This document shows positions 1 to 64,000 of a stretch of 64,000 bases of DNA, one piece after another. Position numbers and translations under genes: made by a program. Position 1 is the stretch's first letter; each line of letters begins with the position of its first letter. The DNA comes from a virus (taxonomy: Duplodnaviria > Caudoviricetes). The stretch lies in the IMG/VR virus record IMGVR_UViG_3300023184_000109, positions 1,826 to 65,825 of that record. One strand, 5' to 3'. The notes beneath the pieces are model-generated. The model made no database searches. It saw nothing but the letters and a program-made list of their open reading frames with translations, and was not told the DNA's origin.

Positions 1-60
1 ATGAAGATCAGCAACAAGCATTGCAATTTCACGATGCAATAACAAAGTTTGCTCCTTGGA

Positions 61-1230
61 TCACACCTTGAACCAACTTAGATACTGTTCTATTTTCTTT
101 GTGACTGTGCCCCAATCGCCTATTGACGGTTGACGGAATATGCGCACAGTGGGATACCAAGGATTTGAATCACGATCCAGCATCCAACGCCAGTCGGTGG
201 CAAACCATTGCAACATCAACCATGTGGGTCGGCCCATGGCAGCGGCCAGGTGTGTGATGGCAGTATCTACTGAGATCACAACATCAAGGCAATTGATCAA
301 GGCTGCAGTATCTGCAAAACTTTGTACACTTCCTGGGTAGCGGGTGACCCCAGCTGCTGCTAATTCTTGGTCTTCTTCGTCTGTGGCATCCACTTGCAGG
401 TTGATCCATTCGTACTGTGGATTGTTTTTGACCATGGCCAGCATGGTTTCAAACGGCACACCTTTGTGACGATTCAGCCAGGCATCCCTACGACCACTCC
501 ACGAAAATCCCACACGCATGCGATTTTTTGCACCCAATACTTTTAACCAAGCAGCGGCTCTGTCACTGGGGGCATTGATATATTGCACATTTCTGGGTAA
601 ATTTTCTAAGGTCACTCCTAGGACTCCGGGCAAGCTCATGATGGGAATCCAATAATCAAACTCAGGAGGAGTGTCGGTATATGTACCAATCCAAGCAATA
701 ACCGGACTGGTGTTTAACAATGGTATCAGGCCTTCTGTGGTTTGAAACAATACTCGGGCGCCAGCAGAATGCAAGTTGTGCAAGAATCTACAGAACTGTA
801 TGTTGTCGCCATGTCCTTGCTCGCCCACAACAAGAATAGTTTTGTCCTTGAGATCCTCGCCACGCCAGCGCGGTTGCGAGTGTTGCGGCTCAGTGCCAGC
901 AAGATGTTCGTATTGCCAGCGTGATTCATATGCTGGCCAGCCACGAGCATAGTCGCCCTGGATCAAATAGCTCACAGCCAGGTTAAATTTGGCAGTAACA
1001 CTGGTAGGATCAAGTATGATGGCATGTTCCAAAAATGGTATTCCACGACGCGGCTGTCCACACTCACGTAACACATTGCCATAGTTGTTGAATGCTGCCG
1101 ACGAGTCAGGATCATGACACATGGCCAGCATGTAACATTTTAATGCTTGATCCGGGAGATTTTCACCGCGCAGTCGGTTGCCTTCTTCGATTAATTGGGC
1201 AGGGTCTACAATTTGTTCAGTTGTGTTCAT
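61..1230 (-). CDS. TPR-repeat protein fused to a GT-B (GT9/heptosyltransferase-like) glycosyltransferase domain
   Basis: N-terminal TPRs (AAFNNYGNVLRECG, AKFNLAVSYL), then EQGHGDNIQFCRF and C-terminal DVVISVDTAITHLAAAMGRPTW. Start placed at ATG 1230, 5 nt after TAAATA on the minus strand. Confidence 0.8.
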   Translation of the reverse strand: MNTTEQIVDPAQLIEEGNRLRGENLPDQALKCYMLAMCHDPDSSAAFNNYGNVLRECGQPRRGIPFLEHAIILDPTSVTAKFNLAVSYLIQGDYARGWPAYESRWQYEHLAGTEPQHSQPRWRGEDLKDKTILVVGEQGHGDNIQFCRFLHNLHSAGARVLFQTTEGLIPLLNTSPVIAWIGTYTDTPPEFDYWIPIMSLPGVLGVTLENLPRNVQYINAPSDRAAAWLKVLGAKNRMRVGFSWSGRRDAWLNRHKGVPFETMLAMVKNNPQYEWINLQVDATDEEDQELAAAGVTRYPGSVQSFADTAALINCLDVVISVDTAITHLAAAMGRPTWLMLQWFATDWRWMLDRDSNPWYPTVRIFRQPSIGDWGTVTKKIEQYLSWFKV

Positions 1231-1277
1231 ATCAATATTTACAGCATATACAGTGTGGTTAATTATTTTAACAGATC

Positions 1278-1285
1278 TATAAATA
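1278..1285 (+). promoter_or_regulatory. T4-type late promoter TATAAATA
   Basis: Exact T4 late consensus upstream of the virion cluster, divergent from a TAAATA at 1236-1241 (minus). Confidence 0.7.
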
Positions 1286-1286
1286 C

Positions 1287-1366
1287 AAGTCAACGCAATT
1301 CTGCGTTTTATGCGGCGTTAACCCACCGCGTAGCGACTAGAACTCGCATCGGGCTTCTTTAAGGAG
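1287..1366 (+). ncRNA. Putative structured 5' leader RNA (three hairpins, possible four-way junction)
   Basis: Stems AACGCA/TGCGTT, TATGCGG/CCGCGTA and GCGA/TCGC, possible closing stem AAGTC/GGCTT, followed by the SD AAGGAG. Confidence 0.5.
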
Positions 1367-1374
1367 AAATACAA

Positions 1375-2211
1375 ATGGGAAGAGCTCTTAAAATTCAAAA
1401 AACCAACACTGGATCTGGATCTACAACTTCAGGATCTAATCCAGTAGTCACTGCATACAATCAAAACGTTTTAACTGACGCCGGCTACCCCAACTTTGGA
1501 TCATTGACCAATCCAGTGTATAATACACCTGTACAAACACTGGACGCTGACCAATTCTTGGGTGTTGTGGGCGGATCACCTGCTACCAGCACAGCATCCA
1601 CAACTTTTCCAGAAATTGTTGCCAAAGTCAACGTTGTATTAGGCGACGGTACTGCTGTGGGTGTAAAAACAGGACGTATCATACGTCAAAAAGGATCACA
1701 CAAGTTCCTGGTAGCTGCCACGCAAACTCCCATTGCTGACGGCAGCTTTGTTGTTGGCTCTGCATATCAAATCAGCACACTTGGTACCACAACCAACTGG
1801 GCCACAGCAGGTGCGCAAGGTAGCACAATCGCGTTGGGTGATGTGTTCACAGCCACCAGTGTGGGCGGGTCAGGTAACGGGTTTGCATTTCCAGTGGGAA
1901 TTTGCATTCTATCAAACACTGCTACACCAGCAGCCGGTTACATGAGCATTGCATACAGTGTGGGCGACAGTGCAGCCGTGTATGCCAGTTACATCACCAA
2001 CAAGTGGGTACGTGACTGGAACGGCATGACCTACGGCAACTATGCTGATACCAACTATGGGCCCAACATCCAGAGCAGCGAAAACAGTTATGTTACCAAC
2101 TTCTTCACAGACGAAGGCAATGTCACTGTATCTGGAAGCGAACTTACTGGCACCAGTTATGTACAAAACGGAACAGTTCAACTGGCTCAAATCGCCAGCG
2201 TTACTTCTTAA
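1375..2211 (+). CDS. Putative virion structural protein
   Basis: 278 aa, Thr/Gly/Ser-rich, strong SD AAGGAG, downstream of a late promoter. Confidence 0.6.
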   Translation: MGRALKIQKTNTGSGSTTSGSNPVVTAYNQNVLTDAGYPNFGSLTNPVYNTPVQTLDADQFLGVVGGSPATSTASTTFPEIVAKVNVVLGDGTAVGVKTGRIIRQKGSHKFLVAATQTPIADGSFVVGSAYQISTLGTTTNWATAGAQGSTIALGDVFTATSVGGSGNGFAFPVGICILSNTATPAAGYMSIAYSVGDSAAVYASYITNKWVRDWNGMTYGNYADTNYGPNIQSSENSYVTNFFTDEGNVTVSGSELTGTSYVQNGTVQLAQIASVTS

Positions 2212-2224
2212 TTTGTAAAGTGTT

Positions 2225-2257
2225 GAGGTCCTCCCAGCTACATACTGGGAGGATTTC
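2225..2257 (+). promoter_or_regulatory. SD-sequestering hairpin with late-promoter-like TACATA in the loop
   Basis: 13-bp stem GAGGTCCTCCCAG/CTGGGAGGATTTC (2 G-U pairs) covers GGAGGA before ATG 2260. Confidence 0.55.
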
Positions 2258-2259
2258 TT

Positions 2260-2847
2260 ATGAGTGCAGCATTTGTTTTGGGCAACGGCATCAGCCGCCT
2301 GGCAGTTGATTTGTCAGTATTACAACAACGTGGCAAGATCTACGGCTGTAATGCATTGTATCGTGAATTTATACCCGATGTGCTGATCAGCACCGACAAA
2401 GGCATTGCTCACACCATACAGCACACAGGATACGCCCGAGAACATGTGATGTACACCCGCAAGCCCTTGCCTGGATTAGGGGCGAGATCTGTGCCACAAA
2501 GCTACTTTGGATTCAGCTCAGGTCCCATAGCAGTGGGTCTGGCTGCAATGGATAAACATTTAGCAATATATCTAATTGGATTTGACATGGGGCCAACCAC
2601 TACCAATCGCTTCAACAATGTATATGCTGACACTGAATTCTACAAAAAAAGTTCGTCAAACCCCACGTTCACCGGTAACTGGGTTCGACAAATTGTAACA
2701 GTCACAAGAGATTTCCCAAACACCAGTTTTCATCGAGTCATGGGAGATACCACAGCAGACATAGCCGAACTTGCAGGCATAAAAAACATGCGACACATGT
2801 CCATGGCTGACTTCTTGAACCGCATAAATAACATAAAGGATCTGTAA
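2260..2847 (+). CDS. Maf/DUF115 (sialyltransferase-fold)-like protein, possible glycosyltransferase
   Basis: VLGNGISR, YGCNALYR, SSGPIA and IYLIGFD motifs resemble Maf/MptE-like proteins. Confidence 0.45.
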   Translation: MSAAFVLGNGISRLAVDLSVLQQRGKIYGCNALYREFIPDVLISTDKGIAHTIQHTGYAREHVMYTRKPLPGLGARSVPQSYFGFSSGPIAVGLAAMDKHLAIYLIGFDMGPTTTNRFNNVYADTEFYKKSSSNPTFTGNWVRQIVTVTRDFPNTSFHRVMGDTTADIAELAGIKNMRHMSMADFLNRINNIKDL

Positions 2848-4506
2848 ATGAGCACAGTCAAACGTGTCAGCGGTGATTACACTTTAGAAACCATAAATGC
2901 AGGTGATGTAGTCAACCTAAATGCACCATTTGTCAACATCAACGGTAACCTGACAGTTAGCGGTAATGCTGTATTGATAGGCAATATCAATGCTGACAAA
3001 ATCTTCAACGGCACAACCAGTGTGGAAATCCCAGTTGCTGGTGGCAACGCCAACATCACTGTGGGCGGCACATCAAACGTGGCTGTGTTTGCCACTACAG
3101 GCGAATACGTAACTGGGGTAATCAGTGCCAGCGGAAACATTGATGGTGGCAATTTGCGCACCGCAGGACAAGTTAGTGCCACTAGCAACGTCAGTGGTGG
3201 CAATTTGACTGTTGCCACTGGCAACATAGTTTTAACACAAACATCTGGTGCCACAACAAACCAGATGATTAGATTTCAAGATGCTAACACCGCTGTGACC
3301 ACACTAGGCGCAAACATTGGCAGTATTGAATGGTACTCATCAGACAGCACTGGTGCCGCCGCCAGAATCACAGCAAGAATTCGCGCAGTGTACGAAGATG
3401 TAAATGGCAACGCCAACATTCAAATTCAAACTGGCAGTACAGCAACTCCCACAACACGCATCACAGTAATTGGCAGTTCGGGCAATGTGGGCATTGCCAA
3501 TGCCGCACCACTGCATACTTTGGCTGTGACTGGTAACACATACGTCAGTACATTTGCCAGTGTTGTGGGTAATGTCAATGCTGGAAATTTAATCAGCGCC
3601 AATTTAACTCAAAGCGCCAACGTTGTTGTCACAGGTGCAATCAGCACGCCAAGTTGGACCACAACCGGTGTTGGCATCAGAACCGTGGCCAGCACTTATA
3701 CAGACTCTAGTACTGCAATTTCAGGAACAGCCACAACAAATCATGTTCATGTATTGGCACAGCCCACCATAGCTGGTACCAATGCCACTGTGACCACAAC
3801 CACAGCTAGTACATTGTATATTGCTGCTGCGCCGGTTGCTGGCACTAACATGACCATTACCAATCCTTATGCTTTGTACATAGCGGCTGGTAATACATAT
3901 TCGGGCGCAAACATCAGTGCCATTGGCAACATCACTGGCGGTAACGTCAACAGTGATGCAGGCATATCTGCCACAGGCAACATAACTGGTGCCAATATTG
4001 TGGGGGTACAAAACGTGTACACCACGGGCAATGTGATCACTGCCAATTTGAATGTGTCAGGCAACAGCTACGGCAATGGTATTGGTGTGGAGAACATTGT
4101 TTGGCAACCAACTACTGTGGCATTCGACAGTACCAGCCAAGCCAATGTGGGCGTGTTGGGATTCTTGGCCTTGGCTGGTCGCAGTTACAAATACGAAGCT
4201 TATTTGCCTATATTGCCTGACGGTGCCACCACAACTGGATTCAGCACACGTTTTGATGCAGGCACATGCTACTACACTGTGGAAGCGCAAACCACACAAA
4301 CCGCAGCATTTTCAGCAAGCACAAGCAATGTTTCTGGCACAGCCACTGCCACTCAGGCCATGACTGGGGTCACACCCAGAACTGTGCGAATTCAAGGCAC
4401 CGTCTACAGTGCTGGCAACGCCAATGTGGCTATTCAGGCACAGTCCAGCGCAGCCAATCTCAACATTCAATCTGGCGCATACTTGACCTACACTAGAATC
4501 AGCTAA
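2848..4506 (+). CDS. Tail fibre / virion appendage protein
   Basis: 552 aa with GNI(T/S)GGN repeats and modules shared with the neighbouring fibre genes. Confidence 0.65.
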   Translation: MSTVKRVSGDYTLETINAGDVVNLNAPFVNINGNLTVSGNAVLIGNINADKIFNGTTSVEIPVAGGNANITVGGTSNVAVFATTGEYVTGVISASGNIDGGNLRTAGQVSATSNVSGGNLTVATGNIVLTQTSGATTNQMIRFQDANTAVTTLGANIGSIEWYSSDSTGAAARITARIRAVYEDVNGNANIQIQTGSTATPTTRITVIGSSGNVGIANAAPLHTLAVTGNTYVSTFASVVGNVNAGNLISANLTQSANVVVTGAISTPSWTTTGVGIRTVASTYTDSSTAISGTATTNHVHVLAQPTIAGTNATVTTTTASTLYIAAAPVAGTNMTITNPYALYIAAGNTYSGANISAIGNITGGNVNSDAGISATGNITGANIVGVQNVYTTGNVITANLNVSGNSYGNGIGVENIVWQPTTVAFDSTSQANVGVLGFLALAGRSYKYEAYLPILPDGATTTGFSTRFDAGTCYYTVEAQTTQTAAFSASTSNVSGTATATQAMTGVTPRTVRIQGTVYSAGNANVAIQAQSSAANLNIQSGAYLTYTRIS

Positions 4507-4512
4507 AACTGC

Positions 4513-4552
4513 AAACAAGTCCTTTTGGTAAATACATCAGAGGACCTTGTTT
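4513..4552 (+). promoter_or_regulatory. Late promoter TAAATA (4529-4534) in the loop of an SD-occluding hairpin
   Basis: AAACAAG-TCCT pairs with AGGA-C-CTTGTTT; the SD AGAGGA is in the 3' arm; ATG at 4557. Confidence 0.6.
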
Positions 4553-4556
4553 ATCC

Positions 4557-7500
4557 ATGGCACAACAAATTATTGACACAGGTGCAGTTGCAAATGATGG
4601 CACCGGCGAACCGTTACGCAATGCATTCGATGCTGTAAACAACAATTTTACAGAGATCTACACCGCCGGCCCAGTGGGTAGCAATGTTGTGATTACCGGA
4701 AATACCATTACAGTACTCGGGGTCAACAACAACCTGGTGTTGGCTGGTAACGGAATTGGCAACATTCAAGCCAACAGCACAATCATGCCCAGCATTGATT
4801 CTGTGTATGATATTGGCGCTCCCTCACAAAGAATTGACACAGTGTATGCCCAGTATTTTGTGGGCAATGGCTCACAATTAACTGGGATTACCACTTCTGG
4901 CACCAGTATAAACTGGGGTACCAGCAATGTAAAAATAGTCAGTTCAGGTGGCAATGTTACCATATCAGTGGGCGGATCTAGCAATGTTGCGGTGTTTGCC
5001 AACGTTGGTACATGGCCCGGTGCCAACATCAAAGGAACTGTGACCAGCGGTAACTTCCGCACATATGGTTCGGGCGGCAACATCACTGGTGCCAATGTAA
5101 TCGCCGGCGTCACACTGACTGCTTCGGCCAATGTGATTGGTCAGTACTTCCTGGGCAATGGTGCATTGCTGACAGGTATCAACACTGGCAATACCAACAG
5201 CATTGTCAACGGCAACAGCAATGTTTCTATCAATGCTGCTGGCGCCAATGTCACTGTGAGTGTGCGTGGCACAGCCAACACAGTGGTGTTTGGCAATGCC
5301 AACACCACATTTTCTGGAAGTCTGCTGCCTGCAGGCAACAACATTTACAATTTGGGCTCAACCACACAGCGTTGGAACACACTGTGGTTGAGCGGCAACA
5401 CAATTAGGCTGGGCGAAAGCTCAATCACATCTGGCACAAACGACAGTTTAATTTTAACAAACCCTCTGGGCGGACAATTCATTGTTGGTGGTATTGATAT
5501 TGCTGGATCTTCAAGACTGGCCAATGGCACAAGCAACATTGGTATTCCTGTTGCTGATGGCAACGTTGTAATCAGTGCCGGCGGATCAGCCAATGTGCTG
5601 GTGGTCAGACCCACTGGAATTTCATTGTCAGGCACAATAATTGCCACTGGTAACATACTCAGCAGTGGCATGGTGTCTGGCACAAGTTTGTCAGCATCCA
5701 GCGCCACAATATATGGCAATATTGCCACTGTATCACTCAATGCCACAGGTAACATTACCGGTGCAAATGTAAATGCTACTGGCAATATTTCGGCTGTTGG
5801 CAACGTCAACGCTGGTAATTTAAGAACTGTTGGTTCAAATGGCAATATTATTGGTGCCAACTATGTCACAGCCAATTACTTTGTTGGTAATGGTAGTCAG
5901 TTGACTGGACTTGCGGTCAGTAGCAATGCTGCACTGATATTTGGTAACACACTCAGTGCCAATGTGTTGTACAGCAGTTTACGAACTGTGGGCACATTGA
6001 ACAATTTAAGTGTGGGCAACATAAATGGTGGCACAGGTAACATCACTGCCAACAATGTCACTGCTACTCGAACACTCAATGCTGTAGGCAATGTCACTGG
6101 TGGCAATATCAATGCTGTGGCCAATGTGTCAGCACCCGGTGCCACAATCACCACAGTTACCGCAACTACATTAAATGCAACCAACATGGTTGCAACCAAC
6201 AATATCACTGCCACTGGCAATGTCATAGGTGGTAATGTGAATGCTGTGGGACTAAGTCTAAGTGGTAATGTTATCAGTGCATTGAATGTTACCAGCAACA
6301 TTGCTGCCAGCAATATTATTGGTGCCAATCTGTTTGGTACCACTGCCAGCGTTACGGGCAATATTAGAACTGGCAACATCAGTGCTATTGGTAATGTCAA
6401 AGCTGGTAATCTTAACACTGTAAGTTTGAGCCTAAGTGGCAATGTATTAAACAACTTGATTGTAGATGGATTCTTTTATTCTGCTGGCAACGTCACAACT
6501 GGTGCCAATTTGGTGGCACCCGCAGGTTATGTATTTGCCGCAGGCAACGTCACTGGTGGCAACATAACCACCGCAGGAACCATTACAACGTCAGGTAATG
6601 TGGTAGGTGGCAATTTAAATGCTGTTGGCTTGAGCTTGAGTGGCAATGTTATATCACCACTAAACTTGACCACCAACATCACAACAACTGGCATAGTCAA
6701 TGCAACTTCGCACATTGGTGGTGCAGTCAGTGTCACTGGCAATATTCTAGGCAATTATGTAAAAGCTGTGGGGTTGAGCCTGAGTGGCAATGTAATATCG
6801 GCTATCAATTCTACTTCGGCAATCAATACTACAGGCAACATCAGTGGTGGTAACTTAAATCTAGGCATTGGCAATGTCAACAGTGGCAATATAAATGCAA
6901 CAGCAGGATCAGTTATTGGAAACATGGTTGCGGGCAATGTGGGTGCCCTGGGCAATATGCAAGCAATTGGCAATATTGCTGCCAGCTACTACATTGGCAA
7001 TGGTTCACTATTAACTGGAGTTCAAGCCACCGGAATTGGTACTCTTGCCAGTTTGAGTGTTACTGGTAACATTAGAACCGGCAATCTAAACAGCCTGGGA
7101 CAAGTCAGCTCAGTGGGCAACATCACTGGTGGCAACATAATCACAGCAGCGGCTGTGAGTGCTGCTACAATGACCACAACTGGCGATGCAATAATTGGTG
7201 GTAACTTAACAGTCAATGGCAACACAGAATACACAAACGTAACCAGCTTCAACGTTCAAGACCCAATTATAAGTTTGGGTCGAGGAGCAAATGGTGCTCC
7301 GCTAGTCAGTAACGATGGCAAAGATCGTGGTGAACAACTTTGGTACTATAGTGCTGCAGAACGTTCGGCATTTGTTGGATATCAAAACAGCACTGGCAAC
7401 ATAATTGCCGCTGCCAATGTAAGCATTGCCAACGAAGTTGTGACTGTGAACAGCTATGGTACATTTGTAGTTGGTAACTTATATGGAACAACTGCCAGTT

Positions 7501-9431
7501 TAACTGGCAACATCACAGGTGGCAATTTACGCACAGCAGGACAAGTGTCAGCTGGTGGTAACATTACAGGTGCCAACATTATCACTGGTGGTGCAATAAG
7601 TGCAGCCTCAGTATCAGCAAGTGGTAACATCACTGGTGGTAACTTAAATACCGCAGGACTAAGTTTGAGTGGCAATATTCTTAGTGTGTTGCAATCAACT
7701 TCAAATATTGCAACTACAGGTAATATTATTGCCATCAGTGGATACTTTATTGGTAACGGCAGCCAGCTAACAGGACTAACACCATTCAAAATTTTCAATG
7801 GTACTAGTGAAGCCAATATTGGCTCAACTGATGGCAATGCTAATATTTCAATCAATGGCACATCAAATGTGGCAGTGTTTACCACAACTGGATTGAACAT
7901 AACTGGCGTAGTATCAGCAAGTGGCAACATCACTGGTGGCAACTTGAATGCTGCTGGCTTGAGTCTGAGTGGTAATATTGTCAGCGCAATCAACACAACT
8001 TTGGCAATCACTACAACTGCCAACATCACTGGCGGCAATGTGCTATTTGGTGCAGGTGTCATAAGTGGAACTGGCAACATCACAGGTGGCAATTTAATTG
8101 GCACATTGTATGGTAATGTCAACGCAACCACAGTCAGTGCAAGTGCAAACATCACAGGTGGCAATTTAATTGGCACATTGTATGGTAATGTCAACGCAAC
8201 CACAGTCAGTGCAACTGGCAACGTAACTGGTGGCAACTTGATCACAGCAGGTGCAATATCAGCAGCATCAGTTAGTGCAAGTGGCAATGTAACTGGTGCC
8301 AATGTTAATGCAACAGTGATATCAAGTACTGGTAATGTAGCTGGTGGAAACATTGCTTCGGTGGGTGTGATAACTTCTGCTGGCAACATACTAACTGGTA
8401 GTGCAATCAGCAGTGCTGGCAACATTATTTCTGCAGCCAATGTTCAAGCACAAAACTTTATTGGTAACTTGCAAGGTAGTGTCAATATATCAACGCTGTC
8501 TAGCAATGGACAAGTGTTGTTCAACAGTTCAGGCAATATAACCGGCGATACAGGATTAACATTTGATTATGCTGCCAACGCTCTCACTGTGGGTGGTGCA
8601 ATCGTTACCACAAATGGTGGCGACTTAACCATTGGCGGCAAAATAAGTTCTACCGGCAATATTATATCAACCAGCAACATCAGCGGTGGTAACATTTTGG
8701 CCACCACTGCGGTCAGCACTGGCGGCAACGTAATTGGTGCAAATATCACAACTGGCGGTGTAGTCAGTGCTGCAGGTAATATCACAGGCGGCAATTTGAA
8801 TGCCACAGGATTGAGTCTAAGTGGTAATGTGGTTTCAGCGTTTGGTGTCACCGGCAACATTGCTGGAGGCAACATCACAACACCGGGGTTGGTAACTGCG
8901 GTTGGTAATATTTCGGGCAATTACATTTTGGGCAATGGTGCCTTGTTGAGTGGAATTGCAGCCGGTTATGGCAATGCCAATGTGGCTGCATACTTGCCCA
9001 CGTACACAGGCAATTTGGTTGCACTTGCTGGCAACGTTACTACAACAGCCAACATTTCGGCTGGTAATATTTTAACTGGCGGCTTAATCAGTGTGACAGG
9101 AAATATCACTGGTGGCAACTTGAATGTTAGCGGTCTGAGCTTGAGTTCAAACGTGGTGTCAATATTGAATGTGACATCAAACATTGCTGGCGGTAACATC
9201 ACAACTCCAGGATTGATCTCAGTTACTGGCAACATCACTGGTGGTAACATAATGACCACTGGGTTGAGTTTGAGCGGAAATGTACTCAGTGCGATTGACT
9301 TAACTGCAAATGTAACAACCACAGCCAATGTCAATGCCAACAATATCACCGCTACAACCTCGATAAATATCAACGGTGCAACTGTGGCAACTGTAGATGA
9401 TGCGGCAGCATTGGCAATAGCTTTAGGATAA
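4557..9431 (+). CDS. Long tail fibre-like repeat protein (1624 aa)
   Basis: N-terminal ANDGTGEPLRNAF motif typical of T4-like baseplate/fibre proteins, many GNITGGNL and YFxGNGSQLTG repeats, C-terminal AAALAIALG. Confidence 0.75.
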   Translation: MAQQIIDTGAVANDGTGEPLRNAFDAVNNNFTEIYTAGPVGSNVVITGNTITVLGVNNNLVLAGNGIGNIQANSTIMPSIDSVYDIGAPSQRIDTVYAQYFVGNGSQLTGITTSGTSINWGTSNVKIVSSGGNVTISVGGSSNVAVFANVGTWPGANIKGTVTSGNFRTYGSGGNITGANVIAGVTLTASANVIGQYFLGNGALLTGINTGNTNSIVNGNSNVSINAAGANVTVSVRGTANTVVFGNANTTFSGSLLPAGNNIYNLGSTTQRWNTLWLSGNTIRLGESSITSGTNDSLILTNPLGGQFIVGGIDIAGSSRLANGTSNIGIPVADGNVVISAGGSANVLVVRPTGISLSGTIIATGNILSSGMVSGTSLSASSATIYGNIATVSLNATGNITGANVNATGNISAVGNVNAGNLRTVGSNGNIIGANYVTANYFVGNGSQLTGLAVSSNAALIFGNTLSANVLYSSLRTVGTLNNLSVGNINGGTGNITANNVTATRTLNAVGNVTGGNINAVANVSAPGATITTVTATTLNATNMVATNNITATGNVIGGNVNAVGLSLSGNVISALNVTSNIAASNIIGANLFGTTASVTGNIRTGNISAIGNVKAGNLNTVSLSLSGNVLNNLIVDGFFYSAGNVTTGANLVAPAGYVFAAGNVTGGNITTAGTITTSGNVVGGNLNAVGLSLSGNVISPLNLTTNITTTGIVNATSHIGGAVSVTGNILGNYVKAVGLSLSGNVISAINSTSAINTTGNISGGNLNLGIGNVNSGNINATAGSVIGNMVAGNVGALGNMQAIGNIAASYYIGNGSLLTGVQATGIGTLASLSVTGNIRTGNLNSLGQVSSVGNITGGNIITAAAVSAATMTTTGDAIIGGNLTVNGNTEYTNVTSFNVQDPIISLGRGANGAPLVSNDGKDRGEQLWYYSAAERSAFVGYQNSTGNIIAAANVSIANEVVTVNSYGTFVVGNLYGTTASLTGNITGGNLRTAGQVSAGGNITGANIITGGAISAASVSASGNITGGNLNTAGLSLSGNILSVLQSTSNIATTGNIIAISGYFIGNGSQLTGLTPFKIFNGTSEANIGSTDGNANISINGTSNVAVFTTTGLNITGVVSASGNITGGNLNAAGLSLSGNIVSAINTTLAITTTANITGGNVLFGAGVISGTGNITGGNLIGTLYGNVNATTVSASANITGGNLIGTLYGNVNATTVSATGNVTGGNLITAGAISAASVSASGNVTGANVNATVISSTGNVAGGNIASVGVITSAGNILTGSAISSAGNIISAANVQAQNFIGNLQGSVNISTLSSNGQVLFNSSGNITGDTGLTFDYAANALTVGGAIVTTNGGDLTIGGKISSTGNIISTSNISGGNILATTAVSTGGNVIGANITTGGVVSAAGNITGGNLNATGLSLSGNVVSAFGVTGNIAGGNITTPGLVTAVGNISGNYILGNGALLSGIAAGYGNANVAAYLPTYTGNLVALAGNVTTTANISAGNILTGGLISVTGNITGGNLNVSGLSLSSNVVSILNVTSNIAGGNITTPGLISVTGNITGGNIMTTGLSLSGNVLSAIDLTANVTTTANVNANNITATTSININGATVATVDDAAALAIALG
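8076..8214 (+). repeat. Exact 67-bp tandem duplication (72-bp period) in the fibre gene
   Basis: 8076-8142 is identical to 8148-8214; each copy encodes NITGGNLIGTLYGNVNATTVSA. Confidence 0.9.
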
Positions 9432-9434
9432 CAA

Positions 9435-9767
9435 ATGGCAAATACTTTTACACGAAAAACTTCGCAAAACATAGGCGCAACTGCTACACAAATAGGTGCG
9501 TACACTGTTCCTTCAGCTACGACTACTATTGTGATTGGCTTGGTCTGCACTAACACAACAGGCAGTGCAATCACAGCCAATGTGTACTTGGCCAATGGCG
9601 TGGCCAATACTTACATCGTGGCCAATGCACCCATCAGTTCAGGAGCATCTTTAATTCCTGTAGGCGGCGATCAAAAGATTGTAATGATCACCGGGGACAA
9701 AATGTATGTGCAAAGCAGTGCTGGTTCCAGCATTGATACTGTAATGAGCATAATGGAAATCACCTAA
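9435..9767 (+). CDS. Small beta-rich virion/fibre-associated protein
   Basis: 110 aa, between fibre genes, TAATG-coupled to the next gene. Confidence 0.6.
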   Translation: MANTFTRKTSQNIGATATQIGAYTVPSATTTIVIGLVCTNTTGSAITANVYLANGVANTYIVANAPISSGASLIPVGGDQKIVMITGDKMYVQSSAGSSIDTVMSIMEIT

Positions 9768-12700
9768 TGTCATATCTTGGTCTTCAACCCAATACGCCAC
9801 TGCTGAACACCAGTACTGAAACACTCAGTGGCAACAGCATCTTGTACCAATTTACCTTGGCACGCAGTGTGGCCTCGGCGTCTGATATAGACGTCATGAT
9901 TGGTAGCACACTACAAAGACCAGGAACTGATTACACAGCCAGCGGCACAACATTGTTGTTTTATGCACCACCCACAACTGGCACAAACAACATCACCGTT
10001 ACTTATCGTGCTGGTGCGTTAAACAGTCTTGACCTTACAGTATCAACATTCAATGCAGGTACTGTGGCAGCACCTGGTGTTGTAAGTCTAGCTGCCAACA
10101 ACACAGGTATCTATTGGGCCGCTGCCAATTCAATGAGTGTCACTGTCAGTGGCACCAATCGAGCAACATTCAATGCCAATGCAACGTCGGTCGGTACCAC
10201 AACTGGTGCATTGGTCATCAACGGTGGCATTGGTGCTGCGGGAAACATCAACACCAGTGGTAGAATCAACATAACAGATACCACACAAAGTGGCAATGTA
10301 AATTCAGGAAGTCTAACCACAGCAGGTGGCGCAGCCATAGTTGGTAATTTGAATGTGGGCGGTGACATTACCTGTGTGGGCGACTTCACAGTCAACGGTA
10401 CATTTACCACCACAGGCACAGACAGCTTGGCTGTTACAGACCCATTTATTTTCTTGGCAGTAAACAATCCTGGCGACACATATGACTCTGGTGTTGTATC
10501 ACAGTATTTTGACGGTGCCAACACACGATACACTGGTTATTTCCGTGACATAACAGATGCCAAATACAAGTTGTTCACCAACTTGTTGACTCAACCCACC
10601 ACAACAGTTGACACCACAGACCCCAGTTTTAAATACACTGATTTGATCTTGGCCAATTTGAGTGCTACAGGTAATGTCACCGGTACTTACTTCCTGGGCA
10701 ATGGTAGTTTGTTGACAGGTGTTGCTGCAAGTGGCGCGGCCAATGCTATCAGTAATTCAGGTAGCACAGTTATTATTCCAGCACTCAACGGAAATATTGT
10801 CAGTAACGTCAACAGTGTTACCATTGCCACTACCTGGAGTGGAGGCCTAGCAGTAGTTGGTGCGGTGTCTGCCACAACCACAATGAGTGCCACTGGTAAT
10901 ATGATTGCCGGTAACATTCAAACTGCTGGATTATTCAGCGCCACTGGTAATGTGACCAGTGCTGGTAATGTCAGCGCAGGCAATGTACTCACTGGTGGAG
11001 TAGTCAGTGCCACAGCCAACGTCACTGGTGGCAATGTGAATGCCACCACAGCAGTCAGTGCTGGCGGTAATGTTCTGGGGTCAAACTTAAAAACTGGTGG
11101 CATAGTAAGTGCAGTTGGTGATATATTTGGTAACAATATTGGTGCAACCACTAACTTAACTGCTGGCGCTGACGCTACAATTACTGCCAACGTCAATGCT
11201 GGAAATTTATTCACTACAGGTGTTGTTTCGGCAACTGGTAATATAACAGGCAGTTATTTCCTAGGCAATGGTAGCCAACTAACTGGTATTGATGCCACAA
11301 GCATACAAAATGGCACTAGTAATGTGCGTGTGGGCAGTTCAGGTGGCAACGTCACAATTGGAATTGGCGGTACTGCAAATATAGCAGTGTTTGCCAACAC
11401 AGGTGAGTACGTAACTGGGATAATGTCTGCTACGGGCAATGTCACTGGCGGCAATTTGCTCACTGCTAATTTAATTCAAGGTGCTACACTCAGTGCCACT
11501 GGTGCAGTGACATTCTCAGCCACAACACAAAGCATTGGCATTGGTAATAACCAAAGCACTGGTGCTATAGTAATAGGTGCTACAGGACAAACTGGTGAAA
11601 TTGCAATTGGCCAAAGCACTGCCACACAAACAGTGAACATTGCCAATGCTGCTACCAGCACCGCCAATACCAAAACAGTGAATATTGGCCAAGGTGGACT
11701 TGCAGGATCAACCACAAACATCAACGTGGGTCCTGTTGCAGCTACCACAGCCGCAGGACTAGTAACATTTAACACCGGAACACGGGTGGCCATTGCCAAT
11801 ACCAGTGGCACAGCATTAAGCGTAGCCGGTAATATCACAGGCGGCAATGTGTTGTTTGGCGCAGGCGTCATAAGTGGTACAGGTAATATCACTGGTGGCA
11901 ATTTGATCTCGTCAGCGGCTATATCAGCAGCCTCAGTCAGTGCCAGTGCCAACATCACTGGTGGTAACTTGATTACGTCAGCAGCAATAAGTGCCGCATC
12001 AGTGTCGGCTAGTGCCAACATCACTGGTGGTAATATCAACTATGGTTCTGGTATAGTAAGCGGAACTGGTAACATTATTGCTGGAACAGCCAACATCTCG
12101 GGTGGCAACATTCTTGGTACACATGTGGGTTCTGTTGCATTTGCTGCAGGTACAGTAAGTGGTACTGGTAACATCACTGGTGGCAATCTTAATGCTGCTG
12201 GCCTGAGTTTGAGTTCAAATGTAGTAAGCCAAATTGCCACAACTGCCAACGTCACCGGTGGCAATGTTATCTCCACAGCCGCACTCAGTGCAGCTGGTGC
12301 AGTGGCATTCTCGGGCACAACTACCAACATTGATATTGGCACCAGCCAAACTACTGGTGCGCTTGTGCTGGGAGGATCTGCACAAACTGGCACAATCACT
12401 GTTGGGCAAAGCACTGACACTCAAACACTGAATATTCAAGCTGCTGCCACTGCCACAGCAAAAACTAAAACTATTAACTTTGGCACCGGCGGGTTAGCAG
12501 GCTCAACAACTACCATTGCTATTGGACCAGTTGCAGCCACAACTGCTGCTGCTACCGCAACATTTGGTAGCGCCACCACAGTTGCCATTGCCAACACATC
12601 TGGTACAGCATTGAGTGTTACTGGTAACATCACTGGCGGTAACATTGCTGCCACAGCACACACGGGCACCACAGTCAGTGTTACTGGTAATGTAACTGGT

Positions 12701-13387
12701 GGCAATTTGAATGCAGCTGGGTTGAGTTTATCAAGCAACGTAGTATCAGCATTGAATTTGAATTCAAGTTTGACAGCAACTACAACTATCAGTGCTGTAG
12801 GCAATATTACCGGTGGTAACTTGATCACTGGTGGATTGATTTCAGCAACTGCAGGAATAACAGGTGCAGCCATAACTGGTACTAGTTTGACAGTATCAAC
12901 TGGTAACATCAGTGGTGGCAACATCAATAACAACAACACTACTGGTGTGGGTAACATTGGCACTTCTGCAGTGACATTCAACACTGTGTTTGCCAAAGCA
13001 ACATCAGCACAATACGCTGACTTGGCAGAATGGTATGAAGCAGATGCTGATTATGCTCCAGGCACTGTGTTGGTATTTGGTGGTAGCAAAGAAGTCACCG
13101 AAGCCATTGGTATCAATGATGTGCGTGTGGCTGGTGTAGTAAGTACAAATCCAGCACACATCATGAACTCGGGACTTAAAGCACCTCATACAGCAGCCGT
13201 AGCACTGACAGGACGTGTACCTACTCTAGTTGTTGGTCCAGTGGCCAAAGGCGACATGATGGTCACAGCCGGTGGCGGCAGAGCGCAGGCTTGTGCAGAA
13301 CCTAGAATGGGTGCAGTAATTGGCAAAGCCTTGCAAGACCACCCAGGCGGTCAAGGCATGATAGAAATTGTTGTTGGAAGAATGTAA
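9767..13387 (+). CDS. Tail fibre with C-terminal intramolecular-chaperone (peptidase G2/S74-like) domain
   Basis: GNITGGN repeats; C-terminal AQYADLAEWYEAD, VAGVVSTNPA, VALTGRVP, KGDMMV and IGKAL motifs. Confidence 0.75.
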   Translation: MSYLGLQPNTPLLNTSTETLSGNSILYQFTLARSVASASDIDVMIGSTLQRPGTDYTASGTTLLFYAPPTTGTNNITVTYRAGALNSLDLTVSTFNAGTVAAPGVVSLAANNTGIYWAAANSMSVTVSGTNRATFNANATSVGTTTGALVINGGIGAAGNINTSGRINITDTTQSGNVNSGSLTTAGGAAIVGNLNVGGDITCVGDFTVNGTFTTTGTDSLAVTDPFIFLAVNNPGDTYDSGVVSQYFDGANTRYTGYFRDITDAKYKLFTNLLTQPTTTVDTTDPSFKYTDLILANLSATGNVTGTYFLGNGSLLTGVAASGAANAISNSGSTVIIPALNGNIVSNVNSVTIATTWSGGLAVVGAVSATTTMSATGNMIAGNIQTAGLFSATGNVTSAGNVSAGNVLTGGVVSATANVTGGNVNATTAVSAGGNVLGSNLKTGGIVSAVGDIFGNNIGATTNLTAGADATITANVNAGNLFTTGVVSATGNITGSYFLGNGSQLTGIDATSIQNGTSNVRVGSSGGNVTIGIGGTANIAVFANTGEYVTGIMSATGNVTGGNLLTANLIQGATLSATGAVTFSATTQSIGIGNNQSTGAIVIGATGQTGEIAIGQSTATQTVNIANAATSTANTKTVNIGQGGLAGSTTNINVGPVAATTAAGLVTFNTGTRVAIANTSGTALSVAGNITGGNVLFGAGVISGTGNITGGNLISSAAISAASVSASANITGGNLITSAAISAASVSASANITGGNINYGSGIVSGTGNIIAGTANISGGNILGTHVGSVAFAAGTVSGTGNITGGNLNAAGLSLSSNVVSQIATTANVTGGNVISTAALSAAGAVAFSGTTTNIDIGTSQTTGALVLGGSAQTGTITVGQSTDTQTLNIQAAATATAKTKTINFGTGGLAGSTTTIAIGPVAATTAAATATFGSATTVAIANTSGTALSVTGNITGGNIAATAHTGTTVSVTGNVTGGNLNAAGLSLSSNVVSALNLNSSLTATTTISAVGNITGGNLITGGLISATAGITGAAITGTSLTVSTGNISGGNINNNNTTGVGNIGTSAVTFNTVFAKATSAQYADLAEWYEADADYAPGTVLVFGGSKEVTEAIGINDVRVAGVVSTNPAHIMNSGLKAPHTAAVALTGRVPTLVVGPVAKGDMMVTAGGGRAQACAEPRMGAVIGKALQDHPGGQGMIEIVVGRM

Positions 13388-13396
13388 GGATAACAC

Positions 13397-13789
13397 ATGT
13401 CATACCTAGGTAATACTCCGCAAATTGGTCAATATCGAAAAATGGATTCGTTGACCTTCAACGGTGTAACACAAACTTTTAATATCACAATCAGTGGAGT
13501 ACCATTTAATCCTCCCACGGCCTATGCCATGCTAGCCGTGTTGAACAGTAACCCATTGAATCCGGGCGTGGACTTTTCAATATCTGGATCAACAATAAGT
13601 TTTGCAACGCCGCCAGCGGCGTTTACTCCATTCTTTGGACTCATATTCGGAGATACGCTATATACAGGTACACCCGGTGACGCAACAGTAATAAACAGCA
13701 AAATTGCGCAAGGAACAATCAATTATGATCGTTTCAGCGCCGACACACAGTCAACCTTGACTGCTAATCAAATCATATTTGGAGTTTAA
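13397..13789 (+). CDS. Small virion protein similar to the N-terminus of the preceding fibre
   Basis: MSYLGNTP...NPGVDFSISGSTISFATPP resembles MSYLGLQP...RPGTDYTASGTTLLFYAPP. Confidence 0.6.
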   Translation: MSYLGNTPQIGQYRKMDSLTFNGVTQTFNITISGVPFNPPTAYAMLAVLNSNPLNPGVDFSISGSTISFATPPAAFTPFFGLIFGDTLYTGTPGDATVINSKIAQGTINYDRFSADTQSTLTANQIIFGV

Positions 13790-13794
13790 AAAAA

Positions 13795-16700
13795 ATGGCA
13801 AGAAAAAGAATATACGAGTACGTATTCACACCAGGTACATCGGGAGTGGGAACGATTGCAGTTCAAGATCGTATCAACCTGGAAGACTTCTTGGCCATAT
13901 ACGATACCACAACAAACGTCAGCGTCTACAATTTTGGAGCACCCACACAAGGTGGCACAGTGAGTTGGAGTGCAGGCACCATTGCAGGTTTGCCCACAGC
14001 CTATGCTGGAGTTACCACACTGACTTTGGATGCCGACACAAGTAGTTTGAGTGCCAATGACAAATTGGCCATCTATGTTGAAGACCGCAATCTTAGTGTA
14101 CAACCCTGGGACTTTGGCATGGATGCCATTGGACGTGAACGTGTCAGCAACCCTGAATCACTGATTGACGCTGACTTTGAATATGGTCTACAAAATACCA
14201 AATGGCAAAACGTCAGCACCATCAACAACATCCCTAGTTTTTACGAAGATGTTGGTGCAGACTTGGTGTACAACACCAATGGTTATACCACAATGTTGTC
14301 AAGCACAAACTTGCTGACCAGTTCGGGTGACACTTCAGTCAACACAGAAAATCAAGGCACAGCACCATTCATCAACGATGATTATGTGTTGATTGTGAGT
14401 CAAACACAAGGTAACACAACACCATTTGTGTCAAGTTATCTCACAGCCAACGTCAACAGCAGTGCAGAACGCACATTCACAGTGGCATCAACAACTGGCA
14501 TCGCTGCAGGAGATAACATTGTGTTGATTGGGTTGCCTACCACAGGTGGCACCACCACAGCAGTCAGCGCCATTACCAGTACCGCTACCACAACAGTCAA
14601 CGTTACAGATGCCGCAACTGCTGGTATTATAGCAGGCACTTACATCATTGTACAAACTGATACAGCCAACGTTTATGAAGTTATGGCAGTGACTTCGGTG
14701 TCTACCAACGCACTTACTGTGGTACGCCAAAGCAACAAAACCAACGGTTCGGCTGCCAACATTGCCACTGGTCGAAATGTATTTACAGTCAGCACCATGG
14801 AAATTGCACAAGTACAAGAAGTCACAGATGCCACAACATTGCAACTCAACCGCGGCTGGTACAATATTCCAGCAGCCAACACATTTGTGTCTGGCTCAGT
14901 GTTTCAAAGACTCAGTAGCAACGTGGAAATTGTTAAGAATACTACAGCCGCCACCAATGTCAATGGCACACAAACCATCGCTCGTGGACAATTCAACACC
15001 ACAGCACTGACCGCTGCTGGCGTGGGATCACCGTTTGTGCGCATGACTGGTATGTTCTATGGCGGATCAAACACCATTCCCTCTGTTACTGTCAACGTTA
15101 CAGATACCCCGTTGGATGCCAACGAATATATCAGCACACAAAATACTTCAGTAACCAATGCTGAAGGTATTCAAATTGTTTACCTGGGCGAAACCAATAA
15201 CTTTGCTTACTATCCACGTAGATCACTTGCAGTGGCGCCTGGATATCCGCTAAATCAACAAGATACCTCAGTACGTCAAGCGTTTCCTTACACTGGTGCC
15301 GATTTTGACATTGCATCTGTGGTCAGTGATGGCGGCAACCCCAGCACCATCACAGTGACCACACTGTATGCACACGGCTTGTTCCCTGGCTGTCCTATTA
15401 TTGTGGACATGACTGGTGGCACCAACACCAGTTATGCCGAAGGCTCATTCATTGTGAATGCCATTCCCAGTACCACAACATTCCAGTTTACTGCCAAAAC
15501 AGGTGCTGCGGTAAGTGGCAGTTTGACAGCCGTGATCAATGTGCGAAGCAACGCTGTGTTCCAAGCAAGACCGTTTGACGGCGGTGTGCTCATGGGACCA
15601 GGAACTCCTTCTCGTGGTGCCAGTGCAACTCGTGTGACCAAAAAATATTTCCGCTACCAATCTGGCAAAGGTATTTTCTTTAGCACAGGTACTGTGTTGG
15701 CTCCTACCCTAGACGTGAGCAATGTCACTTCAGATGGCACCGCAATCAACAGCAACATCACAATTACCACAGACATTGAGCACGGTCTCAATGCTGGCGC
15801 AACCATTGCACTGAGTGGTATTACCACATCAGGTTACGATGCCACAGGGTACATTGTCACAAGTGTTACTAGTGATACTAGTTTTGTTGTGGCAGCACAA
15901 GGCACATTGGGCAGTACTTCTCCTGTGCTAGGACAGCAACCTCGTATCAACGTCACTGGCTGGCAGGGATCAAGTATCCGTGCAGGATTGTTTGATGATC
16001 AAAATGGATTGTTCTGGGAAAACGATGGAGTAACAGTAAATGCTGTGCAACGATCAAGCACATTCCAAACAGCAGGCCTGGTCAGCGTCTCAGTTGGTTC
16101 CAATCTAGTAACAGGCGACGGCAACTGCCGTTTCCAAGATCAACTCAACGTAGGTGATGTTGTTGTGATCCGTGGTATGACACACAGTGTGGCGTCAATT
16201 GCCAACAACAATCGCATGACAGTGGTGCCCACATTCCGCGGAGTGTCAAACCAAACTCGTGTGAAAATGGCCTTGCGCAATGAGATTCGTGTGCGTCAAG
16301 CAAACTTCAACATTGACCCACTAAACGGCACAGGTGCATCAGGATTCACACTTGATGCCAGCAAGATGCAGATGTATGCGTTGGAATACTCATGGTACGG
16401 TGCTGGTACTGTTATTTGGATGTTGCGCGGACAAGACGGCCGTTTCAATCATGCGCACCGACGTCCCAACAACAACTTGAACAATGAAGCATACATGCGT
16501 TCAGGTAACTTGCCTGCACGATACGAAGCCATCAACGAAACTCCTACAAGTGCATTGAATGGCGCAATTGACAACAGTCAGACCACAATCACATTGAAAG
16601 ATGCCACAGACTACCCACCGGCAAGTGTGACATATCCTGCTTATGTGATGATTGACAGTGAAGTCATAAAGTATTCAGGTAAAAATGGCAATGACTTGAC

Positions 16701-17751
16701 TGGTTGCACACGTGCCGCAACATTTACACAGTGGGCTGAGGGACAAAGCCGCAGTTATACCAGTAGCGCAGCCACAAGTCATTTGGATAATGCAGGCGTG
16801 ATATTGATCTCCAATACCTGTGTACCACTAGTAAGTCACTGGGGTAGTGCGGTTATCATGGATGGTAACTTCAACGGCGACGAAGGTTTCTCATTCACAT
16901 ACAATCGCAGCAACTATGGTTTGCCAGCCACAACTGGTGCCAGCCAAACAGCGTTCTTGATGCGACTAGCCCCCAGTGTTAGTAATAGTATCATTGGCGA
17001 TTTGGGTGTGCGTGACCTGATCAATCGTGCGCAGTTGACACTGCAAACACTCACAGTGAACGTGAGTGCAGGACGATATCTTGTGACAGGTATTTTGAAT
17101 CCCAACAACATTGACTCAGCTAATACCACCTGGGCTGGATTAAACAATGCAGGTGGTGGTTTCCAGCCCAGTTTCACACAGTTTGCTGTGGCTCCTCGAT
17201 ACAACAACGAAACCACAGGTGGTGTACAGGCTGCCCCGTTGAACACCACTGGTGGTTTTTCACGCTCGGGCACCATGGTAAGTTCCAGCTCAGTTAAAAC
17301 TTATTCTGGACTGGCATTCACCGTTGTGTCAAGTGGCGGTTCGGGAGCCAACGTTACAGTAACACTACAGGCCAATAAAACTGTGTATAGTACAACCACA
17401 ACTGCTATCAGTGTTCAAAATCCTGGCACAGGTTATGCTGTGGGCGACACACTAAAAATTCTTGGCAACGCACTTGGTGGAGCCAACACCACAAACGATT
17501 TGTTCTTGACAGTGGCTGCGGTATCAGCAGATATCACCGGGGGCGAACGACTGTTTGCCATTCCAATTCAGGCCACAGGTGTAAACAATTTGGATCTAAC
17601 ACAGATCAAACAGATTGGACAAAGTTCAATTCCAGGAACAGGTACCTATCCCAATGGTCCAGAAGTGCTGGCTGTGGTGATCTCTGCATTGAGTACAACT
17701 GCAACACCAGTTGGTGAAATTCAGTTGAGTTTCCAGGAAAGCCAGGCTTAA
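13795..17751 (+). CDS. Large virion structural protein (baseplate/appendage)
   Basis: 1318 aa, beta-rich, with repeated ITxTTxxxHGLxxG domains and a GTGYAVGDTL motif. Confidence 0.65.
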   Translation: MARKRIYEYVFTPGTSGVGTIAVQDRINLEDFLAIYDTTTNVSVYNFGAPTQGGTVSWSAGTIAGLPTAYAGVTTLTLDADTSSLSANDKLAIYVEDRNLSVQPWDFGMDAIGRERVSNPESLIDADFEYGLQNTKWQNVSTINNIPSFYEDVGADLVYNTNGYTTMLSSTNLLTSSGDTSVNTENQGTAPFINDDYVLIVSQTQGNTTPFVSSYLTANVNSSAERTFTVASTTGIAAGDNIVLIGLPTTGGTTTAVSAITSTATTTVNVTDAATAGIIAGTYIIVQTDTANVYEVMAVTSVSTNALTVVRQSNKTNGSAANIATGRNVFTVSTMEIAQVQEVTDATTLQLNRGWYNIPAANTFVSGSVFQRLSSNVEIVKNTTAATNVNGTQTIARGQFNTTALTAAGVGSPFVRMTGMFYGGSNTIPSVTVNVTDTPLDANEYISTQNTSVTNAEGIQIVYLGETNNFAYYPRRSLAVAPGYPLNQQDTSVRQAFPYTGADFDIASVVSDGGNPSTITVTTLYAHGLFPGCPIIVDMTGGTNTSYAEGSFIVNAIPSTTTFQFTAKTGAAVSGSLTAVINVRSNAVFQARPFDGGVLMGPGTPSRGASATRVTKKYFRYQSGKGIFFSTGTVLAPTLDVSNVTSDGTAINSNITITTDIEHGLNAGATIALSGITTSGYDATGYIVTSVTSDTSFVVAAQGTLGSTSPVLGQQPRINVTGWQGSSIRAGLFDDQNGLFWENDGVTVNAVQRSSTFQTAGLVSVSVGSNLVTGDGNCRFQDQLNVGDVVVIRGMTHSVASIANNNRMTVVPTFRGVSNQTRVKMALRNEIRVRQANFNIDPLNGTGASGFTLDASKMQMYALEYSWYGAGTVIWMLRGQDGRFNHAHRRPNNNLNNEAYMRSGNLPARYEAINETPTSALNGAIDNSQTTITLKDATDYPPASVTYPAYVMIDSEVIKYSGKNGNDLTGCTRAATFTQWAEGQSRSYTSSAATSHLDNAGVILISNTCVPLVSHWGSAVIMDGNFNGDEGFSFTYNRSNYGLPATTGASQTAFLMRLAPSVSNSIIGDLGVRDLINRAQLTLQTLTVNVSAGRYLVTGILNPNNIDSANTTWAGLNNAGGGFQPSFTQFAVAPRYNNETTGGVQAAPLNTTGGFSRSGTMVSSSSVKTYSGLAFTVVSSGGSGANVTVTLQANKTVYSTTTTAISVQNPGTGYAVGDTLKILGNALGGANTTNDLFLTVAAVSADITGGERLFAIPIQATGVNNLDLTQIKQIGQSSIPGTGTYPNGPEVLAVVISALSTTATPVGEIQLSFQESQA

Positions 17752-18188
17752 CTACTCAAAGCAAGATACCGCTCAACAGTGTCTATCTTGCTTTGTACTG
17801 TTTCAATGTTCACAGTTGACCACAATCCAGGATGCATGGGTCTGGGCCATTGTCCACGGTCAATCCAGGCATAGCCCATGTGCTCGTGATTCAACACAGG
17901 CACAAATTCATCGGCAACAACACAAACCCAGGTGTTGTATTCAAATTGACTATCCGCTGATGTGAATTTTTCTAGAGGAACCAGTCGTTGATACTCAGGC
18001 ATGCTACCCAGTTCTTCAATGCATTCACGTTCCATGGCACCTAGCAAAGTTTCGCCTGATTCTACCTTGCCACCAGGTAGTCCCCATGTACCAGGATGTC
18101 GCGTGTCGTTGCGCAACAAGTACAAGTATCTTCCAGTGGTGCTGCTACGAAACCAAACTCCCACTGCCTTCAAAGTACCAGCCTCCAA
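17748..18188 (-). CDS. NUDIX hydrolase
   Basis: Nudix box GGKVESGETLLGAMERECIEELG. Confidence 0.9.
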   Translation of the reverse strand: MEAGTLKAVGVWFRSSTTGRYLYLLRNDTRHPGTWGLPGGKVESGETLLGAMERECIEELGSMPEYQRLVPLEKFTSADSQFEYNTWVCVVADEFVPVLNHEHMGYAWIDRGQWPRPMHPGLWSTVNIETVQSKIDTVERYLALSS

Positions 18189-19573
18189 GTACCTCCAACA
18201 TATACACCTTGGTAACTTTTGACCCAGGCTTCGCCAGTCCAGCGATATTGTATGTCAGTGGTTATGTTTGTGACGTATTGGGTTACATCAGACTCTGTAG
18301 CGGCTCTAAATACCACACGCCAGTAGTTGTTGGAGTATTCAACAATGTCATTGGCCTGCGCCACCAAGCCACGACCATTGCTGCCAACCCAAGCTTCAGC
18401 TGGATATTCATTGTCCAATGATCCAGTATCTTCTGTGAGCAGATATCGTTGTCCCTCTAATGCAGAATCCAACCCATCACCAGGACCAGATGTAAGCGGA
18501 TTAATCACTGCATCAATGGGAGACAAGGTGTTTTGCGGAGTGGTATCAATGTCAACGTCAAACAACATGAATCGGTCATCATTGGGGTCTAGTGCAACGG
18601 TACCAATTACCTCAGTGCCGTCTGGTTGTTCTAATCGTATTTGACTCACACCTGGACGCAATGTGCCATACACATCTACCACAGCAGGCCACAACAAGTT
18701 TGAATCTGGCACAATCACACCTGGGTCCAGTGATGCATTACTGGGCTCTTCAACTACAGACGTTTGTTGCAAGCACTGTAGTTTGTTACCAATCAGTACC
18801 ACTGCCCAGTTGTAAGGCGTGATGACTTGTCTGGTGCCCAGCAATAAATCGTTGTTGGTGACCGCATCATGCAAGTCACCGTGTGCATCATACATTGATG
18901 CAATGATGCGTTCTACAACACCCAGCTTCTTGACCTTGGCCGGGCTTGACAACCAAATTGGCATGGTAAATGTTAATGAAGCAATGTCAGTGGGGTTTTC
19001 TGTGTTAATCGGTACTGTGCGACTTGACCACACAGTTCTGTCCAGGTACATCACACTCAGACTGGTCCAGTCAATGTAGTTGTCTGTGCTCTGTATTTCC
19101 AAACTGGGGTTGAACAAGGTAAGGATCTGTTCCAACAACTGCAATTTTTGATTGGTGTTTGATGTCCAAATATCCAATTGTATTGTGAGTTTGAACGGCA
19201 CCGGCATCAGTCGTTCCACAGTAAAAGCATTGCCCTGTGTGGTTTCGTAACTTTCAGTTGCTGTGTCATAGGTACGTTGTCGCACATTGACTTTGCTCAC
19301 AAAATATGGCTCTTGCATGCGACTTTGTTCATAGTCCAGGCCAGTGATATAAAATGTCATCAAGGGAGTTGACGGCAAACTGTTGCGGCTGTTTTCTTGT
19401 ATGATGGTTTGCGCATTGCGGCTGGCATCACCATAGCGCACAGGCACACGCAACAGCGTGGCAGCGTTGGGTCCGTTGTTTTCGTTGGCGTATTCAACTT
19501 GAAAACCTGAAAAGATTCTTGTGAACTGCAACAAGAATCTGCGTATTTGTTCGTCATAAAAGAAACTTTGCAT
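18170..19573 (-). CDS. gp15: Tail sheath stabiliser/terminator (T4 gp15-like) with C-terminal extension
   Basis: FFYDEQIRRFLLQF, VPVRYG, PVPFKLTIQLDIW and LEQILTLFNP motifs, next to a neck gene. Confidence 0.65.
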   Translation of the reverse strand: MQSFFYDEQIRRFLLQFTRIFSGFQVEYANENNGPNAATLLRVPVRYGDASRNAQTIIQENSRNSLPSTPLMTFYITGLDYEQSRMQEPYFVSKVNVRQRTYDTATESYETTQGNAFTVERLMPVPFKLTIQLDIWTSNTNQKLQLLEQILTLFNPSLEIQSTDNYIDWTSLSVMYLDRTVWSSRTVPINTENPTDIASLTFTMPIWLSSPAKVKKLGVVERIIASMYDAHGDLHDAVTNNDLLLGTRQVITPYNWAVVLIGNKLQCLQQTSVVEEPSNASLDPGVIVPDSNLLWPAVVDVYGTLRPGVSQIRLEQPDGTEVIGTVALDPNDDRFMLFDVDIDTTPQNTLSPIDAVINPLTSGPGDGLDSALEGQRYLLTEDTGSLDNEYPAEAWVGSNGRGLVAQANDIVEYSNNYWRVVFRAATESDVTQYVTNITTDIQYRWTGEAWVKSYQGVYVGGTWRLVL

Positions 19574-19576
19574 AAT

Positions 19577-20947
19577 TTAACTTGACTTCTGTCCTGGTTG
19601 TGTGGGCGGGTATGGTTTGGCAGGCTTGTCCCCGCCTTGACTACCGTTGTCTGCTCGGGGTCTGAGGATCTCACTCAGGCTCTGGCGACTTGGTATGTTG
19701 CCCTGATCTGACGTTTTCACAGTGTATGTATTGTTCACAAAGGTACTGCGTAAAGTATTGTTGTTGGGACCATTGTTGAGATCAGTGCGTACACTGTCTT
19801 CAATCTTGATCCAGCGTGTGCCATCGTAACGAAACAGTCGATTGGGTTGATAGTCCAGGCGCAATGCGTAATCCCCAACTGATGGATTGGGTGGGAATGA
19901 TACCCCAGGGGTAACTGGCAACCCATTGGGGGCAATGCCATCTCCTGTAAGGTAGCCCATGGTATACCCATTGCTTTTGGGTGTGACGCCCATGCCACCT
20001 TGTGTACCATCCACTGTGGTGTCGCCGTCGGTGCTCAGACTAGCAGGATTGGCTGGCTGACCATCGTTTGTGGGCACAATGTAAAACTTGTCAACTTCAT
20101 AACCTGACAGCGGTACTTCGGCATCAGCTTGTATAAGAATAGCATCATTGATTTCGTAGTCTTTTTGTCTGGTACCTTGAACATCACTGATTGTGGCAGG
20201 ATCGTACGGTGCCCAGTAGTTGGTATCAGTTATAGGTGTGCCTGCGGGCACATTGGTTGTGGCTCTAAAGTATTCGTTGCCTTGATTCACAATGGTATTT
20301 GTAGGGTAGAAATTGCCCGGATCCCAGATGTTTTCCTGCACAAACGGCTTGTTGGTGATTTGATTAAACTCTTGCTGATCCTTCATTGGCGTGCATTTCA
20401 CACGCCACAAGTGAGGCAACCAAGTTACACTGAAGCCTTCGCTTGCATAGTCTGAATCCTGAATCACATAGTATCTAGGCAGTGCTCGTGGGATTTCTTT
20501 GTTGAGCGGATGGTAATCTGTCAAGTTGGGAATCTCAATCACATCACCGTTCATGAGCTTGCGACCAAATGTGTCAATCATGGTATTGTAGTGAAACGTC
20601 ATGAATATGGTGTCGTTGTTCAGGAACAAGCCAAACTGTGTCAAGTCAAAGTCCACATCCTGTGTGTTGTACACACCGCGCATGACATACACATCAGGGT
20701 CGTAAATTCTATCACGGTTTTCCAGCAACAACAAATCTTGAATGTTCAGCACATCTACATCTGCGTATGTGGGTTGGGTGGCGTCAAAGTTGCCTGAAAA
20801 TGCGGAATCTTCGCCGCCGGCTTGCGGTCCCATGTAACGATGGATATAGATGTCAAGCCCACCAACTGTATATTGTTCTCTAATTATACGATCTAAAAAT
20901 TGGTAGTCTCTGGTCCGGTTAGGCCGGTACATGCTCAGGCGTGGAAT
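19577..20947 (-). CDS. gp14: Neck/head-closure protein (T4 gp14-like), probable ATT start
   Basis: DLLLLENRDRIYD, LTQFGLFL, GDVIEIP and WLPHLWRVKC motifs. TATAAATA and SD AGGAG precede ATT at 20947. Confidence 0.6.
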   Translation of the reverse strand: MPRLSMYRPNRTRDYQFLDRIIREQYTVGGLDIYIHRYMGPQAGGEDSAFSGNFDATQPTYADVDVLNIQDLLLLENRDRIYDPDVYVMRGVYNTQDVDFDLTQFGLFLNNDTIFMTFHYNTMIDTFGRKLMNGDVIEIPNLTDYHPLNKEIPRALPRYYVIQDSDYASEGFSVTWLPHLWRVKCTPMKDQQEFNQITNKPFVQENIWDPGNFYPTNTIVNQGNEYFRATTNVPAGTPITDTNYWAPYDPATISDVQGTRQKDYEINDAILIQADAEVPLSGYEVDKFYIVPTNDGQPANPASLSTDGDTTVDGTQGGMGVTPKSNGYTMGYLTGDGIAPNGLPVTPGVSFPPNPSVGDYALRLDYQPNRLFRYDGTRWIKIEDSVRTDLNNGPNNNTLRSTFVNNTYTVKTSDQGNIPSRQSLSEILRPRADNGSQGGDKPAKPYPPTQPGQKSS

Positions 20948-21000
20948 TTTGATTCTCCTAGATAGTAATGTATTTATAGCAAAATTCAGCGGCAGCATCC

Positions 21001-21051
21001 GGTTGACCAATAATTCCCAAACTGCTATAATATGGACTTAACAACAAAGGA
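21001..21051 (+). promoter_or_regulatory. Early sigma70 promoter repeat, copy 1, with RBS
   Basis: TTGACC (21003)-17 nt-TATAAT (21026) with extended -10 TG; 35 nt identical to 21352-21386. Confidence 0.85.
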
Positions 21052-21058
21052 GCCAGCA

Positions 21059-21328
21059 ATGAGTGATTTAGTTACCGATTTGCACAGTGAGATGATCAAC
21101 AGCGTAGCGCCAAACTATAGTATCGACTATGAAGCAGAGGCTCTTGCCAGTTTTGAAGCCGATGGAGATGACTTGATGGAAGCACTTGAGACCCGTGCCA
21201 CAGACTTCATTGCAGAGACAACTGGGGCAGATGTGCGTGAGGACTTGGGTGGCATCACTGTGTTTTTCCGTGGTAGTACTTTGGTTGCATTTTACGATTA
21301 TGAGCAATTTAAAGGGCATGTGTTTTAA
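21059..21328 (+). CDS. Small acidic early protein, unknown function
   Basis: RBS AAGGAGCCAGCA then ATG 21059. Confidence 0.7.
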   Translation: MSDLVTDLHSEMINSVAPNYSIDYEAEALASFEADGDDLMEALETRATDFIAETTGADVREDLGGITVFFRGSTLVAFYDYEQFKGHVF

Positions 21329-21351
21329 CCCTGAGCCCTCAAGGGCGTTGG

Positions 21352-21402
21352 GGTTGACCAATAATTCCCAAACTGCTATAATATGGCTTAACAACAAAGG
21401 AG
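21352..21402 (+). promoter_or_regulatory. Early sigma70 promoter repeat, copy 2
   Basis: TTGACC 21354 and TATAAT 21377, preceded by a hairpin at 21327-21355. Confidence 0.85.
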
Positions 21403-21408
21403 TGAGTG

Positions 21409-21702
21409 ATGAAAGCACACAATTTTGTAAGCAAGTATGCCACCTCAAATGGCAACAAAGCAATAGTTCCATATGACAAAGTAAAAGCAACCGAAAAATG
21501 GGTGGAGTATGCACTTGACGTCAAAGACATGCAATCAGAGATGATGAGCACACGAGATTTTAAATTAAAATGCCAACTCATGGATGCACTAGAGATAGCC
21601 GAGCGCAAAAAAGCATACATGTATCGACACAAAAACTTCAACATCAATCGAGCACTGCATTTGTTCGGGTTGGTAAAAGACTTGCCAAAACAAACTGCTT
21701 GA
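21409..21702 (+). CDS. Small basic early protein, unknown function
   Basis: SD AAGGAG and its own promoter. Confidence 0.65.
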   Translation: MKAHNFVSKYATSNGNKAIVPYDKVKATEKWVEYALDVKDMQSEMMSTRDFKLKCQLMDALEIAERKKAYMYRHKNFNINRALHLFGLVKDLPKQTA

Positions 21703-21727
21703 CTAACAATCGCCATTCTGTTATAAT
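21699..21727 (+). promoter_or_regulatory. sigma70 promoter
   Basis: TTGACT-17 nt-TATAAT with extended -10 TG. Confidence 0.75.
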
Positions 21728-21751
21728 TACAAATAATTTACTGGAGCCCAC

Positions 21752-22888
21752 ATGAACGCAACACGCACTGTATTAAAATCACTCAATCCCAAAAGTGCCG
21801 ACACCAAGTACGTTGGACTTGAACCTGACTGGCGTACTCAACCCACTGATAATCGCATCAGTGCAATGAGCTATGCGTTTGGTTGGTACAATTATTTTTA
21901 TGGCAAGAAAGAAGCCAAGGACATGATTGTGGCATATTTGGACGCACACAAACGGATCAAAGATGCAAAACAAATTCGAACCTTGCCAGACTCACAAATA
22001 CGACTTACCACAGGCTGGCTGTGCCGTATGCAAATGATGGGGTTGGATCTGACCGAGCAAGAAGAGATCAAATTACAAACACTGATAACAGAACTACTTG
22101 AACTCAAACAACAAGCCGCAGTGGTTGCTGTGGCAGCAGATGAGCCTGCCCGGCCCAACATTCAAGACCGGTTGCGTGAAAAAGTTTCAGAGTGTGCTGG
22201 TGAACTAGATGGCATGTTTGATGAGTTTGTTGTTAACGGTGCCAAGATGAGTGCCGACTACAAGCCTATCATGGTGATCCGTGGCTTAAATGTAGCACCA
22301 CAAATGATCTCTAACATTGCTGATATCTGGAAACGCAAACTGGCGGAGTTTGAAACTGTGATTGAAGGCCGGGATGCACAGTTGGTTGAGGGCTACAGTC
22401 ATCTCAGCAAAATTCAAATGCGTAACCTTGTGAAGTTCTGCGAAGCAGTTATCAATGACTGCGGAGCATACGTACAAATCAAAAAAGTAGAACGCAAACC
22501 ACGCAAAGTCAAGTCCGTGAGTCCGGAAAAACGTGCCGCAAAATTCAAAGTGTTAATGGAATTTGTTGAACTCAAGCTCAAGGGCTTGCCAGCCGCAAGT
22601 CTTGTGGACAAAGCTGAAGCCTGGTTGTATGACACCAAAAAGCGCAAGTTGATTCACCTGGTGGCTGACAGCCACACGCAAGCATTCACTGTCAAAAGCA
22701 ACAGCATCATTGGTTTCAGCACCATTGAGACCTTGCAGAAGACTGTGCGCAAGCCAGCAGATGTTGTGAAAGCAGTGCAAGCGGCAGGCAAGCCAGCGGC
22801 ACGTAAGATCTACAAGGATCTTACCACAACAGAAACAGCGTTCAACGGACGCGGAACTGAGAACTTGCTCATACTCAAAGCCTGGTAA
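21752..22888 (+). CDS. Hypothetical phage protein (378 aa, Lys-rich C-terminus)
   Basis: Long clean ORF with SD GGAGCC; no recognisable catalytic motif. Confidence 0.7.
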   Translation: MNATRTVLKSLNPKSADTKYVGLEPDWRTQPTDNRISAMSYAFGWYNYFYGKKEAKDMIVAYLDAHKRIKDAKQIRTLPDSQIRLTTGWLCRMQMMGLDLTEQEEIKLQTLITELLELKQQAAVVAVAADEPARPNIQDRLREKVSECAGELDGMFDEFVVNGAKMSADYKPIMVIRGLNVAPQMISNIADIWKRKLAEFETVIEGRDAQLVEGYSHLSKIQMRNLVKFCEAVINDCGAYVQIKKVERKPRKVKSVSPEKRAAKFKVLMEFVELKLKGLPAASLVDKAEAWLYDTKKRKLIHLVADSHTQAFTVKSNSIIGFSTIETLQKTVRKPADVVKAVQAAGKPAARKIYKDLTTTETAFNGRGTENLLILKAW

Positions 22889-22910
22889 ATACAGGGACTT
22901 GGAGTCCCAC

Positions 22911-23681
22911 ATGCCAGAACAGCAACAACAATCACTGCCCACACTGAAGCAAAACTTGATAGAGTATGTCAAGCTTCAGTTAGGCGGTGACATCATTGAC
23001 CTAGAACTAGACCCTTCACACTACGAAGCAGCTTATCAAAAGACCATTGGCACTTATCGCCAACGGGCCAACAATGCTTATGAAGAAAGCTACAGCTTCA
23101 TGCAGTTGGTGTCAGACGTCAACATCTACGAACTGCCCCAAGAAGTAGTTTCAGTTAGACAAATATTCCGCAGAACATTTGGCGATAGTTCAGGACCATT
23201 TGCTAGTAATTTTGACCCGTTTGCACAGGCTTCGGTTAATGTGTACTTGATGAATTTTAATACAGCAGGTGGCCTGGCCACTTACGACTTCTACAGTCAG
23301 TACATTGAACTGGCTGGACGCATGTTCGGTGCATACATGAACTACACATACAATCCTGTGACAAAGAAACTGCAACTGATCCGTGATCCCAAAGGCTCAG
23401 GAGAAACTGTGTTGTTGTGGAGTTACAATCTAAAACCAGAGTTTAATCTGTTGAACGATTATCAAATTTCACAGTGGCTTCGTGACTACATGGTGGCCAA
23501 TTGCAAAATGATCATTGGCGAAGCACGTGAGAAATTTGGCACTATAGCCGGACCACAAGGCGGCGGCAGTTTGAACGGAGCCGCAATGAAGGGCGAAGCA
23601 CAAACTCAAATGGATGCATTAATTGAACAACTCAAAATGTACGTGGATGGAAGTCAGCCACTTACCTGGGTTATTGGCTAA
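22911..23681 (+). CDS. gp13: Neck protein (T4 gp13-like)
   Basis: YVKLQLG, IDLELD and IIGEAREKF...GPQGGGSLNG motifs; TAAATA at 22886. Confidence 0.7.
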   Translation: MPEQQQQSLPTLKQNLIEYVKLQLGGDIIDLELDPSHYEAAYQKTIGTYRQRANNAYEESYSFMQLVSDVNIYELPQEVVSVRQIFRRTFGDSSGPFASNFDPFAQASVNVYLMNFNTAGGLATYDFYSQYIELAGRMFGAYMNYTYNPVTKKLQLIRDPKGSGETVLLWSYNLKPEFNLLNDYQISQWLRDYMVANCKMIIGEAREKFGTIAGPQGGGSLNGAAMKGEAQTQMDALIEQLKMYVDGSQPLTWVIG

Positions 23682-23721
23682 ACTCCCAACACTTCTATCT
23701 AAAATTGTGTTATAATCAAGC

Positions 23722-24240
23722 ATGGACTTGATGATCGACATTGAAGGTTTGGCTACAGGCCCTGAAGCAACAATTTTAACCATTGCAGCTCAGGCATTTG
23801 ATCCTCTTGGCACTGGTTATTATGCGCACAAGTACTACGCCAGAGTTGATCTTGAAAGCCAAGAGACACGCACCATTGAACAAGGCACCATCAACTGGTG
23901 GGCCACGCAAGGCGCCGCACAAGACGAAGCCTTTGCAGAAGATGGTCGTATACCCTTGGATCAGGCACTGGACGAACTGCACCGGTTATGCTGGAAGTGC
24001 AATCGCATCTGGATGAATGGGCCCACATACGATGCCAACATCCTTGAACATGCCTACAAAAGTTATGGTAAGCCCTTGCCCTGGCAATATTACAAGATCC
24101 GTGACGCAAGAACGGTATATAGTTTGTGGCCAGGACTGCCCCGGCCTGCAACCAGTCACCATGCATTGGAGGACTGTCGCAGACAGATTGACCTGTTGCA
24201 AGCCACACTACAACACCTGGGTGTTAAGGAATTGAATTGA
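23722..24240 (+). CDS. 3'-5' exonuclease, DEDDh family (T4 DexA/Rv2179c-like)
   Basis: MIDIEGL, NGPTYDANIL, RDART and HHALEDC motifs. TATAAT 5 nt before the ATG. Confidence 0.8.
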   Translation: MDLMIDIEGLATGPEATILTIAAQAFDPLGTGYYAHKYYARVDLESQETRTIEQGTINWWATQGAAQDEAFAEDGRIPLDQALDELHRLCWKCNRIWMNGPTYDANILEHAYKSYGKPLPWQYYKIRDARTVYSLWPGLPRPATSHHALEDCRRQIDLLQATLQHLGVKELN

Positions 24241-25298
24241 AGCAAGCAGCATTTGTATCTTTAGAAGGCGCATTTCCCAATGCAGTAGAAGAATACTTGC
24301 AAGAGGCATTGCAAGCCATTGAACGTCGTCAAGCATCGGTGCTAGTATGCATGATGGCAACTGATTATTTTACCATCCCTGATAAAAAAGACGGGTTCAA
24401 TTACATCTTTGACACTCTGCGATCACGCGGAATTGCCACCATCTTGATTTTAAATCCATTGTTCAAGATACAAGACTTGTCGGGTATACGTGCCGACCGT
24501 GTGGAGTTTGTAAACTTTCACCTTTGGCGCAACTATAACGAGATCATAAACAAAAAACAAAGCAGTATCAATTCCTCATGGAATGCTGAGTCAGATCAGT
24601 TTTTGTTTTTGACCGGGAAACCTGATCGGCAGCATCGTGTACGACTGCTATGGAAGTTCGAACAAGCCAAGTTACTTGATCAGTGCTGTTGGAGTTTTTG
24701 GTACGACCCTAACAACTTAGAGCCTATAAAACAACTCATTCCTGAAGTGCCAGAATCGCAGTTGATCTCCCGATTAGACAGTTGGTTACGCAGCCCTGAC
24801 AATATCAAAATGAACAAGGTGGGAACATCGTTTCACTACTGTGGTGTGCCATATGATGTGTCACTGTTTTCCAACAGTCGATTCCGAGTGATATCTGAAT
24901 CAGTGTACGGCAACAATGCACCCAGTGGCCTGGCCAACTACTGGCTGGGTGAAAAAACTTATGTGACATTATTCAACAGAATCCCTTGGCTCATTGCCGG
25001 ACAACCAGGCAGTTTGCAATGGTTGCGCAGTGAAGGGTACGAAACATTTGACGAGCATTTGCTAGAATCATACGACATGATCATGAACGGTGAACAGCGC
25101 CTTGATGCCATAGTAAACAACACTGAATTTTGGCTGAAAGATATACCCAATCCAGATCAAGTCAGACAAAAAACACAACACAATTTTCACCGTGCAGTGG
25201 CACAAGCTCAAGAATATGAAACTGTATTGAAAAATTTAATTAGTGAGTTTGATATACAGGCCATACCAGAACAACTGGTTCCCACAGTAGACAAATGA
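24237..25298 (+). CDS. Hypothetical protein, possibly glycosyltransferase-like
   Basis: FLFLTGKPDRQHR and ISES...LGEKT...PWLIAG...LRSEGYETF are reminiscent of a GT10-like C-terminal motif. Confidence 0.4.
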   Translation: MKQAAFVSLEGAFPNAVEEYLQEALQAIERRQASVLVCMMATDYFTIPDKKDGFNYIFDTLRSRGIATILILNPLFKIQDLSGIRADRVEFVNFHLWRNYNEIINKKQSSINSSWNAESDQFLFLTGKPDRQHRVRLLWKFEQAKLLDQCCWSFWYDPNNLEPIKQLIPEVPESQLISRLDSWLRSPDNIKMNKVGTSFHYCGVPYDVSLFSNSRFRVISESVYGNNAPSGLANYWLGEKTYVTLFNRIPWLIAGQPGSLQWLRSEGYETFDEHLLESYDMIMNGEQRLDAIVNNTEFWLKDIPNPDQVRQKTQHNFHRAVAQAQEYETVLKNLISEFDIQAIPEQLVPTVDK

Positions 25299-25305
25299 GG
25301 TCATT

Positions 25306-25953
25306 ATGATTATAGGGGTGTGCGGGTTTATAGGATCAGGCAAAGATACTGTTGCAGACTATCTTGTGAATTTACATCATTTTCGCAGGGAAAGTTTTGC
25401 CAACACATTGAAGGATGCTGTGAGTGCAGTGTTTGGATGGGACAGAACCATGCTGGAAGGGCGCACCAAACAAGCCCGTGAATGGCGCGAACAACAAGAC
25501 AATTGGTGGACCAATCGATTGGGTATGGCAATTACTCCTCGTTGGGTTTTGCAAAACTGGGGCACTGAAGTATGCCGTAACGGATTCCATGATGATATTT
25601 GGATTGCCAGTTTAGAAAACAAACTGCGCAACAGCACAGATGATGTTGTTATCAGTGACTGTAGATTTCCCAATGAGATCAAAGCAATTAAAAATGCCGG
25701 CGGCATTGTGGTGCGTGTGGTGCGTGGTGCTGAACCTGAATGGTACGACGCAGCCAAGAGTCGTAATCGCGGACCAAACGGAAATACCAACTGGGCCTTG
25801 AGTGGACGCCGACTAGAGCAGTTAGGCGTGCATGCGTCAGAAACTGCCTGGGTGGGTACAAAATTTAATACAGTACTAGACAACAACGGCACATTAGATG
25901 ATCTATATCAGCAAATTATGCGTCTGGTTCAAGATCGCCCGCCCGCCAAGTAA
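25306..25953 (+). CDS. Deoxynucleoside monophosphate kinase (T4 gp1-like)
   Basis: P-loop GFIGSGKDT, SFANTLKD, TPRWVLQNWGTE, ISDCRFPNE and HASE motifs. Confidence 0.85.
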   Translation: MIIGVCGFIGSGKDTVADYLVNLHHFRRESFANTLKDAVSAVFGWDRTMLEGRTKQAREWREQQDNWWTNRLGMAITPRWVLQNWGTEVCRNGFHDDIWIASLENKLRNSTDDVVISDCRFPNEIKAIKNAGGIVVRVVRGAEPEWYDAAKSRNRGPNGNTNWALSGRRLEQLGVHASETAWVGTKFNTVLDNNGTLDDLYQQIMRLVQDRPPAK

Positions 25954-26260
25954 CTTCTACTTTTGAAATCTCCTCCACACAGTTACGGCACACTGTGCGC
26001 AGGTTCCTCAAGGCAGTGTTATTAAGATCCCCATCTATATGATATACTAGCAATTGACTGGCAAGTCTTGCCTTGAACCCGCATCTATCACATGCGGGTT
26101 TTTTCTTGTACCCGTCTGATTTCCAACGTGGTTCTCTGGGCTTGATACCACGTCCTCGACGTTGACAAGTTTCACACCTACTGCGGTAATGTGTGACATG
26201 TTCCCGGATATAATTTACGGCACGAGGACGCTGATTGCAGGCTGGACAAATGGGTCTCAT
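25916..26260 (-). CDS. Zn-finger HNH-endonuclease-like protein
   Basis: Four CxxC pairs and YHIDGDLNN...NLRTVCRNC; TAAATA 4 nt upstream. Confidence 0.65.
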   Translation of the reverse strand: MRPICPACNQRPRAVNYIREHVTHYRSRCETCQRRGRGIKPREPRWKSDGYKKKPACDRCGFKARLASQLLVYHIDGDLNNTALRNLRTVCRNCVEEISKVEVTWRAGDLEPDA

Positions 26261-26356
26261 GCGGTATTTAGCAGGCGGACCTTGGGCAAAGGGCAGTGTA
26301 AATCACCTTTTTTTGGGTATACCAATAAATATCAGTAACTTGAAAAGGAATCAACC

Positions 26357-29300
26357 ATGGCACTAGTATCACCAGGCGTAGAAGTACAAGTAATTGATGA
26401 GAGTCAATATATCCCTTCCGCTGTAAACACAGTTCCCTATTTTTTAATTGCCACAGCACAGAACAAAGCTGATGCCGCTGGCGTAGGAGTTGCGGCTGGC
26501 ACAACCGCAGCTAATGCAAACAAAGTTTATCTCATTACCAGTCAACGAGATTTGGCAGCTACTTATGGTGTGCCATTCTTCTACAACACCACAACTGGTA
26601 CACCAATCAATGGTTACGAACTCAACGAATATGGTTTGTTGGCTGCGTACAGCTCATTGGGCGTTACAAACCGCGCTTATGTACAGCGTGTGGACATTGA
26701 CTTGACTGAGCTCACAGCCAGTTTGAGTCGTCCCACAGGCAGTCCCAACAATGGCACTTACTGGTTAGATTCTAGTACTACTACCTGGGGAGTGTTCCAG
26801 TGGAATCAAACTACTGCTGCATTTACAAACTATGCTCCTATTGTGATCACAGACACAGCAGAAGTTGTTGACTATGATGGGGGCGATTACACACCACTGG
26901 CCACAATTGGCAGCATTGGTGATTATGCGGTGAGTGCAGTAAGTCTTGAAAACCCCATGTATTACAAAAACATGGACAACGACTGGGTATTTGTGGGCAG
27001 CGACGACTGGAAACTGTCATGGTATACATTACAAGGATCAGTAAGCAATCCTAATTTAACTGGTTTTTACAATTCCAACATGTACATCAATGGTAACTTG
27101 GTGCCAGTGCCAGCTGGTGAAACAGTCAGCGCATATTCTACCGCAATTAATGTAGCTTGCCCATATGGAACATCAGGTTTTTACACTGACGTTGTAGACG
27201 GCAAGTTGACATTCTATGCAGATTCAACTGCCACTAACGATGGCTCTAGTGCCAGCGGTGGTATTATTAGTATTCAAGCTGGACCCAACAACGGTACCAA
27301 CTTGTTGGTGGCCTTGGGTATCAGCGCAATTGAATATTTTGCTCCTGAATATTTCCCTGGCTACAGCTATCAATCTCCACGTTGGAGAACCACTGACACC
27401 ACACCACACCCCACAGGCAGTGTATGGCAAAACATCAGTGCAGCCAACAACGGCATGAGTTTGAAAATCAAACAATACAGCGGCGCATTGGCCACTTTCA
27501 TCTCACAAACTACAAATGTATACAGTAATGATGCCACAGCCAACTATGCACTTGATCCTTCAGGTGGCGGAAAAAATATTTCAGTAGGCACAACTTATGC
27601 TGTGTACAATGCTATGGCAATGGACTGGAATCCTTCAAGTGCGTTCCAGATTTTTGAACGCACTGCATTGGGTGCAACAGTGGTCACTGGTGACGTGTTG
27701 AACCCAACTTTTACGCCTGGTGACGAATTTCAATTAACTGCATCTGAATCAGGATCAAGTACATACACCAACTACACAGTGACCGTGGGCGGTACTACAC
27801 CACAGGCATTTATTGCTGGAGTTAGTGCAGCCAATATTCCTTATGTCAGTGCAAGTGTAAACAGTGCTGGTGCAGTTGTGCTCACACACAGCCAAGGCGG
27901 CACAATGTTGGTGTTGGACCAAACTGGTACTCCTATTACTGACGCTGGATTTACTGCCACAACAATTTATGTTCGCCCTAGTAACACCACAGCTGATCAA
28001 TTGGTATTGAGTAACTGGGTGACTGACCCTGAATTCACTTACACAGTCAGCACTACAGAACCAGATCAGAATCCTGTAAATGGCCGTTTGTGGTATTACA
28101 GCAGTGTCAGTGATGCTGACATCATGATTCAAGACAATGGTATTTGGCAAGGTTATCAAAATGTCACCAACGACACACGTGGTTTTGATTTGACACTGAC
28201 CAATGCTTCAGGACCCATCATTGCAGCAGATGCTCCGTTAACACAAAACAATGCCGCAGAGAGTCCTTTGCAATATGGTGACTTATGGGTAGACACTGGT
28301 GACTTGGAAAACTATCCTAAACTTTATCGTTGGGAACAAGTCAGCGGCACAGATCAATGGGTAGAAGTTGACACCACAGATCAAACAACATCAAATGGTG
28401 TATTGTTTGCTGATGCACGTTGGAGCACAAGTGGTGCCACAAATCCTGTGAGTGACTCATTGCCCACAATTGAAAGTTTGCTGACCAGCGATCACCTGGA
28501 CTTGGATGCACCAGATCCTAACTTGTATCCACAGGGCATGCTGTTGTGGAATACACGCCGCTCAGGCTACAACGTAAAAGCGTTTACTACCAGCTACTTT
28601 ACATCAACTACCTATCCTGATGCTGGTGCTTACGATGCTGGAGATCCTACAAACAACAATAATTTGCCTAGATACAGCTACACCTGGGTAACCACAAGTG
28701 GCAACAAAGCCAATGGTGCAATGTATTCTGGACGCCAGGCACAACGCCACCTGGTTGTAAAAGCAATGAAAGCCGGGATTGACACTAACTTGGCTGCACG
28801 TGAAGAACAAAATCAGTTCAATTTGATTGCGGCTCCTGCGTATCCTGAGTTGTTGCTTAACTTGGTTGCACTCAGCAACGAACGTGCTAATACACTGTTC
28901 TGCGTGGGTGACACACCAATGCGACTGGCCGGAAATGGTACGGATCTTTCAACTTATGCCACAGACAATAACGGCCTGGGCTTGCCAACTGAAGATGGAT
29001 TGACTGTAGGCAGTGCTTATGCTGCGGTGTTCTACCCCAGCTGCCAAACAACAGACCTGTCGGGCAACACAGTTGTGGCACCTAGCAGTCACATGATGAT
29101 GCGTACAATTCTGCGCAGTGATGCAGTGAGCTATCCATGGTTGGCACCTGCTGGTACACGTCGTGGTGTGATTGACAATGCAACTGCTATTGGTTATATT
29201 GAAGCTGCTACAGGTGAGTTCCAACAAATTGCTGTGAGTCAAGGCCTGCGTGATGTTCTGTATCAAAACAACATCAACCCAATTACCTTTATTCCAGGAA

Positions 29301-29683
29301 TTGGTATCACCAACTTTGGTAACAAAACACGCCAAGGCGCTACTACAGCACTGGATCGTATCAACGTGGCACGACTGGTTTGCTTCTTGCGTGGACGTCT
29401 GGAAGAAATTGGCAAACTGTATTTGTTTGAACCCAATGATCAGATCACACGTAATGAGATTACCAATACTGTAAACAGTTTGATGATTGACTTGATTGCT
29501 AAACGTGCCATTTATGACTACTTGGTGGTTTGTGACTTGAGTAACAACACAGCCGCACGTATTGACCGCAACGAGTTGTGGGTGGACGTGGCAATTGAAC
29601 CAGTAAAAGCAGTGGAGTTTATCTACATTCCGTTGCGTATCAAGAACACCGGTGAAATTGCAGGCGGCGGCGCAGCAGCATGA
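26357..29683 (+). CDS. gp18: Contractile tail sheath protein with large insertions (1108 aa)
   Basis: MALVSPGVEV, PWLAPAGTRRG, LYQNNINPI, ALDRINVARL, FEPND and KAVEFIYIP motifs; TAAATA at 26326. Confidence 0.92.
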   Translation: MALVSPGVEVQVIDESQYIPSAVNTVPYFLIATAQNKADAAGVGVAAGTTAANANKVYLITSQRDLAATYGVPFFYNTTTGTPINGYELNEYGLLAAYSSLGVTNRAYVQRVDIDLTELTASLSRPTGSPNNGTYWLDSSTTTWGVFQWNQTTAAFTNYAPIVITDTAEVVDYDGGDYTPLATIGSIGDYAVSAVSLENPMYYKNMDNDWVFVGSDDWKLSWYTLQGSVSNPNLTGFYNSNMYINGNLVPVPAGETVSAYSTAINVACPYGTSGFYTDVVDGKLTFYADSTATNDGSSASGGIISIQAGPNNGTNLLVALGISAIEYFAPEYFPGYSYQSPRWRTTDTTPHPTGSVWQNISAANNGMSLKIKQYSGALATFISQTTNVYSNDATANYALDPSGGGKNISVGTTYAVYNAMAMDWNPSSAFQIFERTALGATVVTGDVLNPTFTPGDEFQLTASESGSSTYTNYTVTVGGTTPQAFIAGVSAANIPYVSASVNSAGAVVLTHSQGGTMLVLDQTGTPITDAGFTATTIYVRPSNTTADQLVLSNWVTDPEFTYTVSTTEPDQNPVNGRLWYYSSVSDADIMIQDNGIWQGYQNVTNDTRGFDLTLTNASGPIIAADAPLTQNNAAESPLQYGDLWVDTGDLENYPKLYRWEQVSGTDQWVEVDTTDQTTSNGVLFADARWSTSGATNPVSDSLPTIESLLTSDHLDLDAPDPNLYPQGMLLWNTRRSGYNVKAFTTSYFTSTTYPDAGAYDAGDPTNNNNLPRYSYTWVTTSGNKANGAMYSGRQAQRHLVVKAMKAGIDTNLAAREEQNQFNLIAAPAYPELLLNLVALSNERANTLFCVGDTPMRLAGNGTDLSTYATDNNGLGLPTEDGLTVGSAYAAVFYPSCQTTDLSGNTVVAPSSHMMMRTILRSDAVSYPWLAPAGTRRGVIDNATAIGYIEAATGEFQQIAVSQGLRDVLYQNNINPITFIPGIGITNFGNKTRQGATTALDRINVARLVCFLRGRLEEIGKLYLFEPNDQITRNEITNTVNSLMIDLIAKRAIYDYLVVCDLSNNTAARIDRNELWVDVAIEPVKAVEFIYIPLRIKNTGEIAGGGAAA

Positions 29684-29718
29684 TGAAACAGGGGGCCTTT
29701 TACCAGGCCTCCATTTCA
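29684..29718 (+). terminator. Hairpin between sheath and tube genes
   Basis: Imperfect inverted repeat TGAAA-CAGGGGGCC...GGCCTCCA-TTTCA, followed by TAAATA at 29721. Confidence 0.4.
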
Positions 29719-29748
29719 GGTAAATAAACACAATAGGAGAAATAACAA

Positions 29749-30375
29749 ATGGCAGTTTCATCATTACAGAGAATGACAGTACCCTTGGCAAGCGATCAAA
29801 GCTCGACTACCCAAGGTCTGTTGATGCCCAAACTCAAATATCGCTTTAGAGTGATGTTTGAAAATCTTGGTGTGAGTACACCAAGAACTGAACTAACAAA
29901 ACAAGTTGTGAGTTTTGCTCGCCCTAATTTGACTTTTGAAGAAATTTCATTGCCCATTTACAACTCAACATTGAAACTGGCTGGACGTCATGCCTGGGCT
30001 GATACCACATGCAGTTTGCGTGATGATGCATCAGGTGCAGTCAGCAGACTGATTGGCGAACAACTGCAGAAACAAATGGACTTCTTAGAAATGAGTTCAG
30101 CCGCTTCTGGTATTGACTACAAGTTCACAACCAAAGTTGAAATACTTGACGGTGGCAACGGTGCCAATGAACCAGTTGTGTTGGAAACATGGGAACTGTA
30201 TGGTTGCTATTTGAAAGGCGCCAACTATGGTGATCTCAATTATGGCACAAACGAAGCAGCCACAATTGAATTAAGCATTGCTTACGACAACGCCAACCAA
30301 ACACCTGAAGGTACTGGAGTTGGTACCGAAGTTGGTAGAACTATTGGTGACGTGGTAACTGGCGCAGGCGTCTAA
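29749..30375 (+). CDS. gp19: Tail tube protein
   Basis: Follows the sheath gene; PKLKYRFRV, LAGRHAW and WELYGC...YGDLNY motifs. Confidence 0.8.
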   Translation: MAVSSLQRMTVPLASDQSSTTQGLLMPKLKYRFRVMFENLGVSTPRTELTKQVVSFARPNLTFEEISLPIYNSTLKLAGRHAWADTTCSLRDDASGAVSRLIGEQLQKQMDFLEMSSAASGIDYKFTTKVEILDGGNGANEPVVLETWELYGCYLKGANYGDLNYGTNEAATIELSIAYDNANQTPEGTGVGTEVGRTIGDVVTGAGV

Positions 30376-30377
30376 AT

Positions 30378-31556
30378 ATGCCTTCATTTGGCCAGGACTT
30401 TTTAAAAGGGTTCTACGGCAACAACAGCTTGCGTGACTATACTCACGCAAGCAAAACGTTTACCACAAACGCCTACGAACTCAAGCCTAGATTCAAATTT
30501 CTCTTTCACGTTAGTTTTACGCTCAACGTGCAAGAGATTCCTGCCTTGCGCGGCGCAATGGGCAATGATGATATCACAAGCCTGAGTTACATTGTCAAAA
30601 CAGTGGACCTACCAAAGTACACGATTGATAATGAAACACTAAGCCAATACAATCGCAAACGAGTTATACAAAAGAAAATCAATTACGATCCTTGTACTAT
30701 TGTGTTCCATGACGATGGTGGTGATGTGTCACGAAACATGTGGTACAACTACATGGCATACTACTACAAAGATCCAAGTCAACAATACCTGGCGCCCAAC
30801 AACACCAATGGCAGCATTGGTCCCAGTGCCAACAGACAAGCAGGCTTTGGGTACAATGCCAGAGATATCTACAACGATGTGCGACAAGTCAACGACTGGG
30901 GATACATTGGCGAATCATTCAATGATGGCACAAGTTCATCATCAGGCAAGCCACCATTTTTCCGCGATATAAGAATTTATGGCATGGATCAACACAAAGT
31001 TGCTGAGTATGTGCTAATCAATCCGCTGATCACAAACTGGAGTCACGATCAATACAGTTACGCCGAAGGTGGCGGCATTATGCAAAACAGCATGACCGTG
31101 GCCTATGAAACTGTAAAATACTACTCAGGTGCTGTGGGCAAACGTCAACAAGGTGGCGACACCAATGTACAAGGATTTGCTGATTCAGCACACTATGATA
31201 CTACTCCTAGTCCCTTGGCAAGACCCGGTGGTACTGCCACAGTATTTGGTCAAGGTGGGTTGTTGGATTCGGGTATTGGTATCCTGGAAGATTTGCAAAG
31301 TGGAAGTGTATTGGGCTTGATTGGTGCGGCACAAAAAGCTGGGCGTACTTACAACACGTTCAAAGGCAAGAACTTGGCAGCCATCACCAAGAGTGAAGCA
31401 TTGGCCATTGGTAAGAACACTGTTATTCAAGCCTTGCCTGGAGCAACCAGATCCGTGGCCAACAAGGCTGATGGTTGGATATTTCCACAGGCGCAAGCAC
31501 AACGTCAGGCAGCCGCGCAAGCGCAAGGTAGAAACAATCCCAACACCGGAGCATAA
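30378..31556 (+). CDS. Tail-tube-fold baseplate/tube initiator protein (gp48/gp54-like)
   Basis: VKTVDLPKY, YNRKR, YDPCTIVFHDD and LINPLITNWSHD motifs, downstream of the tube gene. Confidence 0.55.
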   Translation: MPSFGQDFLKGFYGNNSLRDYTHASKTFTTNAYELKPRFKFLFHVSFTLNVQEIPALRGAMGNDDITSLSYIVKTVDLPKYTIDNETLSQYNRKRVIQKKINYDPCTIVFHDDGGDVSRNMWYNYMAYYYKDPSQQYLAPNNTNGSIGPSANRQAGFGYNARDIYNDVRQVNDWGYIGESFNDGTSSSSGKPPFFRDIRIYGMDQHKVAEYVLINPLITNWSHDQYSYAEGGGIMQNSMTVAYETVKYYSGAVGKRQQGGDTNVQGFADSAHYDTTPSPLARPGGTATVFGQGGLLDSGIGILEDLQSGSVLGLIGAAQKAGRTYNTFKGKNLAAITKSEALAIGKNTVIQALPGATRSVANKADGWIFPQAQAQRQAAAQAQGRNNPNTGA

Positions 31557-31559
31557 TCT

Positions 31560-31919
31560 GTGAGTACAGTAAATTACGCCAATCCCAATACGGATTTAAC
31601 TGTTAGAGTATTTGACAGTTTTTATGATTATGACGTCAACGTACCAGTCAACGAGTATGATGTGGTACACAGTTATTTTCTCACACAGATGACATCACGA
31701 GTGGCGGCCGGTAACTTTACCATTAGCTTGTTTAGAGTTGCTGACAGCACTGGCATACCTGCACTGACATTGTTGCAAGAAATGCAAGGCAATAACGGTG
31801 TCAACATTGATGTCAACATGGCCTACTACCTGAATCAAATTCGCAGCCGAGCCACACTGTTGGGTGTGGGGGTTGCAGTAACTCCCAACTTTTATCAAGC
31901 CAGAAACATACTGACATGA
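31560..31919 (+). CDS. Hypothetical protein in the tail operon
   Basis: GTG start after SD GGAG; ATGA overlap with the next gene. Confidence 0.6.
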   Translation: MSTVNYANPNTDLTVRVFDSFYDYDVNVPVNEYDVVHSYFLTQMTSRVAAGNFTISLFRVADSTGIPALTLLQEMQGNNGVNIDVNMAYYLNQIRSRATLLGVGVAVTPNFYQARNILT

Positions 31920-32347
31920 GTCGCTGGGCACAAGGTGATTATACCATACTCAACCGTGAAAAATATGCGGGCAACGGTACTCCACGTTACCGATCAGGTT
32001 GGGAGCTCAGCTTCATGAAGTTCTGTGACAGCAATGACAATGTGTTGCAGTGGGCCAGTGAAAGCATTGCCATTCCCTATCGTCATCCACTCACAGGCAA
32101 GATGACACAGTACATTCCAGACTTCCTGATCACGTACCGCACAAGAGACAACACAATCAAGGCCGAGTTGATTGAAATCAAGCCCAAAAAACAGAGTGTG
32201 ATTGAATCAAAAATGTCAAATCGAGACCGTGCTGTGGTAGCAATCAACTACAGCAAATGGGATGCTGCCACCAAATGGGCACGCCGTAACGGCTTGACTT
32301 TTAGAGTCATAACCGAGAACGATATGTTTGCAAACGGTCGAGCATGA
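31916..32347 (+). CDS. gp4: Head completion nuclease (T4 gp4/TnsA-N-like)
   Basis: YRSGWE, WASESIAIPY, YIPDF, IEIKP, KWDAA and FRVITE motifs. Confidence 0.85.
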   Translation: MSRWAQGDYTILNREKYAGNGTPRYRSGWELSFMKFCDSNDNVLQWASESIAIPYRHPLTGKMTQYIPDFLITYRTRDNTIKAELIEIKPKKQSVIESKMSNRDRAVVAINYSKWDAATKWARRNGLTFRVITENDMFANGRA

Positions 32348-32361
32348 CCACTAAATAGGGC

Positions 32362-32880
32362 ATGACCCGTAAACTCGAAGAACTTTTTGATTTACCTCCC
32401 GCAGCGGAGGCCCCTGCTGAGCCCGCAACACAGCCTGCAGAAGACTTTCGTACTCAACTACAAACCTTAGACGACAACATAGACAAAATTGACTCGGCCT
32501 TGCCTGGAGTGCGTGGTCTAGAAGCCAATGACGAAGAAATGGACGGGTTGGCTGACTTGGCCAAAAGCAGTTACAATGATCTAATGGATCTGGGCATGCA
32601 AGTGGATTCAAGATTTGCCAGTGAAATATTCTCAGTAGCCAGCAACATGTTGGGGCATGCCATCACAGCAAAAACAGCCAAGATGGACAAAAAGCTCAAA
32701 ATGATCGACTTGCAGTTGAAAAAAATGCGCCTGGATCAGCAACAAGCCATGATAGATGCCAAGTCTGCAGATGCCGGAACCGGTGAAAACATGCAAACAG
32801 CACAGGGCATGGTGCTGAGTCGTAACGATCTACTGGACCGCTTGATACGTGGTAAAGATCAAAATGACAAAAAAGAATAA
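32362..32880 (+). CDS. Helical protein, possible terminase small subunit
   Basis: Coiled-coil with C-terminal LSRNDLL reminiscent of gp16-like proteins; late promoter directly upstream. Confidence 0.4.
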   Translation: MTRKLEELFDLPPAAEAPAEPATQPAEDFRTQLQTLDDNIDKIDSALPGVRGLEANDEEMDGLADLAKSSYNDLMDLGMQVDSRFASEIFSVASNMLGHAITAKTAKMDKKLKMIDLQLKKMRLDQQQAMIDAKSADAGTGENMQTAQGMVLSRNDLLDRLIRGKDQNDKKE

Positions 32881-32900
32881 ATATGATACAGGAACCTGAT

Positions 32901-33509
32901 ATGAAAAATTTTGCCCATTACCTAGCCGAAAGCGAACGTACATACAACTATCGTATCAAACTGCTGGGTAAACCACCTGGCGATTTGGTATCACAGTTGA
33001 AGAAAAAGCTGGATCAATTTGATCCTGTAAAAATGGGTGATCCCAAGACCACCCCTATACAGGTCATACCAACTGACTTCCCCAACAACAAAAATGATAG
33101 TGTAACAATGTTTGATGTCAGCTTTAAGTACCCAGCCATTGAACCACAGATCAAACAGCTGGCACAGTTGCTGGGCTTTGACCCCAATCACATCATCATG
33201 CAAACCACACCACACGTGGATGGACTTGTAGACGAGTATGAACGTATTGATGCCCAAGGCAAAGACTTGCTGGGTGATCCAGACTATCCTGCTCCTGACG
33301 CTGAACAAAAGGCCTTGAGCAAAGATTACGCAACTGGTCCTTATGACCATGCTGTGTTGAAAAATGCATACCGCAGTGATTTCACAGTGGCTGGTGGTAA
33401 GACACCGCCTGCCAAAACCACAAATGATATTCCAACGGGTGATAAGAGCCCAATGAGCAAGATCAATCGCCCCGCAAAGCCAGCCACTGGCGCCAACCCA
33501 AGAGGATAA
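32901..33509 (+). CDS. Putative head-associated protein
   Basis: Starts MKNFAHYLAE, which resembles a capsid-targeting sequence; SD AGGA. Confidence 0.55.
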   Translation: MKNFAHYLAESERTYNYRIKLLGKPPGDLVSQLKKKLDQFDPVKMGDPKTTPIQVIPTDFPNNKNDSVTMFDVSFKYPAIEPQIKQLAQLLGFDPNHIIMQTTPHVDGLVDEYERIDAQGKDLLGDPDYPAPDAEQKALSKDYATGPYDHAVLKNAYRSDFTVAGGKTPPAKTTNDIPTGDKSPMSKINRPAKPATGANPRG

Positions 33510-33513
33510 TACA

Positions 33514-36330
33514 ATGAGTTTCTTTTACGATTTAAACAAAAAACTAGACGGCATTCGTGCCACTCCCGAAGTCACACATCAGCAACTGAATGAGCGTGAC
33601 ATGGGCAAGCACAACAATGCCACCACAGGTTTCAAAGCCTTGGCTGCCAAAGCTGCCAAAGAATACGGCAGCAAGGCTGCTGGTGAGCGTGTGGCTGGTG
33701 CTGTCAAGGCCAAGATGGCCAAGGCTGGCAAACTGGAAGAAGAACAAGTGGATGAAGTAGTTCGTGCTGGTTCTATAGTTAACCCAAACTTAGGTATATT
33801 GGCTCGTCCGCAAACACAGCAAGACAGAGATAGTCTTGCATTTGCAGTTAAGAGAGGAAGAGAAGTCAATCGCATGCCTCCCACTGATAACGATGTGCAT
33901 CCAAGAAGCGGTGCAAAGAGTGGCGGCGGTCTTGGTCGTACTTACACACAAAATACAAACACAGATGCAAATCGTACATTTGTAAGCAGAGAACGAGGCG
34001 GTCCTAAAATGACGCATAAGTCACTGCCAAAAACTTGGCAACAAGGTGAACCTACCGCAAATGACGGAAAAGGTCTTGAAGAAGGCCCATTGGATGCAGT
34101 TAAAAAGATTGGCAAGAAGGTTGCCAGCGGTGTCAACCGACTGGTTGGCCATGGCTCGGATGAAGATATGATCAAGGACTTACAACGCAAGTCAGGGGCT
34201 CCTGTCACAGGCAAGAAGCCAGAACAGAGAAGCATGCGCGAAGCTGCTGCTCCTGTTGATTATGAAAAAGTGCTAGAGGCTATTGCTGCATTGTATGGTG
34301 ATGACATGTGGGACAACGATGCCATGGGCGACCTGGCACAAGATCTTGAACAAGCTGGACCAACTGATCGAGAATTAGATTTTATTATTGCCAAAGGCAA
34401 GTTACCAACACGTTTAAAGAGTATTAGATTCACCAACACAGACGATGTTCAATTTGGCCATCTAGACGAAAAAAGTAGTGCTCCAATGTCCAGCAAACAA
34501 AAGTCATTTGCTGCCCTGGCGCCACCTGCAAACAAAATCACTTTTGCCGACAAGATCGCCGGCGCCAAAAAAGAAGTTGACGAAATGCTGGGCGATGTGG
34601 CTGCCGAAGCCATGCGCAGTGCATTGAGTGGTGGTCAAAAGAAAATTGACATGAACAAAAATGGCAAATTAGATGCCAATGATTTTGCTATGTTGCGTAA
34701 AGGTGCCAAGTCCAGCAGCAAGGACGAGATGGCCGAAGATCAGCCCACACAGTTTGAAGTGCATTACAAAGACAATCAAAAAGGTCGTACAGCAAAAACC
34801 AAAGTCAAAGGGTCTGATGCCAAGCAAGCAAAAGCAGCTTGGAATGACTGGAACAGTAGCAATACACCAGGCCGTTTTACTTTTGTAGCAGTAAAACCTG
34901 TGGCTGCCGAGATGGACGAAGAACGTTCCAAAGGCACTGCGTTTGACATGAACACGCCAAGAGCCGCTGCTCCCAAAGTTGGCAGCATTGAACGTGGTAC
35001 CAAGCATGATATCAAGCACACCGCCACAGGCCGTATGGTAACACGTCGTACAGATGACCAAGGCAACAGTGTTGGTGCAGATGATGACAGCGAAGCCAGC
35101 GGAGAAAAGCGTGGACGTGGACGTCCCAAGGGCACAAAGGGTGCCATTGGTGCCAAAGGACCCAGCGGCCGGTCTAAGTTGATGACTCGTGAAGGTGACA
35201 ATGAAGGCAGTGAATTAAAAGCCGCCATGATGTTGTTGAAGAAATCTGGTTACAAAGTTACCAAAGCAGTGGGAGAAGAAAGCACTCACACTCGTGATGA
35301 CCATGCTGAAAAAGCTGGCAAAAAAGTCACCAAAGACATCGAGTACGATGAAAAGAAAAAAGATGGCATCACCGGTAAAAAGCGTGGGCCTGAAGATGCC
35401 AAGGCTGAAAAAGCTGGCAAGAAGGTAGCAAAAGACATCGAGTACGATGAAAAGAAAAAAGACAAAAAAGAAGAAGAAGTTGATGAGTCAACCACTAGTG
35501 GATCAGTTGCTACCAGCACTGCCACAAAAAGCAGCGGTGGCAGCATGGTCGGCAAAGGCATTTATGACTCAATGAATCGCGAACTGGAAAACATGATCGC
35601 TGAATCAATGAGCATTAACATGAGTGACTCCACTGAAGGCGGCAAGAGTTTGACCATAACTGCCACAGATGAAGATGCACTGAAGCTGGGCATGATGTTG
35701 AAGAATGCCGGACTTGGTGGCGGAGATGCACACGGTGGTGACATGCACTCACCAGGTGAAGAGCCATGTGAAACATGCGGCATGCCTGATTGCGGTTGCG
35801 GTGATGTTGAACAAGCAGTGGATGAAAATGCTCCAGACTGGCCCACCAACACTGAAACATCTCCCAATGCATTGCAATACTCAGGTGGCTTGAACAAGCC
35901 CAAGGCAGATGTTGCTGGCAACGGACAATCAACTGTGCCAGTTGTGGCTACTCGTCCACACAATGAAGATGACGACATGCGCAGAATGATGGAAATGGCT
36001 GGTATCAAACAAGCTGAACTTGAGCCATGGGAACAGACCATGAAAGAAGATGCTGTTACAGACGCTGATGCTGCTGAAGATGCTGCTGACGAAACCGAAG
36101 ATTCTGAAGTTCAAGAAGACTTCCTTGAAAGCATTCAACGCATGCGAGAAATTGCCGGCATCAAAGAAGCCAAAAAAGATGTTGATCAAAACGGCGATGG
36201 CAAGAACGATTTTGAAGATATAAAAATTGCTCGCATGAAAGCCAGCGGCGCCATCAAAGACAAAGAAGAAAAGAAAGTTGATGAAAGCATTTTTGCTCTC
36301 ACCAACCAATGGAAGGCCTACAAGGGGTAA
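33514..36330 (+). CDS. Mosaic charged protein (938 aa), putative internal head/core polyprotein
   Basis: Recurrent (V/L/M/I)-x-E sites between unrelated modules, two EF-hand-like loops, an AT-hook KRGRGRPKG and CETCGMPDCGC. Confidence 0.6.
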   Translation: MSFFYDLNKKLDGIRATPEVTHQQLNERDMGKHNNATTGFKALAAKAAKEYGSKAAGERVAGAVKAKMAKAGKLEEEQVDEVVRAGSIVNPNLGILARPQTQQDRDSLAFAVKRGREVNRMPPTDNDVHPRSGAKSGGGLGRTYTQNTNTDANRTFVSRERGGPKMTHKSLPKTWQQGEPTANDGKGLEEGPLDAVKKIGKKVASGVNRLVGHGSDEDMIKDLQRKSGAPVTGKKPEQRSMREAAAPVDYEKVLEAIAALYGDDMWDNDAMGDLAQDLEQAGPTDRELDFIIAKGKLPTRLKSIRFTNTDDVQFGHLDEKSSAPMSSKQKSFAALAPPANKITFADKIAGAKKEVDEMLGDVAAEAMRSALSGGQKKIDMNKNGKLDANDFAMLRKGAKSSSKDEMAEDQPTQFEVHYKDNQKGRTAKTKVKGSDAKQAKAAWNDWNSSNTPGRFTFVAVKPVAAEMDEERSKGTAFDMNTPRAAAPKVGSIERGTKHDIKHTATGRMVTRRTDDQGNSVGADDDSEASGEKRGRGRPKGTKGAIGAKGPSGRSKLMTREGDNEGSELKAAMMLLKKSGYKVTKAVGEESTHTRDDHAEKAGKKVTKDIEYDEKKKDGITGKKRGPEDAKAEKAGKKVAKDIEYDEKKKDKKEEEVDESTTSGSVATSTATKSSGGSMVGKGIYDSMNRELENMIAESMSINMSDSTEGGKSLTITATDEDALKLGMMLKNAGLGGGDAHGGDMHSPGEEPCETCGMPDCGCGDVEQAVDENAPDWPTNTETSPNALQYSGGLNKPKADVAGNGQSTVPVVATRPHNEDDDMRRMMEMAGIKQAELEPWEQTMKEDAVTDADAAEDAADETEDSEVQEDFLESIQRMREIAGIKEAKKDVDQNGDGKNDFEDIKIARMKASGAIKDKEEKKVDESIFALTNQWKAYKG
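35305..35462 (+). repeat. Imperfect direct repeat (99-bp period) encoding AEKAGKKVxKDIEYDEKKKD
   Basis: Copies begin at 35305 and 35404. Confidence 0.85.
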
Positions 36331-36333
36331 ACA

Positions 36334-36522
36334 ATGAGCACAAACAACATGATGAGACCTTACAGTGAAGTGGCAGCAGAACTTGCACAACGCAATGCCA
36401 ACAATTATGTGCCACCCCCTGTGCCAAGCGTGAAACAAACACCTGTGGAAATCCCAGGGGTGATGTATCAAGCACGAGAACTATTTCAACCCATAGTTTC
36501 TAAACCTCAAGGTGACCAATAA
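36334..36522 (+). CDS. Small hypothetical protein
   Basis: 62 aa, in operon, TAATG-coupled to the next gene. Confidence 0.55.
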   Translation: MSTNNMMRPYSEVAAELAQRNANNYVPPPVPSVKQTPVEIPGVMYQARELFQPIVSKPQGDQ

Positions 36523-36851
36523 TGGCTGTTCAAGTTGTAAATGCAGTAGGAAACACACTGTGGACCACTGACAAAGTGGAATTTGCCACCACACTCAGCA
36601 ATGTGACATTTCAAGTCAGTGCTGTGCAGTTGACCTATGCTCAGGCCAATGGCACACCAGCCAATGCCACCATGCCCGCAGGTCTACCAGGCAACATCTA
36701 TGCCAATGCTGTGGCTGTGCCTGGCAACACTGTGTCACAATACTATGTGGGTGCAGGCAACTATTTGTATATTCTCACAGGTACTGGCGGATTTACTGCC
36801 ACTGCATTGGGCACTGCAACCAGTGCCACTGCTGGCAGCAACGGAATCTAA
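36522..36851 (+). CDS. Small virion protein
   Basis: 109 aa, Ala/Thr/Gly-rich. Confidence 0.55.
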   Translation: MAVQVVNAVGNTLWTTDKVEFATTLSNVTFQVSAVQLTYAQANGTPANATMPAGLPGNIYANAVAVPGNTVSQYYVGAGNYLYILTGTGGFTATALGTATSATAGSNGI

Positions 36852-36853
36852 CA

Positions 36854-37228
36854 GTGAGAGCCACTGAGTTCCTTGTTGAAAAACAACAAGGTCACATGCG
36901 TCATAGATATCACCAGGCCACCCGTGGACTAAACAAGTTCCGTGACCCAGGTGGGTATGATCGTGCCTATGAACTCAATCGTGTGATGATGGCAGTGGCC
37001 TGTGCTGATGGCAGTGATAAACCTATAGACATGGACTCGGCCAGTTGGGTAGGCAAATACAACACAGCAAATCCGTACACTGATGAAGAATCAAAAATGA
37101 TGAAGCAGGCATTCAAAGCTGTGGGCAGCGAAACACATGACATGAATCATGGCGATAATCGCAGCCAAGAGCCTGGTGATACAAACAAAATCAGTCCGGT
37201 AGTAGCATTCAAAGGATATCCCCGATGA
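36854..37228 (+). CDS. Putative internal head protein, paralog A
   Basis: Starts MRATEFLVE; YELNRVMMAVA and C-terminal SPVVAFKGYPR are shared with the next gene. Confidence 0.6.
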   Translation: MRATEFLVEKQQGHMRHRYHQATRGLNKFRDPGGYDRAYELNRVMMAVACADGSDKPIDMDSASWVGKYNTANPYTDEESKMMKQAFKAVGSETHDMNHGDNRSQEPGDTNKISPVVAFKGYPR

Positions 37229-37611
37229 GAGCTAGAGAATTCCTCAAAGAAGAAACAACATTGCCTCCTGAACAAGCAGATCCCATGAATCACGTGTTTA
37301 CATTGCCTGGAGTAAAATCTAGCGACCCATATCAGATTTATCGACTGGGTGTGGCCATGGCTCGTGCCAGAAGTGATGCTGGAACGGATAATCCAATTCC
37401 ATTCATGCCAGAATGGTCAGCAGCAGCCGCATTTGGAGAAGATGCGGTGGTTGCTGGTTTTAATGCCACTGTTGAACCCATAATTGACCAAGCATTGAAA
37501 ATGGCCGGCTTGCCTGCTAAAAAAATACAAATCAGCACACCAAACAGTTTAGAACCTGCATCTGTGTTAAAACAAAGTCCTGTCAAGCCATTTGCTGGCT
37601 ACCCCCGTTAA
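37225..37611 (+). CDS. Putative internal head protein, paralog B
   Basis: Starts MRAREFLKE; YQIYRLGVAMA and C-terminal SPVKPFAGYPR. Confidence 0.6.
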   Translation: MRAREFLKEETTLPPEQADPMNHVFTLPGVKSSDPYQIYRLGVAMARARSDAGTDNPIPFMPEWSAAAAFGEDAVVAGFNATVEPIIDQALKMAGLPAKKIQISTPNSLEPASVLKQSPVKPFAGYPR

Positions 37612-37630
37612 CCAATCAATAAATATCCAT

Positions 37631-38434
37631 ATGAAAAAACTTTTATTTGTGCTGTTGCTCACAGCCTTACAATCAGCACACGCTTGGGACCAAACCGCCC
37701 CTCTAGCAGTTGACCACTGTCGAGCACACAATCCTTATGGTTGGGCCAAGACTGCAAAGTCTGTTACAGCCATCTGTCGTAGAGCATACTTTGTGGCCTA
37801 TGATGCAGCCGCAAAGATTCCCAACTATGTGTCATACACGTTGACTCCGCCCAATGCCTTGGGATGCTGGCCAAGAACCAATGCGTTTGTTGCCGACGCA
37901 AGTGTGCCCAATGGTGCTCGTCCAGATGACTATGCTGGCACAGGCTACGACAAAGGACATGCTGCTCCAGATGGTGACTTATCATGGGACCAACAGGTAG
38001 AATACGAAAGTTTCTTAATGACCAACATGTATCCACAACTGGGTGGACTTAATCGTGGCATTTGGAAACTGCTGGAAACTTCAGTGCGTGGTTGGACGGT
38101 GCAACTCAACAACAGTTTTACAATCTATGTGGGTGGCGTATATGACAACACTGACAAAACAATTGGCAACGGTGTTGTGGTGCCACACGGATTCTACAAG
38201 ATTGTAATCAACAACCAAACAGGTGCCATGGCTGGTTGGTATTTCAAGCACGAAGGCGGTCAGGGCAATGACTTGACCCGGGCCCGTGCTGCTATTTCAG
38301 CCATAGAAAACAAAGCAGGTGTGAAGTTTGCTTTCCCAGCTAACGCTCAAGAGCTCACGCCTGGGCAAGAATGGCCTGTGGACTTTGGCGCACTTACAAA
38401 TGCCAAACGCCAAAAATGCAAGAGCGCCGACTAA
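37631..38434 (+). CDS. DNA/RNA non-specific endonuclease (NucA/EndoG family) with signal peptide
   Basis: GYDKGHAAP, FLMTNMYPQ, LNRGIWKLLE and VPHGFYKI motifs; N-terminal MKKLLFVLLLTALQSAHA. Confidence 0.9.
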   Translation: MKKLLFVLLLTALQSAHAWDQTAPLAVDHCRAHNPYGWAKTAKSVTAICRRAYFVAYDAAAKIPNYVSYTLTPPNALGCWPRTNAFVADASVPNGARPDDYAGTGYDKGHAAPDGDLSWDQQVEYESFLMTNMYPQLGGLNRGIWKLLETSVRGWTVQLNNSFTIYVGGVYDNTDKTIGNGVVVPHGFYKIVINNQTGAMAGWYFKHEGGQGNDLTRARAAISAIENKAGVKFAFPANAQELTPGQEWPVDFGALTNAKRQKCKSAD

Positions 38435-38449
38435 CACCGTAAATACGGC

Positions 38450-39592
38450 ATGAGCAACTTCTATTGTGCAGCCCCCTGGCGTGGGCTGCACATCAATCCC
38501 CGTGGTGATGTCAAAACATGCTGTGCTGGCAACCCCAACATGTTGGGCAACCTCAACAGTCAAAGTATAGAACAAATACTCAACAGCCGACTAATGGCCG
38601 AAATACGCACTGACTTGGCACATGGACAAGCACATAGCTACTGCTCTAACTGTGTACAGGCTGAAAGATTTGGTGCAGACAGTGAACGGCAGTGGCACAA
38701 CAATGTCAACCCTGATTTTGATTATGTCACTGCTGGTGACCAATACCACTATCCGGTTATTGTAGATGTTCGTTGGAACACCACATGCAATTTCAGTTGC
38801 AACTATTGCGATCCCAGTGCCAGTAGTAAATGGGCACAGTTAAAACAAGTACCATTCAAGTCAGGCTCAAGACCCTACTATGAACAAGTATGTGATTTTA
38901 TTGAACAACATTACGAACACATACATGAAGTGGCCTTGGTGGGTGGTGAGCCGTTGTTGCTGCCAGAAAACGAACGACTGCTGGATGTTATACCAGACAC
39001 GGCTATTGTTACGCTGATCACAAACTTGAATGTTGACTTGCAGAGCAATAAGATATTTCGCAAACTTGCACAACGTAAACGGGTGGGATGGAGCATGAGC
39101 TTTGATAACATAGATCAACGTTTTGAATATGTGCGCTATGGCGGATCTTGGACAATGTTACAAGAGAATTTAAAGACCATACAAGGTCTAATGCAGTCAC
39201 AAGGACAATGGGGAGGTGTGCATGCGGTGTACAGCATTTACAATGCCACCAGACTGTGTGAGTTCAGACAGTTTGTTGAATCAGCTGGTGCCACAGTGCT
39301 ATGGCAAAATTTGTTTCAGCCCAAGTACCTTGATCCATTTTTGCATGCGCCTGCTGTGGCTCAATTGGCTGCTGCAGAAATTAGACATTTCTACACACTA
39401 GGTATTGCTACAGACGCAGAACGCCAGTTTTTTGATCAGGCTTTGAGTAAATACAATTCTATTGAGACTGCTCAACCAGACATTGTTGAACAATTCAAAA
39501 AACACATACGTAACATTGAAACACAGTATCATCCCAGCACCGCCGGGCAGTTTCAACAACTATGGCCTGAACTGGCAGAAAGTATAAAATGA
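38450..39592 (+). CDS. Radical SAM protein with N-terminal SPASM/twitch-like Cys cluster
   Basis: CNFSCNYC and GGEPLL; N-terminal CAAPW...KTCC...CSNC. Confidence 0.85.
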   Translation: MSNFYCAAPWRGLHINPRGDVKTCCAGNPNMLGNLNSQSIEQILNSRLMAEIRTDLAHGQAHSYCSNCVQAERFGADSERQWHNNVNPDFDYVTAGDQYHYPVIVDVRWNTTCNFSCNYCDPSASSKWAQLKQVPFKSGSRPYYEQVCDFIEQHYEHIHEVALVGGEPLLLPENERLLDVIPDTAIVTLITNLNVDLQSNKIFRKLAQRKRVGWSMSFDNIDQRFEYVRYGGSWTMLQENLKTIQGLMQSQGQWGGVHAVYSIYNATRLCEFRQFVESAGATVLWQNLFQPKYLDPFLHAPAVAQLAAAEIRHFYTLGIATDAERQFFDQALSKYNSIETAQPDIVEQFKKHIRNIETQYHPSTAGQFQQLWPELAESIK

Positions 39593-41178
39593 TTGCACCC
39601 CCGCCAACTAAGAATTTAGAAACGGTGCTAGTAAAAGCACCACACCGCAAAGAAGTATACACTGAACAAGAACTAATTGAATTTGCAAGATGTGCAGATC
39701 CAGTGACTGGACCACTGTACTTCATGGATAATTTTTTCTACATCCAGCACCCCACACGCGGCAAGATGTTGTATCATCCGTTTGACTACCAAAAGCGATT
39801 GATTGCCACGTATCACGAGTATAGATATTCAATATCGCTAATGCCTCGACAAACAGGCAAGTCGACCAGTGCCGCAGGTTATTTGTTGTGGTATGCCATG
39901 TTTGTTCCTGACAGTACCATTCTAGTGGCCGCACACAAATACACAGGTGCACAGGAGATCATGCAACGTATTAGATACGCATACGAACTGTGCCCTAATC
40001 ATATCAGAGCAGGTGCCACCAGCTACAACAAAAACAGTTTGGAATTTGAAAATGGATCACGTATTGTTGCACAGACCACAACTGAAACCACTGGACGGGG
40101 TATGAGTATTTCACTCCTGTACGCCGACGAATTTGCGTTTGTGCGACCCACCATTGCTCGAGAGTTTTGGACTAGTATCTCGCCCACCCTGGCCACGGGT
40201 GGTAAGGCCATTATCACAAGTACTCCCAACTCAGACGAAGATCAATTTGCGTACCTATGGAAAGGTGCCAACAAGACTCAAGACGAACATGGTAATACCA
40301 CTGAATTAGGCATAAATGGATTCCGCGCATTTAGAAGCAACTGGCGTGAACATCCAGACCGTGATGAAAAGTGGGGACTAGAGCAACTAGCACAACTGGG
40401 CGAAGATCGATTCCGACGTGAAATGGAATGCGAGTTTGTTATCAATGATGAAACACTAATTGCGCCTACCAAACTGCTGGACCTTGAAGGTGTAGAACCC
40501 AATCGCCGTACAGGACAGGTACGCTGGTACAAAACTCCTGTCAAAGATAAGATATATATTGTGGCATTAGACCCTAGCCTGGGCACTGGAGGCGATCCTA
40601 GTGCTATACAAGTGTTTGAAGCAGACACTACAGAGCAAGTGGCTGAGTGGCGTCACAACAAATCAGACATTCCCACACAGGTCAAACTATTGGCTGACAT
40701 TGTCAATGAGTTGTATGAAATTACCAAAGATGATAAAAAGATTTATTACAGTGTAGAAAACAACACCATTGGTGAAGCAGCCTTGATATCCATAAACGAG
40801 TATGGTGAAGAAAACATCCGGGGCTACTTCCTTAGCGATAACTCAGTGACAGGTACCACAGGACGTAGATTCCGCAAAGGATTTAACACCACAAACAAAG
40901 CCAAACTCACAGCTTGCAACAAGTTCAAAATTCTTGTGGAATCTGGGCGCATGAAGCTGTACAGCAGGCCACTAATTTCTGAACTCAAAACTTTTGTTGC
41001 ACACGGGGGCAGCTATGCTGCCAAGCCCGGAGAAACTGATGACCTTGTCATGGGATCACTGTTGGCGGTGCGCATGCTCATGATGTTGCAGACTTATCAT
41101 GCAGAATTAGACACACAAATGAAAGATCACGGCGATAACATCATTGAACCAATGCCGTTCATATCAATGCTGCGCTAA
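39589..41178 (+). CDS. gp17: Terminase large subunit
   Basis: Walker A PRQTGKS, Walker B LLYADEFAF, ITSTPN, and nuclease motifs ALDPS and DDLVM. Confidence 0.95.
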   Translation: MIAPPPTKNLETVLVKAPHRKEVYTEQELIEFARCADPVTGPLYFMDNFFYIQHPTRGKMLYHPFDYQKRLIATYHEYRYSISLMPRQTGKSTSAAGYLLWYAMFVPDSTILVAAHKYTGAQEIMQRIRYAYELCPNHIRAGATSYNKNSLEFENGSRIVAQTTTETTGRGMSISLLYADEFAFVRPTIAREFWTSISPTLATGGKAIITSTPNSDEDQFAYLWKGANKTQDEHGNTTELGINGFRAFRSNWREHPDRDEKWGLEQLAQLGEDRFRREMECEFVINDETLIAPTKLLDLEGVEPNRRTGQVRWYKTPVKDKIYIVALDPSLGTGGDPSAIQVFEADTTEQVAEWRHNKSDIPTQVKLLADIVNELYEITKDDKKIYYSVENNTIGEAALISINEYGEENIRGYFLSDNSVTGTTGRRFRKGFNTTNKAKLTACNKFKILVESGRMKLYSRPLISELKTFVAHGGSYAAKPGETDDLVMGSLLAVRMLMMLQTYHAELDTQMKDHGDNIIEPMPFISMLR

Positions 41179-41188
41179 ATACACGACT

Positions 41189-43972
41189 ATGACAATGGAA
41201 GCATTACCTCAAGATCTAGCAGATTTCTTGGTCACACGCAATTTTGACCCAGAATACTTTGACGACCAAGGCCAACCCACAGAAGCTGGTGACGCCAAGA
41301 CCATGAAATTTGATTATGTTGCCAGCTCTGGCAAAAGTTACGGCACAGCAGTTGTAGTAATTGCTGATGACGAACTCAGTTTGTTTTATGGCGACAACCT
41401 GGGCAGGGGCATGGAACCTGAAGACAAAGAAGATTGGTTCAGTTTCCTAGAACAACTCAGCAACACTGCTGCCAGCCATGGAGCAACTTGGAGTCCACGC
41501 GACATCAATCAACTCAAGCACACACTGGCCGGCATTGCTGCCATCAAAGAAGGCTTGTTTGAAGGCTACTATGGCACTAGAAAAATCAGTTACATGGGTG
41601 AGCAAACTCAAGCACGACTAGTGATCAAACACAATCGTGTGCTGGGCGAAGATGACAAACGTTATCGCTATGTGGAAAGTTTGTTTATTGAAACAGCCGA
41701 GCAAGAACGTTTTAGACTGCCGTTTAAAAGTTTGAGTGCTGGACGAGCCATGCTGGAACATGTGCGTTCAGGTGGCAACCCGTATGATGTGCGTGGCAAT
41801 CACATTACAGAAATTGTCGGAGAAATGGCTGTGTTGAGTCGTTTCAATCGTGCTCAACATCATCGTGTGTTCGAAGGAGTAACACAACAGCTGGTGGAAA
41901 GCGCACGGCAATACTATCACAACCTACAAGAAACCGTCCGGCAGCTTGGCAGCCCACGTGGCTATCAAGCATACTTTGAAAGCTGGGCTCCTGACCAAAC
42001 CGGTCAAGCCGAAGCCCTAGTAGAAAATCTACGCGACCTGTTTGTGGAACAGACCCTGGACGCTAGAATTGAAGCTGCCTTGCCCACATTGGCCAAGATA
42101 CAACAACAAGGAAACAACATGAAAGAAGCTGAAATATTTGAAAACTGGATCAACAATCTCAGTGAAGGCACCTGGGCCCTGCCAGACACACCCGAAACAC
42201 AGGAAAAACTCAACCAGCTGATGAGTGCTGAACTCATAGTTGGCCCTGATGCCACCAATGCCACTGAGTTGTTGTATGACCTAGTGGGTGATGACGAGTT
42301 GTTTGACATCCTAAACGACTTGGCTGACAAGAGTCAAGGCCGTGCCAACATTTGGGACGACTCAGATGTGCAACGCAGACTGGCTGAACTGGGTGTGCAA
42401 ACTCCTCAAAGCACTGCGGCAGAACCTGCTGATGTTGCCCAAGACACAGCACCGCCAATGGCAGAAGACTCGTTGAATGAATTTAGAGCAGATGATTTCG
42501 ACAAAGATGATGATGATGATGACGAGGATGAATTCCCGGAGATGTTTGAAGCGCCATTTACTGCTGTTATTAACGGTAAAAAACAAAATGGCACAGTGAT
42601 AATTTATCCTGGAGAAGTTACCTCGGCAGAATGGCATCTCAAGGACACAATCTATATCAAAACTGGTATGGACAATGTACACGACACAAGTGACTTTATT
42701 ACACATGCGGCAGAATACATTCAAGAAATCATCAAATTGGATGGCCGAGGGCATAATTATGTAAAACATCTGAAAAAGCGTCGAGGTGTGGGGGAAGGCT
42801 CTGGTGACTCACAAATCACACCTGGCATGAAAACTCAATACGGAACTGTGATGTCTGTAGAGGGAAACACTGTCACAGTCAGAGCATCAAACGGTGAATT
42901 GACCACTGTGAACATTCATGATATAGACCAAGGCATGGCAGAAGGCGACAACATGAGTACATTTGTGGAAGATCGTGAATTGGCTGAGATGCTGAAATAT
43001 GCTGGCGTGCCCATCAAAGAAAATGTACTGACAGACTCAACTGGCAGCACACTAGACCACATCTTAGACACATACAAGCGTGATGTCAAGGACTTCACCC
43101 AGTCTGGAGAAATGAGTCGTCATTTGGAGCAAGTATTGTATGATTACTACTATGACGATATGCCATATGGCGCAAAAACTGGCGAAGACATAGATACATC
43201 TGAATGGATCGGCGATCGTTTTGCTCAAGACATTGGTCTTGACGAAGGTTGGAAAGGTGCGTTAACTGGCGCGGCCCTGGGCGGCGCATTAGGTAGCATT
43301 GTGCCCGGACTTGGAACTATTCAAGGTGCCATCGCTGGCGGCTATGCTGGACATAGACTTGGCGATGAAGGACTGGCAGACCCAGATAAAGAATACAATG
43401 CACGCCAGAAACTGCAAACCCAACAGCCCAAACCAGTCAGCGAATGTAACTACACCATGGAAGGTGAGTACTGCCCAGAACACGGTTTGGCTGAATGTGG
43501 TATGGCCGATGGTGGTGCAGTGGGCATGCCTTACAGCATGGGCGAAGAATTAAATGAAATTGGCGACACCCCAGCCGGTCGAGCAGCTTTACAAAGCTAT
43601 CAAGATAAAGCTGGCAATCAAGTAGATAACCATTGGAAACAAGTTCATAATAAGAGTCATTTACCAACAGACCCAAAGATGGCAAAGCGTAATGCAGGTA
43701 CCGTTGCGGCAGGCAATAGAATACACGGTTTCGGTATTGCCAAAAATCAACAAGATAAAGTCACGGGTCGTTTTAATTACCGTGATGCCGTTGGTAAAAC
43801 TCATGTATATCAAAAAAACGATCCATTAGAACAAGGTGTGGCGGAAGGCAACGATGATCCAATCAACTCAAACTCGGCAATGACCGGAAGTTACTATGAA
43901 GGCAAAGAAACCAAGACCCAAGAAGGCGATGCACTTCTGGCAAGAATAAAATCACTGGCTTTGCTCAGATGA
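41189..43972 (+). CDS. Large acidic mosaic protein, putative head/core polyprotein
   Basis: Globular-looking N-terminal part followed by modules ending in (Q/R)G(V/M)(A/G)EG; TAAATA at 41176. Confidence 0.6.
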   Translation: MTMEALPQDLADFLVTRNFDPEYFDDQGQPTEAGDAKTMKFDYVASSGKSYGTAVVVIADDELSLFYGDNLGRGMEPEDKEDWFSFLEQLSNTAASHGATWSPRDINQLKHTLAGIAAIKEGLFEGYYGTRKISYMGEQTQARLVIKHNRVLGEDDKRYRYVESLFIETAEQERFRLPFKSLSAGRAMLEHVRSGGNPYDVRGNHITEIVGEMAVLSRFNRAQHHRVFEGVTQQLVESARQYYHNLQETVRQLGSPRGYQAYFESWAPDQTGQAEALVENLRDLFVEQTLDARIEAALPTLAKIQQQGNNMKEAEIFENWINNLSEGTWALPDTPETQEKLNQLMSAELIVGPDATNATELLYDLVGDDELFDILNDLADKSQGRANIWDDSDVQRRLAELGVQTPQSTAAEPADVAQDTAPPMAEDSLNEFRADDFDKDDDDDDEDEFPEMFEAPFTAVINGKKQNGTVIIYPGEVTSAEWHLKDTIYIKTGMDNVHDTSDFITHAAEYIQEIIKLDGRGHNYVKHLKKRRGVGEGSGDSQITPGMKTQYGTVMSVEGNTVTVRASNGELTTVNIHDIDQGMAEGDNMSTFVEDRELAEMLKYAGVPIKENVLTDSTGSTLDHILDTYKRDVKDFTQSGEMSRHLEQVLYDYYYDDMPYGAKTGEDIDTSEWIGDRFAQDIGLDEGWKGALTGAALGGALGSIVPGLGTIQGAIAGGYAGHRLGDEGLADPDKEYNARQKLQTQQPKPVSECNYTMEGEYCPEHGLAECGMADGGAVGMPYSMGEELNEIGDTPAGRAALQSYQDKAGNQVDNHWKQVHNKSHLPTDPKMAKRNAGTVAAGNRIHGFGIAKNQQDKVTGRFNYRDAVGKTHVYQKNDPLEQGVAEGNDDPINSNSAMTGSYYEGKETKTQEGDALLARIKSLALLR

Positions 43973-43983
43973 CATAAATACAC

Positions 43984-44038
43984 TTGACATGTAGACAAAA
44001 AGCGCATATACTACTACAGTGTTTGCGCTTTTTTGTTT
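43984..44038 (+). promoter_or_regulatory. sigma70 promoter for gp32 overlapping a terminator-like hairpin
   Basis: TTGACA (43984)-17 nt-TATACT (44007); inverted repeat ACAAAAAGCGCA/TGCGCTTTTTTGT; TAAATA at 43975. Confidence 0.7.
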
Positions 44039-44113
44039 GTGAGTCACAGGCAACAGAGATCTAAACATTTAGATAGGCAACATAACATAGGCAACTTATC
44101 AAGGAGAAAAACT

Positions 44114-45109
44114 ATGGCATCATTAGCAGAAATCAGAGCACGACTACAGGCAGCAGAAGGCAACAAAGGCGGAAGCCAAACAGGTGGAGACAATTCAATT
44201 TATCCACACTGGAACATGGAAGAAGGGCAAAGTGCAACACTGCGATTCCTTCCCGACGCAAATACCAAAAACACATTCTTCTGGCAAGAGCGAGCAATGA
44301 TTCGTTTGCCATTCGCTGGTATCCGAGGCGAGATGGATAGCAAACAAGTGTACGTACAAGTACCTTGTATGGAGATTTGGGGCGAAGCCTGTCCCATCTT
44401 GGCAGAAGTACGCACCTGGTTCAAGGACAAGAGCCTTGAAGAAATGGGTCGCAAATACTGGAAGAAACGTTCATACATCTTCCAAGGCTTTGTGCGTGAG
44501 AATCCCATGAACGAAGACAAAACACCCGAAAATCCCATCCGACGTTTCATCATCGGTCCACAGATTTTCACCATCATCAAAGGCGCATTGATGGATCCTG
44601 AACTGGAAGAATTGCCCACAGACATTCTGCGTGGCTTGGACTTCCGTGTCACTAAAACTGCCAAAGGTGGTTTTGCTGACTACAACACTTCAAAGTGGGC
44701 ACGTAAAGAATCGGCACTGACCGAAGCTGAACAAGCCGCAATTGAAGCACATGGTTTGTATGACTTGAGCACATTCCTGCCCAAGAAGCCAGGCGATGTG
44801 GAGCTCAAGGTTATCAAAGAAATGTTTGAAGCAAGCGTGGATGGACAACCTTACGACACAGAACGTTGGGGTCAGTACTTCCGTCCTGCAGGTGTACAAG
44901 CACCTGGTGGCGCTGCTCATGTGGATGAGGACACACCTGCACCAGCAGCCAAGCCTGCACTCAAAGTGGCAGCGCCTACTCCGGCAGCAGACAACGGCTT
45001 TGACGAAGATGACACTCCTACAGCAGCCGCGCCAGTGGCCCGGCCTGCAGAAGGCAGCAAAAATGCCCAGGACATCCTGGCCATGATTCGTAGCCGTCAA
45101 GCCAAGTAA
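44114..45109 (+). CDS. gp32: Single-stranded DNA-binding protein (T4 gp32-like)
   Basis: LRFLPD, PC...CPIL, YWKKRSY, GLDFRV and ADYNTSKW motifs with an acidic Ala/Pro tail; upstream of uvsX. Confidence 0.85.
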   Translation: MASLAEIRARLQAAEGNKGGSQTGGDNSIYPHWNMEEGQSATLRFLPDANTKNTFFWQERAMIRLPFAGIRGEMDSKQVYVQVPCMEIWGEACPILAEVRTWFKDKSLEEMGRKYWKKRSYIFQGFVRENPMNEDKTPENPIRRFIIGPQIFTIIKGALMDPELEELPTDILRGLDFRVTKTAKGGFADYNTSKWARKESALTEAEQAAIEAHGLYDLSTFLPKKPGDVELKVIKEMFEASVDGQPYDTERWGQYFRPAGVQAPGGAAHVDEDTPAPAAKPALKVAAPTPAADNGFDEDDTPTAAAPVARPAEGSKNAQDILAMIRSRQAK

Positions 45110-45119
45110 TTGACAGTAC

Positions 45120-45150
45120 CACACAGAGGGGCTCTCCCTCTGTGTTCTTT
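45120..45150 (+). terminator. Intrinsic terminator-like hairpin
   Basis: ACACAGAGGG/CCCTCTGTGT followed by TCTTT. Confidence 0.6.
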
Positions 45151-45168
45151 AAAAATAATAGGTGATTC

Positions 45169-46224
45169 ATGGGAAAACCATTTGACGTAAGCAAGTTCCG
45201 CAAGGACATTACCAAAAGCATCGAAGGCCTCAGCATTGGATTTAATGATCCAACAGATTGGATTAGCACAGGCAACTTTGCCTTGAACTATCTCATCTCA
45301 GGAGATTTCAATCGAGGCATTCCACTGGGCAAGATCACAGTGTTTGCCGGTGAATCTGGTGCAGGCAAGAGTTATATCTGTTCAGGCAACATTGTGAAGA
45401 ATGCACAAGATCAAGGTATTTTTGTTATCTTGGTTGATACAGAAAATGCATTGGATGAGACATGGCTACATGCACTGGGTGTAGACACTGGTGCAGATAA
45501 GTTGCTCAAGCTGAACATGAGCATGATTGATGACGTGGCCAAGGCAATTTCGACATTCATGATTGACTACAAAGCGTTGCCAGACGGCGAGCGCATGAAG
45601 GTGCTATGGGTGATTGACTCATTGGGCATGTTGTTGACACCAACTGATGTAAATCAATTTGAAGCAGGAGACATGAAAGGTGACATGGGTCGCAAGCCCA
45701 AGGCACTCACATCATTGGTGCGTAACTCAGTCAACATGTTTGGTGGTTACAATGTTGGAATGGTCTGTACAAATCATACATACGCAAGTCAAGACATGTT
45801 TGACCCAGATGACAAGATCTCAGGTGGCCAAGGTTTTATCTATGCGTCAAGTATTGTTGTGGCCATGAAGAAAATGAAACTGAAAGAGGACGAGGATGGC
45901 AACAAGATCTCCGAAGTCATGGGCATACGTGCTGGTTGTAAAGTAATGAAAACTCGTTATGCAAAACCATTCGAAGGCATGCAGGTCAAAATTCCCTACG
46001 AAACAGGTATGAATCCCTACAGTGGCCTGACTGATCTTGCAGAGAAAAAAGGCATGCTCAAGAAAGAAGGCAATCGTCTGGTGTTTGTCACCAGCGAAGG
46101 TGAAATAATTAAACAATTCCGCAAGGCCTGGGAAGCAAACGAAGACGGGTGCTTGGACAAAGTCATGACAGATTTTAAGAATATCAAAACAGAGATAAGT
46201 ATCGCTGACCCTACAGAAGAGTAA
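45169..46224 (+). CDS. uvsX: RecA-like recombinase UvsX
   Basis: GESGAGKS, VDTENA, VIDSLG, TNHTY, SGGQG and KTRYAKPF motifs. Confidence 0.93.
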   Translation: MGKPFDVSKFRKDITKSIEGLSIGFNDPTDWISTGNFALNYLISGDFNRGIPLGKITVFAGESGAGKSYICSGNIVKNAQDQGIFVILVDTENALDETWLHALGVDTGADKLLKLNMSMIDDVAKAISTFMIDYKALPDGERMKVLWVIDSLGMLLTPTDVNQFEAGDMKGDMGRKPKALTSLVRNSVNMFGGYNVGMVCTNHTYASQDMFDPDDKISGGQGFIYASSIVVAMKKMKLKEDEDGNKISEVMGIRAGCKVMKTRYAKPFEGMQVKIPYETGMNPYSGLTDLAEKKGMLKKEGNRLVFVTSEGEIIKQFRKAWEANEDGCLDKVMTDFKNIKTEISIADPTEE

Positions 46225-46237
46225 CATGTAGTAACAC

Positions 46238-46750
46238 ATGAATCATTTACGATTTGAATTTTCAGCAACTTATTGTAATGCATGGCCCAAGTTAAGATTT
46301 TATATTGATGGGGATTTGTATCATGATTACCATTTTGAAAAAGAAGTAGGAATAGTCACGTTGCCTGTTGATCTATTAGATGGTTCTCATCAGATAGAAA
46401 TTGAACTATATGATAAAACGGACCATGACACTATAGTGGAAAATGATAAAATCATAAAAGATCAAACAGTAACTCTTAATACCATGTACCTGGATGACGT
46501 ATTGTTGCCTGAATTATTTTTGTACCGCGGTAGGTACGAGCATTCTCCAAATAATATTGCGTTGACCTGGGGAATTCCGGGGAAATGGAGTTTTAATTTT
46601 GATACACCCATTGTGACCTGGGCACTACAAATTAAACATATGAATCAAGTTGATGCAGACACCACCATGGTGTCTACGTTCTCATTTCAAAAAAATAAAA
46701 AATTATTAAATCTGTTGGATTTGTTGGAGCAAGAATTACTAGATGTCTAA
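46238..46750 (+). CDS. Hypothetical protein in an AT-rich insert
   Basis: 170 aa ORF overlapping the B12 radical SAM gene. Confidence 0.6.
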   Translation: MNHLRFEFSATYCNAWPKLRFYIDGDLYHDYHFEKEVGIVTLPVDLLDGSHQIEIELYDKTDHDTIVENDKIIKDQTVTLNTMYLDDVLLPELFLYRGRYEHSPNNIALTWGIPGKWSFNFDTPIVTWALQIKHMNQVDADTTMVSTFSFQKNKKLLNLLDLLEQELLDV

Positions 46751-48233
46751 ATTCACGCAAGCAGTTATAATTTCTACTGGACAAGTTGAAATTAACAGGC
46801 CGCCTCCAGGTCTGGGATTTCTTGCAGGTATATGTGATAGTAGTGATTTGCCTTATGAAGCATTTGATTTAAATGCTTTTGTTCTTGAGCAAGTGGGAAA
46901 TGATAAATGGATTGAACTGTATCATTACACATCATTAAATGACATTGAAGATGCTGGTTTATTAAACCAGATTGATCACATACTAGATTTGTTTGTCACA
47001 GGTATCAAAACAATAAATCCTGATCTAGTGTTGATAACAGTTTTAACTCATTGGCAAAAGTTTTGGTGTGAAAAATTATTAAAAAAAATAAAAGTATTTG
47101 ACATTAATGCAACTGTTGTGGCTGGCGGCCCGGGTATATCAGTGTATCACACTGCCACTAGTACATTTGGAAAATATCTGTGCAATCATGATTTATTAGA
47201 CTACTATGTGCTTGGAGAAGGTGAGGTAGTGTTAACTAATTTTTTAAAAGGTCAATATGATCTAGGAGTAAATTCCAAGACTGATCTTGTTGAAACTTGG
47301 GCAATGCAAATAGATAACTTAGATACAAATCCGCTGCCCTCATATAAAAAGATCGATGTTAATTATTACAAATCATCTCTGGGGACTGGAACTATTTCAA
47401 TAACTGGCAGTAGAGGCTGTGTTCGTCGTTGTACTTTCTGTGATGTGGGCAATATTTGGAAAAAATTTAGATTTAGAAGTGCAAGCAACATTGTAAAAGA
47501 AATAGAAAAACATTATTTAGAAACTGGACATACTGATTTTGCATTCACTGACAGTTTAATAAACGGGTCTTTAAAAAATTTCATTGGGTTCATGGAAGAA
47601 TTAATTGAGTTACAACAGACACATCCGGATCTAAAAAACATCACGTATCTTGGACAATTTATAATTAGGCCACGGGCACAGCACCCTGAATATATGTTTC
47701 AATTGATGAAACAAAGTGGATTCAGCAATGTCATAGTTGGAATAGAAACTGGCAGTGACACTGTAAGATTCCACATGAAAAAAAAGTTCACTAATGAAGA
47801 TATTGATTACCATTTAGAAATGTGCGAGAAATACAAATTAGGAAACACATTTCTTTTCATGGTAGGATATCCTACAGAAACGTTGCAAGATTTTGATGAT
47901 ACATTAAATATGGTGCGCAAATATCAAAAATATTTGTTGAGTGGGACTTTGATAGATGTTGGTGAAGCGTTACCAGTTACACTTTTGAAAAATACACCGT
48001 TGCATTCGTTGGCAGGAGAACTAGGGATTGACACAAACGATGAGTATCATAATATTTATTGGTTGTCTAAAGAAAATCCTGACCTAACTCTTAAAGAGAG
48101 ATGGCGAAGGTATATTACGTTTCAAAGAGAGTTAATTTTGTTAGGCTATCCTAGATCAGGTGATTTAGAAGTAATGCTGGCACAACATCTTACCAAGATT
48201 AAAAATTTTAAGGATTTAAATTATGTCAACTAA
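46743..48233 (+). CDS. Cobalamin-binding radical SAM enzyme (class B methyltransferase-like)
   Basis: PPPGLGFLAG, VAGGPG, GEGE, SRGCVRRCTFC, GIETGS and VGYPTET motifs. Confidence 0.85.
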   Translation: MSKFTQAVIISTGQVEINRPPPGLGFLAGICDSSDLPYEAFDLNAFVLEQVGNDKWIELYHYTSLNDIEDAGLLNQIDHILDLFVTGIKTINPDLVLITVLTHWQKFWCEKLLKKIKVFDINATVVAGGPGISVYHTATSTFGKYLCNHDLLDYYVLGEGEVVLTNFLKGQYDLGVNSKTDLVETWAMQIDNLDTNPLPSYKKIDVNYYKSSLGTGTISITGSRGCVRRCTFCDVGNIWKKFRFRSASNIVKEIEKHYLETGHTDFAFTDSLINGSLKNFIGFMEELIELQQTHPDLKNITYLGQFIIRPRAQHPEYMFQLMKQSGFSNVIVGIETGSDTVRFHMKKKFTNEDIDYHLEMCEKYKLGNTFLFMVGYPTETLQDFDDTLNMVRKYQKYLLSGTLIDVGEALPVTLLKNTPLHSLAGELGIDTNDEYHNIYWLSKENPDLTLKERWRRYITFQRELILLGYPRSGDLEVMLAQHLTKIKNFKDLNYVN

Positions 48234-48486
48234 TGTTGCAAGTGAAATTTGGGGCGAACTAAAAAGATACGTCAATGTGGTAGATCGTATAGATGCAGCC
48301 GAAAGCATTGTGTCTATCCTGATTGATCACGATCATGATGTTGAAGAAATTCGAAACGCCTTCAAAGGTGATTCAGACATCAAGAAAGCCCTGACTGCAT
48401 ACCTGGACAATGACAAGGATTATGCAGAAGAGGACGAGGAAGAGCCAGACGAAGAAGATAACTATAATCAAGAAGATGATTATTGA
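48223..48486 (+). CDS. Small acidic protein in the uvsX-uvsY region
   Basis: 87 aa, SD AAGGA, acidic tail. Confidence 0.65.
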   Translation: MSTNVASEIWGELKRYVNVVDRIDAAESIVSILIDHDHDVEEIRNAFKGDSDIKKALTAYLDNDKDYAEEDEEEPDEEDNYNQEDDY

Positions 48487-49661
48487 TGGAAAGAAATTAC
48501 TATTGCCGGCAAAAATTTCGAGCGTTGGCAATTGACCCAGAGAAAAAAACCACGTATAATTGCTATACTGCACAGTCACAACCAATAAACTTTGAGTGGT
48601 TAAAACAAAATCCTGGGCAACTGTTCAATACTGATATCAATGTCAGTGAACGTGAAATGATGTTGAATAACACACGCAACCCCAGTTGTGAACAAAGTTG
48701 TTGGGTACCCGAAGATCAAGGTATGATCAGCACAAGAATAATTGATGTTGGCAATGTAAAAACTCATGCAAATCCACGCGGCACAGTTGAAACTTTGAAT
48801 TTTGTAACTGGTAGTAATTGTAATCTAACATGCTCTTATTGTTGTAAAGAATTTAGCACTGCTTGGAGTAACGATTGTGAAAAAAATGGTGAATATCAGG
48901 ACCTGGGCAAAGATGCTGAAAGATATCAGTATTCTAAAATTGATCAGATATTAAAAAAAGTTTCTCAAGCTAAAAAGTTCAATATGTCACACTACCAAAT
49001 GTTACTGGATGAAGTGTCGCTATGCGCTGACAATTTGTCATCGTTCGGAATCAGTGGTGGGGAACCGTTGTTGCACAATCGCTTTTTAGATATTCTACAA
49101 TTAACACAACATGTACCACAAATAAAAATATACACAGGTCTAGGGGTCAACATCAAAAGATTTGAAACACTACTGGACAAAATTAAAGACTACAAAAACA
49201 TTGTGGTTGCTGTGAGCATGGAGAATGTTGGTGCATTACATGAGTTTAATAGGTACGGCACCAAATGGACGGACGTGGTAACAAAACTTGATTTGCTAAA
49301 GCAAAGCAACGTCAACACAATATTTTCTTCGACACTGAGTAATCTGAGTATTTTTGGATTTGCAGAGTTTTACAATCAATTTAAATCTTATCACATAAGG
49401 TCAGACGTGGTTCATACACCTTCGTTCATGCCACTGTACGTTATTGATGACGCCAGCAAACAATGCATAGCCAATGAACTTGCCAACACCAACTTAGACT
49501 CACGTGATGACATTATAAAAAGCCTCAGCACTGTGCCCAGTCGCGAACAACGGGTGCAATTACAAAATTTTTTACGGCAATTTATTGCCCGACGATCTGA
49601 TTTAAGTATAGATGTATTTCCAAAATCTTTTCAAACCTGGGTAACTGAAAATGTGGTATAG
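48486..49661 (+). CDS. Radical SAM protein with N-terminal Cys cluster (paralog of 38450)
   Basis: CNLTCSYC, SGGEPLL and EFNRYGTKW motifs. Confidence 0.85.
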   Translation: MERNYYCRQKFRALAIDPEKKTTYNCYTAQSQPINFEWLKQNPGQLFNTDINVSEREMMLNNTRNPSCEQSCWVPEDQGMISTRIIDVGNVKTHANPRGTVETLNFVTGSNCNLTCSYCCKEFSTAWSNDCEKNGEYQDLGKDAERYQYSKIDQILKKVSQAKKFNMSHYQMLLDEVSLCADNLSSFGISGGEPLLHNRFLDILQLTQHVPQIKIYTGLGVNIKRFETLLDKIKDYKNIVVAVSMENVGALHEFNRYGTKWTDVVTKLDLLKQSNVNTIFSSTLSNLSIFGFAEFYNQFKSYHIRSDVVHTPSFMPLYVIDDASKQCIANELANTNLDSRDDIIKSLSTVPSREQRVQLQNFLRQFIARRSDLSIDVFPKSFQTWVTENVV

Positions 49662-50103
49662 TAAAGTTGTAGCAGATCTTGGTAACATTCCTGACTTCAT
49701 TGCACATTTTGAATCAGAACTTACTGATGCCAAGCGTGATTGCAAAATTGGTGGACTAGTAGAGAAAAACATTACGGCCTTGCCAGGCATAACTGAGCAC
49801 CGATTCAATCAGTTACAAGAGATTGAAGCTGTGTTGAACTTTCTCAACATTCAACTGCGCAAGATACGCACCAAACACTTTAAAAAATACCTGGAAGGTT
49901 ATGCCCGTGCGCTCACAGCACGTGATGCTGAAAAGTATGTGGACGGCGAAGAAGAAGTTGTGGACTTTGAAACCATCATCAATGAAGTTGCGCTGTTGCG
50001 CAATCGTTGGCTGGGCATCATGAAGGGCCTGGATACTAAACAATGGCAAATGGGGCACGTGGTAAGATTACGTACGGCAGGCATGGAAGATATCACGGTA
50101 TAA
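49651..50103 (+). CDS. uvsY: Recombination mediator UvsY
   Basis: Helical 150 aa with KYLEGY, DAEKYVDG and KGLDTKQW motifs, near uvsX. Confidence 0.75.
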   Translation: MWYSKVVADLGNIPDFIAHFESELTDAKRDCKIGGLVEKNITALPGITEHRFNQLQEIEAVLNFLNIQLRKIRTKHFKKYLEGYARALTARDAEKYVDGEEEVVDFETIINEVALLRNRWLGIMKGLDTKQWQMGHVVRLRTAGMEDITV

Positions 50104-50104
50104 C

Positions 50105-50215
50105 ATGACTGATCAAGAACGCTGGCAAAGAGATCTAGAAGAAATGGAGTTATTCTTTGTGCTGTTCTTCATTGAAACCTGGGTGGCTTTTTGGTGGTAT
50201 GTGAGTCACATATAA
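50105..50215 (+). CDS. Putative 36-aa membrane peptide (not in the ORF track)
   Basis: MTDQERWQRDLEEMELFFVLFFIETWVAFWWYVSHI exactly fills the gap between two genes. Confidence 0.45.
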   Translation: MTDQERWQRDLEEMELFFVLFFIETWVAFWWYVSHI

Positions 50216-50219
50216 TAAT

Positions 50220-50738
50220 ATGGTAGGAATATACAAAGAACTTTTGCCTAAATACAATGTAGTGCATGACTTTATCACCAAATATGGTCCATGCAGTGTT
50301 GTAGATTGGGGGTGTGCAAATGGATTTCTTCTCAACCGCTTGGAACAAGATTTCTCCAGTATTCAAACACTGGGAGGCTATGATCCTGGCAATCCTGATT
50401 ATATGGATGTGCCTGCTGGCACCTATGATTGTCTTGTCAGCTGTGATGTGATAGAACATTTTGAACCTGATGAATTGGACGCATCATTAAAACTCATGCA
50501 AAGCAAGTTTCAACGTTCTGCTTTTTTGATCATTGCCTGTTATCCTGCAAAGAAAACGCTAGAAGATGGTCGCAATGCTCATTTGATTGTGGAAAATTGT
50601 GCATGGTGGATGGACAAGATTCAGCGACAATTTGATCAATGCCACGTCACCTGGTGGGAAGCTGTGGATTTTGGCGGCAAGCCACACAAAGGGATTCAAC
50701 CTAAACCTGAACTGCGTGTAGTACTAGAGAAACGCTGA
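50220..50738 (+). CDS. Class I SAM-dependent methyltransferase
   Basis: VVDWGCANG, YDCLVSCDVIEH and DGRNAHLIVE motifs. Confidence 0.85.
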   Translation: MVGIYKELLPKYNVVHDFITKYGPCSVVDWGCANGFLLNRLEQDFSSIQTLGGYDPGNPDYMDVPAGTYDCLVSCDVIEHFEPDELDASLKLMQSKFQRSAFLIIACYPAKKTLEDGRNAHLIVENCAWWMDKIQRQFDQCHVTWWEAVDFGGKPHKGIQPKPELRVVLEKR

Positions 50739-51251
50739 GTTATCAAAAGGCTCATGACCTGAGCGCCAAATCAAATGTATTTTTTCGTGTGACAGTTTTG
50801 CTTGCCACCACTCATAATTGTGTACACACATAAATGGTTTTTTGCTTTTGGTATGAGTTATTTCCTGCAAGCCCACCACGCAGATTTTATTGCAACGACT
50901 CAACATAAGTTCGATCACTGTGTCTATGTCTGAATCAGGTATGAATGGCAACACATCCAAGCATATTACCAAGTCCCAGGTACCGTCAGGTAACTCGGCA
51001 TGTTGCTCATACGCAGGATCATGCAATGCGTAACTTTCAATACCAATCAACTTTGCAAAATTGTTTTTGCCTGTAAGGTATTGCAATCCTTTGCCGCAGC
51101 CGTAGTCCAACATAGACACACAGTGATGTTGTTGCGTGATTGTTTTTAATTGATTAACGTATTGGTAACTGCCGTAGCCGGCCCAGTTCACACTTTTTTG
51201 TTGAAATGTCTGACTTCGCTGTAGAGCACTGTAATATGCATCAGTAAACAT
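50724..51251 (-). CDS. Class I SAM-dependent methyltransferase (convergent paralog)
   Basis: MLDYGCGKG and WDLVICLDVLPFI motifs. Confidence 0.8.
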   Translation of the reverse strand: MFTDAYYSALQRSQTFQQKSVNWAGYGSYQYVNQLKTITQQHHCVSMLDYGCGKGLQYLTGKNNFAKLIGIESYALHDPAYEQHAELPDGTWDLVICLDVLPFIPDSDIDTVIELMLSRCNKICVVGLQEITHTKSKKPFMCVHNYEWWQAKLSHEKIHLIWRSGHEPFDNSAFL

Positions 51252-51846
51252 TCTTTGTTAGATCTTTCGAGTATTTAAAAAATTCAAAATCTTCACGAAA
51301 CAGTTCGCACACAAATTCTTGCGAAGTCTTGGTGTAGTATTGTTGCAGTGTTTTTTGGGTGGTGTTGATGGTTTCCAATGGTTTACGAACACCAGTTATG
51401 ATTTGCAGTGTGAGCCACTCTCGCCGAACATTTTCTAATTTTAACACATAGTTGATTTTGGCCGGCGCATTGGTAATGTAACTGACCTGCGTGTGGTCAA
51501 ATTGTGGTACCAACTTGCTGTAGTGCAACACCCAGTTTTCAAATCCAGTGTTGTATAGAGCTTGAGTACTTTGATGTAATAATTCTTTTGCTTCTAATGG
51601 ATCATCTACTGGTTTGGGTAGTGGATGTTTGGCAAGAAAGTGATCAGCTTTGTTTTTTGAAAACTCATAGTATGAAATTACCCGTTGATAAGGATTTCTA
51701 CAGGTTGCAAACCACCAGTCTGCTGTGGTATAATCAACTTCGCTGAATCGGGCATGCCCAGTTGACACAACATCAACTTGGTTGTCTTGGAACCATTTTT
51801 TAACAGATGATCCGCCATTTTTTGGTATGTGTATGAACCCCAGCAT
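51241..51846 (-). CDS. Sulfotransferase family 2-like protein
   Basis: FIHIPKNGGSS (5'-PSB-like), RNPYQRVISYY (3'-PB-like) and DFEFFKY motifs. Confidence 0.8.
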   Translation of the reverse strand: MLGFIHIPKNGGSSVKKWFQDNQVDVVSTGHARFSEVDYTTADWWFATCRNPYQRVISYYEFSKNKADHFLAKHPLPKPVDDPLEAKELLHQSTQALYNTGFENWVLHYSKLVPQFDHTQVSYITNAPAKINYVLKLENVRREWLTLQIITGVRKPLETINTTQKTLQQYYTKTSQEFVCELFREDFEFFKYSKDLTKNVY

Positions 51847-51885
51847 ATAGTATTTATTGCATAAACTACGTAGATAAATACCCAC

Positions 51886-52650
51886 ATGAAAATTGTAATT
51901 GTCACCGGCGGATTTGACCCGCTACATTCTGGGCACATTGCCTATTTTGAAGCAGCCAAGGCCTTGGGCGACAGGCTGGTGGTTGGTATCAACAGTGATG
52001 AGTGGCTCACACGCAAAAAAGGTCGACCCTTTATGCCTGCTGCCGAACGCAGAGCCATTATTGAAAATCTGCGCATGGTAGATCGTGTGATCGAATTCAA
52101 TGATGATGATGACACTGCCATAGAAGCCATACGTGTTGCCCGCACATACTACACCATGCCCAGAGCCCGATTTATATTTGCCAATGGCGGTGACCGCACG
52201 CCAGACAACATTCCTGAAATGGTGTTTGATGATGTGGATTTTGCGTTTGGTGTGGGTGGAGAAAACAAAATGAATTCAAGTTCATGGATACTTACTGAAT
52301 GGAAAACACCCCGGACTGATCGTGCCTGGGGATACTATCGTGTGTTGCATGAAGTAGGTGCCAACACCAAACTCAAAGAACTCACTGTGATGCCTGGCCA
52401 ACGACTGAGCATGCAACGTCATGATCAACGTGCAGAGTTTTGGTTTGTTGCTGAAGGTGAAGCCACAGTGTACACCATAGATGATGCCAGTACTGATCAA
52501 GAAATCAAGTGTGAATTAACTGTGCATGAACACACATTTATCCGAGTAAATGAGTGGCATCAGTTATGCAATGAAACTGATCAACCACTAAAGTTGATTG
52601 AAATACAATACGGCGACCGCTGTGTTGAGGAAGATATAGAGCGCCGATGA
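51886..52650 (+). CDS. HIGH-type cytidylyl/adenylyltransferase fused to a type II mannose-6-phosphate isomerase cupin
   Basis: TGGFDPLHSGH, KKGRP and FANGGDR, then RAWGYY, PGQRLSMQRH..RAEFW and IEIQYG motifs. Confidence 0.85.
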   Translation: MKIVIVTGGFDPLHSGHIAYFEAAKALGDRLVVGINSDEWLTRKKGRPFMPAAERRAIIENLRMVDRVIEFNDDDDTAIEAIRVARTYYTMPRARFIFANGGDRTPDNIPEMVFDDVDFAFGVGGENKMNSSSWILTEWKTPRTDRAWGYYRVLHEVGANTKLKELTVMPGQRLSMQRHDQRAEFWFVAEGEATVYTIDDASTDQEIKCELTVHEHTFIRVNEWHQLCNETDQPLKLIEIQYGDRCVEEDIERR

Positions 52651-53339
52651 AACCTATTCCTGTGTTTGTAGGATATGATCCTAGAGAAGCTGTGGCATAT
52701 CATGTGTGCGTTAATTCAATTATTAGGCATGCCAGTCAACCAGTTGCCATCATACCAGTGGCACTGAACTTGTTTCGAGATTATGATGAAACACACACTG
52801 ACGGCAGCAATCAATTTATCTACAGTCGTTTTCTTGTACCGCACTTGATGGACTACTCAGGATGGGCCATATTCATTGATGGCGACATGATTTTGCGTGG
52901 AGACATTGTAGAACTATGGGAATTGCAAGACTCGTTCAAAGACGTCATGGTAGTCAAACATGATTACAAAACACGCATGCCTGTCAAGTACCTTGGCTCA
53001 AAGAACGAAGACTATCCTCGCAAGAACTGGTCAAGTGTTATACTGTGGAATTGCAACAGTTATCCCAATCGCAAGTTGACACCAGAATTTGTGCAAAAGT
53101 CAACAGGTGCAGAACTACATAGATTTTCATGGATAGATGATGAACGTATTGGTGAGCTACCCCCAGAGTGGAACTGGTTGGATGTTGAATACGAGTGGAA
53201 CCCACAGGCAAAATTAGTACACTACACTTTGGGCACTCCGTGCTTTCATGAGTTTGCTGATGCTGGTGATTTTGCAGAAGAATGGCACCAAGAAAGATTA
53301 CTAACCAATTATTGCGAGCAAAAAATACAAAATGGATGA
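52647..53339 (+). CDS. Glycosyltransferase (GT-A, GT8-like)
   Basis: FVGYDPRE, SRFLVP, FIDGDM, YPRKNWSS and HYTLGTP motifs. Confidence 0.8.
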   Translation: MKPIPVFVGYDPREAVAYHVCVNSIIRHASQPVAIIPVALNLFRDYDETHTDGSNQFIYSRFLVPHLMDYSGWAIFIDGDMILRGDIVELWELQDSFKDVMVVKHDYKTRMPVKYLGSKNEDYPRKNWSSVILWNCNSYPNRKLTPEFVQKSTGAELHRFSWIDDERIGELPPEWNWLDVEYEWNPQAKLVHYTLGTPCFHEFADAGDFAEEWHQERLLTNYCEQKIQNG

Positions 53340-54291
53340 AGAACTAACATCACTGCCGCGGCATGAACTTGAAATGGTTCCTCCTGAAATGGCACAATTA
53401 TTTAGAGACATTATAAAATATCGTGTGGATCCAGAAGGGGCATATTACGGTATTGGTGTTGAGCAAATATTTGAACAAATTCGAGCACTTGACAACGGAG
53501 TTGTTCACGGTATTGACAGTGAATTTAGATATGAGGAAAAAGGAAAAATGTTTGATCCTGTTATACAGAGTCTCACCTTGGGAGCAGGTGGTCAGATAAC
53601 CACCTGGAGCAAAAGCGAACCATCAATGACGCCAGTTATCTTGCGTGGCATAACCAAACGTAAACAAATGGATTCTTGTAGACAAAATAACAGAGACTTT
53701 TATTATATTGACACTGGCTACTTGGGTAATGGTAAAAAGAAAACTTACCACAGAATCACAAAAAACGATGTGCAAAATTTTGGTCCTGTAATAGATCGCC
53801 CTGGTGATAGATTTGAGCGAACTGGTGTCAGGCCAGCCAAATGCCGAACTGACGGCAGGCGCATATTGCTTGCACCCCCCAGCCAAAAGTTATTGAATTT
53901 GTACGACATTGATCTGGAACAATGGTTAGAAACCACGCTGGCAGAAATTGCACAGAACACGGATCGTCCTGTTGTGGTTCGACGCAAACCTGGACGCACT
54001 GCTAGGACCAGTGACGACAGCATGGAAGCGGCGTTGAGTCAAGACATCTATTGTTTGATAACATTCAGCAGCATTGCAGCCGGAGAAGCATTGATATACG
54101 GCAAGCCCGCAATCACACTAGGGCCAAATGCGGCTGCATCGTTGTGCAGTAACACATTGAAAGAAATTGAATATATTAAAAAGCCTGACATAGATCAAGT
54201 CCGTGCTTGGTGTAGACACATAGCCTATTGTCAATTTACTGAGCCAGAAATGCGTGACGGCACAGCATGGAGAATATTACAAGGTGGTTGA
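53332..54291 (+). CDS. Capsule-synthesis (KpsS/KpsC-like) GT-B protein, paralog 1
   Basis: YIDTGYLG, VRRKP, ITFSSIAAGEALIYGKP and IAYCQFT motifs. Confidence 0.55.
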   Translation: MDEELTSLPRHELEMVPPEMAQLFRDIIKYRVDPEGAYYGIGVEQIFEQIRALDNGVVHGIDSEFRYEEKGKMFDPVIQSLTLGAGGQITTWSKSEPSMTPVILRGITKRKQMDSCRQNNRDFYYIDTGYLGNGKKKTYHRITKNDVQNFGPVIDRPGDRFERTGVRPAKCRTDGRRILLAPPSQKLLNLYDIDLEQWLETTLAEIAQNTDRPVVVRRKPGRTARTSDDSMEAALSQDIYCLITFSSIAAGEALIYGKPAITLGPNAAASLCSNTLKEIEYIKKPDIDQVRAWCRHIAYCQFTEPEMRDGTAWRILQGG

Positions 54292-55207
54292 TGTTGTTGT
54301 TTACGTCAGCTCAGTGGCCAATCCACAAAAGCATGCGAGAAAAATACAATGCTTGGAAAGTTTTGCTGAAGGCGTTAAGGCCGCGGGACACACAGTTACC
54401 CTGGAATGGGAACACCGTTATACTCCCAGTCGGTTAGCAGTGATGCTGGGATGGGCCACTACCAACACTGGTGGCCGTAACATCACATTGCGAAAACAAA
54501 TCATTGCTGAACAACGTGCGCAGGGCAACCACACCATGTGCATAGATGCGTCATGCTGGAAATACCTTGACAACAATGGCACTTACTTGCGTTACAGCCT
54601 TGACGGACCTTTTTATGACCGTGCCGAGTATGCCAACAAGAACAGCAACAATGGTAAATGGCAAGAGATCAGTTCAGTTCTGGGCATACAATTAAAACCC
54701 CCGCAACACAATGATGGGCACATCTTGATTGGCATGCAACGTGATGGTGGGTTTGCAATGAAAGCACTAGATCCCATGTCATGGTTGTGGGACAAGATTC
54801 AAGCCATTAGAAAAGTTACTGGCAGACCCATACACATACGTCCACATCCAGGACAATACAACATGGCAGACTTTGTCCGGTACACCGGTAGACACGTTAG
54901 ACGATTGAACACTGTGGTGATACATCCTGAACAAAGCAGACTGATTGACAACCTGCAAGGTGCGCACAGTGCAGTGTTCTTCAACAGTTCAGCAAGTGTG
55001 GCTGCTGTGTGTGAAGGTGTACCTGTGTTTGTGGATGATGCCAGTTGTGTGGCATGGTCTGTTGCCAACAAGGACATCGCAAAAATTGAAACGCCTGATA
55101 CATTTGATAAGAACCAATGGATATGGGACCTGGCTTCAGCACACTGGAGTGATGCAGATGCACGAGCAGGGCGCATCTATCAAAAGTTCTTACCGTATTT
55201 GGTATAA
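54284..55207 (+). CDS. Capsule-synthesis-like GT-B protein, paralog 2
   Basis: IHIRPHP and VFFNSSASVAAVCEGVPVF motifs. Confidence 0.55.
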   Translation: MVDVVVYVSSVANPQKHARKIQCLESFAEGVKAAGHTVTLEWEHRYTPSRLAVMLGWATTNTGGRNITLRKQIIAEQRAQGNHTMCIDASCWKYLDNNGTYLRYSLDGPFYDRAEYANKNSNNGKWQEISSVLGIQLKPPQHNDGHILIGMQRDGGFAMKALDPMSWLWDKIQAIRKVTGRPIHIRPHPGQYNMADFVRYTGRHVRRLNTVVIHPEQSRLIDNLQGAHSAVFFNSSASVAAVCEGVPVFVDDASCVAWSVANKDIAKIETPDTFDKNQWIWDLASAHWSDADARAGRIYQKFLPYLV

Positions 55208-55987
55208 TTCCACAAGCTCTGCAACATCACCATTGACAAACTCGTCAATGTGAAATTGACTCCATGCAATATGATCCCACCAGTCTGCTCGGTCTGGATA
55301 TGTGATGTTGGCCAAGTTATCTACACCGCCCATGAGCAATGTGGTAACTGATGCATCCACAGTGTATGCTGGTACGCCCAACAACACTGCTTCTACACAG
55401 GCCATGGTACGTTCGCCCACAACAGCATGTGCCTTGACCAATTGATCTTGGTAGCGTTGAAATCTTGTTGCCTTGTTTCCAGCCTTGGGTCTCCATACTA
55501 TGGGTCCGGACCAAGACTTTTTTATTGCTTTTTCAATTTCAGCACACCATTCGGGTGTGGTAATACCTCGACGTTGCAACAGTATTTCGTTTATGGGCAT
55601 GGGCACCAACACATAATCACCTGTACGTTGTTGCCAGGTTTGTTGTGCAGGTGCAGGAAACAGTTTGGATCTGTTGTGAGGTCTGGGTCGCATGCGCATG
55701 TTATGATGGCCACAGTATGTTACTCTGCGTGTGGCCCGTCGAGGTGTATCCAATCCCCAATAACCATATTCAATTTCAATCCAGGGACGACCGGCAGCGA
55801 TCCATTCCTTCAGCGGGCTCCACCAAGGTGCAAAGTGACTGACAACTAACACATGGTCTTGGGGTATTTGATGCATGTGATCAAACGTTTTAAGTCCACG
55901 ACGCTGCCAAGGACGCAATGACCATGACTCAAAGTCACCTTTGATGGCTGAACACCAAGCGTATTTTATTGCCAACCCATGATCCAA
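55190..55987 (-). CDS. Capsule-synthesis-like GT-B protein, paralog 3
   Basis: IEYGYWG, IVWRPK, ACVEAVLLGVPAY and IAWSQFHIDE motifs. Confidence 0.5.
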   Translation of the reverse strand: MDHGLAIKYAWCSAIKGDFESWSLRPWQRRGLKTFDHMHQIPQDHVLVVSHFAPWWSPLKEWIAAGRPWIEIEYGYWGLDTPRRATRRVTYCGHHNMRMRPRPHNRSKLFPAPAQQTWQQRTGDYVLVPMPINEILLQRRGITTPEWCAEIEKAIKKSWSGPIVWRPKAGNKATRFQRYQDQLVKAHAVVGERTMACVEAVLLGVPAYTVDASVTTLLMGGVDNLANITYPDRADWWDHIAWSQFHIDEFVNGDVAELVELYQIR

Positions 55988-56616
55988 TCATCCTTGACTT
56001 GATCCAGTCGCACCATGCCCCATGACCGCATGAGTTCAATGGCAGCATGTTGTCCATATTGATCACTGTAAGCATCATGTGGTTTTTGTTCTACCACAAC
56101 AACAGGTCTACATCGCTTTATGGTTTGCTCAGCACCTTGAAGTATGCGATACTCGTAGCCTTCGCAATCCATTTTGATGTAGTCTACTTCGTCCAAATCC
56201 AAGTCATCCAGTCTATACACTTGAGTTTCGCCAGTGCCCAAGGTAGCAGGATCAATGTGCGTGTGTCCGGTGTTGCCTTCTGTAATGATCATTGTGGCGG
56301 TTGTGCGTTTGTCACCCAGTGCAAAGTCTTTGACTTGTAAGTTATCAGCAACAACATTACGAATCAGGCATTCTCTAAACATGGCCACAGGCTCAAATGC
56401 CAGCACAGTGCGAAAGTTTTGGCATAGACTGCGACTCCACAATCCCACATTGGCACCTATGTCCAAGGCAACACCGCGCCGCTTGGTATGTGTCATGCTG
56501 CGATCGCGCACTTGATATTGGTACTCAGCAGGTCCGCCTTTGTCTGTGCTTTTCTTCAGCATCTTTGGAAAATGTGATTCGGCGTCTGGGAACCACCACC
56601 CTTGGTATTCATGCAC
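55966..56616 (-). CDS. FkbM-family methyltransferase
   Basis: LDIGANVG, AFEP, YIKMDCEGYE and PVVVVE motifs. Confidence 0.9.
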   Translation of the reverse strand: MHEYQGWWFPDAESHFPKMLKKSTDKGGPAEYQYQVRDRSMTHTKRRGVALDIGANVGLWSRSLCQNFRTVLAFEPVAMFRECLIRNVVADNLQVKDFALGDKRTTATMIITEGNTGHTHIDPATLGTGETQVYRLDDLDLDEVDYIKMDCEGYEYRILQGAEQTIKRCRPVVVVEQKPHDAYSDQYGQHAAIELMRSWGMVRLDQVKDDWIMGWQ

Positions 56617-57412
56617 TTAGTATCTCCTCTGTTTGTTTAAGTATTCGTTCGGCTGAGCCGTTTTTGAATTCGTCTATGTGAAATTGAGCATAAGCCAAAT
56701 GGTACGCCCACGCTAGTATCTGATCCTGATCTGGGAACCAAGGATTGTCAATCTTGCTCAAATCTAAATTGCTCACAGGCCTTGCAGCATTGCACGGAGC
56801 CATGACAAACACAGGTGTGCCTGCTAGTATGGCTTCTGTGCCTGCAATACTATTGAATGTGACAACAGCATGTACATCGTCTAGGGCTTTTTCCACACGA
56901 TTGATTTTTCTATCAGTACGACTGCGGTTGCGTTCACGTATGATGATGGGACGGTCGGTGTATTGCTTGATAGTGGCCACAGTTTCGGCCAACCATGTGT
57001 CCAAGTCTATGTCATAGAACTTGCAAGGCTTTTCATCAGGAGCCGCAATCAGTATTGCACTGCCTGGACGTCTGCGTGAAATTTCTAATCCCAGTCGATT
57101 CCAACGATCACTGGGACGAGGTATAACTTGATCATGTTGTAAGTTGTTGGGTACAATACGATGCCAATGTTTCCACCCTTGTGGGTTTTTAAAACTGGGA
57201 CGATTGCCTAGATATCCAGAGTCCATGTACCTAAACGGTCTATTATCTGCCCAACATTGTTTGATGATTTTGTGTTTCATGATACCACGCAACATCACGG
57301 GCTCAGTGCTGTCCTCGTAACGCCATGACTCCAAGGGAGTAGACTCAAGACCAAGTCCATGTGCGTACATATCGATGTATTCGTCGTCACCGTTCTTGCT
57401 CAAAAATATCAT
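56609..57412 (-). CDS. Capsule-synthesis-like GT-B protein, paralog 4
   Basis: LRGIMK, YMDSGYLG, VTFNSIAGTEAILAGTPVF and LAYAQFHIDE motifs. Confidence 0.55.
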   Translation of the reverse strand: MIFLSKNGDDEYIDMYAHGLGLESTPLESWRYEDSTEPVMLRGIMKHKIIKQCWADNRPFRYMDSGYLGNRPSFKNPQGWKHWHRIVPNNLQHDQVIPRPSDRWNRLGLEISRRRPGSAILIAAPDEKPCKFYDIDLDTWLAETVATIKQYTDRPIIIRERNRSRTDRKINRVEKALDDVHAVVTFNSIAGTEAILAGTPVFVMAPCNAARPVSNLDLSKIDNPWFPDQDQILAWAYHLAYAQFHIDEFKNGSAERILKQTEEILSA

Positions 57413-58191
57413 TGCCAGTACTTTTCAGTGCGTCGAACCACAAGGTCTTTGAGTTTGCTACGGCCATCATGCTTGCGTTTGCCTTTGAGGTGGTCGATGT
57501 ATGCACCCCATTCACAGTTGATTAGCGGATGACCTTCGCCGTTGATCAAACCGGCTGACCAATTTAGTTCTGCAAGCCCGCTGCGAGCTTTGACTTGATC
57601 AAACACATAACTGTCATGCCATTCGGGCAACGTGAATATTCCGTTTTCGGCATCATCATACATGCGTTGAAATTCTGTTAAAAAGTTTTGCACAGCAGGT
57701 TCAGTCAAGTGCATGCCGTACAGGCCACATTCGGTAAACTTGTTGCTACGACCTGCGTAACACAGTTGTTTTGCGTCTGGAAAAAATTCGGCAATACGCG
57801 ACACAGTGATTGGGGTGTGACACACCATGTCAGCGTCCATCCAAATCAACCATTCAGTGCCGCAGGTACGAGCCGCATGGAATATGGCATACACTTTGTG
57901 ACTGAATCTCACAGCCTGCCATTTGTATGCTTTGCGTTCACTACCAGGCCCAATATCACCATTGGCCTTGGGCACATCTCGCCATTTGTTTTTGAATGCG
58001 ACCAGTTCAGAGCTGACACTTTCTAAATTTAGCACTTGTAGATTGGGTGCAGTTTGCGTGACTTGACAACCTTCAGCATACACTTTCAGGGCAACCTCGC
58101 GTGGCCAGGTTCGTAAGAATGTGTCAATCATGCGAGAGCCATAAGTCTTGTAGCCTTCTGCATTAAATGTGGTACATACAGTATATTTCAT
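57409..58191 (-). CDS. Glycosyltransferase (GT-A)
   Basis: AVRFSHKVYA, WMDADM (DxD), EWHDSYVFD and DHLKG motifs; ATG 5 nt after TAAATA. Confidence 0.75.
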   Translation of the reverse strand: MKYTVCTTFNAEGYKTYGSRMIDTFLRTWPREVALKVYAEGCQVTQTAPNLQVLNLESVSSELVAFKNKWRDVPKANGDIGPGSERKAYKWQAVRFSHKVYAIFHAARTCGTEWLIWMDADMVCHTPITVSRIAEFFPDAKQLCYAGRSNKFTECGLYGMHLTEPAVQNFLTEFQRMYDDAENGIFTLPEWHDSYVFDQVKARSGLAELNWSAGLINGEGHPLINCEWGAYIDHLKGKRKHDGRSKLKDLVVRRTEKYWQ

Positions 58192-58204
58192 AGACGTATT
58201 TACA

Positions 58205-59056
58205 GTGATAAAAACCATAGCCTATTTTCCTGCACAGTGTGCCATGAACTCAAAGCCAGTGATGTCAGCGTTTCTGGACTGTTGCCAATCTGCAGGCATA
58301 CAGACACAAGAAAATTCCTTGACTGCAGACGCGGCTGTGATCTGGTCAGTGCTGTGGCATGGTAGAATGCGACCCAATCAAGCGGTGTATGAACATTATC
58401 GCAGTCAAAACAAGCCGGTGATTGTGATAGATATTGGTGCGCTGTATCGTGGACAAACTTGGAAACTGGCAGTGAACCACATCACTCGGGACGGCTATTA
58501 CGGTCATGAGTCAGATTTGGATATGAGTCGCCCCAGACAACTGCAAATTAGTTTGGCCACACAGGTCAATCCCGGACCGGAAATCATCATTGCCGCACAG
58601 CACCGAAACAGTTTACAAGTTGCTGGCATAGGCAGCATAGAAGAATGGGTGTTGATGCAAGTTCAACTGTTACGCAACTCTACTGATCGTCCCATACGCA
58701 TACGAGCACATCCGCGAAGTCCATTACGTATGCCATACATGCCTGAAAATACCACAATGGAAGTTGCTAGACCTGTGGCCAACACTTACGACAATTTTGA
58801 CATGCACTTTAATTGCCATGCAGTTGTGAATCACAACTCAGGTCCGGGCATACAAGCAGGTATTGCAGGGTGCAGGCCCATTGTGGCACACAGCAGTCTA
58901 GCATATCCTGTGGCAGTGGGTATGCCTGACATTGAACAACCCTATACCATTGACAGAGAACTATGGTTAGCAAAAATATGTCACACTGAATACACGGTGC
59001 AAGAACTACAGGAAGGACTATGGCTAAGAAGAATCGAGCCCGCACTGACACAGTGA
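58205..59056 (+). CDS. Capsule-synthesis-like GT-B protein, paralog 5
   Basis: IRIRAHPR and VNHNSGPGIQAGIAGC motifs. Start position uncertain. Confidence 0.55.
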   Translation: MIKTIAYFPAQCAMNSKPVMSAFLDCCQSAGIQTQENSLTADAAVIWSVLWHGRMRPNQAVYEHYRSQNKPVIVIDIGALYRGQTWKLAVNHITRDGYYGHESDLDMSRPRQLQISLATQVNPGPEIIIAAQHRNSLQVAGIGSIEEWVLMQVQLLRNSTDRPIRIRAHPRSPLRMPYMPENTTMEVARPVANTYDNFDMHFNCHAVVNHNSGPGIQAGIAGCRPIVAHSSLAYPVAVGMPDIEQPYTIDRELWLAKICHTEYTVQELQEGLWLRRIEPALTQ

Positions 59057-59763
59057 CTGACTGCGCCTGTGTGATCCATGGCACTGGATACGACTGGGTG
59101 TATGTGGACAAACTGTACAACATGTTATCACGTAACCTGCAACATGGCATACGTTTCCATGTGTACACCGAAGCCTCAAGAGCAGTACCACCACACATGA
59201 TCAAACATACGTTGACAGAATGGCCAGGTATCTCAGGTCCCAAACGATCATGGTGGTACAAGATGCAGTTGTTCAATACAGAACATCATGCGGGTAATTT
59301 GTTGTACTTTGATCTTGACTGTGTGATTGTCAATGACCTGCAATGGCTTGTGGATTTGTCCACGCAACACTTTTGGACCATACGTGACTTTAGATATCTG
59401 CAACGCCAAGGGCATTCAGGAATGAATTCAAGTGTGATGTGGTGGAACACCGAACATCAAGCACATGTCTGGCGAGACTTTGCCCGCCTGGACATTGATC
59501 AAACTGTGCGCCGCTATCCCGGAGACCAAGACTACCTGGGTGCAGTGATTGATCCCATGCAACGCAGATACTTTGACCAACAGCAGTTGCAAAGTTGGCG
59601 CTGGCAAGTGAGTGAAGGCGGATATGATTTTACTTCACGCAAACCTCGACAGCCAGGTGCAGTAGCACATCTTGATCCTGCTGCCAGTATACTGGTATTC
59701 CACGGCCGACCCAAGCCACATGAATGCACTGCTGATCCTGTGATAGACAGATTTTGGCGGTAA
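59020..59763 (+). CDS. Glycosyltransferase (GT-A)
   Basis: YVDKLYNM, WWYKMQLF, YFDLDCVI, NSSVMWW, GDQDYL and FHGRPKP motifs. Confidence 0.8.
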   Translation: MAKKNRARTDTVTDCACVIHGTGYDWVYVDKLYNMLSRNLQHGIRFHVYTEASRAVPPHMIKHTLTEWPGISGPKRSWWYKMQLFNTEHHAGNLLYFDLDCVIVNDLQWLVDLSTQHFWTIRDFRYLQRQGHSGMNSSVMWWNTEHQAHVWRDFARLDIDQTVRRYPGDQDYLGAVIDPMQRRYFDQQQLQSWRWQVSEGGYDFTSRKPRQPGAVAHLDPAASILVFHGRPKPHECTADPVIDRFWR

Positions 59764-59836
59764 TACTCTAGTAGTACTTGACCAGAAATTCCCATTCTGC
59801 TATACTAGTGGCTTACAAAGCAAACAGGAGCCAGCA

Positions 59837-60046
59837 ATGGGATATCGTGTAGTTGACACCATAGACATCATGCGCAACAAATACAGTGCTCGTGCAGGAC
59901 TGGAAGGCCCGTTCAACTTTAGTGGCCGTGTGTTGTATTATGACAACAAAGAGGGCCAGTACTACGATCCTACTACTGACTTCTATGTGGAGCAAGCGGA
60001 AATGGACGAAATAAATACTCGTTTCTTTGAAGCTTTTAAAAAGTAA
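59837..60046 (+). CDS. Small early protein
   Basis: Own promoter and RBS AGGAGCCAGCAATG; LEGPF...VLYYD.KEGQYYDP.TDFY. Confidence 0.75.
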   Translation: MGYRVVDTIDIMRNKYSARAGLEGPFNFSGRVLYYDNKEGQYYDPTTDFYVEQAEMDEINTRFFEAFKK

Positions 60047-60119
60047 CACTTTGGTAGTACTTGACCAATAATTCCCAAAATGCTATAATACGGACATACA
60101 ACGCAAAAGAGGGCAGATT

Positions 60120-60380
60120 ATGAAGGTAAAACTTTTTGTTACAGGTAGTCAAAATTACATGTATTTCAAAAATAAACTGCCCACCAGACGCTGGGATTAC
60201 TGTGAGACGCCCCGTACAGTGACCATTATTCCTGATCCGGTCAATGTGTATCAAGACGGTGAGTATGGTTTTGTGACGGTTTTTGGTCGTAAGATTTTTG
60301 TCAAGTGTGACGGAAGTCATTGGGAAATTGTTGGCGCTGAGAAAACAAAAAGTAACACTTTTGTAGCACTTGACCAATAA
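60120..60380 (+). CDS. Small early protein
   Basis: Own promoter; its stop codon lies inside the next promoter repeat. Confidence 0.65.
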   Translation: MKVKLFVTGSQNYMYFKNKLPTRRWDYCETPRTVTIIPDPVNVYQDGEYGFVTVFGRKIFVKCDGSHWEIVGAEKTKSNTFVALDQ

Positions 60381-60428
60381 TTGCCAAAATGCTATAATAA
60401 CCACATACAAAGCAAAAAGGAGCCAGCA

Positions 60429-60611
60429 ATGCAGATCGCAACAGCAGTCAAACAAATACAAAAAGAAGCAGACTTTCAGGGCATGGGCCTGTTGGAAGTT
60501 TTACAAGACATCAAACAACATGGTCGCATGATCTACAGTGAACGCACAATGGAAGCGTTTGTTGTTTTTGTGCAACAAGGGCAAGAACTGTTTGCCCCGG
60601 TTGACCATTAA
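60429..60611 (+). CDS. Small early protein (60 aa)
   Basis: RBS AAGGAGCCAGCAATG. Confidence 0.7.
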   Translation: MQIATAVKQIQKEADFQGMGLLEVLQDIKQHGRMIYSERTMEAFVVFVQQGQELFAPVDH

Positions 60612-60674
60612 TTCAACTTTTGCTATAATAGAGACATAAACAGTAAACAACAACGCATTTCAAAGGAGCCAACA

Positions 60675-61703
60675 ATGAGTGCAATTCGAGTGATTAGTGG
60701 TGAGTATCGTAACAACCCAGTTAAGAATGCAACATTCAATCTTGTAAAAGGATTTCAAACTGGTGCCAAGGGTGGGTTTGTGACTGTAAAAAGTGCAGGC
60801 TATTTTGGTCCCGAGTTTGATGTAGTACGTATCAAAGTCAACAACATTAGCGACATCGAGTATGTCAATGGAGAAGCTGTGAGCAATGACAACACTGTGG
60901 CCTTTGTTGCCGCGCAGACTGAAACTGAAACTGAAGAACAAATTATGACTCGTATTCGCGAGCGTTTTGACATCTTGAATGAGATGACAAAGGCTTGTGT
61001 GAACGGTGACATCCGTGCTATGATTGTGTCGGGTCCTCCAGGGGTGGGCAAGAGCTTTGGCGTCGAGCGTGAGATTGAAAAAGCCACCTTGTTTGACAAA
61101 CTGGCAGGCAAGCGTCTCCGTGCCGAAGTTGTCAAAGGTTCAGCAACGCCAATTGGCTTGTATCAAACACTGTACAAGTATTCAGATGACAACTGTGTAC
61201 TGGTGTTTGATGACTGTGACAGCATTTTGCTTGACGACGTGGCCCTGAACTTGTTGAAGGGTGCCTTGGACTCAGGCAAGAAGCGCACCATTTCATGGTT
61301 GAGTGAGTCTAGTGCTCTGCGCCGTGAAGGCATCCCGGATCGTTTCGAGTTCAAAGGTTCGGTAATTTTTATTACCAACTTGAAGTTTGACACAATGAAG
61401 AGCCAAAAGTTGCGTGATCACTTGGATGCATTGCAATCACGCTGTCACTATCTTGACTTGACACTTGACACCATGCGTGACAAGGTGTTGCGTATCCGTC
61501 AGATTGCCAAAGACGGTGTGTTGTTTGCAGACTATGATTTTGAAGAGTGTGTGCAGGACGAGATTGTGGAGTTCATGGAAGCAAATCAGAATCGCTTGCG
61601 TGAGATGAGCCTGCGTATGGCGCTGAAGATTGCAGACTTGCGCAAGAGTTTTGCAGGCAACTGGAAGCGCATGGCTGAGACAACATGTATGAAGAGTGCC
61701 TGA
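60675..61703 (+). CDS. AAA+ ATPase
   Basis: Walker A GPPGVGKS, Walker B LVFDDCD, FITN and ALQSR motifs. Confidence 0.85.
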   Translation: MSAIRVISGEYRNNPVKNATFNLVKGFQTGAKGGFVTVKSAGYFGPEFDVVRIKVNNISDIEYVNGEAVSNDNTVAFVAAQTETETEEQIMTRIRERFDILNEMTKACVNGDIRAMIVSGPPGVGKSFGVEREIEKATLFDKLAGKRLRAEVVKGSATPIGLYQTLYKYSDDNCVLVFDDCDSILLDDVALNLLKGALDSGKKRTISWLSESSALRREGIPDRFEFKGSVIFITNLKFDTMKSQKLRDHLDALQSRCHYLDLTLDTMRDKVLRIRQIAKDGVLFADYDFEECVQDEIVEFMEANQNRLREMSLRMALKIADLRKSFAGNWKRMAETTCMKSA

Positions 61704-61704
61704 T

Positions 61705-61794
61705 ATGGCTTGGCTGGCTGTGCTACTGTTAGTGTTTGTAGGTGAGCCCTTGATGGCATTGCTTTTGGCATTTTTTATTTTGATACTTGATTGA
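61705..61794 (+). CDS. Putative 29-aa hydrophobic peptide (not in the ORF track)
   Basis: MAWLAVLLLVFVGEPLMALLLAFFILILD starts 1 nt after the ATPase stop. Confidence 0.4.
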   Translation: MAWLAVLLLVFVGEPLMALLLAFFILILD

Positions 61795-61801
61795 GTTTTA
61801 C

Positions 61802-61829
61802 CCCGGGGATTGGTTGGCTCCGCCCCGGG
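61802..61829 (+). ncRNA. GC hairpin with a loop antisense to the early-gene RBS (candidate regulatory RNA)
   Basis: Stem CCCGGGG/CCCCGGG; loop ATTGGTTGGCTCCG. Confidence 0.45.
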
Positions 61830-61836
61830 TTTTTAC

Positions 61837-61862
61837 ACAGGCTCTTCGGAGCCTGTTTTTTT
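61837..61862 (+). terminator. Intrinsic terminator with cUUCGg tetraloop
   Basis: ACAGGCTC-TTCG-GAGCCTGT followed by a T run. Confidence 0.9.
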
Positions 61863-61889
61863 GACTTTGTGTTGCAATAAGTATATACT
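61861..61889 (+). promoter_or_regulatory. sigma70 promoter giving a probably leaderless mRNA
   Basis: TTGACT-17 nt-TATACT, 5 nt before ATG 61895, no SD. Confidence 0.7.
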
Positions 61890-61894
61890 GTGTT

Positions 61895-62755
61895 ATGTCT
61901 CAGTATCTTGTAATCAAATTAGGTGATGACAATTTTGAACTACGTTTTCAAATAAGATCAACGCCGTTAGCTCAGCTATGGCTAGAACGCATGAGCCAAC
62001 GACACACATGGCCCATGGATAACCCGGATAGATTTTACGGTTTTGGCACTCCAGCACAAGAGCAACAACGTGCAACAACCATGATTCAACAATGCATTGC
62101 CACAATCAACGCACATGAGCCGATCATCACTCGTGAGTTTGAGTACACACAGGATGGTCTCAATTACTTGCACAACATATTTGAACAGTATCACGGATTG
62201 TTGGATCAACAAACATCAGAATATTGGCGTCAAGCACCTGACCCAGTACGACAAGCCTTGGCCAATCTCAACTTGGCAGTGCATAGATGTGAAACGGCCA
62301 TGGCTGCACCTTGTCCAAGATTTGTTTGCACCTGGTTTGGCATGCCCAAGACTGAATGTTTAGATTCAGTCATGATGACGGATCATGGTGAGCTTGAAAT
62401 CAAGTTTGGCACGGTGTATCTCAACTACTGTGAAATAGGAAAAACAGTTGAAGATCTTGCACACGACAATGATGTATACATAGGCGATGATGCATTTAGA
62501 CCATTTGGGTACTACAGCGCTGATTTTAATGTTGCTTTGTATGGTCAAGATTTGAAATCAAAATTGCCCAGCATGCAACAATACATTGACCAACATGCAA
62601 AATTTTTTGTTGCTCGTGGCATTGAAAACGTGTATAATACACAAGCATTGCCCTTGCGATTTCCTGTGGCAGATTTAGAGTATACCGGCACACAGGACCA
62701 ATTAATATCTCAAATAAGGTCACGACAACTTGTGCGTGAAGTAAACATATTGTGA
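61895..62755 (+). CDS. Hypothetical protein (286 aa)
   Basis: Clean ORF with LNYLH..FE.YHG, LNLAVHRCE and YLNYCEIGK; no function recognised. Confidence 0.7.
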   Translation: MSQYLVIKLGDDNFELRFQIRSTPLAQLWLERMSQRHTWPMDNPDRFYGFGTPAQEQQRATTMIQQCIATINAHEPIITREFEYTQDGLNYLHNIFEQYHGLLDQQTSEYWRQAPDPVRQALANLNLAVHRCETAMAAPCPRFVCTWFGMPKTECLDSVMMTDHGELEIKFGTVYLNYCEIGKTVEDLAHDNDVYIGDDAFRPFGYYSADFNVALYGQDLKSKLPSMQQYIDQHAKFFVARGIENVYNTQALPLRFPVADLEYTGTQDQLISQIRSRQLVREVNIL

Positions 62756-64000
62756 AACAAGCAACAATAATAATACGTGATGAAGTCAACATCAAGATTG
62801 AAGGCCTGGACCTGGATGCTCGCAAAGCACTAGTCAATGCCTTCAAATATGAAAACCCTGCCGCACGTTATTTGCCAGCAGTGCGTTTAGGACGGTGGGA
62901 TGGCAAGGTAGCATACTTCCAATTAGGCGGTAGTACCTATGTAAACTTGTTGCCTGAAATCGTGCCCATATTGGAGAAGTTTGATTACGACATTGAACTG
63001 GATGACCAGCGTGACTATTCAAACACGTTTAACTTTGAATCAGTAACCGAAACAAGTTTTTCACATGTGACTTGGCCTCGAACACACCCTGCCGCAGGTG
63101 AACCCATTACCCTACGTGACTACCAAGTGGAAATTGTCAACAACTTCCTGGCCAATCCGCAGTGCATACAGGAAGTGGCCACAGGCGCAGGTAAGACCAT
63201 AATGACAGCGGCCTTGAGCAATGCGGTAGCACCTTATGGTCGTAGTATTGTGATTGTGCCCAACAAGAGCCTTGTGACACAGACTGAAGCAGACTATATC
63301 AACATGCAACAAGATGTTGGCGTGTACTTTGGTGACAGAAAAGAATACGGACGTCAACACACCATATGCACATGGCAAAGCCTGAACAATCTCTTGAAGA
63401 ATACCAAGGCAGGCGTAGGCGACTGCACCATTGGCGAGTTTTTGGAAGATGTTGTATGTGTTATTGTGGATGAAGTACACATGGCCAAGGCAGATGCACT
63501 CAAAACCTTGCTCACAGGAGTGATGTCGAGAGTGCCAATTCGCTGGGGATTGACCGGAACTGTGCCCAAAGAAAAGTTTGAAAGTCAAGCACTCATGGTC
63601 AGCCTGGGTCCTGTGATTGGCCGGCTCAGTGCCAGCGAATTGCAACAACAAGGTGTACTAGCCAATTGTCATGTGAACATTGTGCAGTTGATTGATCATG
63701 TGGAGTACAAAGACTACCAAAGCGAACTTAAATACTTGCTGGAAGAGTCAGGACGCTTGGACACCATGGCTGACTTGATAAACCGAGTAAACGAAACAGG
63801 CAACACACTAGTGCTGGTGGACCGTACTGAATGTGGCAGACAACTGGTAGAACGACTGGGTGAGCGGGCAGTGTTTGTGTCCGGGGCAACCAAAACAAAA
63901 AACAGGCAAGCAGAATATGATCAAGTGGCTGACGCAACAGACAAAATCATTGTGGCCACATATGGTGTCGCTGCTGTTGGTATTAATATTCCCCGTATTT
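62752..64000 (+). CDS. uvsW: SF2 DNA helicase UvsW (runs off the window end)
   Basis: GTG start; GRWDGK, LRDYQ, ATGAGKT, VDEVH, GLTGT and ATYGVAAVGINIP motifs. Absent from the ORF track because it has no stop in the window. Confidence 0.9.
   Translation, partial: MKQATIIIRDEVNIKIEGLDLDARKALVNAFKYENPAARYLPAVRLGRWDGKVAYFQLGGSTYVNLLPEIVPILEKFDYDIELDDQRDYSNTFNFESVTETSFSHVTWPRTHPAAGEPITLRDYQVEIVNNFLANPQCIQEVATGAGKTIMTAALSNAVAPYGRSIVIVPNKSLVTQTEADYINMQQDVGVYFGDRKEYGRQHTICTWQSLNNLLKNTKAGVGDCTIGEFLEDVVCVIVDEVHMAKADALKTLLTGVMSRVPIRWGLTGTVPKEKFESQALMVSLGPVIGRLSASELQQQGVLANCHVNIVQLIDHVEYKDYQSELKYLLEESGRLDTMADLINRVNETGNTLVLVDRTECGRQLVERLGERAVFVSGATKTKNRQAEYDQVADATDKIIVATYGVAAVGINIPRI

Follow-up and report, generated by a model that had tools for sequence, protein, structure and literature searches.

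The C-terminal half of a 927-aa virion-protein homologue from a T4-related jumbo phage is an array of small in-frame modules. These have been shuffled among relatives and transferred laterally between different genes, and the short junctions that separate them are conserved as DNA as well as peptide. We think it probable that each junction on this virion protein plays two parts, as a processing site and as the joint between modules; cleavage, packaging, ejection, and the mechanism of recombination are those elements of the reading that we infer.

The gene and its neighborhood

The window is a stretch of 64,000 nt (positions 1,826 to 65,825 of IMG/VR record IMGVR_UViG_3300023184_000109) from a contig of 65,825 nt, which represents ~19% of a genome. 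The source is an uncultured freshwater T4-related jumbo myophage. The 927-aa ORF, for which an alternative start upstream (TTG at 41144) is possible, is placed between the genes for the large terminase and gp32/UvsX, and the order TerL, 927-aa gene, gp32 (SSB), UvsX recurs in Serratia phage BF and in PA5oct. Metagenome runs containing the stretch are labeled lake, freshwater or river, with bioreactor and salt-marsh rows as well.

The N-domain of the protein is matched by 1695 representative clusters at E<=0.001, by the PHROG family phrog_13484 ('virion structural protein') at E 1.2e-8, and, in tblastn, by 23 jumbo-phage records at 24-33% identity. This homology and the position after TerL make the protein a member of the phrog_13484 / jumbo-phage 'virion structural protein' family, which includes PA5oct gp278 and Serratia BF gp274. 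The BF homologue is annotated as a virion structural protein, and the annotation of the PA5oct homologue says that it was found by ESI-MS/MS; both are distant homologues of the N-domain, and the cultured homologues carry neither the array nor the motif. The AF2 model of the N-domain is good (pLDDT 87.7), and its fold has no match in PDB (best Foldseek E 0.056) and no usable match in the ESM Atlas; a wide VIA-align search matched short helical or KA1-like pieces (best Z 6.6). The N-terminus has no short capsid targeting sequence (CTS): MTMEALPQDL... runs into the 423-aa folded domain.

Modules and junctions

The five boundary sequences named in the original prediction are all present where it had put them, and all lie inside this one ORF. 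Its parts are the following, a slash marking the position after Glu.

41189..43972, + strand: whole gene (927 aa, P0002), virion-protein homologue with modular C-terminal half
41189..42457, + strand: conserved N-domain (aa 1-423), mixed alpha/beta, 86-95% identity in close relatives
42458..42469, + strand: junction J1, ATGGCAGAAGAC (M-A-E/D); homology to relatives stops at 42444-42470; pLDDT<50 linker
42467..42796, + strand: module A (aa 427-536), an acidic run and then a small folded beta/alpha domain; AT-rich
42782..42799, + strand: junction J2, CGAGGTGTGGGGGAAGGC (R-G-V-G-E/G); pLDDT<50 at model residues 123-129
42797..42943, + strand: module B (aa 537-585), small beta-barrel, pLDDT 80-93
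42929..42946, + strand: junction J3, CAAGGCATGGCAGAAGGC (Q-G-M-A-E/G); core homology begins at 42925-42936
42944..43546, + strand: conserved core (aa 586-786), with helical domain, glycine zipper, knuckle, and mini-module
about 43256-43366, + strand: glycine zipper in the core, sub-threshold Pfam match PF13488 (21 bits, cut-off 25)
43445-43498, + strand: C-x8-C-x2-H-x4-C knuckle in the core
43508-43546, + strand: mini-module DGGAVGMPYSMGE in the core, present or absent depending on the relative
43538..43549, + strand: junction J4, ATGGGCGAAGAA (M-G-E/E); 69 blastp HSPs stop exactly at aa 786
43547..43846, + strand: module C (aa 787-886), AT-rich
43832..43849, + strand: junction J5, CAAGGTGTGGCGGAAGGC (Q-G-V-A-E/G), the consensus 18-mer
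43847..43969, + strand: conserved tail, closing with the amphipathic helix ...EGDALLARIKSLALLR

Each module ends in V or M, A or G, then E, and all five junctions are linkers of pLDDT<50 that separate confidently modeled domains. When the whole 65,825-nt contig is translated in six frames, G[VMLI][AGS]EG has three matches, all within the 927-aa ORF. The repetition is also evident in the DNA: GGYRTGGSRGAAGGC occurs three times in the window (42785, 42932, 43835), against none in 100 shuffles, and ATGGCAGAAG twice (42458, 42935), against a chance mean of 0.19, with 1 of 100 shuffles reaching two. The first 10 nt of J1 are a direct repeat of 42935-42944.

Modules A and C start, as claimed for them, with TTGAATGAA and TTAAATGAA at 42473 and 43550, opening LNEF and LNEI directly after a junction. 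Their higher AT content relative to the flanks was also borne out: GC is 0.398 in module A and 0.413 in module C (GC3 0.352 and 0.26), compared with 0.484 in the N-domain and 0.494 in the core (GC3 0.445 and 0.448). GC3 is the clearer signal, because total GC is merely ~1-1.5 SD below the window mean. The folded part of module A covers aa 453-527 (pLDDT 84-93). Structural comparison by VIA-align (Z 4-5.2) weakly suggests that module B is Tudor/KOW/SH3-like and for module A gives leads only, to Elf1- or KTSC-like domains. The glycine-zipper module said to follow GLDEG is seen as a match, but one below the Pfam threshold; the same region also matches stretches of PHROG tail-lysin and tape-measure families. 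A tape-measure reading is ruled out by length, which ranges from 646 to 1088 aa among proteins with near-identical N-domains. The mini-module has 95-98% nucleotide identity, against ~85% for the rest of the gene. At the other end of the protein, a C-terminal helix similar to the tail is found in most of 149 distant representatives, and summed contig depth over 43924-43972 is several-fold above that of adjacent positions in four runs.

Shuffling among relatives and transfer between genes

Nine arrangements of modules were found among 269 relatives: core (123), B-core (15), A-core (4), C-core (4), A-B-core (2), and, once each, A-B-core-C, C-A-core, B-A-core, and core-B. Module B may thus stand before the core, after it, or before module A, while module C precedes the core in P0008, P0040, P0060, and P0132 and in one contig of metagenome run X4 (joint 43831 to 42929). 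The array is in frame, and the variation of its module set and order among orthologues contradicts a fixed set of modules. Breakpoints in homology fall on the motifs at three levels, protein, DNA, and metagenome contigs; for example, blastn HSPs stop at 43547 (J4), and contig joints of run X4 fall at 42929-42941 (J3). Assembly chimeras at the repeat are an unlikely source of these joints, as the same architectures appear in separate metagenomes (L001, L002, L003) and assemblers usually finish with k-mers longer than the repeat.

The suggestion that the same module might occur in different host genes proved correct for modules A and C. A copy of module C lies in an unrelated 924-aa ORF (L100) with 93.8% nucleotide identity over 292 nt. 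The GC3 of that ORF, 0.239, matches the 0.26 of module C, which, judging from composition and identity, was probably acquired laterally. Copies of module A lie in other genes (L104, L105, L106, L108) with 89-91% nucleotide identity. In their unrelated genes both modules are again flanked by QGVAE/G, and homology stops within the junctions.

Conservation of the junction as DNA

At least 120 stretches of viral contigs contain the exact 18-mer CAAGGTGTGGCGGAAGGC. The 80 loci examined hold 101 copies, of which 100 encode QGVAEG within an ORF of 100 aa or more, and the 80 ORFs represent 74 architectures, 70 of the 80 being joined by shared modules. A synonymous 18-mer made of commoner codons was found in only 10 stretches and the reversed 18-mer in none. 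Since the 18-mer far exceeds both controls, and does so across 74 architectures, the junction is conserved at the level of DNA and not of peptide alone. Across 596 Gb of prokaryotic genomes, the 18-mer occurs in 56 stretches, mostly as single matches in GC-rich taxa.

Codon use tells the same story at 92 further, 'secondary' junctions, drawn from ORFs that had been chosen for one exact 18-mer: GGT is used in 83/92 (background 0.44), GTG in 70/79 (0.24), and GCG in 73/92 (0.105). Conservation extends to the preceding codon (RAG) and the following base (T). The conserved core amounts to 14-23 nt, with rare codons, set in unrelated flanks. Across unrelated genes, then, the boundary codons are constrained beyond what the amino acids demand, a point that the original prediction had proposed to check, and free variation at synonymous sites is contradicted. 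Within the N-domain family, the motif's codons show no more synonymous conservation than the adjoining core codons; in that family, homologous exchange of the ordinary kind, in longer flanks, could account for swaps of whole inserts. Part of the preference for GGT before Val and GGC before Met is a general codon-context bias. Whatever the mechanism, conservation at the DNA level of a coding junction over at least 74 architectures needs explaining.

The junction as peptide

When junctions were located through the downstream module alone (71 contexts), P1 was E in all 71, P2 was A in 56, P3 was M in 35 and V in 34, and P4 was variable. Among 138 representatives (50% clustering), no 5-mers are commoner in the variable part of the protein than QGVAE and GVAEG. 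In T4, the protease gp21 is described as cleaving after L/I-X-E, and the CTS as being removed after ...F-I-A-E (PMC9026906; 10.1101/2021.01.19.427310).

We infer that junctions are cleaved by a T4-type prohead protease, that the products are present in the virion, and that they are delivered to the host, from four considerations: the fit to the hydrophobic-x-Glu pattern, the disorder of the linkers, the CTS-like leaders in related mosaic ORFs, and the distant homologues detected by mass spectrometry. The leaders, for example MRATEFIIEGVAE followed by G, open ORFs of the same mosaic kind, and their pattern is present in 25 of 52 mosaic ORFs compared with 118 of 596 neighboring ORFs (p 1.4e-5). 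A related contig encodes a T4-type major capsid protein (MCP; E 2e-97) with LLE/G, ILE/N, and LKE/N near its N-terminus. Peptidase_S77 is found in three of five near-complete genomes that carry junctions, as well as in phages BF and PA5oct, and was not found in the other two of the five, one of them rated 99% complete. A profile search with PF03420 gave no match in the contig of the window or in three partial relatives, all of these records being fragments and the control genomes likewise giving none. Some observations count against this reading: P3 is V or M at the junctions, rather than the L or I described for T4, and 34 of the 80 junction loci have a DNA polymerase gene nearby instead of head genes. 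The strict motif is also sparse: a near-complete genome has 1-5 copies of it, spread over 1-3 loci, which is too few for the protease's general site.

Proposed mechanism

The model starts from the array itself: the constant 423-aa N-domain bears small modules that fold independently and are strung together in frame in variable sets, a constant C-terminal helix comes last, and each module closes with (E, K or Q)-Q-G-(V or M)-A-E and then G. As peptide, the junction would be a site for a T4-type prohead protease, hydrophobic at P3 and Glu at P1. The precursor would enter the prohead, be cut into separate small proteins that are retained in the capsid, and these would probably be ejected along with the DNA; the arrangement would recall a head-to-tail fusion of T4 internal proteins. 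As DNA, the core GGT GTG GCG GAA GGC would be a joining sequence shared in frame by all modules. Exchange between two copies would keep the frame and regenerate the site, and cassettes could thus be deleted or reordered, or pass from phage to phage and from one gene to another. The likeliest agent is the phage's own general recombination machinery, acting during co-infection.

A bolder version, possible but to our minds doubtful, would have an intron-free 'exon shuffling' operate in freshwater jumbo phages. Here a junction of ~18-23 nt (RAG CAA GGT GTG GCG GAA GGC T) would be both recombination signal and protease site, able to place any small domain into any capsid-targeted precursor and so to maintain a population-wide combinatorial library of injected proteins, possibly with the help of an as yet unidentified nuclease or recombinase.

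Alternative explanations

The DNA might be primary. A dedicated enzyme encoded elsewhere, a site-specific recombinase or a homing-type nuclease, could target the junction and move the cassettes, with the peptide tolerated or co-opted. The core of 14-23 nt is of a length typical of nuclease or recombinase sites, it is kept with its rare codons, RAG codon, and T across unrelated flanks, and 7 of the 80 loci have a homing-endonuclease PHROG in the vicinity of the junction. That association is weak, however, and, in accord with the earlier remark that no dedicated recombinase is visible in the window, the 65.8-kb contig has no match to the tyrosine (PF00589) or serine (PF00239) recombinases, profiles that match in 14 and 12 control genomes. 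It also has no GIY-YIG match in its ~19% of a genome, and an HNH match alone, sub-threshold and 15 kb away. No inverted repeat or attC-like structure is present. Moreover, P1 Glu and P3 V/M persist where the DNA has drifted (MGE, MYE, LGE, IGE) and in relatives just 45-60% identical, which points to selection on the peptide, and we regard an enzyme target as an unlikely explanation. A Chi-like hotspot was set aside, there being no reason for its placement in frame.

Alternatively, the peptide might never be cut. The motif would then be a linker in a beads-on-a-string structural protein (a fibre, a decoration protein, or an inner-capsid tether), and the shuffling ordinary accretion of domains. 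The predicted disorder of the linkers and the lack of the strict motif in the MCP would suit such a protein. It is rare, though, for a passive linker to keep one Glu unchanged (71/71) with V/M at a set distance from it, one ORF (L132) has four junctions within 263 aa, and related ORFs set the motif right behind a CTS-like leader of 10-20 aa, where a processing site has a role and a linker has none. An uncleaved linker seems to us about as improbable as an enzyme target. Still less probable is selection on mRNA or translation, in which rare GTG and GCG or the G-rich GGAAGG slow ribosomes and so aid co-translational folding. Junctions do favor the rarest Ala codon and a minor Val codon, and the sites always lie between folded modules. 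Such selection cannot explain why homology between genes stops at the junctions, and to our knowledge pausing effects are far weaker than the single-codon use of 79-89% seen here. Nor is the motif's GTG/ATG likely to be an internal translation start, given GTA variants in 7 of 19 Val junctions and an AAGG just 1 nt ahead of the codon.

Comparison with known systems

Shuffled modules with a junction that is both joint and processing site appear to be an undescribed variant of capsid-targeted, protease-processed cargo combined with motif-mediated module shuffling. No phage paper was found by title for the junction peptide, and a search that combined ejection proteins and prohead protease with polyproteins and domain shuffling listed nothing describing such an array.

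Integrons also have cassette arrays with a recurrent boundary; each of their cassettes is an ORF of its own, and they need the tyrosine recombinase IntI as well as structured attC sites. The label 'integron-like' in the original prediction holds as an analogy, in the exchangeable in-frame cassettes and recurrent boundary, but not as to machinery: no tyrosine or serine recombinase was found in the 65.8-kb contig, ~19% of a genome, and in place of attC structures or separate promoterless ORFs the boundaries are coding sequences of 14-23 nt in one continuous frame without inverted repeat.

The internal proteins of T4 (IPI-III, Alt) are similar in being targeted to the prohead core, cut after hydrophobic-x-Glu, retained, and ejected, with a cargo set that varies among related phages, and the CTS has been put forward as an evolutionary means of loading a diversity of proteins (PMC9026906). 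T4 cargo, however, consists of separate genes with one N-terminal CTS each, whereas here many are fused in frame with a cleavage-type motif after each; the leader is short in T4 against the 423-aa N-domain here, besides the difference at P3. In phiKZ-like giant phages, gp53 and gp54 of SPN3US and other ejection or inner-body proteins are described as abundant, head-internal, and multiply cut after Glu by a gp21-related protease, at a motif A-X-E with Val preferred at P4 (PMC10052503). In that account, of a different lineage, the cuts degrade propeptides rather than release a series of variable folded modules, and cassette shuffling at cut sites is not reported (PMC10052503).

Polyvalent proteins (Iyer et al. 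2017) are multi-domain, highly variable, and predicted to be packaged, injected, and processed into units (PMC5512222). As described there, they have several recognizable, conflict-related enzymatic domains and an embedded MPTase-type peptidase, and a uniform junction at the DNA level is not among their features; in the 927-aa protein, Pfam finds the sub-threshold glycine zipper alone and no peptidase. In T-even gp38 adhesins, conserved glycine-rich motifs (GRMs) bound easily interchanged variable segments within one ORF (PMC3157838). By that description the GRMs form a fixed structural core of strict synteny whose deletion is lethal, whereas here cassettes differ in number, order, and host gene, and the motif has the look of a processing site. 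The PeSL mobile regulatory cassettes of T4-type phages also involve short conserved DNA motifs, which have been proposed as mediators of modular exchange (PMC2839356); these are described as intergenic promoter/terminator units that move whole genes, whereas the motif here is coding and in frame.

If the dual-role reading is true, one short sequence is the joint for exchange of modules and later the site of their release. Giant phages could then reassort the small proteins that they bring into the cell, the front line of host take-over and counter-defense, with reading frames intact, and the T4 notion of a capsid targeting sequence would extend from single genes to fused, shuffled arrays. A natural design rule would also emerge for multi-cargo loading of phage capsids. 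Hundreds of unknown small domains, almost none recognized by Pfam, would become candidate injected effectors. In 10 mosaic ORFs, Pfam finds nothing but DUF6321 (in two of them) and PHROGs nothing but short stretches of families without assigned function. A tblastn search with one mosaic ORF matched pieces of 40-50 aa within small hypothetical proteins that cyanophages, pelagiphages, and a Limnohabitans phage encode.

A mosaic gene between terminase and recombination genes

The original prediction of an in-frame cassette array began with five boundary strings, and these occur in the window at 42458, 42782, 42929, 43538 and 43832, all within one ORF encoding a 927-aa protein (P0002, counted from the ATG at 41189). 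The string GGYRTGGSRGAAGGC is found three times in the window and never in 100 shuffles, and the 10-nt direct repeat ATGGCAGAAG twice (chance mean 0.19). In a six-frame translation of the whole contig, G[VMLI][AGS]EG occurs three times, always inside this ORF. The AT-richness noted for modules A and C was also confirmed (GC3 0.352 and 0.26, versus 0.445-0.448 in conserved parts). The gene and its surroundings are:

37631-38434, DNA/RNA non-specific endonuclease (PF01223, E 1.3e-38), two genes before the terminase
38450-39592, 46743-48233 and 48486-49661, radical-SAM-type genes around the terminase and recombination genes, one with a SPASM domain and one with a B12-binding domain
39589-41178, large terminase, upstream of the P0002 gene
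41144/41189-43972, + strand, P0002 gene
44114-45109, gp32-type SSB, downstream
45169-46224, UvsX recombinase, downstream

Other genes of the window specify proteins of the tail sheath, tail tube and neck, large virion proteins and several enzymes of the radical-SAM type. Its parent viral contig (65,825 nt) has a completeness rating of about 19%.

The N-terminal part of P0002 matches phrog_13484 ('virion structural protein') and 23 jumbo-phage records at 24-33% identity, including PA5oct, Serratia BF, Erwinia, E. coli A4 and Vibrio 2.275.O. The order TerL, P0002 homologue, SSB, UvsX is maintained in Serratia BF and PA5oct, whose homologues (429 and 496 aa; that of PA5oct is annotated 'ESI-MS/MS') consist of the N-domain alone and lack a QGVAEG-type motif. 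P0002 is divided as follows, the arrow marking the presumed cut point:

aa 1-423, N-domain
J1, M-A-E↓D, between N-domain and module A
J2, G-V-G-E↓G, between modules A and B
J3, Q-G-M-A-E↓G, between module B and core
Core, between J3 and J4: helical domain, glycine zipper, C-x8-C-x2-H-x4-C knuckle, 13-aa mini-module
J4, M-G-E↓E, between core and module C
J5, Q-G-V-A-E↓G, between module C and tail
Tail, after J5, with an amphipathic helix at its end

AlphaFold predicts the N-domain with confidence (pLDDT 87.7), but the predicted structure matches none of the solved folds. For the C-terminal half, the model separates module A, module B and the core helices into confident domains (pLDDT 80-95) and puts each of the five junctions where pLDDT is below 50; confident folding is not predicted for module C or the glycine zipper. 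The 13-aa mini-module DGGAVGMPYSMGE is itself present or absent among relatives, between M-Y-E and M-G-E, and its 40-nt segment (43508-43547) is 95-98% identical to relatives that are about 85% identical elsewhere.

The C-terminal helix may serve as a peptide for targeting or docking. A similar helix ends most of the distant family members, and the final 49 nt of coding sequence, which specify it (43924-43972), have a summed contig depth several-fold above that of the remaining gene in each of the four metagenome runs examined (X1-X4).

Modules shuffled among relatives and between genes

P0002 has at least 1642 relatives in a large protein collection, and the N-domain, searched exhaustively with HMMER, matches 1695 clusters at 50% identity, in the best 150 of which the domain is invariably N-terminal and proteins reach 1442 aa. 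The best 120 relatives are 86-95% identical over the first ~45%, with total lengths of 646-1088 aa. When the C-terminal halves are compared, common modules vary in number, order and insertion site. Nine arrangements were found, with breakpoints at the motifs, as expected of the predicted variable, shuffled array.

Table. Arrangements among 269 proteins, from four module queries (proteins outside the nine arrangements had no match to these queries)
Core only: 123
B-core: 15
A-core: 4
C-core: 4
A-B-core: 2
A-B-core-C: 1 (P0002)
C-A-core: 1
B-A-core: 1
Core-B: 1

Ends of protein alignments with P0002 cluster at aa 422-447, 575-597, 786 (69 HSP ends) and 879-888, and those of DNA alignments at 42444-42470, 42925-42936, 43547 and 43844-43856. 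Like joints are seen in contigs of other lake and freshwater runs (X1, X3, X4). Several X4 contigs join 42447-42454 directly to 42929-42941, hence lack A and B, and another runs from 43831 back to 42929, placing module C immediately before the core; X1 and X3 contigs jump from about 43501-43547 to 43844-43918. These contigs are from related strains and give no evidence for circles.

The same module also occurs in different host genes, a check suggested with the original prediction. Used alone as queries of viral contigs, modules C and A match ORFs without the N-domain, of 924 aa (locus L100), 684 aa (L104, L105) and 1190 aa (L106), where they are again flanked by GVAE↓G-type junctions. Module C is 93.8% identical to the L100 copy over 292 nt, and module A 89-91% identical to copies in L104, L106 and L108, while orthologous N-domains are only 83-87% identical in DNA; the homology terminates within the junction motifs. 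Since the GC3 of the L100 ORF (0.239) is near that of module C and unlike that of the window's gene (0.445), base composition points to module C as a fairly recent import from a more AT-rich phage.

Single 40-50-aa modules of another mosaic ORF (L149:5795-8269, - strand) are 60-81% identical to small hypothetical proteins of cyanophages, pelagiphages, roseophages and a Limnohabitans phage, so the module pool extends to small free-standing genes in other aquatic phages.

The junction conserved as peptide and as DNA

In the variable part of 138 representatives (50% clustering), the top 5-mers are GVAEG (50 in 29 proteins) and QGVAE (46 in 30), exceeding every conserved-core motif in count, with up to five motif copies in some proteins. 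The junction logo is (E/K/Q)-Q-G-V-A-E↓G-(S/D). For residue counts, junctions were placed from the downstream module only, so the motif does not define itself. Among 71 unique contexts of the junction into the core, P1 is always Glu, P2 mostly Ala (56), P3 nearly always Met (35) or Val (34), and P4 variable (G 33, P 13, D 11, A 6). The junction into module B has Glu at P1 and V or M at P3 in 14 of 14, and degenerate junctions at the second insertion site keep hydrophobic-x-Glu (MGE, MYE, IGE, LGE, LSE, VDE).

The exact 18-mer encoding QGVAEG at J5 is present in at least 120 stretches of IMG/VR contigs, of which 80 loci (L113-L192) were studied in detail. Of the 101 copies they hold, 100 encode QGVAEG within ORFs of 100 aa or more and one lies in a truncated end piece. 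These longer ORFs, 80 in all, represent 74 architectures, and 70 of the 80 ORFs are tied into one network by local similarity (shared modules). N-domain signatures were found by pattern in only 3 of 81 18-mer ORFs, a fourth being added by N-terminal clustering. Nucleotides flanking the 18-mer are unrelated, apart from a favored RAG before and T after.

Codon choice at these junctions is constrained beyond the peptide. At 92 further junctions, drawn from ORFs selected for one exact 18-mer copy, GGT was used in 83 (background 0.44), GTG in 70 of 79 Val (0.24), GCG in 73 (0.105) and GAA in 83 (0.80, hence no excess). Part of the GGT signal is context bias, since Gly preceding Val is GGT in 53% of cases genome-wide. 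When Val and Ala were recoded synonymously with their commonest codons, the resulting control 18-mer, expected from codon usage alone to be about five times commoner than the consensus, was found in 10 stretches; the reversed 18-mer, a second control, was found in none. The consensus was found in 56 stretches in 596 Gb of prokaryote genomes, mostly as single hits in GC-rich actinomycetes and xanthomonads, with a few probable phage contigs in MAGs. One 8,950-nt contig of a MAG labelled Bacteroidetes (L288) carries three exact 18-mers inside 900 nt and is probably phage DNA that was binned with bacterial contigs.

A family-based sample chosen without regard to the 18-mer (37 unique contexts, 24 upstream module classes) gave GGY 37/37, GTR 19/19, GCR 35/37, GAA 37/37 and GGY 36/37, so these junctions differ by transitions only; GCG accounts for 19, against a 4-7% background. 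Boundary codons are not free across the 74 architectures, but among close members of the N-domain family synonymous positions of the motif show no more conservation than those in adjoining core codons.

How modules might be exchanged

Perhaps a dedicated enzyme drives the exchange. The 65,825-nt contig, about 19% complete, encodes no tyrosine recombinase, serine recombinase or GIY-YIG enzyme. It has one sub-threshold HNH match, 15 kb from the array, in a small ORF that may be a homing endonuclease:

25916-26260, - strand, HNH 18.5 bits (cut-off 21.4), between dNMP kinase and tail sheath genes

A homing-endonuclease PHROG lies near the junction in 7 of the 80 18-mer loci. The simplest account, we infer, is general phage recombination: the phage's own machinery, including UvsX and UvsY, which are both encoded in the window, would act on the short sequence that junctions share or on longer conserved flanks, only in-frame, cleavable products would survive selection, and each successful exchange would copy a junction, so that the consensus DNA persists.

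The junction as a putative protease site

T4 gp21 cleaves after L/I-X-E, and T4 internal proteins shed a 10-residue capsid targeting sequence (CTS) ending F-I-A-E, proposed as a general device to load varied proteins into the capsid (PMC9026906; 10.1101/2021.01.19.427310); the SPN3US and phiKZ proteases likewise cleave after Glu behind a short motif (PMC10052503). T4-type head genes occur in this group: the MCP of a related 212-kb contig belongs to the Gp23 family (E 2e-97) and has LLE↓G, ILE↓N and LKE↓N in its first 42 residues. Peptidase_S77 was detected in BF, PA5oct and three of five near-complete junction-bearing genomes. Many related mosaic ORFs start with CTS-like leaders, sometimes followed immediately by a junction (MRATEFIIEGVAE↓G, MRINEILVEQGVAE↓G, MKTLRDYINLIESNEQGVAE↓). 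Among junction-bearing ORFs of L113-L192 (for example, L132:9275-10063 and L192:5147-5671, both - strand), the leader pattern M-[KR]-x-x-[EDN]-[FIL]-[ILV]-x-E occurs in 25 of 52 complete mosaic ORFs versus 118 of 596 neighboring ORFs (Fisher p 1.4e-5). Modules A and C begin, right behind a junction, with LNEF/LNEI, which resembles these leaders and hints that arrays may have grown through fusion of once-separate CTS-bearing genes.

Against the protease reading, P3 is V/M, not L/I; Peptidase_S77 was undetected in the other two of the five near-complete genomes; and, within the retrieved stretches, neighbors other than head genes recur, a T4-type DNA polymerase gene in 34 of the 80 loci and a gene for a phrog_3636 DNA-binding protein in 28. 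The replication-gene neighborhood is thus one recurrent home of mosaic ORFs. Moreover, near-complete genomes contain only 1-5 copies each of the strict motif, at 1-3 loci; the motif is therefore uniform more through copying than through the specificity of a protease. The original prediction held as to the array, its shuffling, transfer between genes and codon constraint, while cleavage at the junctions, delivery into the host and the exchange mechanism are inferred; the combined explanation, a shuffled module array whose junction is both protease site and exchange joint, we consider somewhat more probable than otherwise.

Relation to known systems

A literature search, covering articles without their supplements, found no description of such an array. 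The closest known systems are the CTS-bearing internal proteins of T4, giant-phage ejection proteins, polyvalent proteins (PMC5512222), gp38 adhesins with hypervariable segments between conserved glycine-rich motifs (PMC3157838) and PeSL cassettes (PMC2839356). Unlike all five, the array described here is in-frame, varies in number and order of modules, and has a junction uniform in both DNA and peptide and common to dozens of gene architectures.

Follow-up and report, generated by a model that had tools for sequence, protein, structure and literature searches.

What does a GC-rich stem-loop placed directly before the terminator of an early phage operon do, and is the resemblance of its loop to a ribosome-binding site (RBS) of the same operon functional? 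The locus lies in the window, the whole 64,000-nt stretch of viral DNA that was analysed, and an earlier note on this DNA had proposed that an RNA from the 3' end of the operon accumulates and shuts off a regulon of early genes in trans. Our analysis points to a conserved element in the 3' untranslated region (UTR) that would pair with the RBS of an AAA+ ATPase gene and lower ATPase translation, a reading to which we assign a probability of about 0.7.

The anatomy of the element was as described earlier, with a 7-bp GC stem, a loop and a UUCG terminator seen alike in the sequence, the predicted fold and the terminator scan (Table 1). The stem of the first stem-loop, hairpin 1, joins 61802-61808 (CCCGGGG) to 61823-61829 (CCCCGGG), the loop ATTGGTTGGCTCCG occupies 61809-61822, and U5 directly follows the hairpin. 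RNAfold predicted both hairpin 1 and the terminator hairpin (-32.8 kcal/mol, z = -3.4), the latter a GC-rich stem-loop with a U7 tract that agrees with the definition of an intrinsic (Rho-independent) terminator. The loop is exactly antisense to the ATPase RBS, GTTGGCTCC (61813-61821) being the reverse complement of GGAGCCAAC (60665-60673), and one bulged C lets the helix extend through AAU, which gives the 12 pairs with one bulge counted previously. When region 59500-62500 was compared with Rfam 15, top scores were 14.8-24.3 bits against gathering scores of 45-95, and no curated family was found.

Table 1. Features of the ATPase locus and matching sites in the window, followed by RBS/anti-RBS pairs of the sequence families found among relatives.
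Feature	Position	Strand	Remark
RBS GGAGCCAGCAATG of 89-aa gene	21049-21061	+	different transcription unit; possible trans target only
RBS GGAGCCAGCAATG of 69-aa early gene	59827-59839	+	ATPase operon, co-terminal; loop pairing with one G-U
RBS GGAGCCAGCAATG of 60-aa early gene	60419-60431	+	ATPase operon; loop pairing with one G-U
Sigma-70-type ATPase promoter, TTGACC-17-TGcTATAAT	60601-60629	+	promoter scan, 11/12 matches
ATPase RBS through start codon, GGAGCCAACAATG	60665-60677	+	putative target of loop; conserved, covaries with 3' element
AAA+ ATPase gene, 342 aa	60675-61703	+	Pfam AAA match; PHROGs phrog_1250, E 5e-84
Small hydrophobic ORF, 29 aa (MAWLAVLLLVFVGEPLMALLLAFFILILD)	61705-61794	+	stop 7 nt 5' of hairpin 1
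Hairpin 1	61802-61829	+	7-bp GC stem holding 14-nt loop
Anti-RBS core GTTGGCTCC	61813-61821	+	3' side of hairpin 1 loop; exact complement of 60665-60673
Intrinsic terminator, 8-bp stem, UUCG loop, then U7	61837-61862	+	terminator scan and fold; hairpin 61837-61856
Next promoter, TTGACT-17-TATACT	61861-61897	+	-35 box overlaps terminator U-tract; same layout in relatives
Pair, A family	 	 	GGAGCCAAC / GTTGGCTCC
Family pair	 	 	GGAGTTAAA / TTTAACTCC
Pair, C family	 	 	GGAGTTGGC / GCCAACTCC
Pair, D family	 	 	GGGCTAGTAA / TTACTAGCCC
Family pair	 	 	GGGCTAGAAA / TTTCTAGCCC
Family pair	 	 	GGAGCTAA(C) / (G)TTAGCTCC
Family pair	 	 	GGAGCTAGA / TCTAGCTCC
Family pair	 	 	TGGAGCAACA / TGTTGCTCCA
Family pair	 	 	AAACAGGAGC / GCTCCTGTTT

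Both partners appear to be transcribed as one unit. The ATPase promoter yields a short A-rich 5' leader, and leader and start region together are strikingly poor in structure (-6.2 kcal/mol, a stability equalled or exceeded by 199 of 200 shuffles); a TATAAT-type box also lies ~35-45 nt 5' of the ATPase RBS in relatives of every family displayed. PHROGs lists the function of phrog_1250 as unknown, with a weak DnaC-like/clamp-loader likeness, and the ATPase had no PDB relative by sequence, while a search of NCBIfam gave nothing useful. A gene for a UvsW-like helicase adjoins the ATPase gene. ORFs resembling ATGGCTTGG... come after the ATPase in many relatives, and beyond the terminator the gene starting at ATG 61895 is probably leaderless, because its ATG sits 5 nt after the -10 box. 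Contigs from four lake or freshwater metatranscriptome runs cover the ATPase gene of relatives and are uninformative on ends, strand and level; one 193-nt metatranscriptome contig spans 61813-61891 and proves nothing. The sequencing runs listed numbered 24, each with a small share (0.06-0.12).

Several other roles for hairpin 1 were considered and rejected. It is not a tandem terminator, as the U-run is not kept in relatives, whose tails read CTTTA, ATTTC, TTTTA and others. Pairing of the loop with the 3' arm of the terminator, possible in the window (GGCTCC/GGAGCC), was discarded because the strong terminators 3' of the element in relatives have differing stems (GGGAC, GGTACC, GTCGCC and others) while the loop remains unchanged. 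A small RNA with its own promoter would have to use a weak TTGATG-17-TTTTAT, read by eye within the variable small ORF and not conserved; no promoter scan reported this site.

The loop matches further RBSs in the window. A motif count suggested in the earlier note found GGAGCCARCAATG four times (21049, 59827, 60419 and 60665) compared to 0 expected from 100 shuffles, and the pairing with one G-U that the note had described before 21059, 59837 and 60429 was recovered at three GGAGCCAGC copies, as was the GGAGCC of the gene at 21752. The predicted loop/RBS duplex reached -18.4 kcal/mol at all four sites, which ties the best of 245 ORF starts in the genome (median -6.9 kcal/mol), and loop-matching RBSs stand at 4 of the 8 early-type promoters in the window. 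Repeated ~90-nt promoter-leader cassettes, however, partly account for the identity of the four RBSs, so that their identity within the window is not independent evidence; evidence beyond chance for the loop-RBS match comes, at the level of sequence, from relatives and not from the window alone. Downstream of the gene at 21059, the next strong + strand terminator (26076) has no anti-RBS before it, and no SD-overlapping complement was found at any other terminator-like site on either strand of the window's 65.8 kb. In the complete 347-kb relative G007, 2 of 28 terminators attain 9 nt of complementarity, one of them being the ATPase element, and the control distribution attains 9 once. The anti-RBS design is therefore specific and not general to operons.

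Having found no close DNA relatives by megablast against a cultured-phage collection, we took relatives from IMG/VR, assembling 226 related viral loci in addition to the window, from ~345-kb freshwater jumbo phages; IMG/VR contains more than 600 ATPase loci in all. Of the loci assembled, 218 were usable, and in 213 a terminator could be detected 3' of the ATPase. When the RBS window (-18..+3) was compared with the 45 nt that precede a terminator, the longest perfect complement was at least 9 nt in 185/213 loci, 8 nt in 12 and at most 7 nt in 16, and the complementary segment included the SD at 206/213 loci. Among the first 160 loci, from which the position count was drawn, the best RBS complement in a search up to 3.5 kb downstream ended no more than 45 nt from a terminator hairpin in 97/117, compared to ~2% by chance. 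The element lies 6-2090 nt after the ATPase stop, where it either occupies unpaired bases of a stem-loop or immediately precedes one; an intrinsic terminator follows directly. In most of 146 distinct contexts, 0-32 nt separate the stop of the last ORF from the anti-RBS, and in the 'linear' families the distance is 0-8 nt. Intervening signals were rare: among 202 loci with a located element, any terminator-like hit between ATPase and element occurred in 18, most of them judged to be weak and inside small ORFs, and a promoter-like site in only 2.

The hairpin itself is also conserved. At least 119 viral contigs carry the A-type hairpin, and each of the 80 listed gave a single match. Among 76 distinct relatives, 7/7 stem pairs were altered on both sides, 92.3% of cells were paired and 0/500 shuffles attained the observed score; the arms vary freely and yet remain complementary. 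Loops of the counterparts measure 11-20 nt.

Not every lineage keeps the pairing. It is reduced to 6 nt in L076 and 7 nt in L204 and missing in L034 and L115, and the L201/L212 group has a C.A mismatch within the RBS/element helix; the contact can therefore be dispensed with or tuned. The loop of L040/41 finds its match (13 nt) not in the ATPase RBS but in the leader of the gene that precedes the ATPase. L115, in which the terminator follows 25 nt after the stop without an element and the RBS is unrelated, possibly represents co-loss of element and RBS code. Farther away, a homologue in phage PA5oct is followed, after its stop, by a hairpin; the 3' arm of this hairpin could pair with 8 nt of the RBS spacer, a match within chance, and no IMG/VR relatives of this homologue were found; at the locus of the Vibrio phage D506 homologue, no such element was seen.

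Strong support for the pairing came from the search for compensatory changes that the earlier note had recommended, as RBS and 3' element have switched together in at least nine sequence families (Table 1). The D and E families are one base apart, and the change is compensated on the partner. RBS family and element family agreed in 147/151 loci. Across 23 different RBS cores of 9 nt, cores matched their own elements over 7.04 nt on average against 5.10 nt when permuted (sd 0.25), and duplex energies were -16.0 against -12.9; none of 100,000 permutations of element assignment reached either observed value, with distinct cores treated as independent. Variant families occupy separate places in the ATPase tree, and a phylogeny-aware binary sign test gave 4 changes the same way, 0 opposite and 1 unchanged (p = 0.125), with too few pairs. 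The ATPases of phages bearing these nine or more mutually exclusive codes are 75-97% identical, with several bases of the code changed at once. In variant families each 5-9-kb locus has the 7-8-nt family word once sense, at the ATPase RBS, and once antisense, in the element; the 10-nt words of D and E likewise appear once in each sense per 30- and 74-kb record. Together these patterns support the loop as the antisense partner of the RBS, with complementarity kept by selection.

Could the match instead be accidental, arising at a terminator-proximal hairpin and preserved by common descent? Controls show that perfect 8-nt and occasionally 9-nt complements arise randomly in kilobases, and the A family, about 150 loci, represents one ancestral pair that is no proof alone. 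Nine matching families, the permutation result, the compensated base between D and E and the position next to the terminator make this explanation scarcely credible. Nearly as improbable, in our judgement, is a feature of the DNA, in which inverted protein or recombinase sites of 9-11-bp words flank the ATPase module and the arms of hairpin 1 form a palindromic operator. Inverted repeats and palindromes are indistinguishable on DNA, and a shift in protein specificity could make the two sites covary. However, one copy always lies over the SD-AUG and the other always lies unpaired in, or just 5' of, the stem-loop before the terminator; moreover, spacing ranges over the 6-2090 nt given above, the loop varies in length, and the arms change yet stay complementary. 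Several variants are also wobble-compatible, namely L043 (U.G), L112 and L022 (G.U) and the three GGAGCCAGC sites of the window, though one lineage has C.A; G.U in 3-4 lineages versus C.A in 1-2 is too few for a decision between RNA and DNA.

Pairing of RNA is the reading we prefer, with the following proposed course. The early ATPase operon would carry hairpin 1 as an RNA element in its untranslated 3' end, just 5' of the terminator, with a loop that keeps the anti-RBS single-stranded for pairing with the stretch from Shine-Dalgarno to AUG of the ATPase mRNA. This target would lie 1.1 kb 5' of the element on one transcript, in the short unstructured leader made from the ATPase's own promoter; the loop of this phage also matches two small upstream genes with transcripts ending at this terminator. 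Once paired, the RBS would be masked from the 30S subunit, so that less ATPase is translated, presumably once the 3' end of the message exists. The contact may be intramolecular, joining the 5' and 3' UTRs as in icaR, or intermolecular, in which case a stable 3' fragment could take part. What we observe directly is the complementarity and where it lies, the hairpin and the co-evolution of both partners; that the effect is repression we infer solely from the position over SD-AUG. In cis, the loop/RBS pairing is a pseudoknot, which the folding programs used cannot score, and fitting a 9-12 bp helix into a 14-nt loop on a closing GC stem imposes steric strain.

The same pairing might conversely protect or activate. 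End closure could shield the mRNA from 5'-end-dependent RNases, antisense RNAs or host factors, or the message could be inactive until a helicase, a terminating ribosome or processing frees it, in the manner of hok. These two variants, taken jointly, we regard as improbable. They draw on the evidence for the pairing itself, and the stops 0-32 nt before the anti-RBS suggest that terminating ribosomes could mask the element; fold-back inhibition of hok is a precedent, one mentioned in the icaR report (PMC3868564). Yet the helix covers the SD in 206/213 loci, and often the AUG, so that blocked initiation is the simplest consequence, and the downstream terminator hairpin would prevent activating 3' trimming of the hok type.

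A further question is whether the anti-RBS acts on one target or on a regulon. The trans-controlled regulon of early genes put forward earlier found no support in that form: the one partner that stays constant across relatives is the ATPase RBS, which shares a transcription unit with the hairpin, and additional matching RBSs are lineage-specific and lie within duplicated promoter-leader cassettes. This conserved partner is the reason for reading the locus as a 3'-UTR anti-RBS element, and an anti-SD motif in the 3' UTR is complementary to the SD region of the same predicted mRNA, as in icaR. A-family phages have 0-3 extra matching RBSs. In G007, among 60 promoter-like sites scanned, the motif stands at the RBS of the ATPase and of one distant early gene only, at 123,109, whose RBS is exactly that of the ATPase, GGAGCCAACTATG. 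L046, L051, L052, L055, L065, L073 and L094 each have one or two additional early genes upstream whose RBS is of the GGAGCCA type. For variant families, no second target with the new code was found in the 5-9-kb loci or in the 30- and 74-kb records, which are 9-22% complete.

In this trans model, a stable ~60-65-nt RNA derived from the 3' UTR would accumulate and shut off early translation as a protein-free analogue of T4 RegA, with the ATPase, the two small operon genes and the gene at 21059 as targets; the pairing is the same and only the mode differs. We hold this to be possible but doubtful. The architecture is that of 3'-derived sRNAs, with a single-stranded, conserved seed, a hairpin and the terminator of the parent operon with its U7 tail. 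Nested transcripts from four promoters would end here, so that 3' ends would exceed ATPase RBSs, and of the four window RBSs with equally strong predicted duplexes one belongs to another transcription unit. The distant gene of G007 and the further GGAGCCA-type RBSs of several lineages point the same way. Between ATPase and element, L045 of the D family has both a terminator-like hairpin and a promoter, and L081 the promoter; by this layout, these lineages also transcribe the element separately. Against these points, cassette duplication explains the identity of the extra targets without selection, variant families show no second target in the records covered, and the motif of G007 is at the RBS in just 2/60 promoter-like sites. 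Furthermore, no conserved promoter upstream of hairpin 1 was read from the window and relatives, so that a stable small RNA would need processing, and for icaR, an ectopic 3' UTR is reported to be inactive in trans (PMC3868564). A stronger version, in which the anti-RBS hairpin is freed as a stable, trans-acting 3' fragment and forms an address code under diversifying selection, seems to us unlikely. If it were true, co-infecting relatives could silence each other's ATPase, with new codes providing insulation, and mutually exclusive codes altered several bases at a time, as seen among these phages, would be expected. The phages would have a counterpart of plasmid antisense incompatibility groups, and the element would serve at once as an early shut-off switch that needs no protein and as a determinant of interference between phages.

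To our knowledge, pairing between the 3' and 5' untranslated ends of bacterial messages has been shown for very few genes. The proposed 3'-UTR anti-RBS element would bring logic like that of icaR to uncultivated ~345-kb freshwater jumbo phages, with unusually clean comparative support from many natural 'compensatory mutants', and would offer a testable case of post-transcriptional control in phages of unknown regulation. The families also supply a ready set of short orthogonal RBS/anti-RBS pairs for cis-versus-trans tests and for synthetic biology. The design hints that the dose of an uncharacterised AAA+ ATPase (phrog_1250), beside a UvsW-like helicase, must be tightly limited. Were the element trans-acting, these phages would possess a 3'-derived sRNA that has a defined target and whose specificity code evolves.

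Our full-text literature search found neither this element nor any 3'-UTR anti-RBS of a DNA phage described. The closest known system is icaR of Staphylococcus aureus, where a 3'-UTR motif of anti-SD character binds the SD region of its own mRNA and blocks initiation; its authors call this 5'-3' UTR interaction a singular example, and there, too, the contact may act in cis or in trans (PMC3868564). The icaR duplex has ~40 nt of complementarity, is an RNase III substrate and involves a long 3' UTR (PMC3868564). The putative phage helix, in contrast, measures 8-13 nt, uses bases presented by a hairpin loop or immediately preceding a hairpin, and adjoins the terminator. Its support is covariation, and at 8-13 nt it is too short for a classical RNase III site. 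Base-pairing sRNAs derived from 3' UTRs and sharing the terminator of their parent mRNA form a known class. CisR, from the prtV 3' UTR, is a recent case (PMC13250501). Like them, the phage element has a seed upstream of the mRNA's own terminator, a U-rich tail and predicted pairing at an RBS; unlike them, its conserved target is on the same transcript and its seed lies mostly in a loop instead of at a free 5' end.

Other comparisons concern how messages are silenced. Gill et al. (bioRxiv 2025) report that pyrimidine-rich anti-SD-like words hundreds of nt downstream inhibit initiation and promote decay, and that such distant words repress in vivo and are generally depleted from genes as harmful (PMC12697547). 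Unlike those words, the phage anti-RBS is conserved, extends past the SD into gene-specific bases, is structurally presented and co-evolves with its partner. In the hok mRNA of plasmid R1, part of a toxin-antitoxin system with an antisense RNA, the 3' end pairs with the 5' translational region, so that full-length mRNA is silent until 3' trimming activates it; the phage 3' end differs in being protected by a terminator hairpin and shows no sign of a toxin. T7 gene 1.2 and RNase III offer a further precedent, which we do not count as evidence. T4 RegA and RegB are proteins that act on many mRNAs in post-transcriptional control of early messages at RBSs; the likeness to them drawn earlier stands as a functional analogy but not as membership, as the proposed phage contact is between RNAs, needs no RegA- or RegB-like protein and has essentially one conserved target. 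A distant Vibrio phage with an ATPase homologue has a regA-like 'translation repressor' annotated. Finally, in the plasmid copy control systems CopA/CopT and RNAI/RNAII, a hairpin loop carries recognition and loops and targets fall into mutually exclusive specificity families; those antisense RNAs are cis-encoded and fully complementary, whereas the phage partners are separate short words on one strand.

All the sequence features on which the earlier note based a candidate small-RNA shut-off switch, with a loop antisense to early-gene ribosome-binding sites (RBSs), were present: the 7-bp GC stem, the loop, the UUCG terminator and the RBS match. The loop bases GTTGGCTCC (61813-61821) complement GGAGCCAAC of the ATPase RBS exactly, and the pairing extends to 12 pairs with one bulge; GGAGCCARCAATG occurs four times in the window against none expected from shuffles. 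The loop duplex was computed at -18.4 kcal/mol at each of four RBSs, tying for the best among 245 ORF starts (median -6.9). Eight early-type promoters (TTGACC/T-17-TGnTATAAT; 21003-21061, 21354, 21699 and 59778-60677) were found, several in repeated ~90-nt promoter-leader cassettes. The four RBSs lie in such cassettes, and the likeness among them within the phage needs no special explanation; the cassettes at 21003 and 21354 are identical up to and including the -10 box, and their RBSs differ. Folding of the ATPase leader is unusually weak (-6.2 kcal/mol; matched or bettered by 199 of 200 shuffles), which leaves its RBS open.

Features of the operon end and the following gene (window positions)
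Feature	Position	Description
Four near-consensus sigma-70-type promoters	59778, 60061, 60370, 60601	upstream of hairpin 1; no terminator between them
AAA+ ATPase gene	60675-61703	342 aa; Pfam AAA, phrog_1250
Strongly hydrophobic 29-aa ORF MAWLAVLLLVFVGEPLMALLLAFFILILD	61705-61794	one base past ATPase stop (TGA-T-ATG)
Hairpin 1	61802-61829	7-bp GC stem CCCGGGG/CCCCGGG, 14-nt loop ATTGGTTGGCTCCG, then U5
Intrinsic terminator	61837-61856	second hairpin, UUCG loop, U7 tract; textbook form
Promoter after terminator	61861-61889	TTGACT-17-TATACT; -35 box shares bases with terminator U-tract
Gene after terminator	ATG 61895	286 aa; no family match; start 5 nt past -10 box TATACT

Because no terminator separates the four promoters, transcripts of three small genes, the ATPase and the 29-aa ORF should share the terminator at 61837-61856. 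The ORF, common in relatives, is likely a small membrane protein. The short distance from -10 box to ATG makes the mRNA of the 61895 gene probably leaderless; the same spacing (5-6 nt) recurs in several relatives (e.g. loci L023, L043 and L049). The window, bases 1826-65825 of one 65,825-base viral contig, also codes for an 1108-aa tail sheath, a large terminase subunit and virion proteins of 1200-1600 aa. Several relatives' contigs reach 340-350 kb, and one relative, G007, is 346,856 bp with terminal repeats and rated 100% complete; from these sizes and the virion genes, the 65.8-kb contig is about one fifth of the ~345-kb genome of a freshwater jumbo myophage.

Relatives of the ATPase number in the hundreds in IMG/VR, and 226 loci (ATPase amino acid identity about 75-97%) were collected by five protein-guided scans. 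Of these, 218 could be used, and a terminator past the ATPase was detected in 213 by our own simple rule. The longest perfect complementary run between the ATPase RBS window (-18 to +3) and the 45 nt preceding a terminator was at least 9 nt in 185 of the 213, 8 nt in 12 and 7 nt or fewer in 16, and the Shine-Dalgarno sequence (SD) lay inside the complementary stretch in 206. In 97 of 117 cases among the first 160 loci, the best RBS complement within up to 3.5 kb downstream ended no more than 45 nt from a terminator hairpin, a placement expected by chance in ~2%. This 3' element lies 6 to 2090 nt (median 355) past the ATPase stop, the distance varying because other small genes are inserted between. 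A convincing terminator-like hairpin and a promoter between ATPase and element were found only in the D family of matching sequences (L045; promoter also in L081). The common hairpin type occurs in at least 119 viral contigs, with one match each in the 80 contigs listed; IMG/VR contigs are partly redundant, and the set reduces to 146 different 3' contexts and 76 different hairpins.

The key result is that RBS and element change together: the compensatory changes that the earlier note had named as a check were found, both partners switching across matching families.

Matching RBS and element words among relatives
RBS	Element	Loci
GGAGCCAAC	GTTGGCTCC	about 150 (common pair; 10-11 nt in most)
GGAGTTAAA	TTTAACTCC	8
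GGAGTTGGC	GCCAACTCC	1
GGGCTAGTAA	TTACTAGCCC	4
GGGCTAGAAA	TTTCTAGCCC	3
GGAGCTAA(C)	(G)TTAGCTCC	7-9
GGAGCTAGA	TCTAGCTCC	about 9
TGGAGCAACA	TGTTGCTCCA	1
AAACAGGAGC	GCTCCTGTTT	5

GGGCTAGTAA and GGGCTAGAAA differ by a single base that is compensated in the element. Each variant locus carries its 7-8-nt family word a single time per sense, in the ATPase RBS (sense) and in the element (antisense); the 10-nt word of the D and E families likewise appears once per sense in records of 30 and 74 kb. Across 23 different 9-nt RBS cores, an RBS matched its own element at 7.04 nt on average, compared to 5.10 (sd 0.25) with elements reassigned, and duplex energy was -16.0 versus -12.9 kcal/mol; none of 100,000 permutations reached either observed value. 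On a FastTree phylogeny of 157 ATPases, RBS family equalled element family in 147 of 151 loci, and the variant families branch from within the common-type phages at separate points, though recombination may blur the number of independent switches. A tree-aware binary sign test (4 pairs the same way, 0 opposite, 1 unchanged; p = 0.125) cannot reach significance and takes no account that each switch gave the one matching word. We consider it very probable (about 0.9) that the pairing of loop and RBS is under selection.

Some lineages have weakened the contact, lost it or turned it to another target. The complement falls to 7-8 nt in L051, L094 and L096 and to 6 nt in L076, no convincing RBS/element complement was found in L034, and the helix of the L201/L212 group and of L204 carries a mismatch. 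In L115 the element has been lost, the terminator lying 25 nt past the stop, and the RBS is also unrelated; the loop of L040/41 has a 13-nt match to the leader of the small gene directly upstream of the ATPase instead of the ATPase RBS.

By comparison of 76 distinct sequences, hairpin 1 is an RNA-type structure: all 7 stem pairs were altered on both sides, 92.3% of stem cells were paired, and 0 of 500 shuffles reached the observed covariation. A DNA-level feature would not account for SD-AUG always being one of the two copies, nor for the other always being an unpaired stretch within a covarying stem-loop ahead of a terminator. The loop ranges from 11 to 20 nt among relatives, with the anti-RBS word invariably on its 3' side; in families B, F and L022-like, the word is single-stranded, just 5' of a small hairpin and a few bases past a stop codon. 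Eight loci (L058, L063, L064, L068, L071, L129, L136 and L138) carry a second anti-SD word, CTCCTTTTT, directly 5' of the hairpin (~20 nt), which complements AAAAAGGAG of the ATPase RBS and is an alternative to the loop, the two being mutually exclusive. In L213, L214, L215 and L218, the hairpin following TTAGCTCC just past the ATPase stop also holds TAGACATAC, complementary to GTATGTCTA (the start codon and first codons), the two words not being colinear with the RBS.

Other readings were rejected. The hairpin region matches no Rfam family; hairpin 1 is not a second terminator, its U-run not being conserved in relatives, and comparison with relatives likewise ruled out the loop as partner of the terminator hairpin at 61837-61856. 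Nor do these phages' operons generally share the design, judging by the other terminators of the window record and G007. One possible second case, at G007:C1 about 344,560-344,840, is a small gene whose RBS, GGAGTCTATTAAATG, has the 10-nt complement TAATAGACTC within the 45 nt ahead of a terminator 255 nt downstream of the gene; this may be chance, as the control distribution reaches 9. In G006, a 349-kb relative, GGAGCCAAC is over-represented (13 forward, 6 reverse; the reversed control gave 0), mostly within repetitive coding sequence (read as Gly-Ala-Asn, fibre-like proteins) rather than at RBSs, so raw genome-wide motif counts mislead.

The ATPase has its own promoter and an open RBS. Only one conserved sequence could close that RBS, namely the loop, which lies at the distal end of the same transcription unit; we propose that, after synthesis of the 3' end, the loop would pair with SD-AUG and lower initiation. 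That the pairing represses is probable, with less assurance than its selection. The sequences would fit action in cis and in trans alike. Pairing within one transcript is favoured by the one-to-one relation of RBS and element, by their common transcript, by the icaR precedent (PMC3868564) and by anti-SD-like words effective across hundreds of nucleotides (PMC12697547). Action as an sRNA is favoured by the sRNA-like build of the element, an excess of 3' ends sharing one terminator, the arrangement in the D family and further matching RBSs on other transcripts (21059 in the window; 123,109 in G007). The trans regulon of early genes put forward in the earlier note is thus possible in the window's lineage, but is not the conserved feature.

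Comparative support for the RBS/element pairing, drawn entirely from sequence comparison, is unusually strong. Among distant homologues, Pseudomonas phage PA5oct (L299, MK797984.1 about 249,890-249,930) has an ATPase homologue annotated 'thioredoxin' and, 20 nt past its stop, a hairpin whose 3' arm ATGCTACT complements AGTAGCAT between its own SD and AUG, an 8-nt complement that is no more than chance expectation. In the T4-like Vibrio phage D506 (L300, OZ195882.1 17,242-23,252), the homologue keeps synteny with a downstream DNA helicase, a RegA-like 'translation repressor' is encoded nearby, and the locus showed no RBS/3' complementarity. No description of a comparable element in a DNA phage turned up in the literature searched; sRNAs of unknown target are reported from jumbo-phage transcriptomes (PMC11512511). 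The phage element would work like the icaR 5'-3' UTR contact (PMC3868564) and like a 3'-derived sRNA, but it does not share the long RNase III duplex of icaR.
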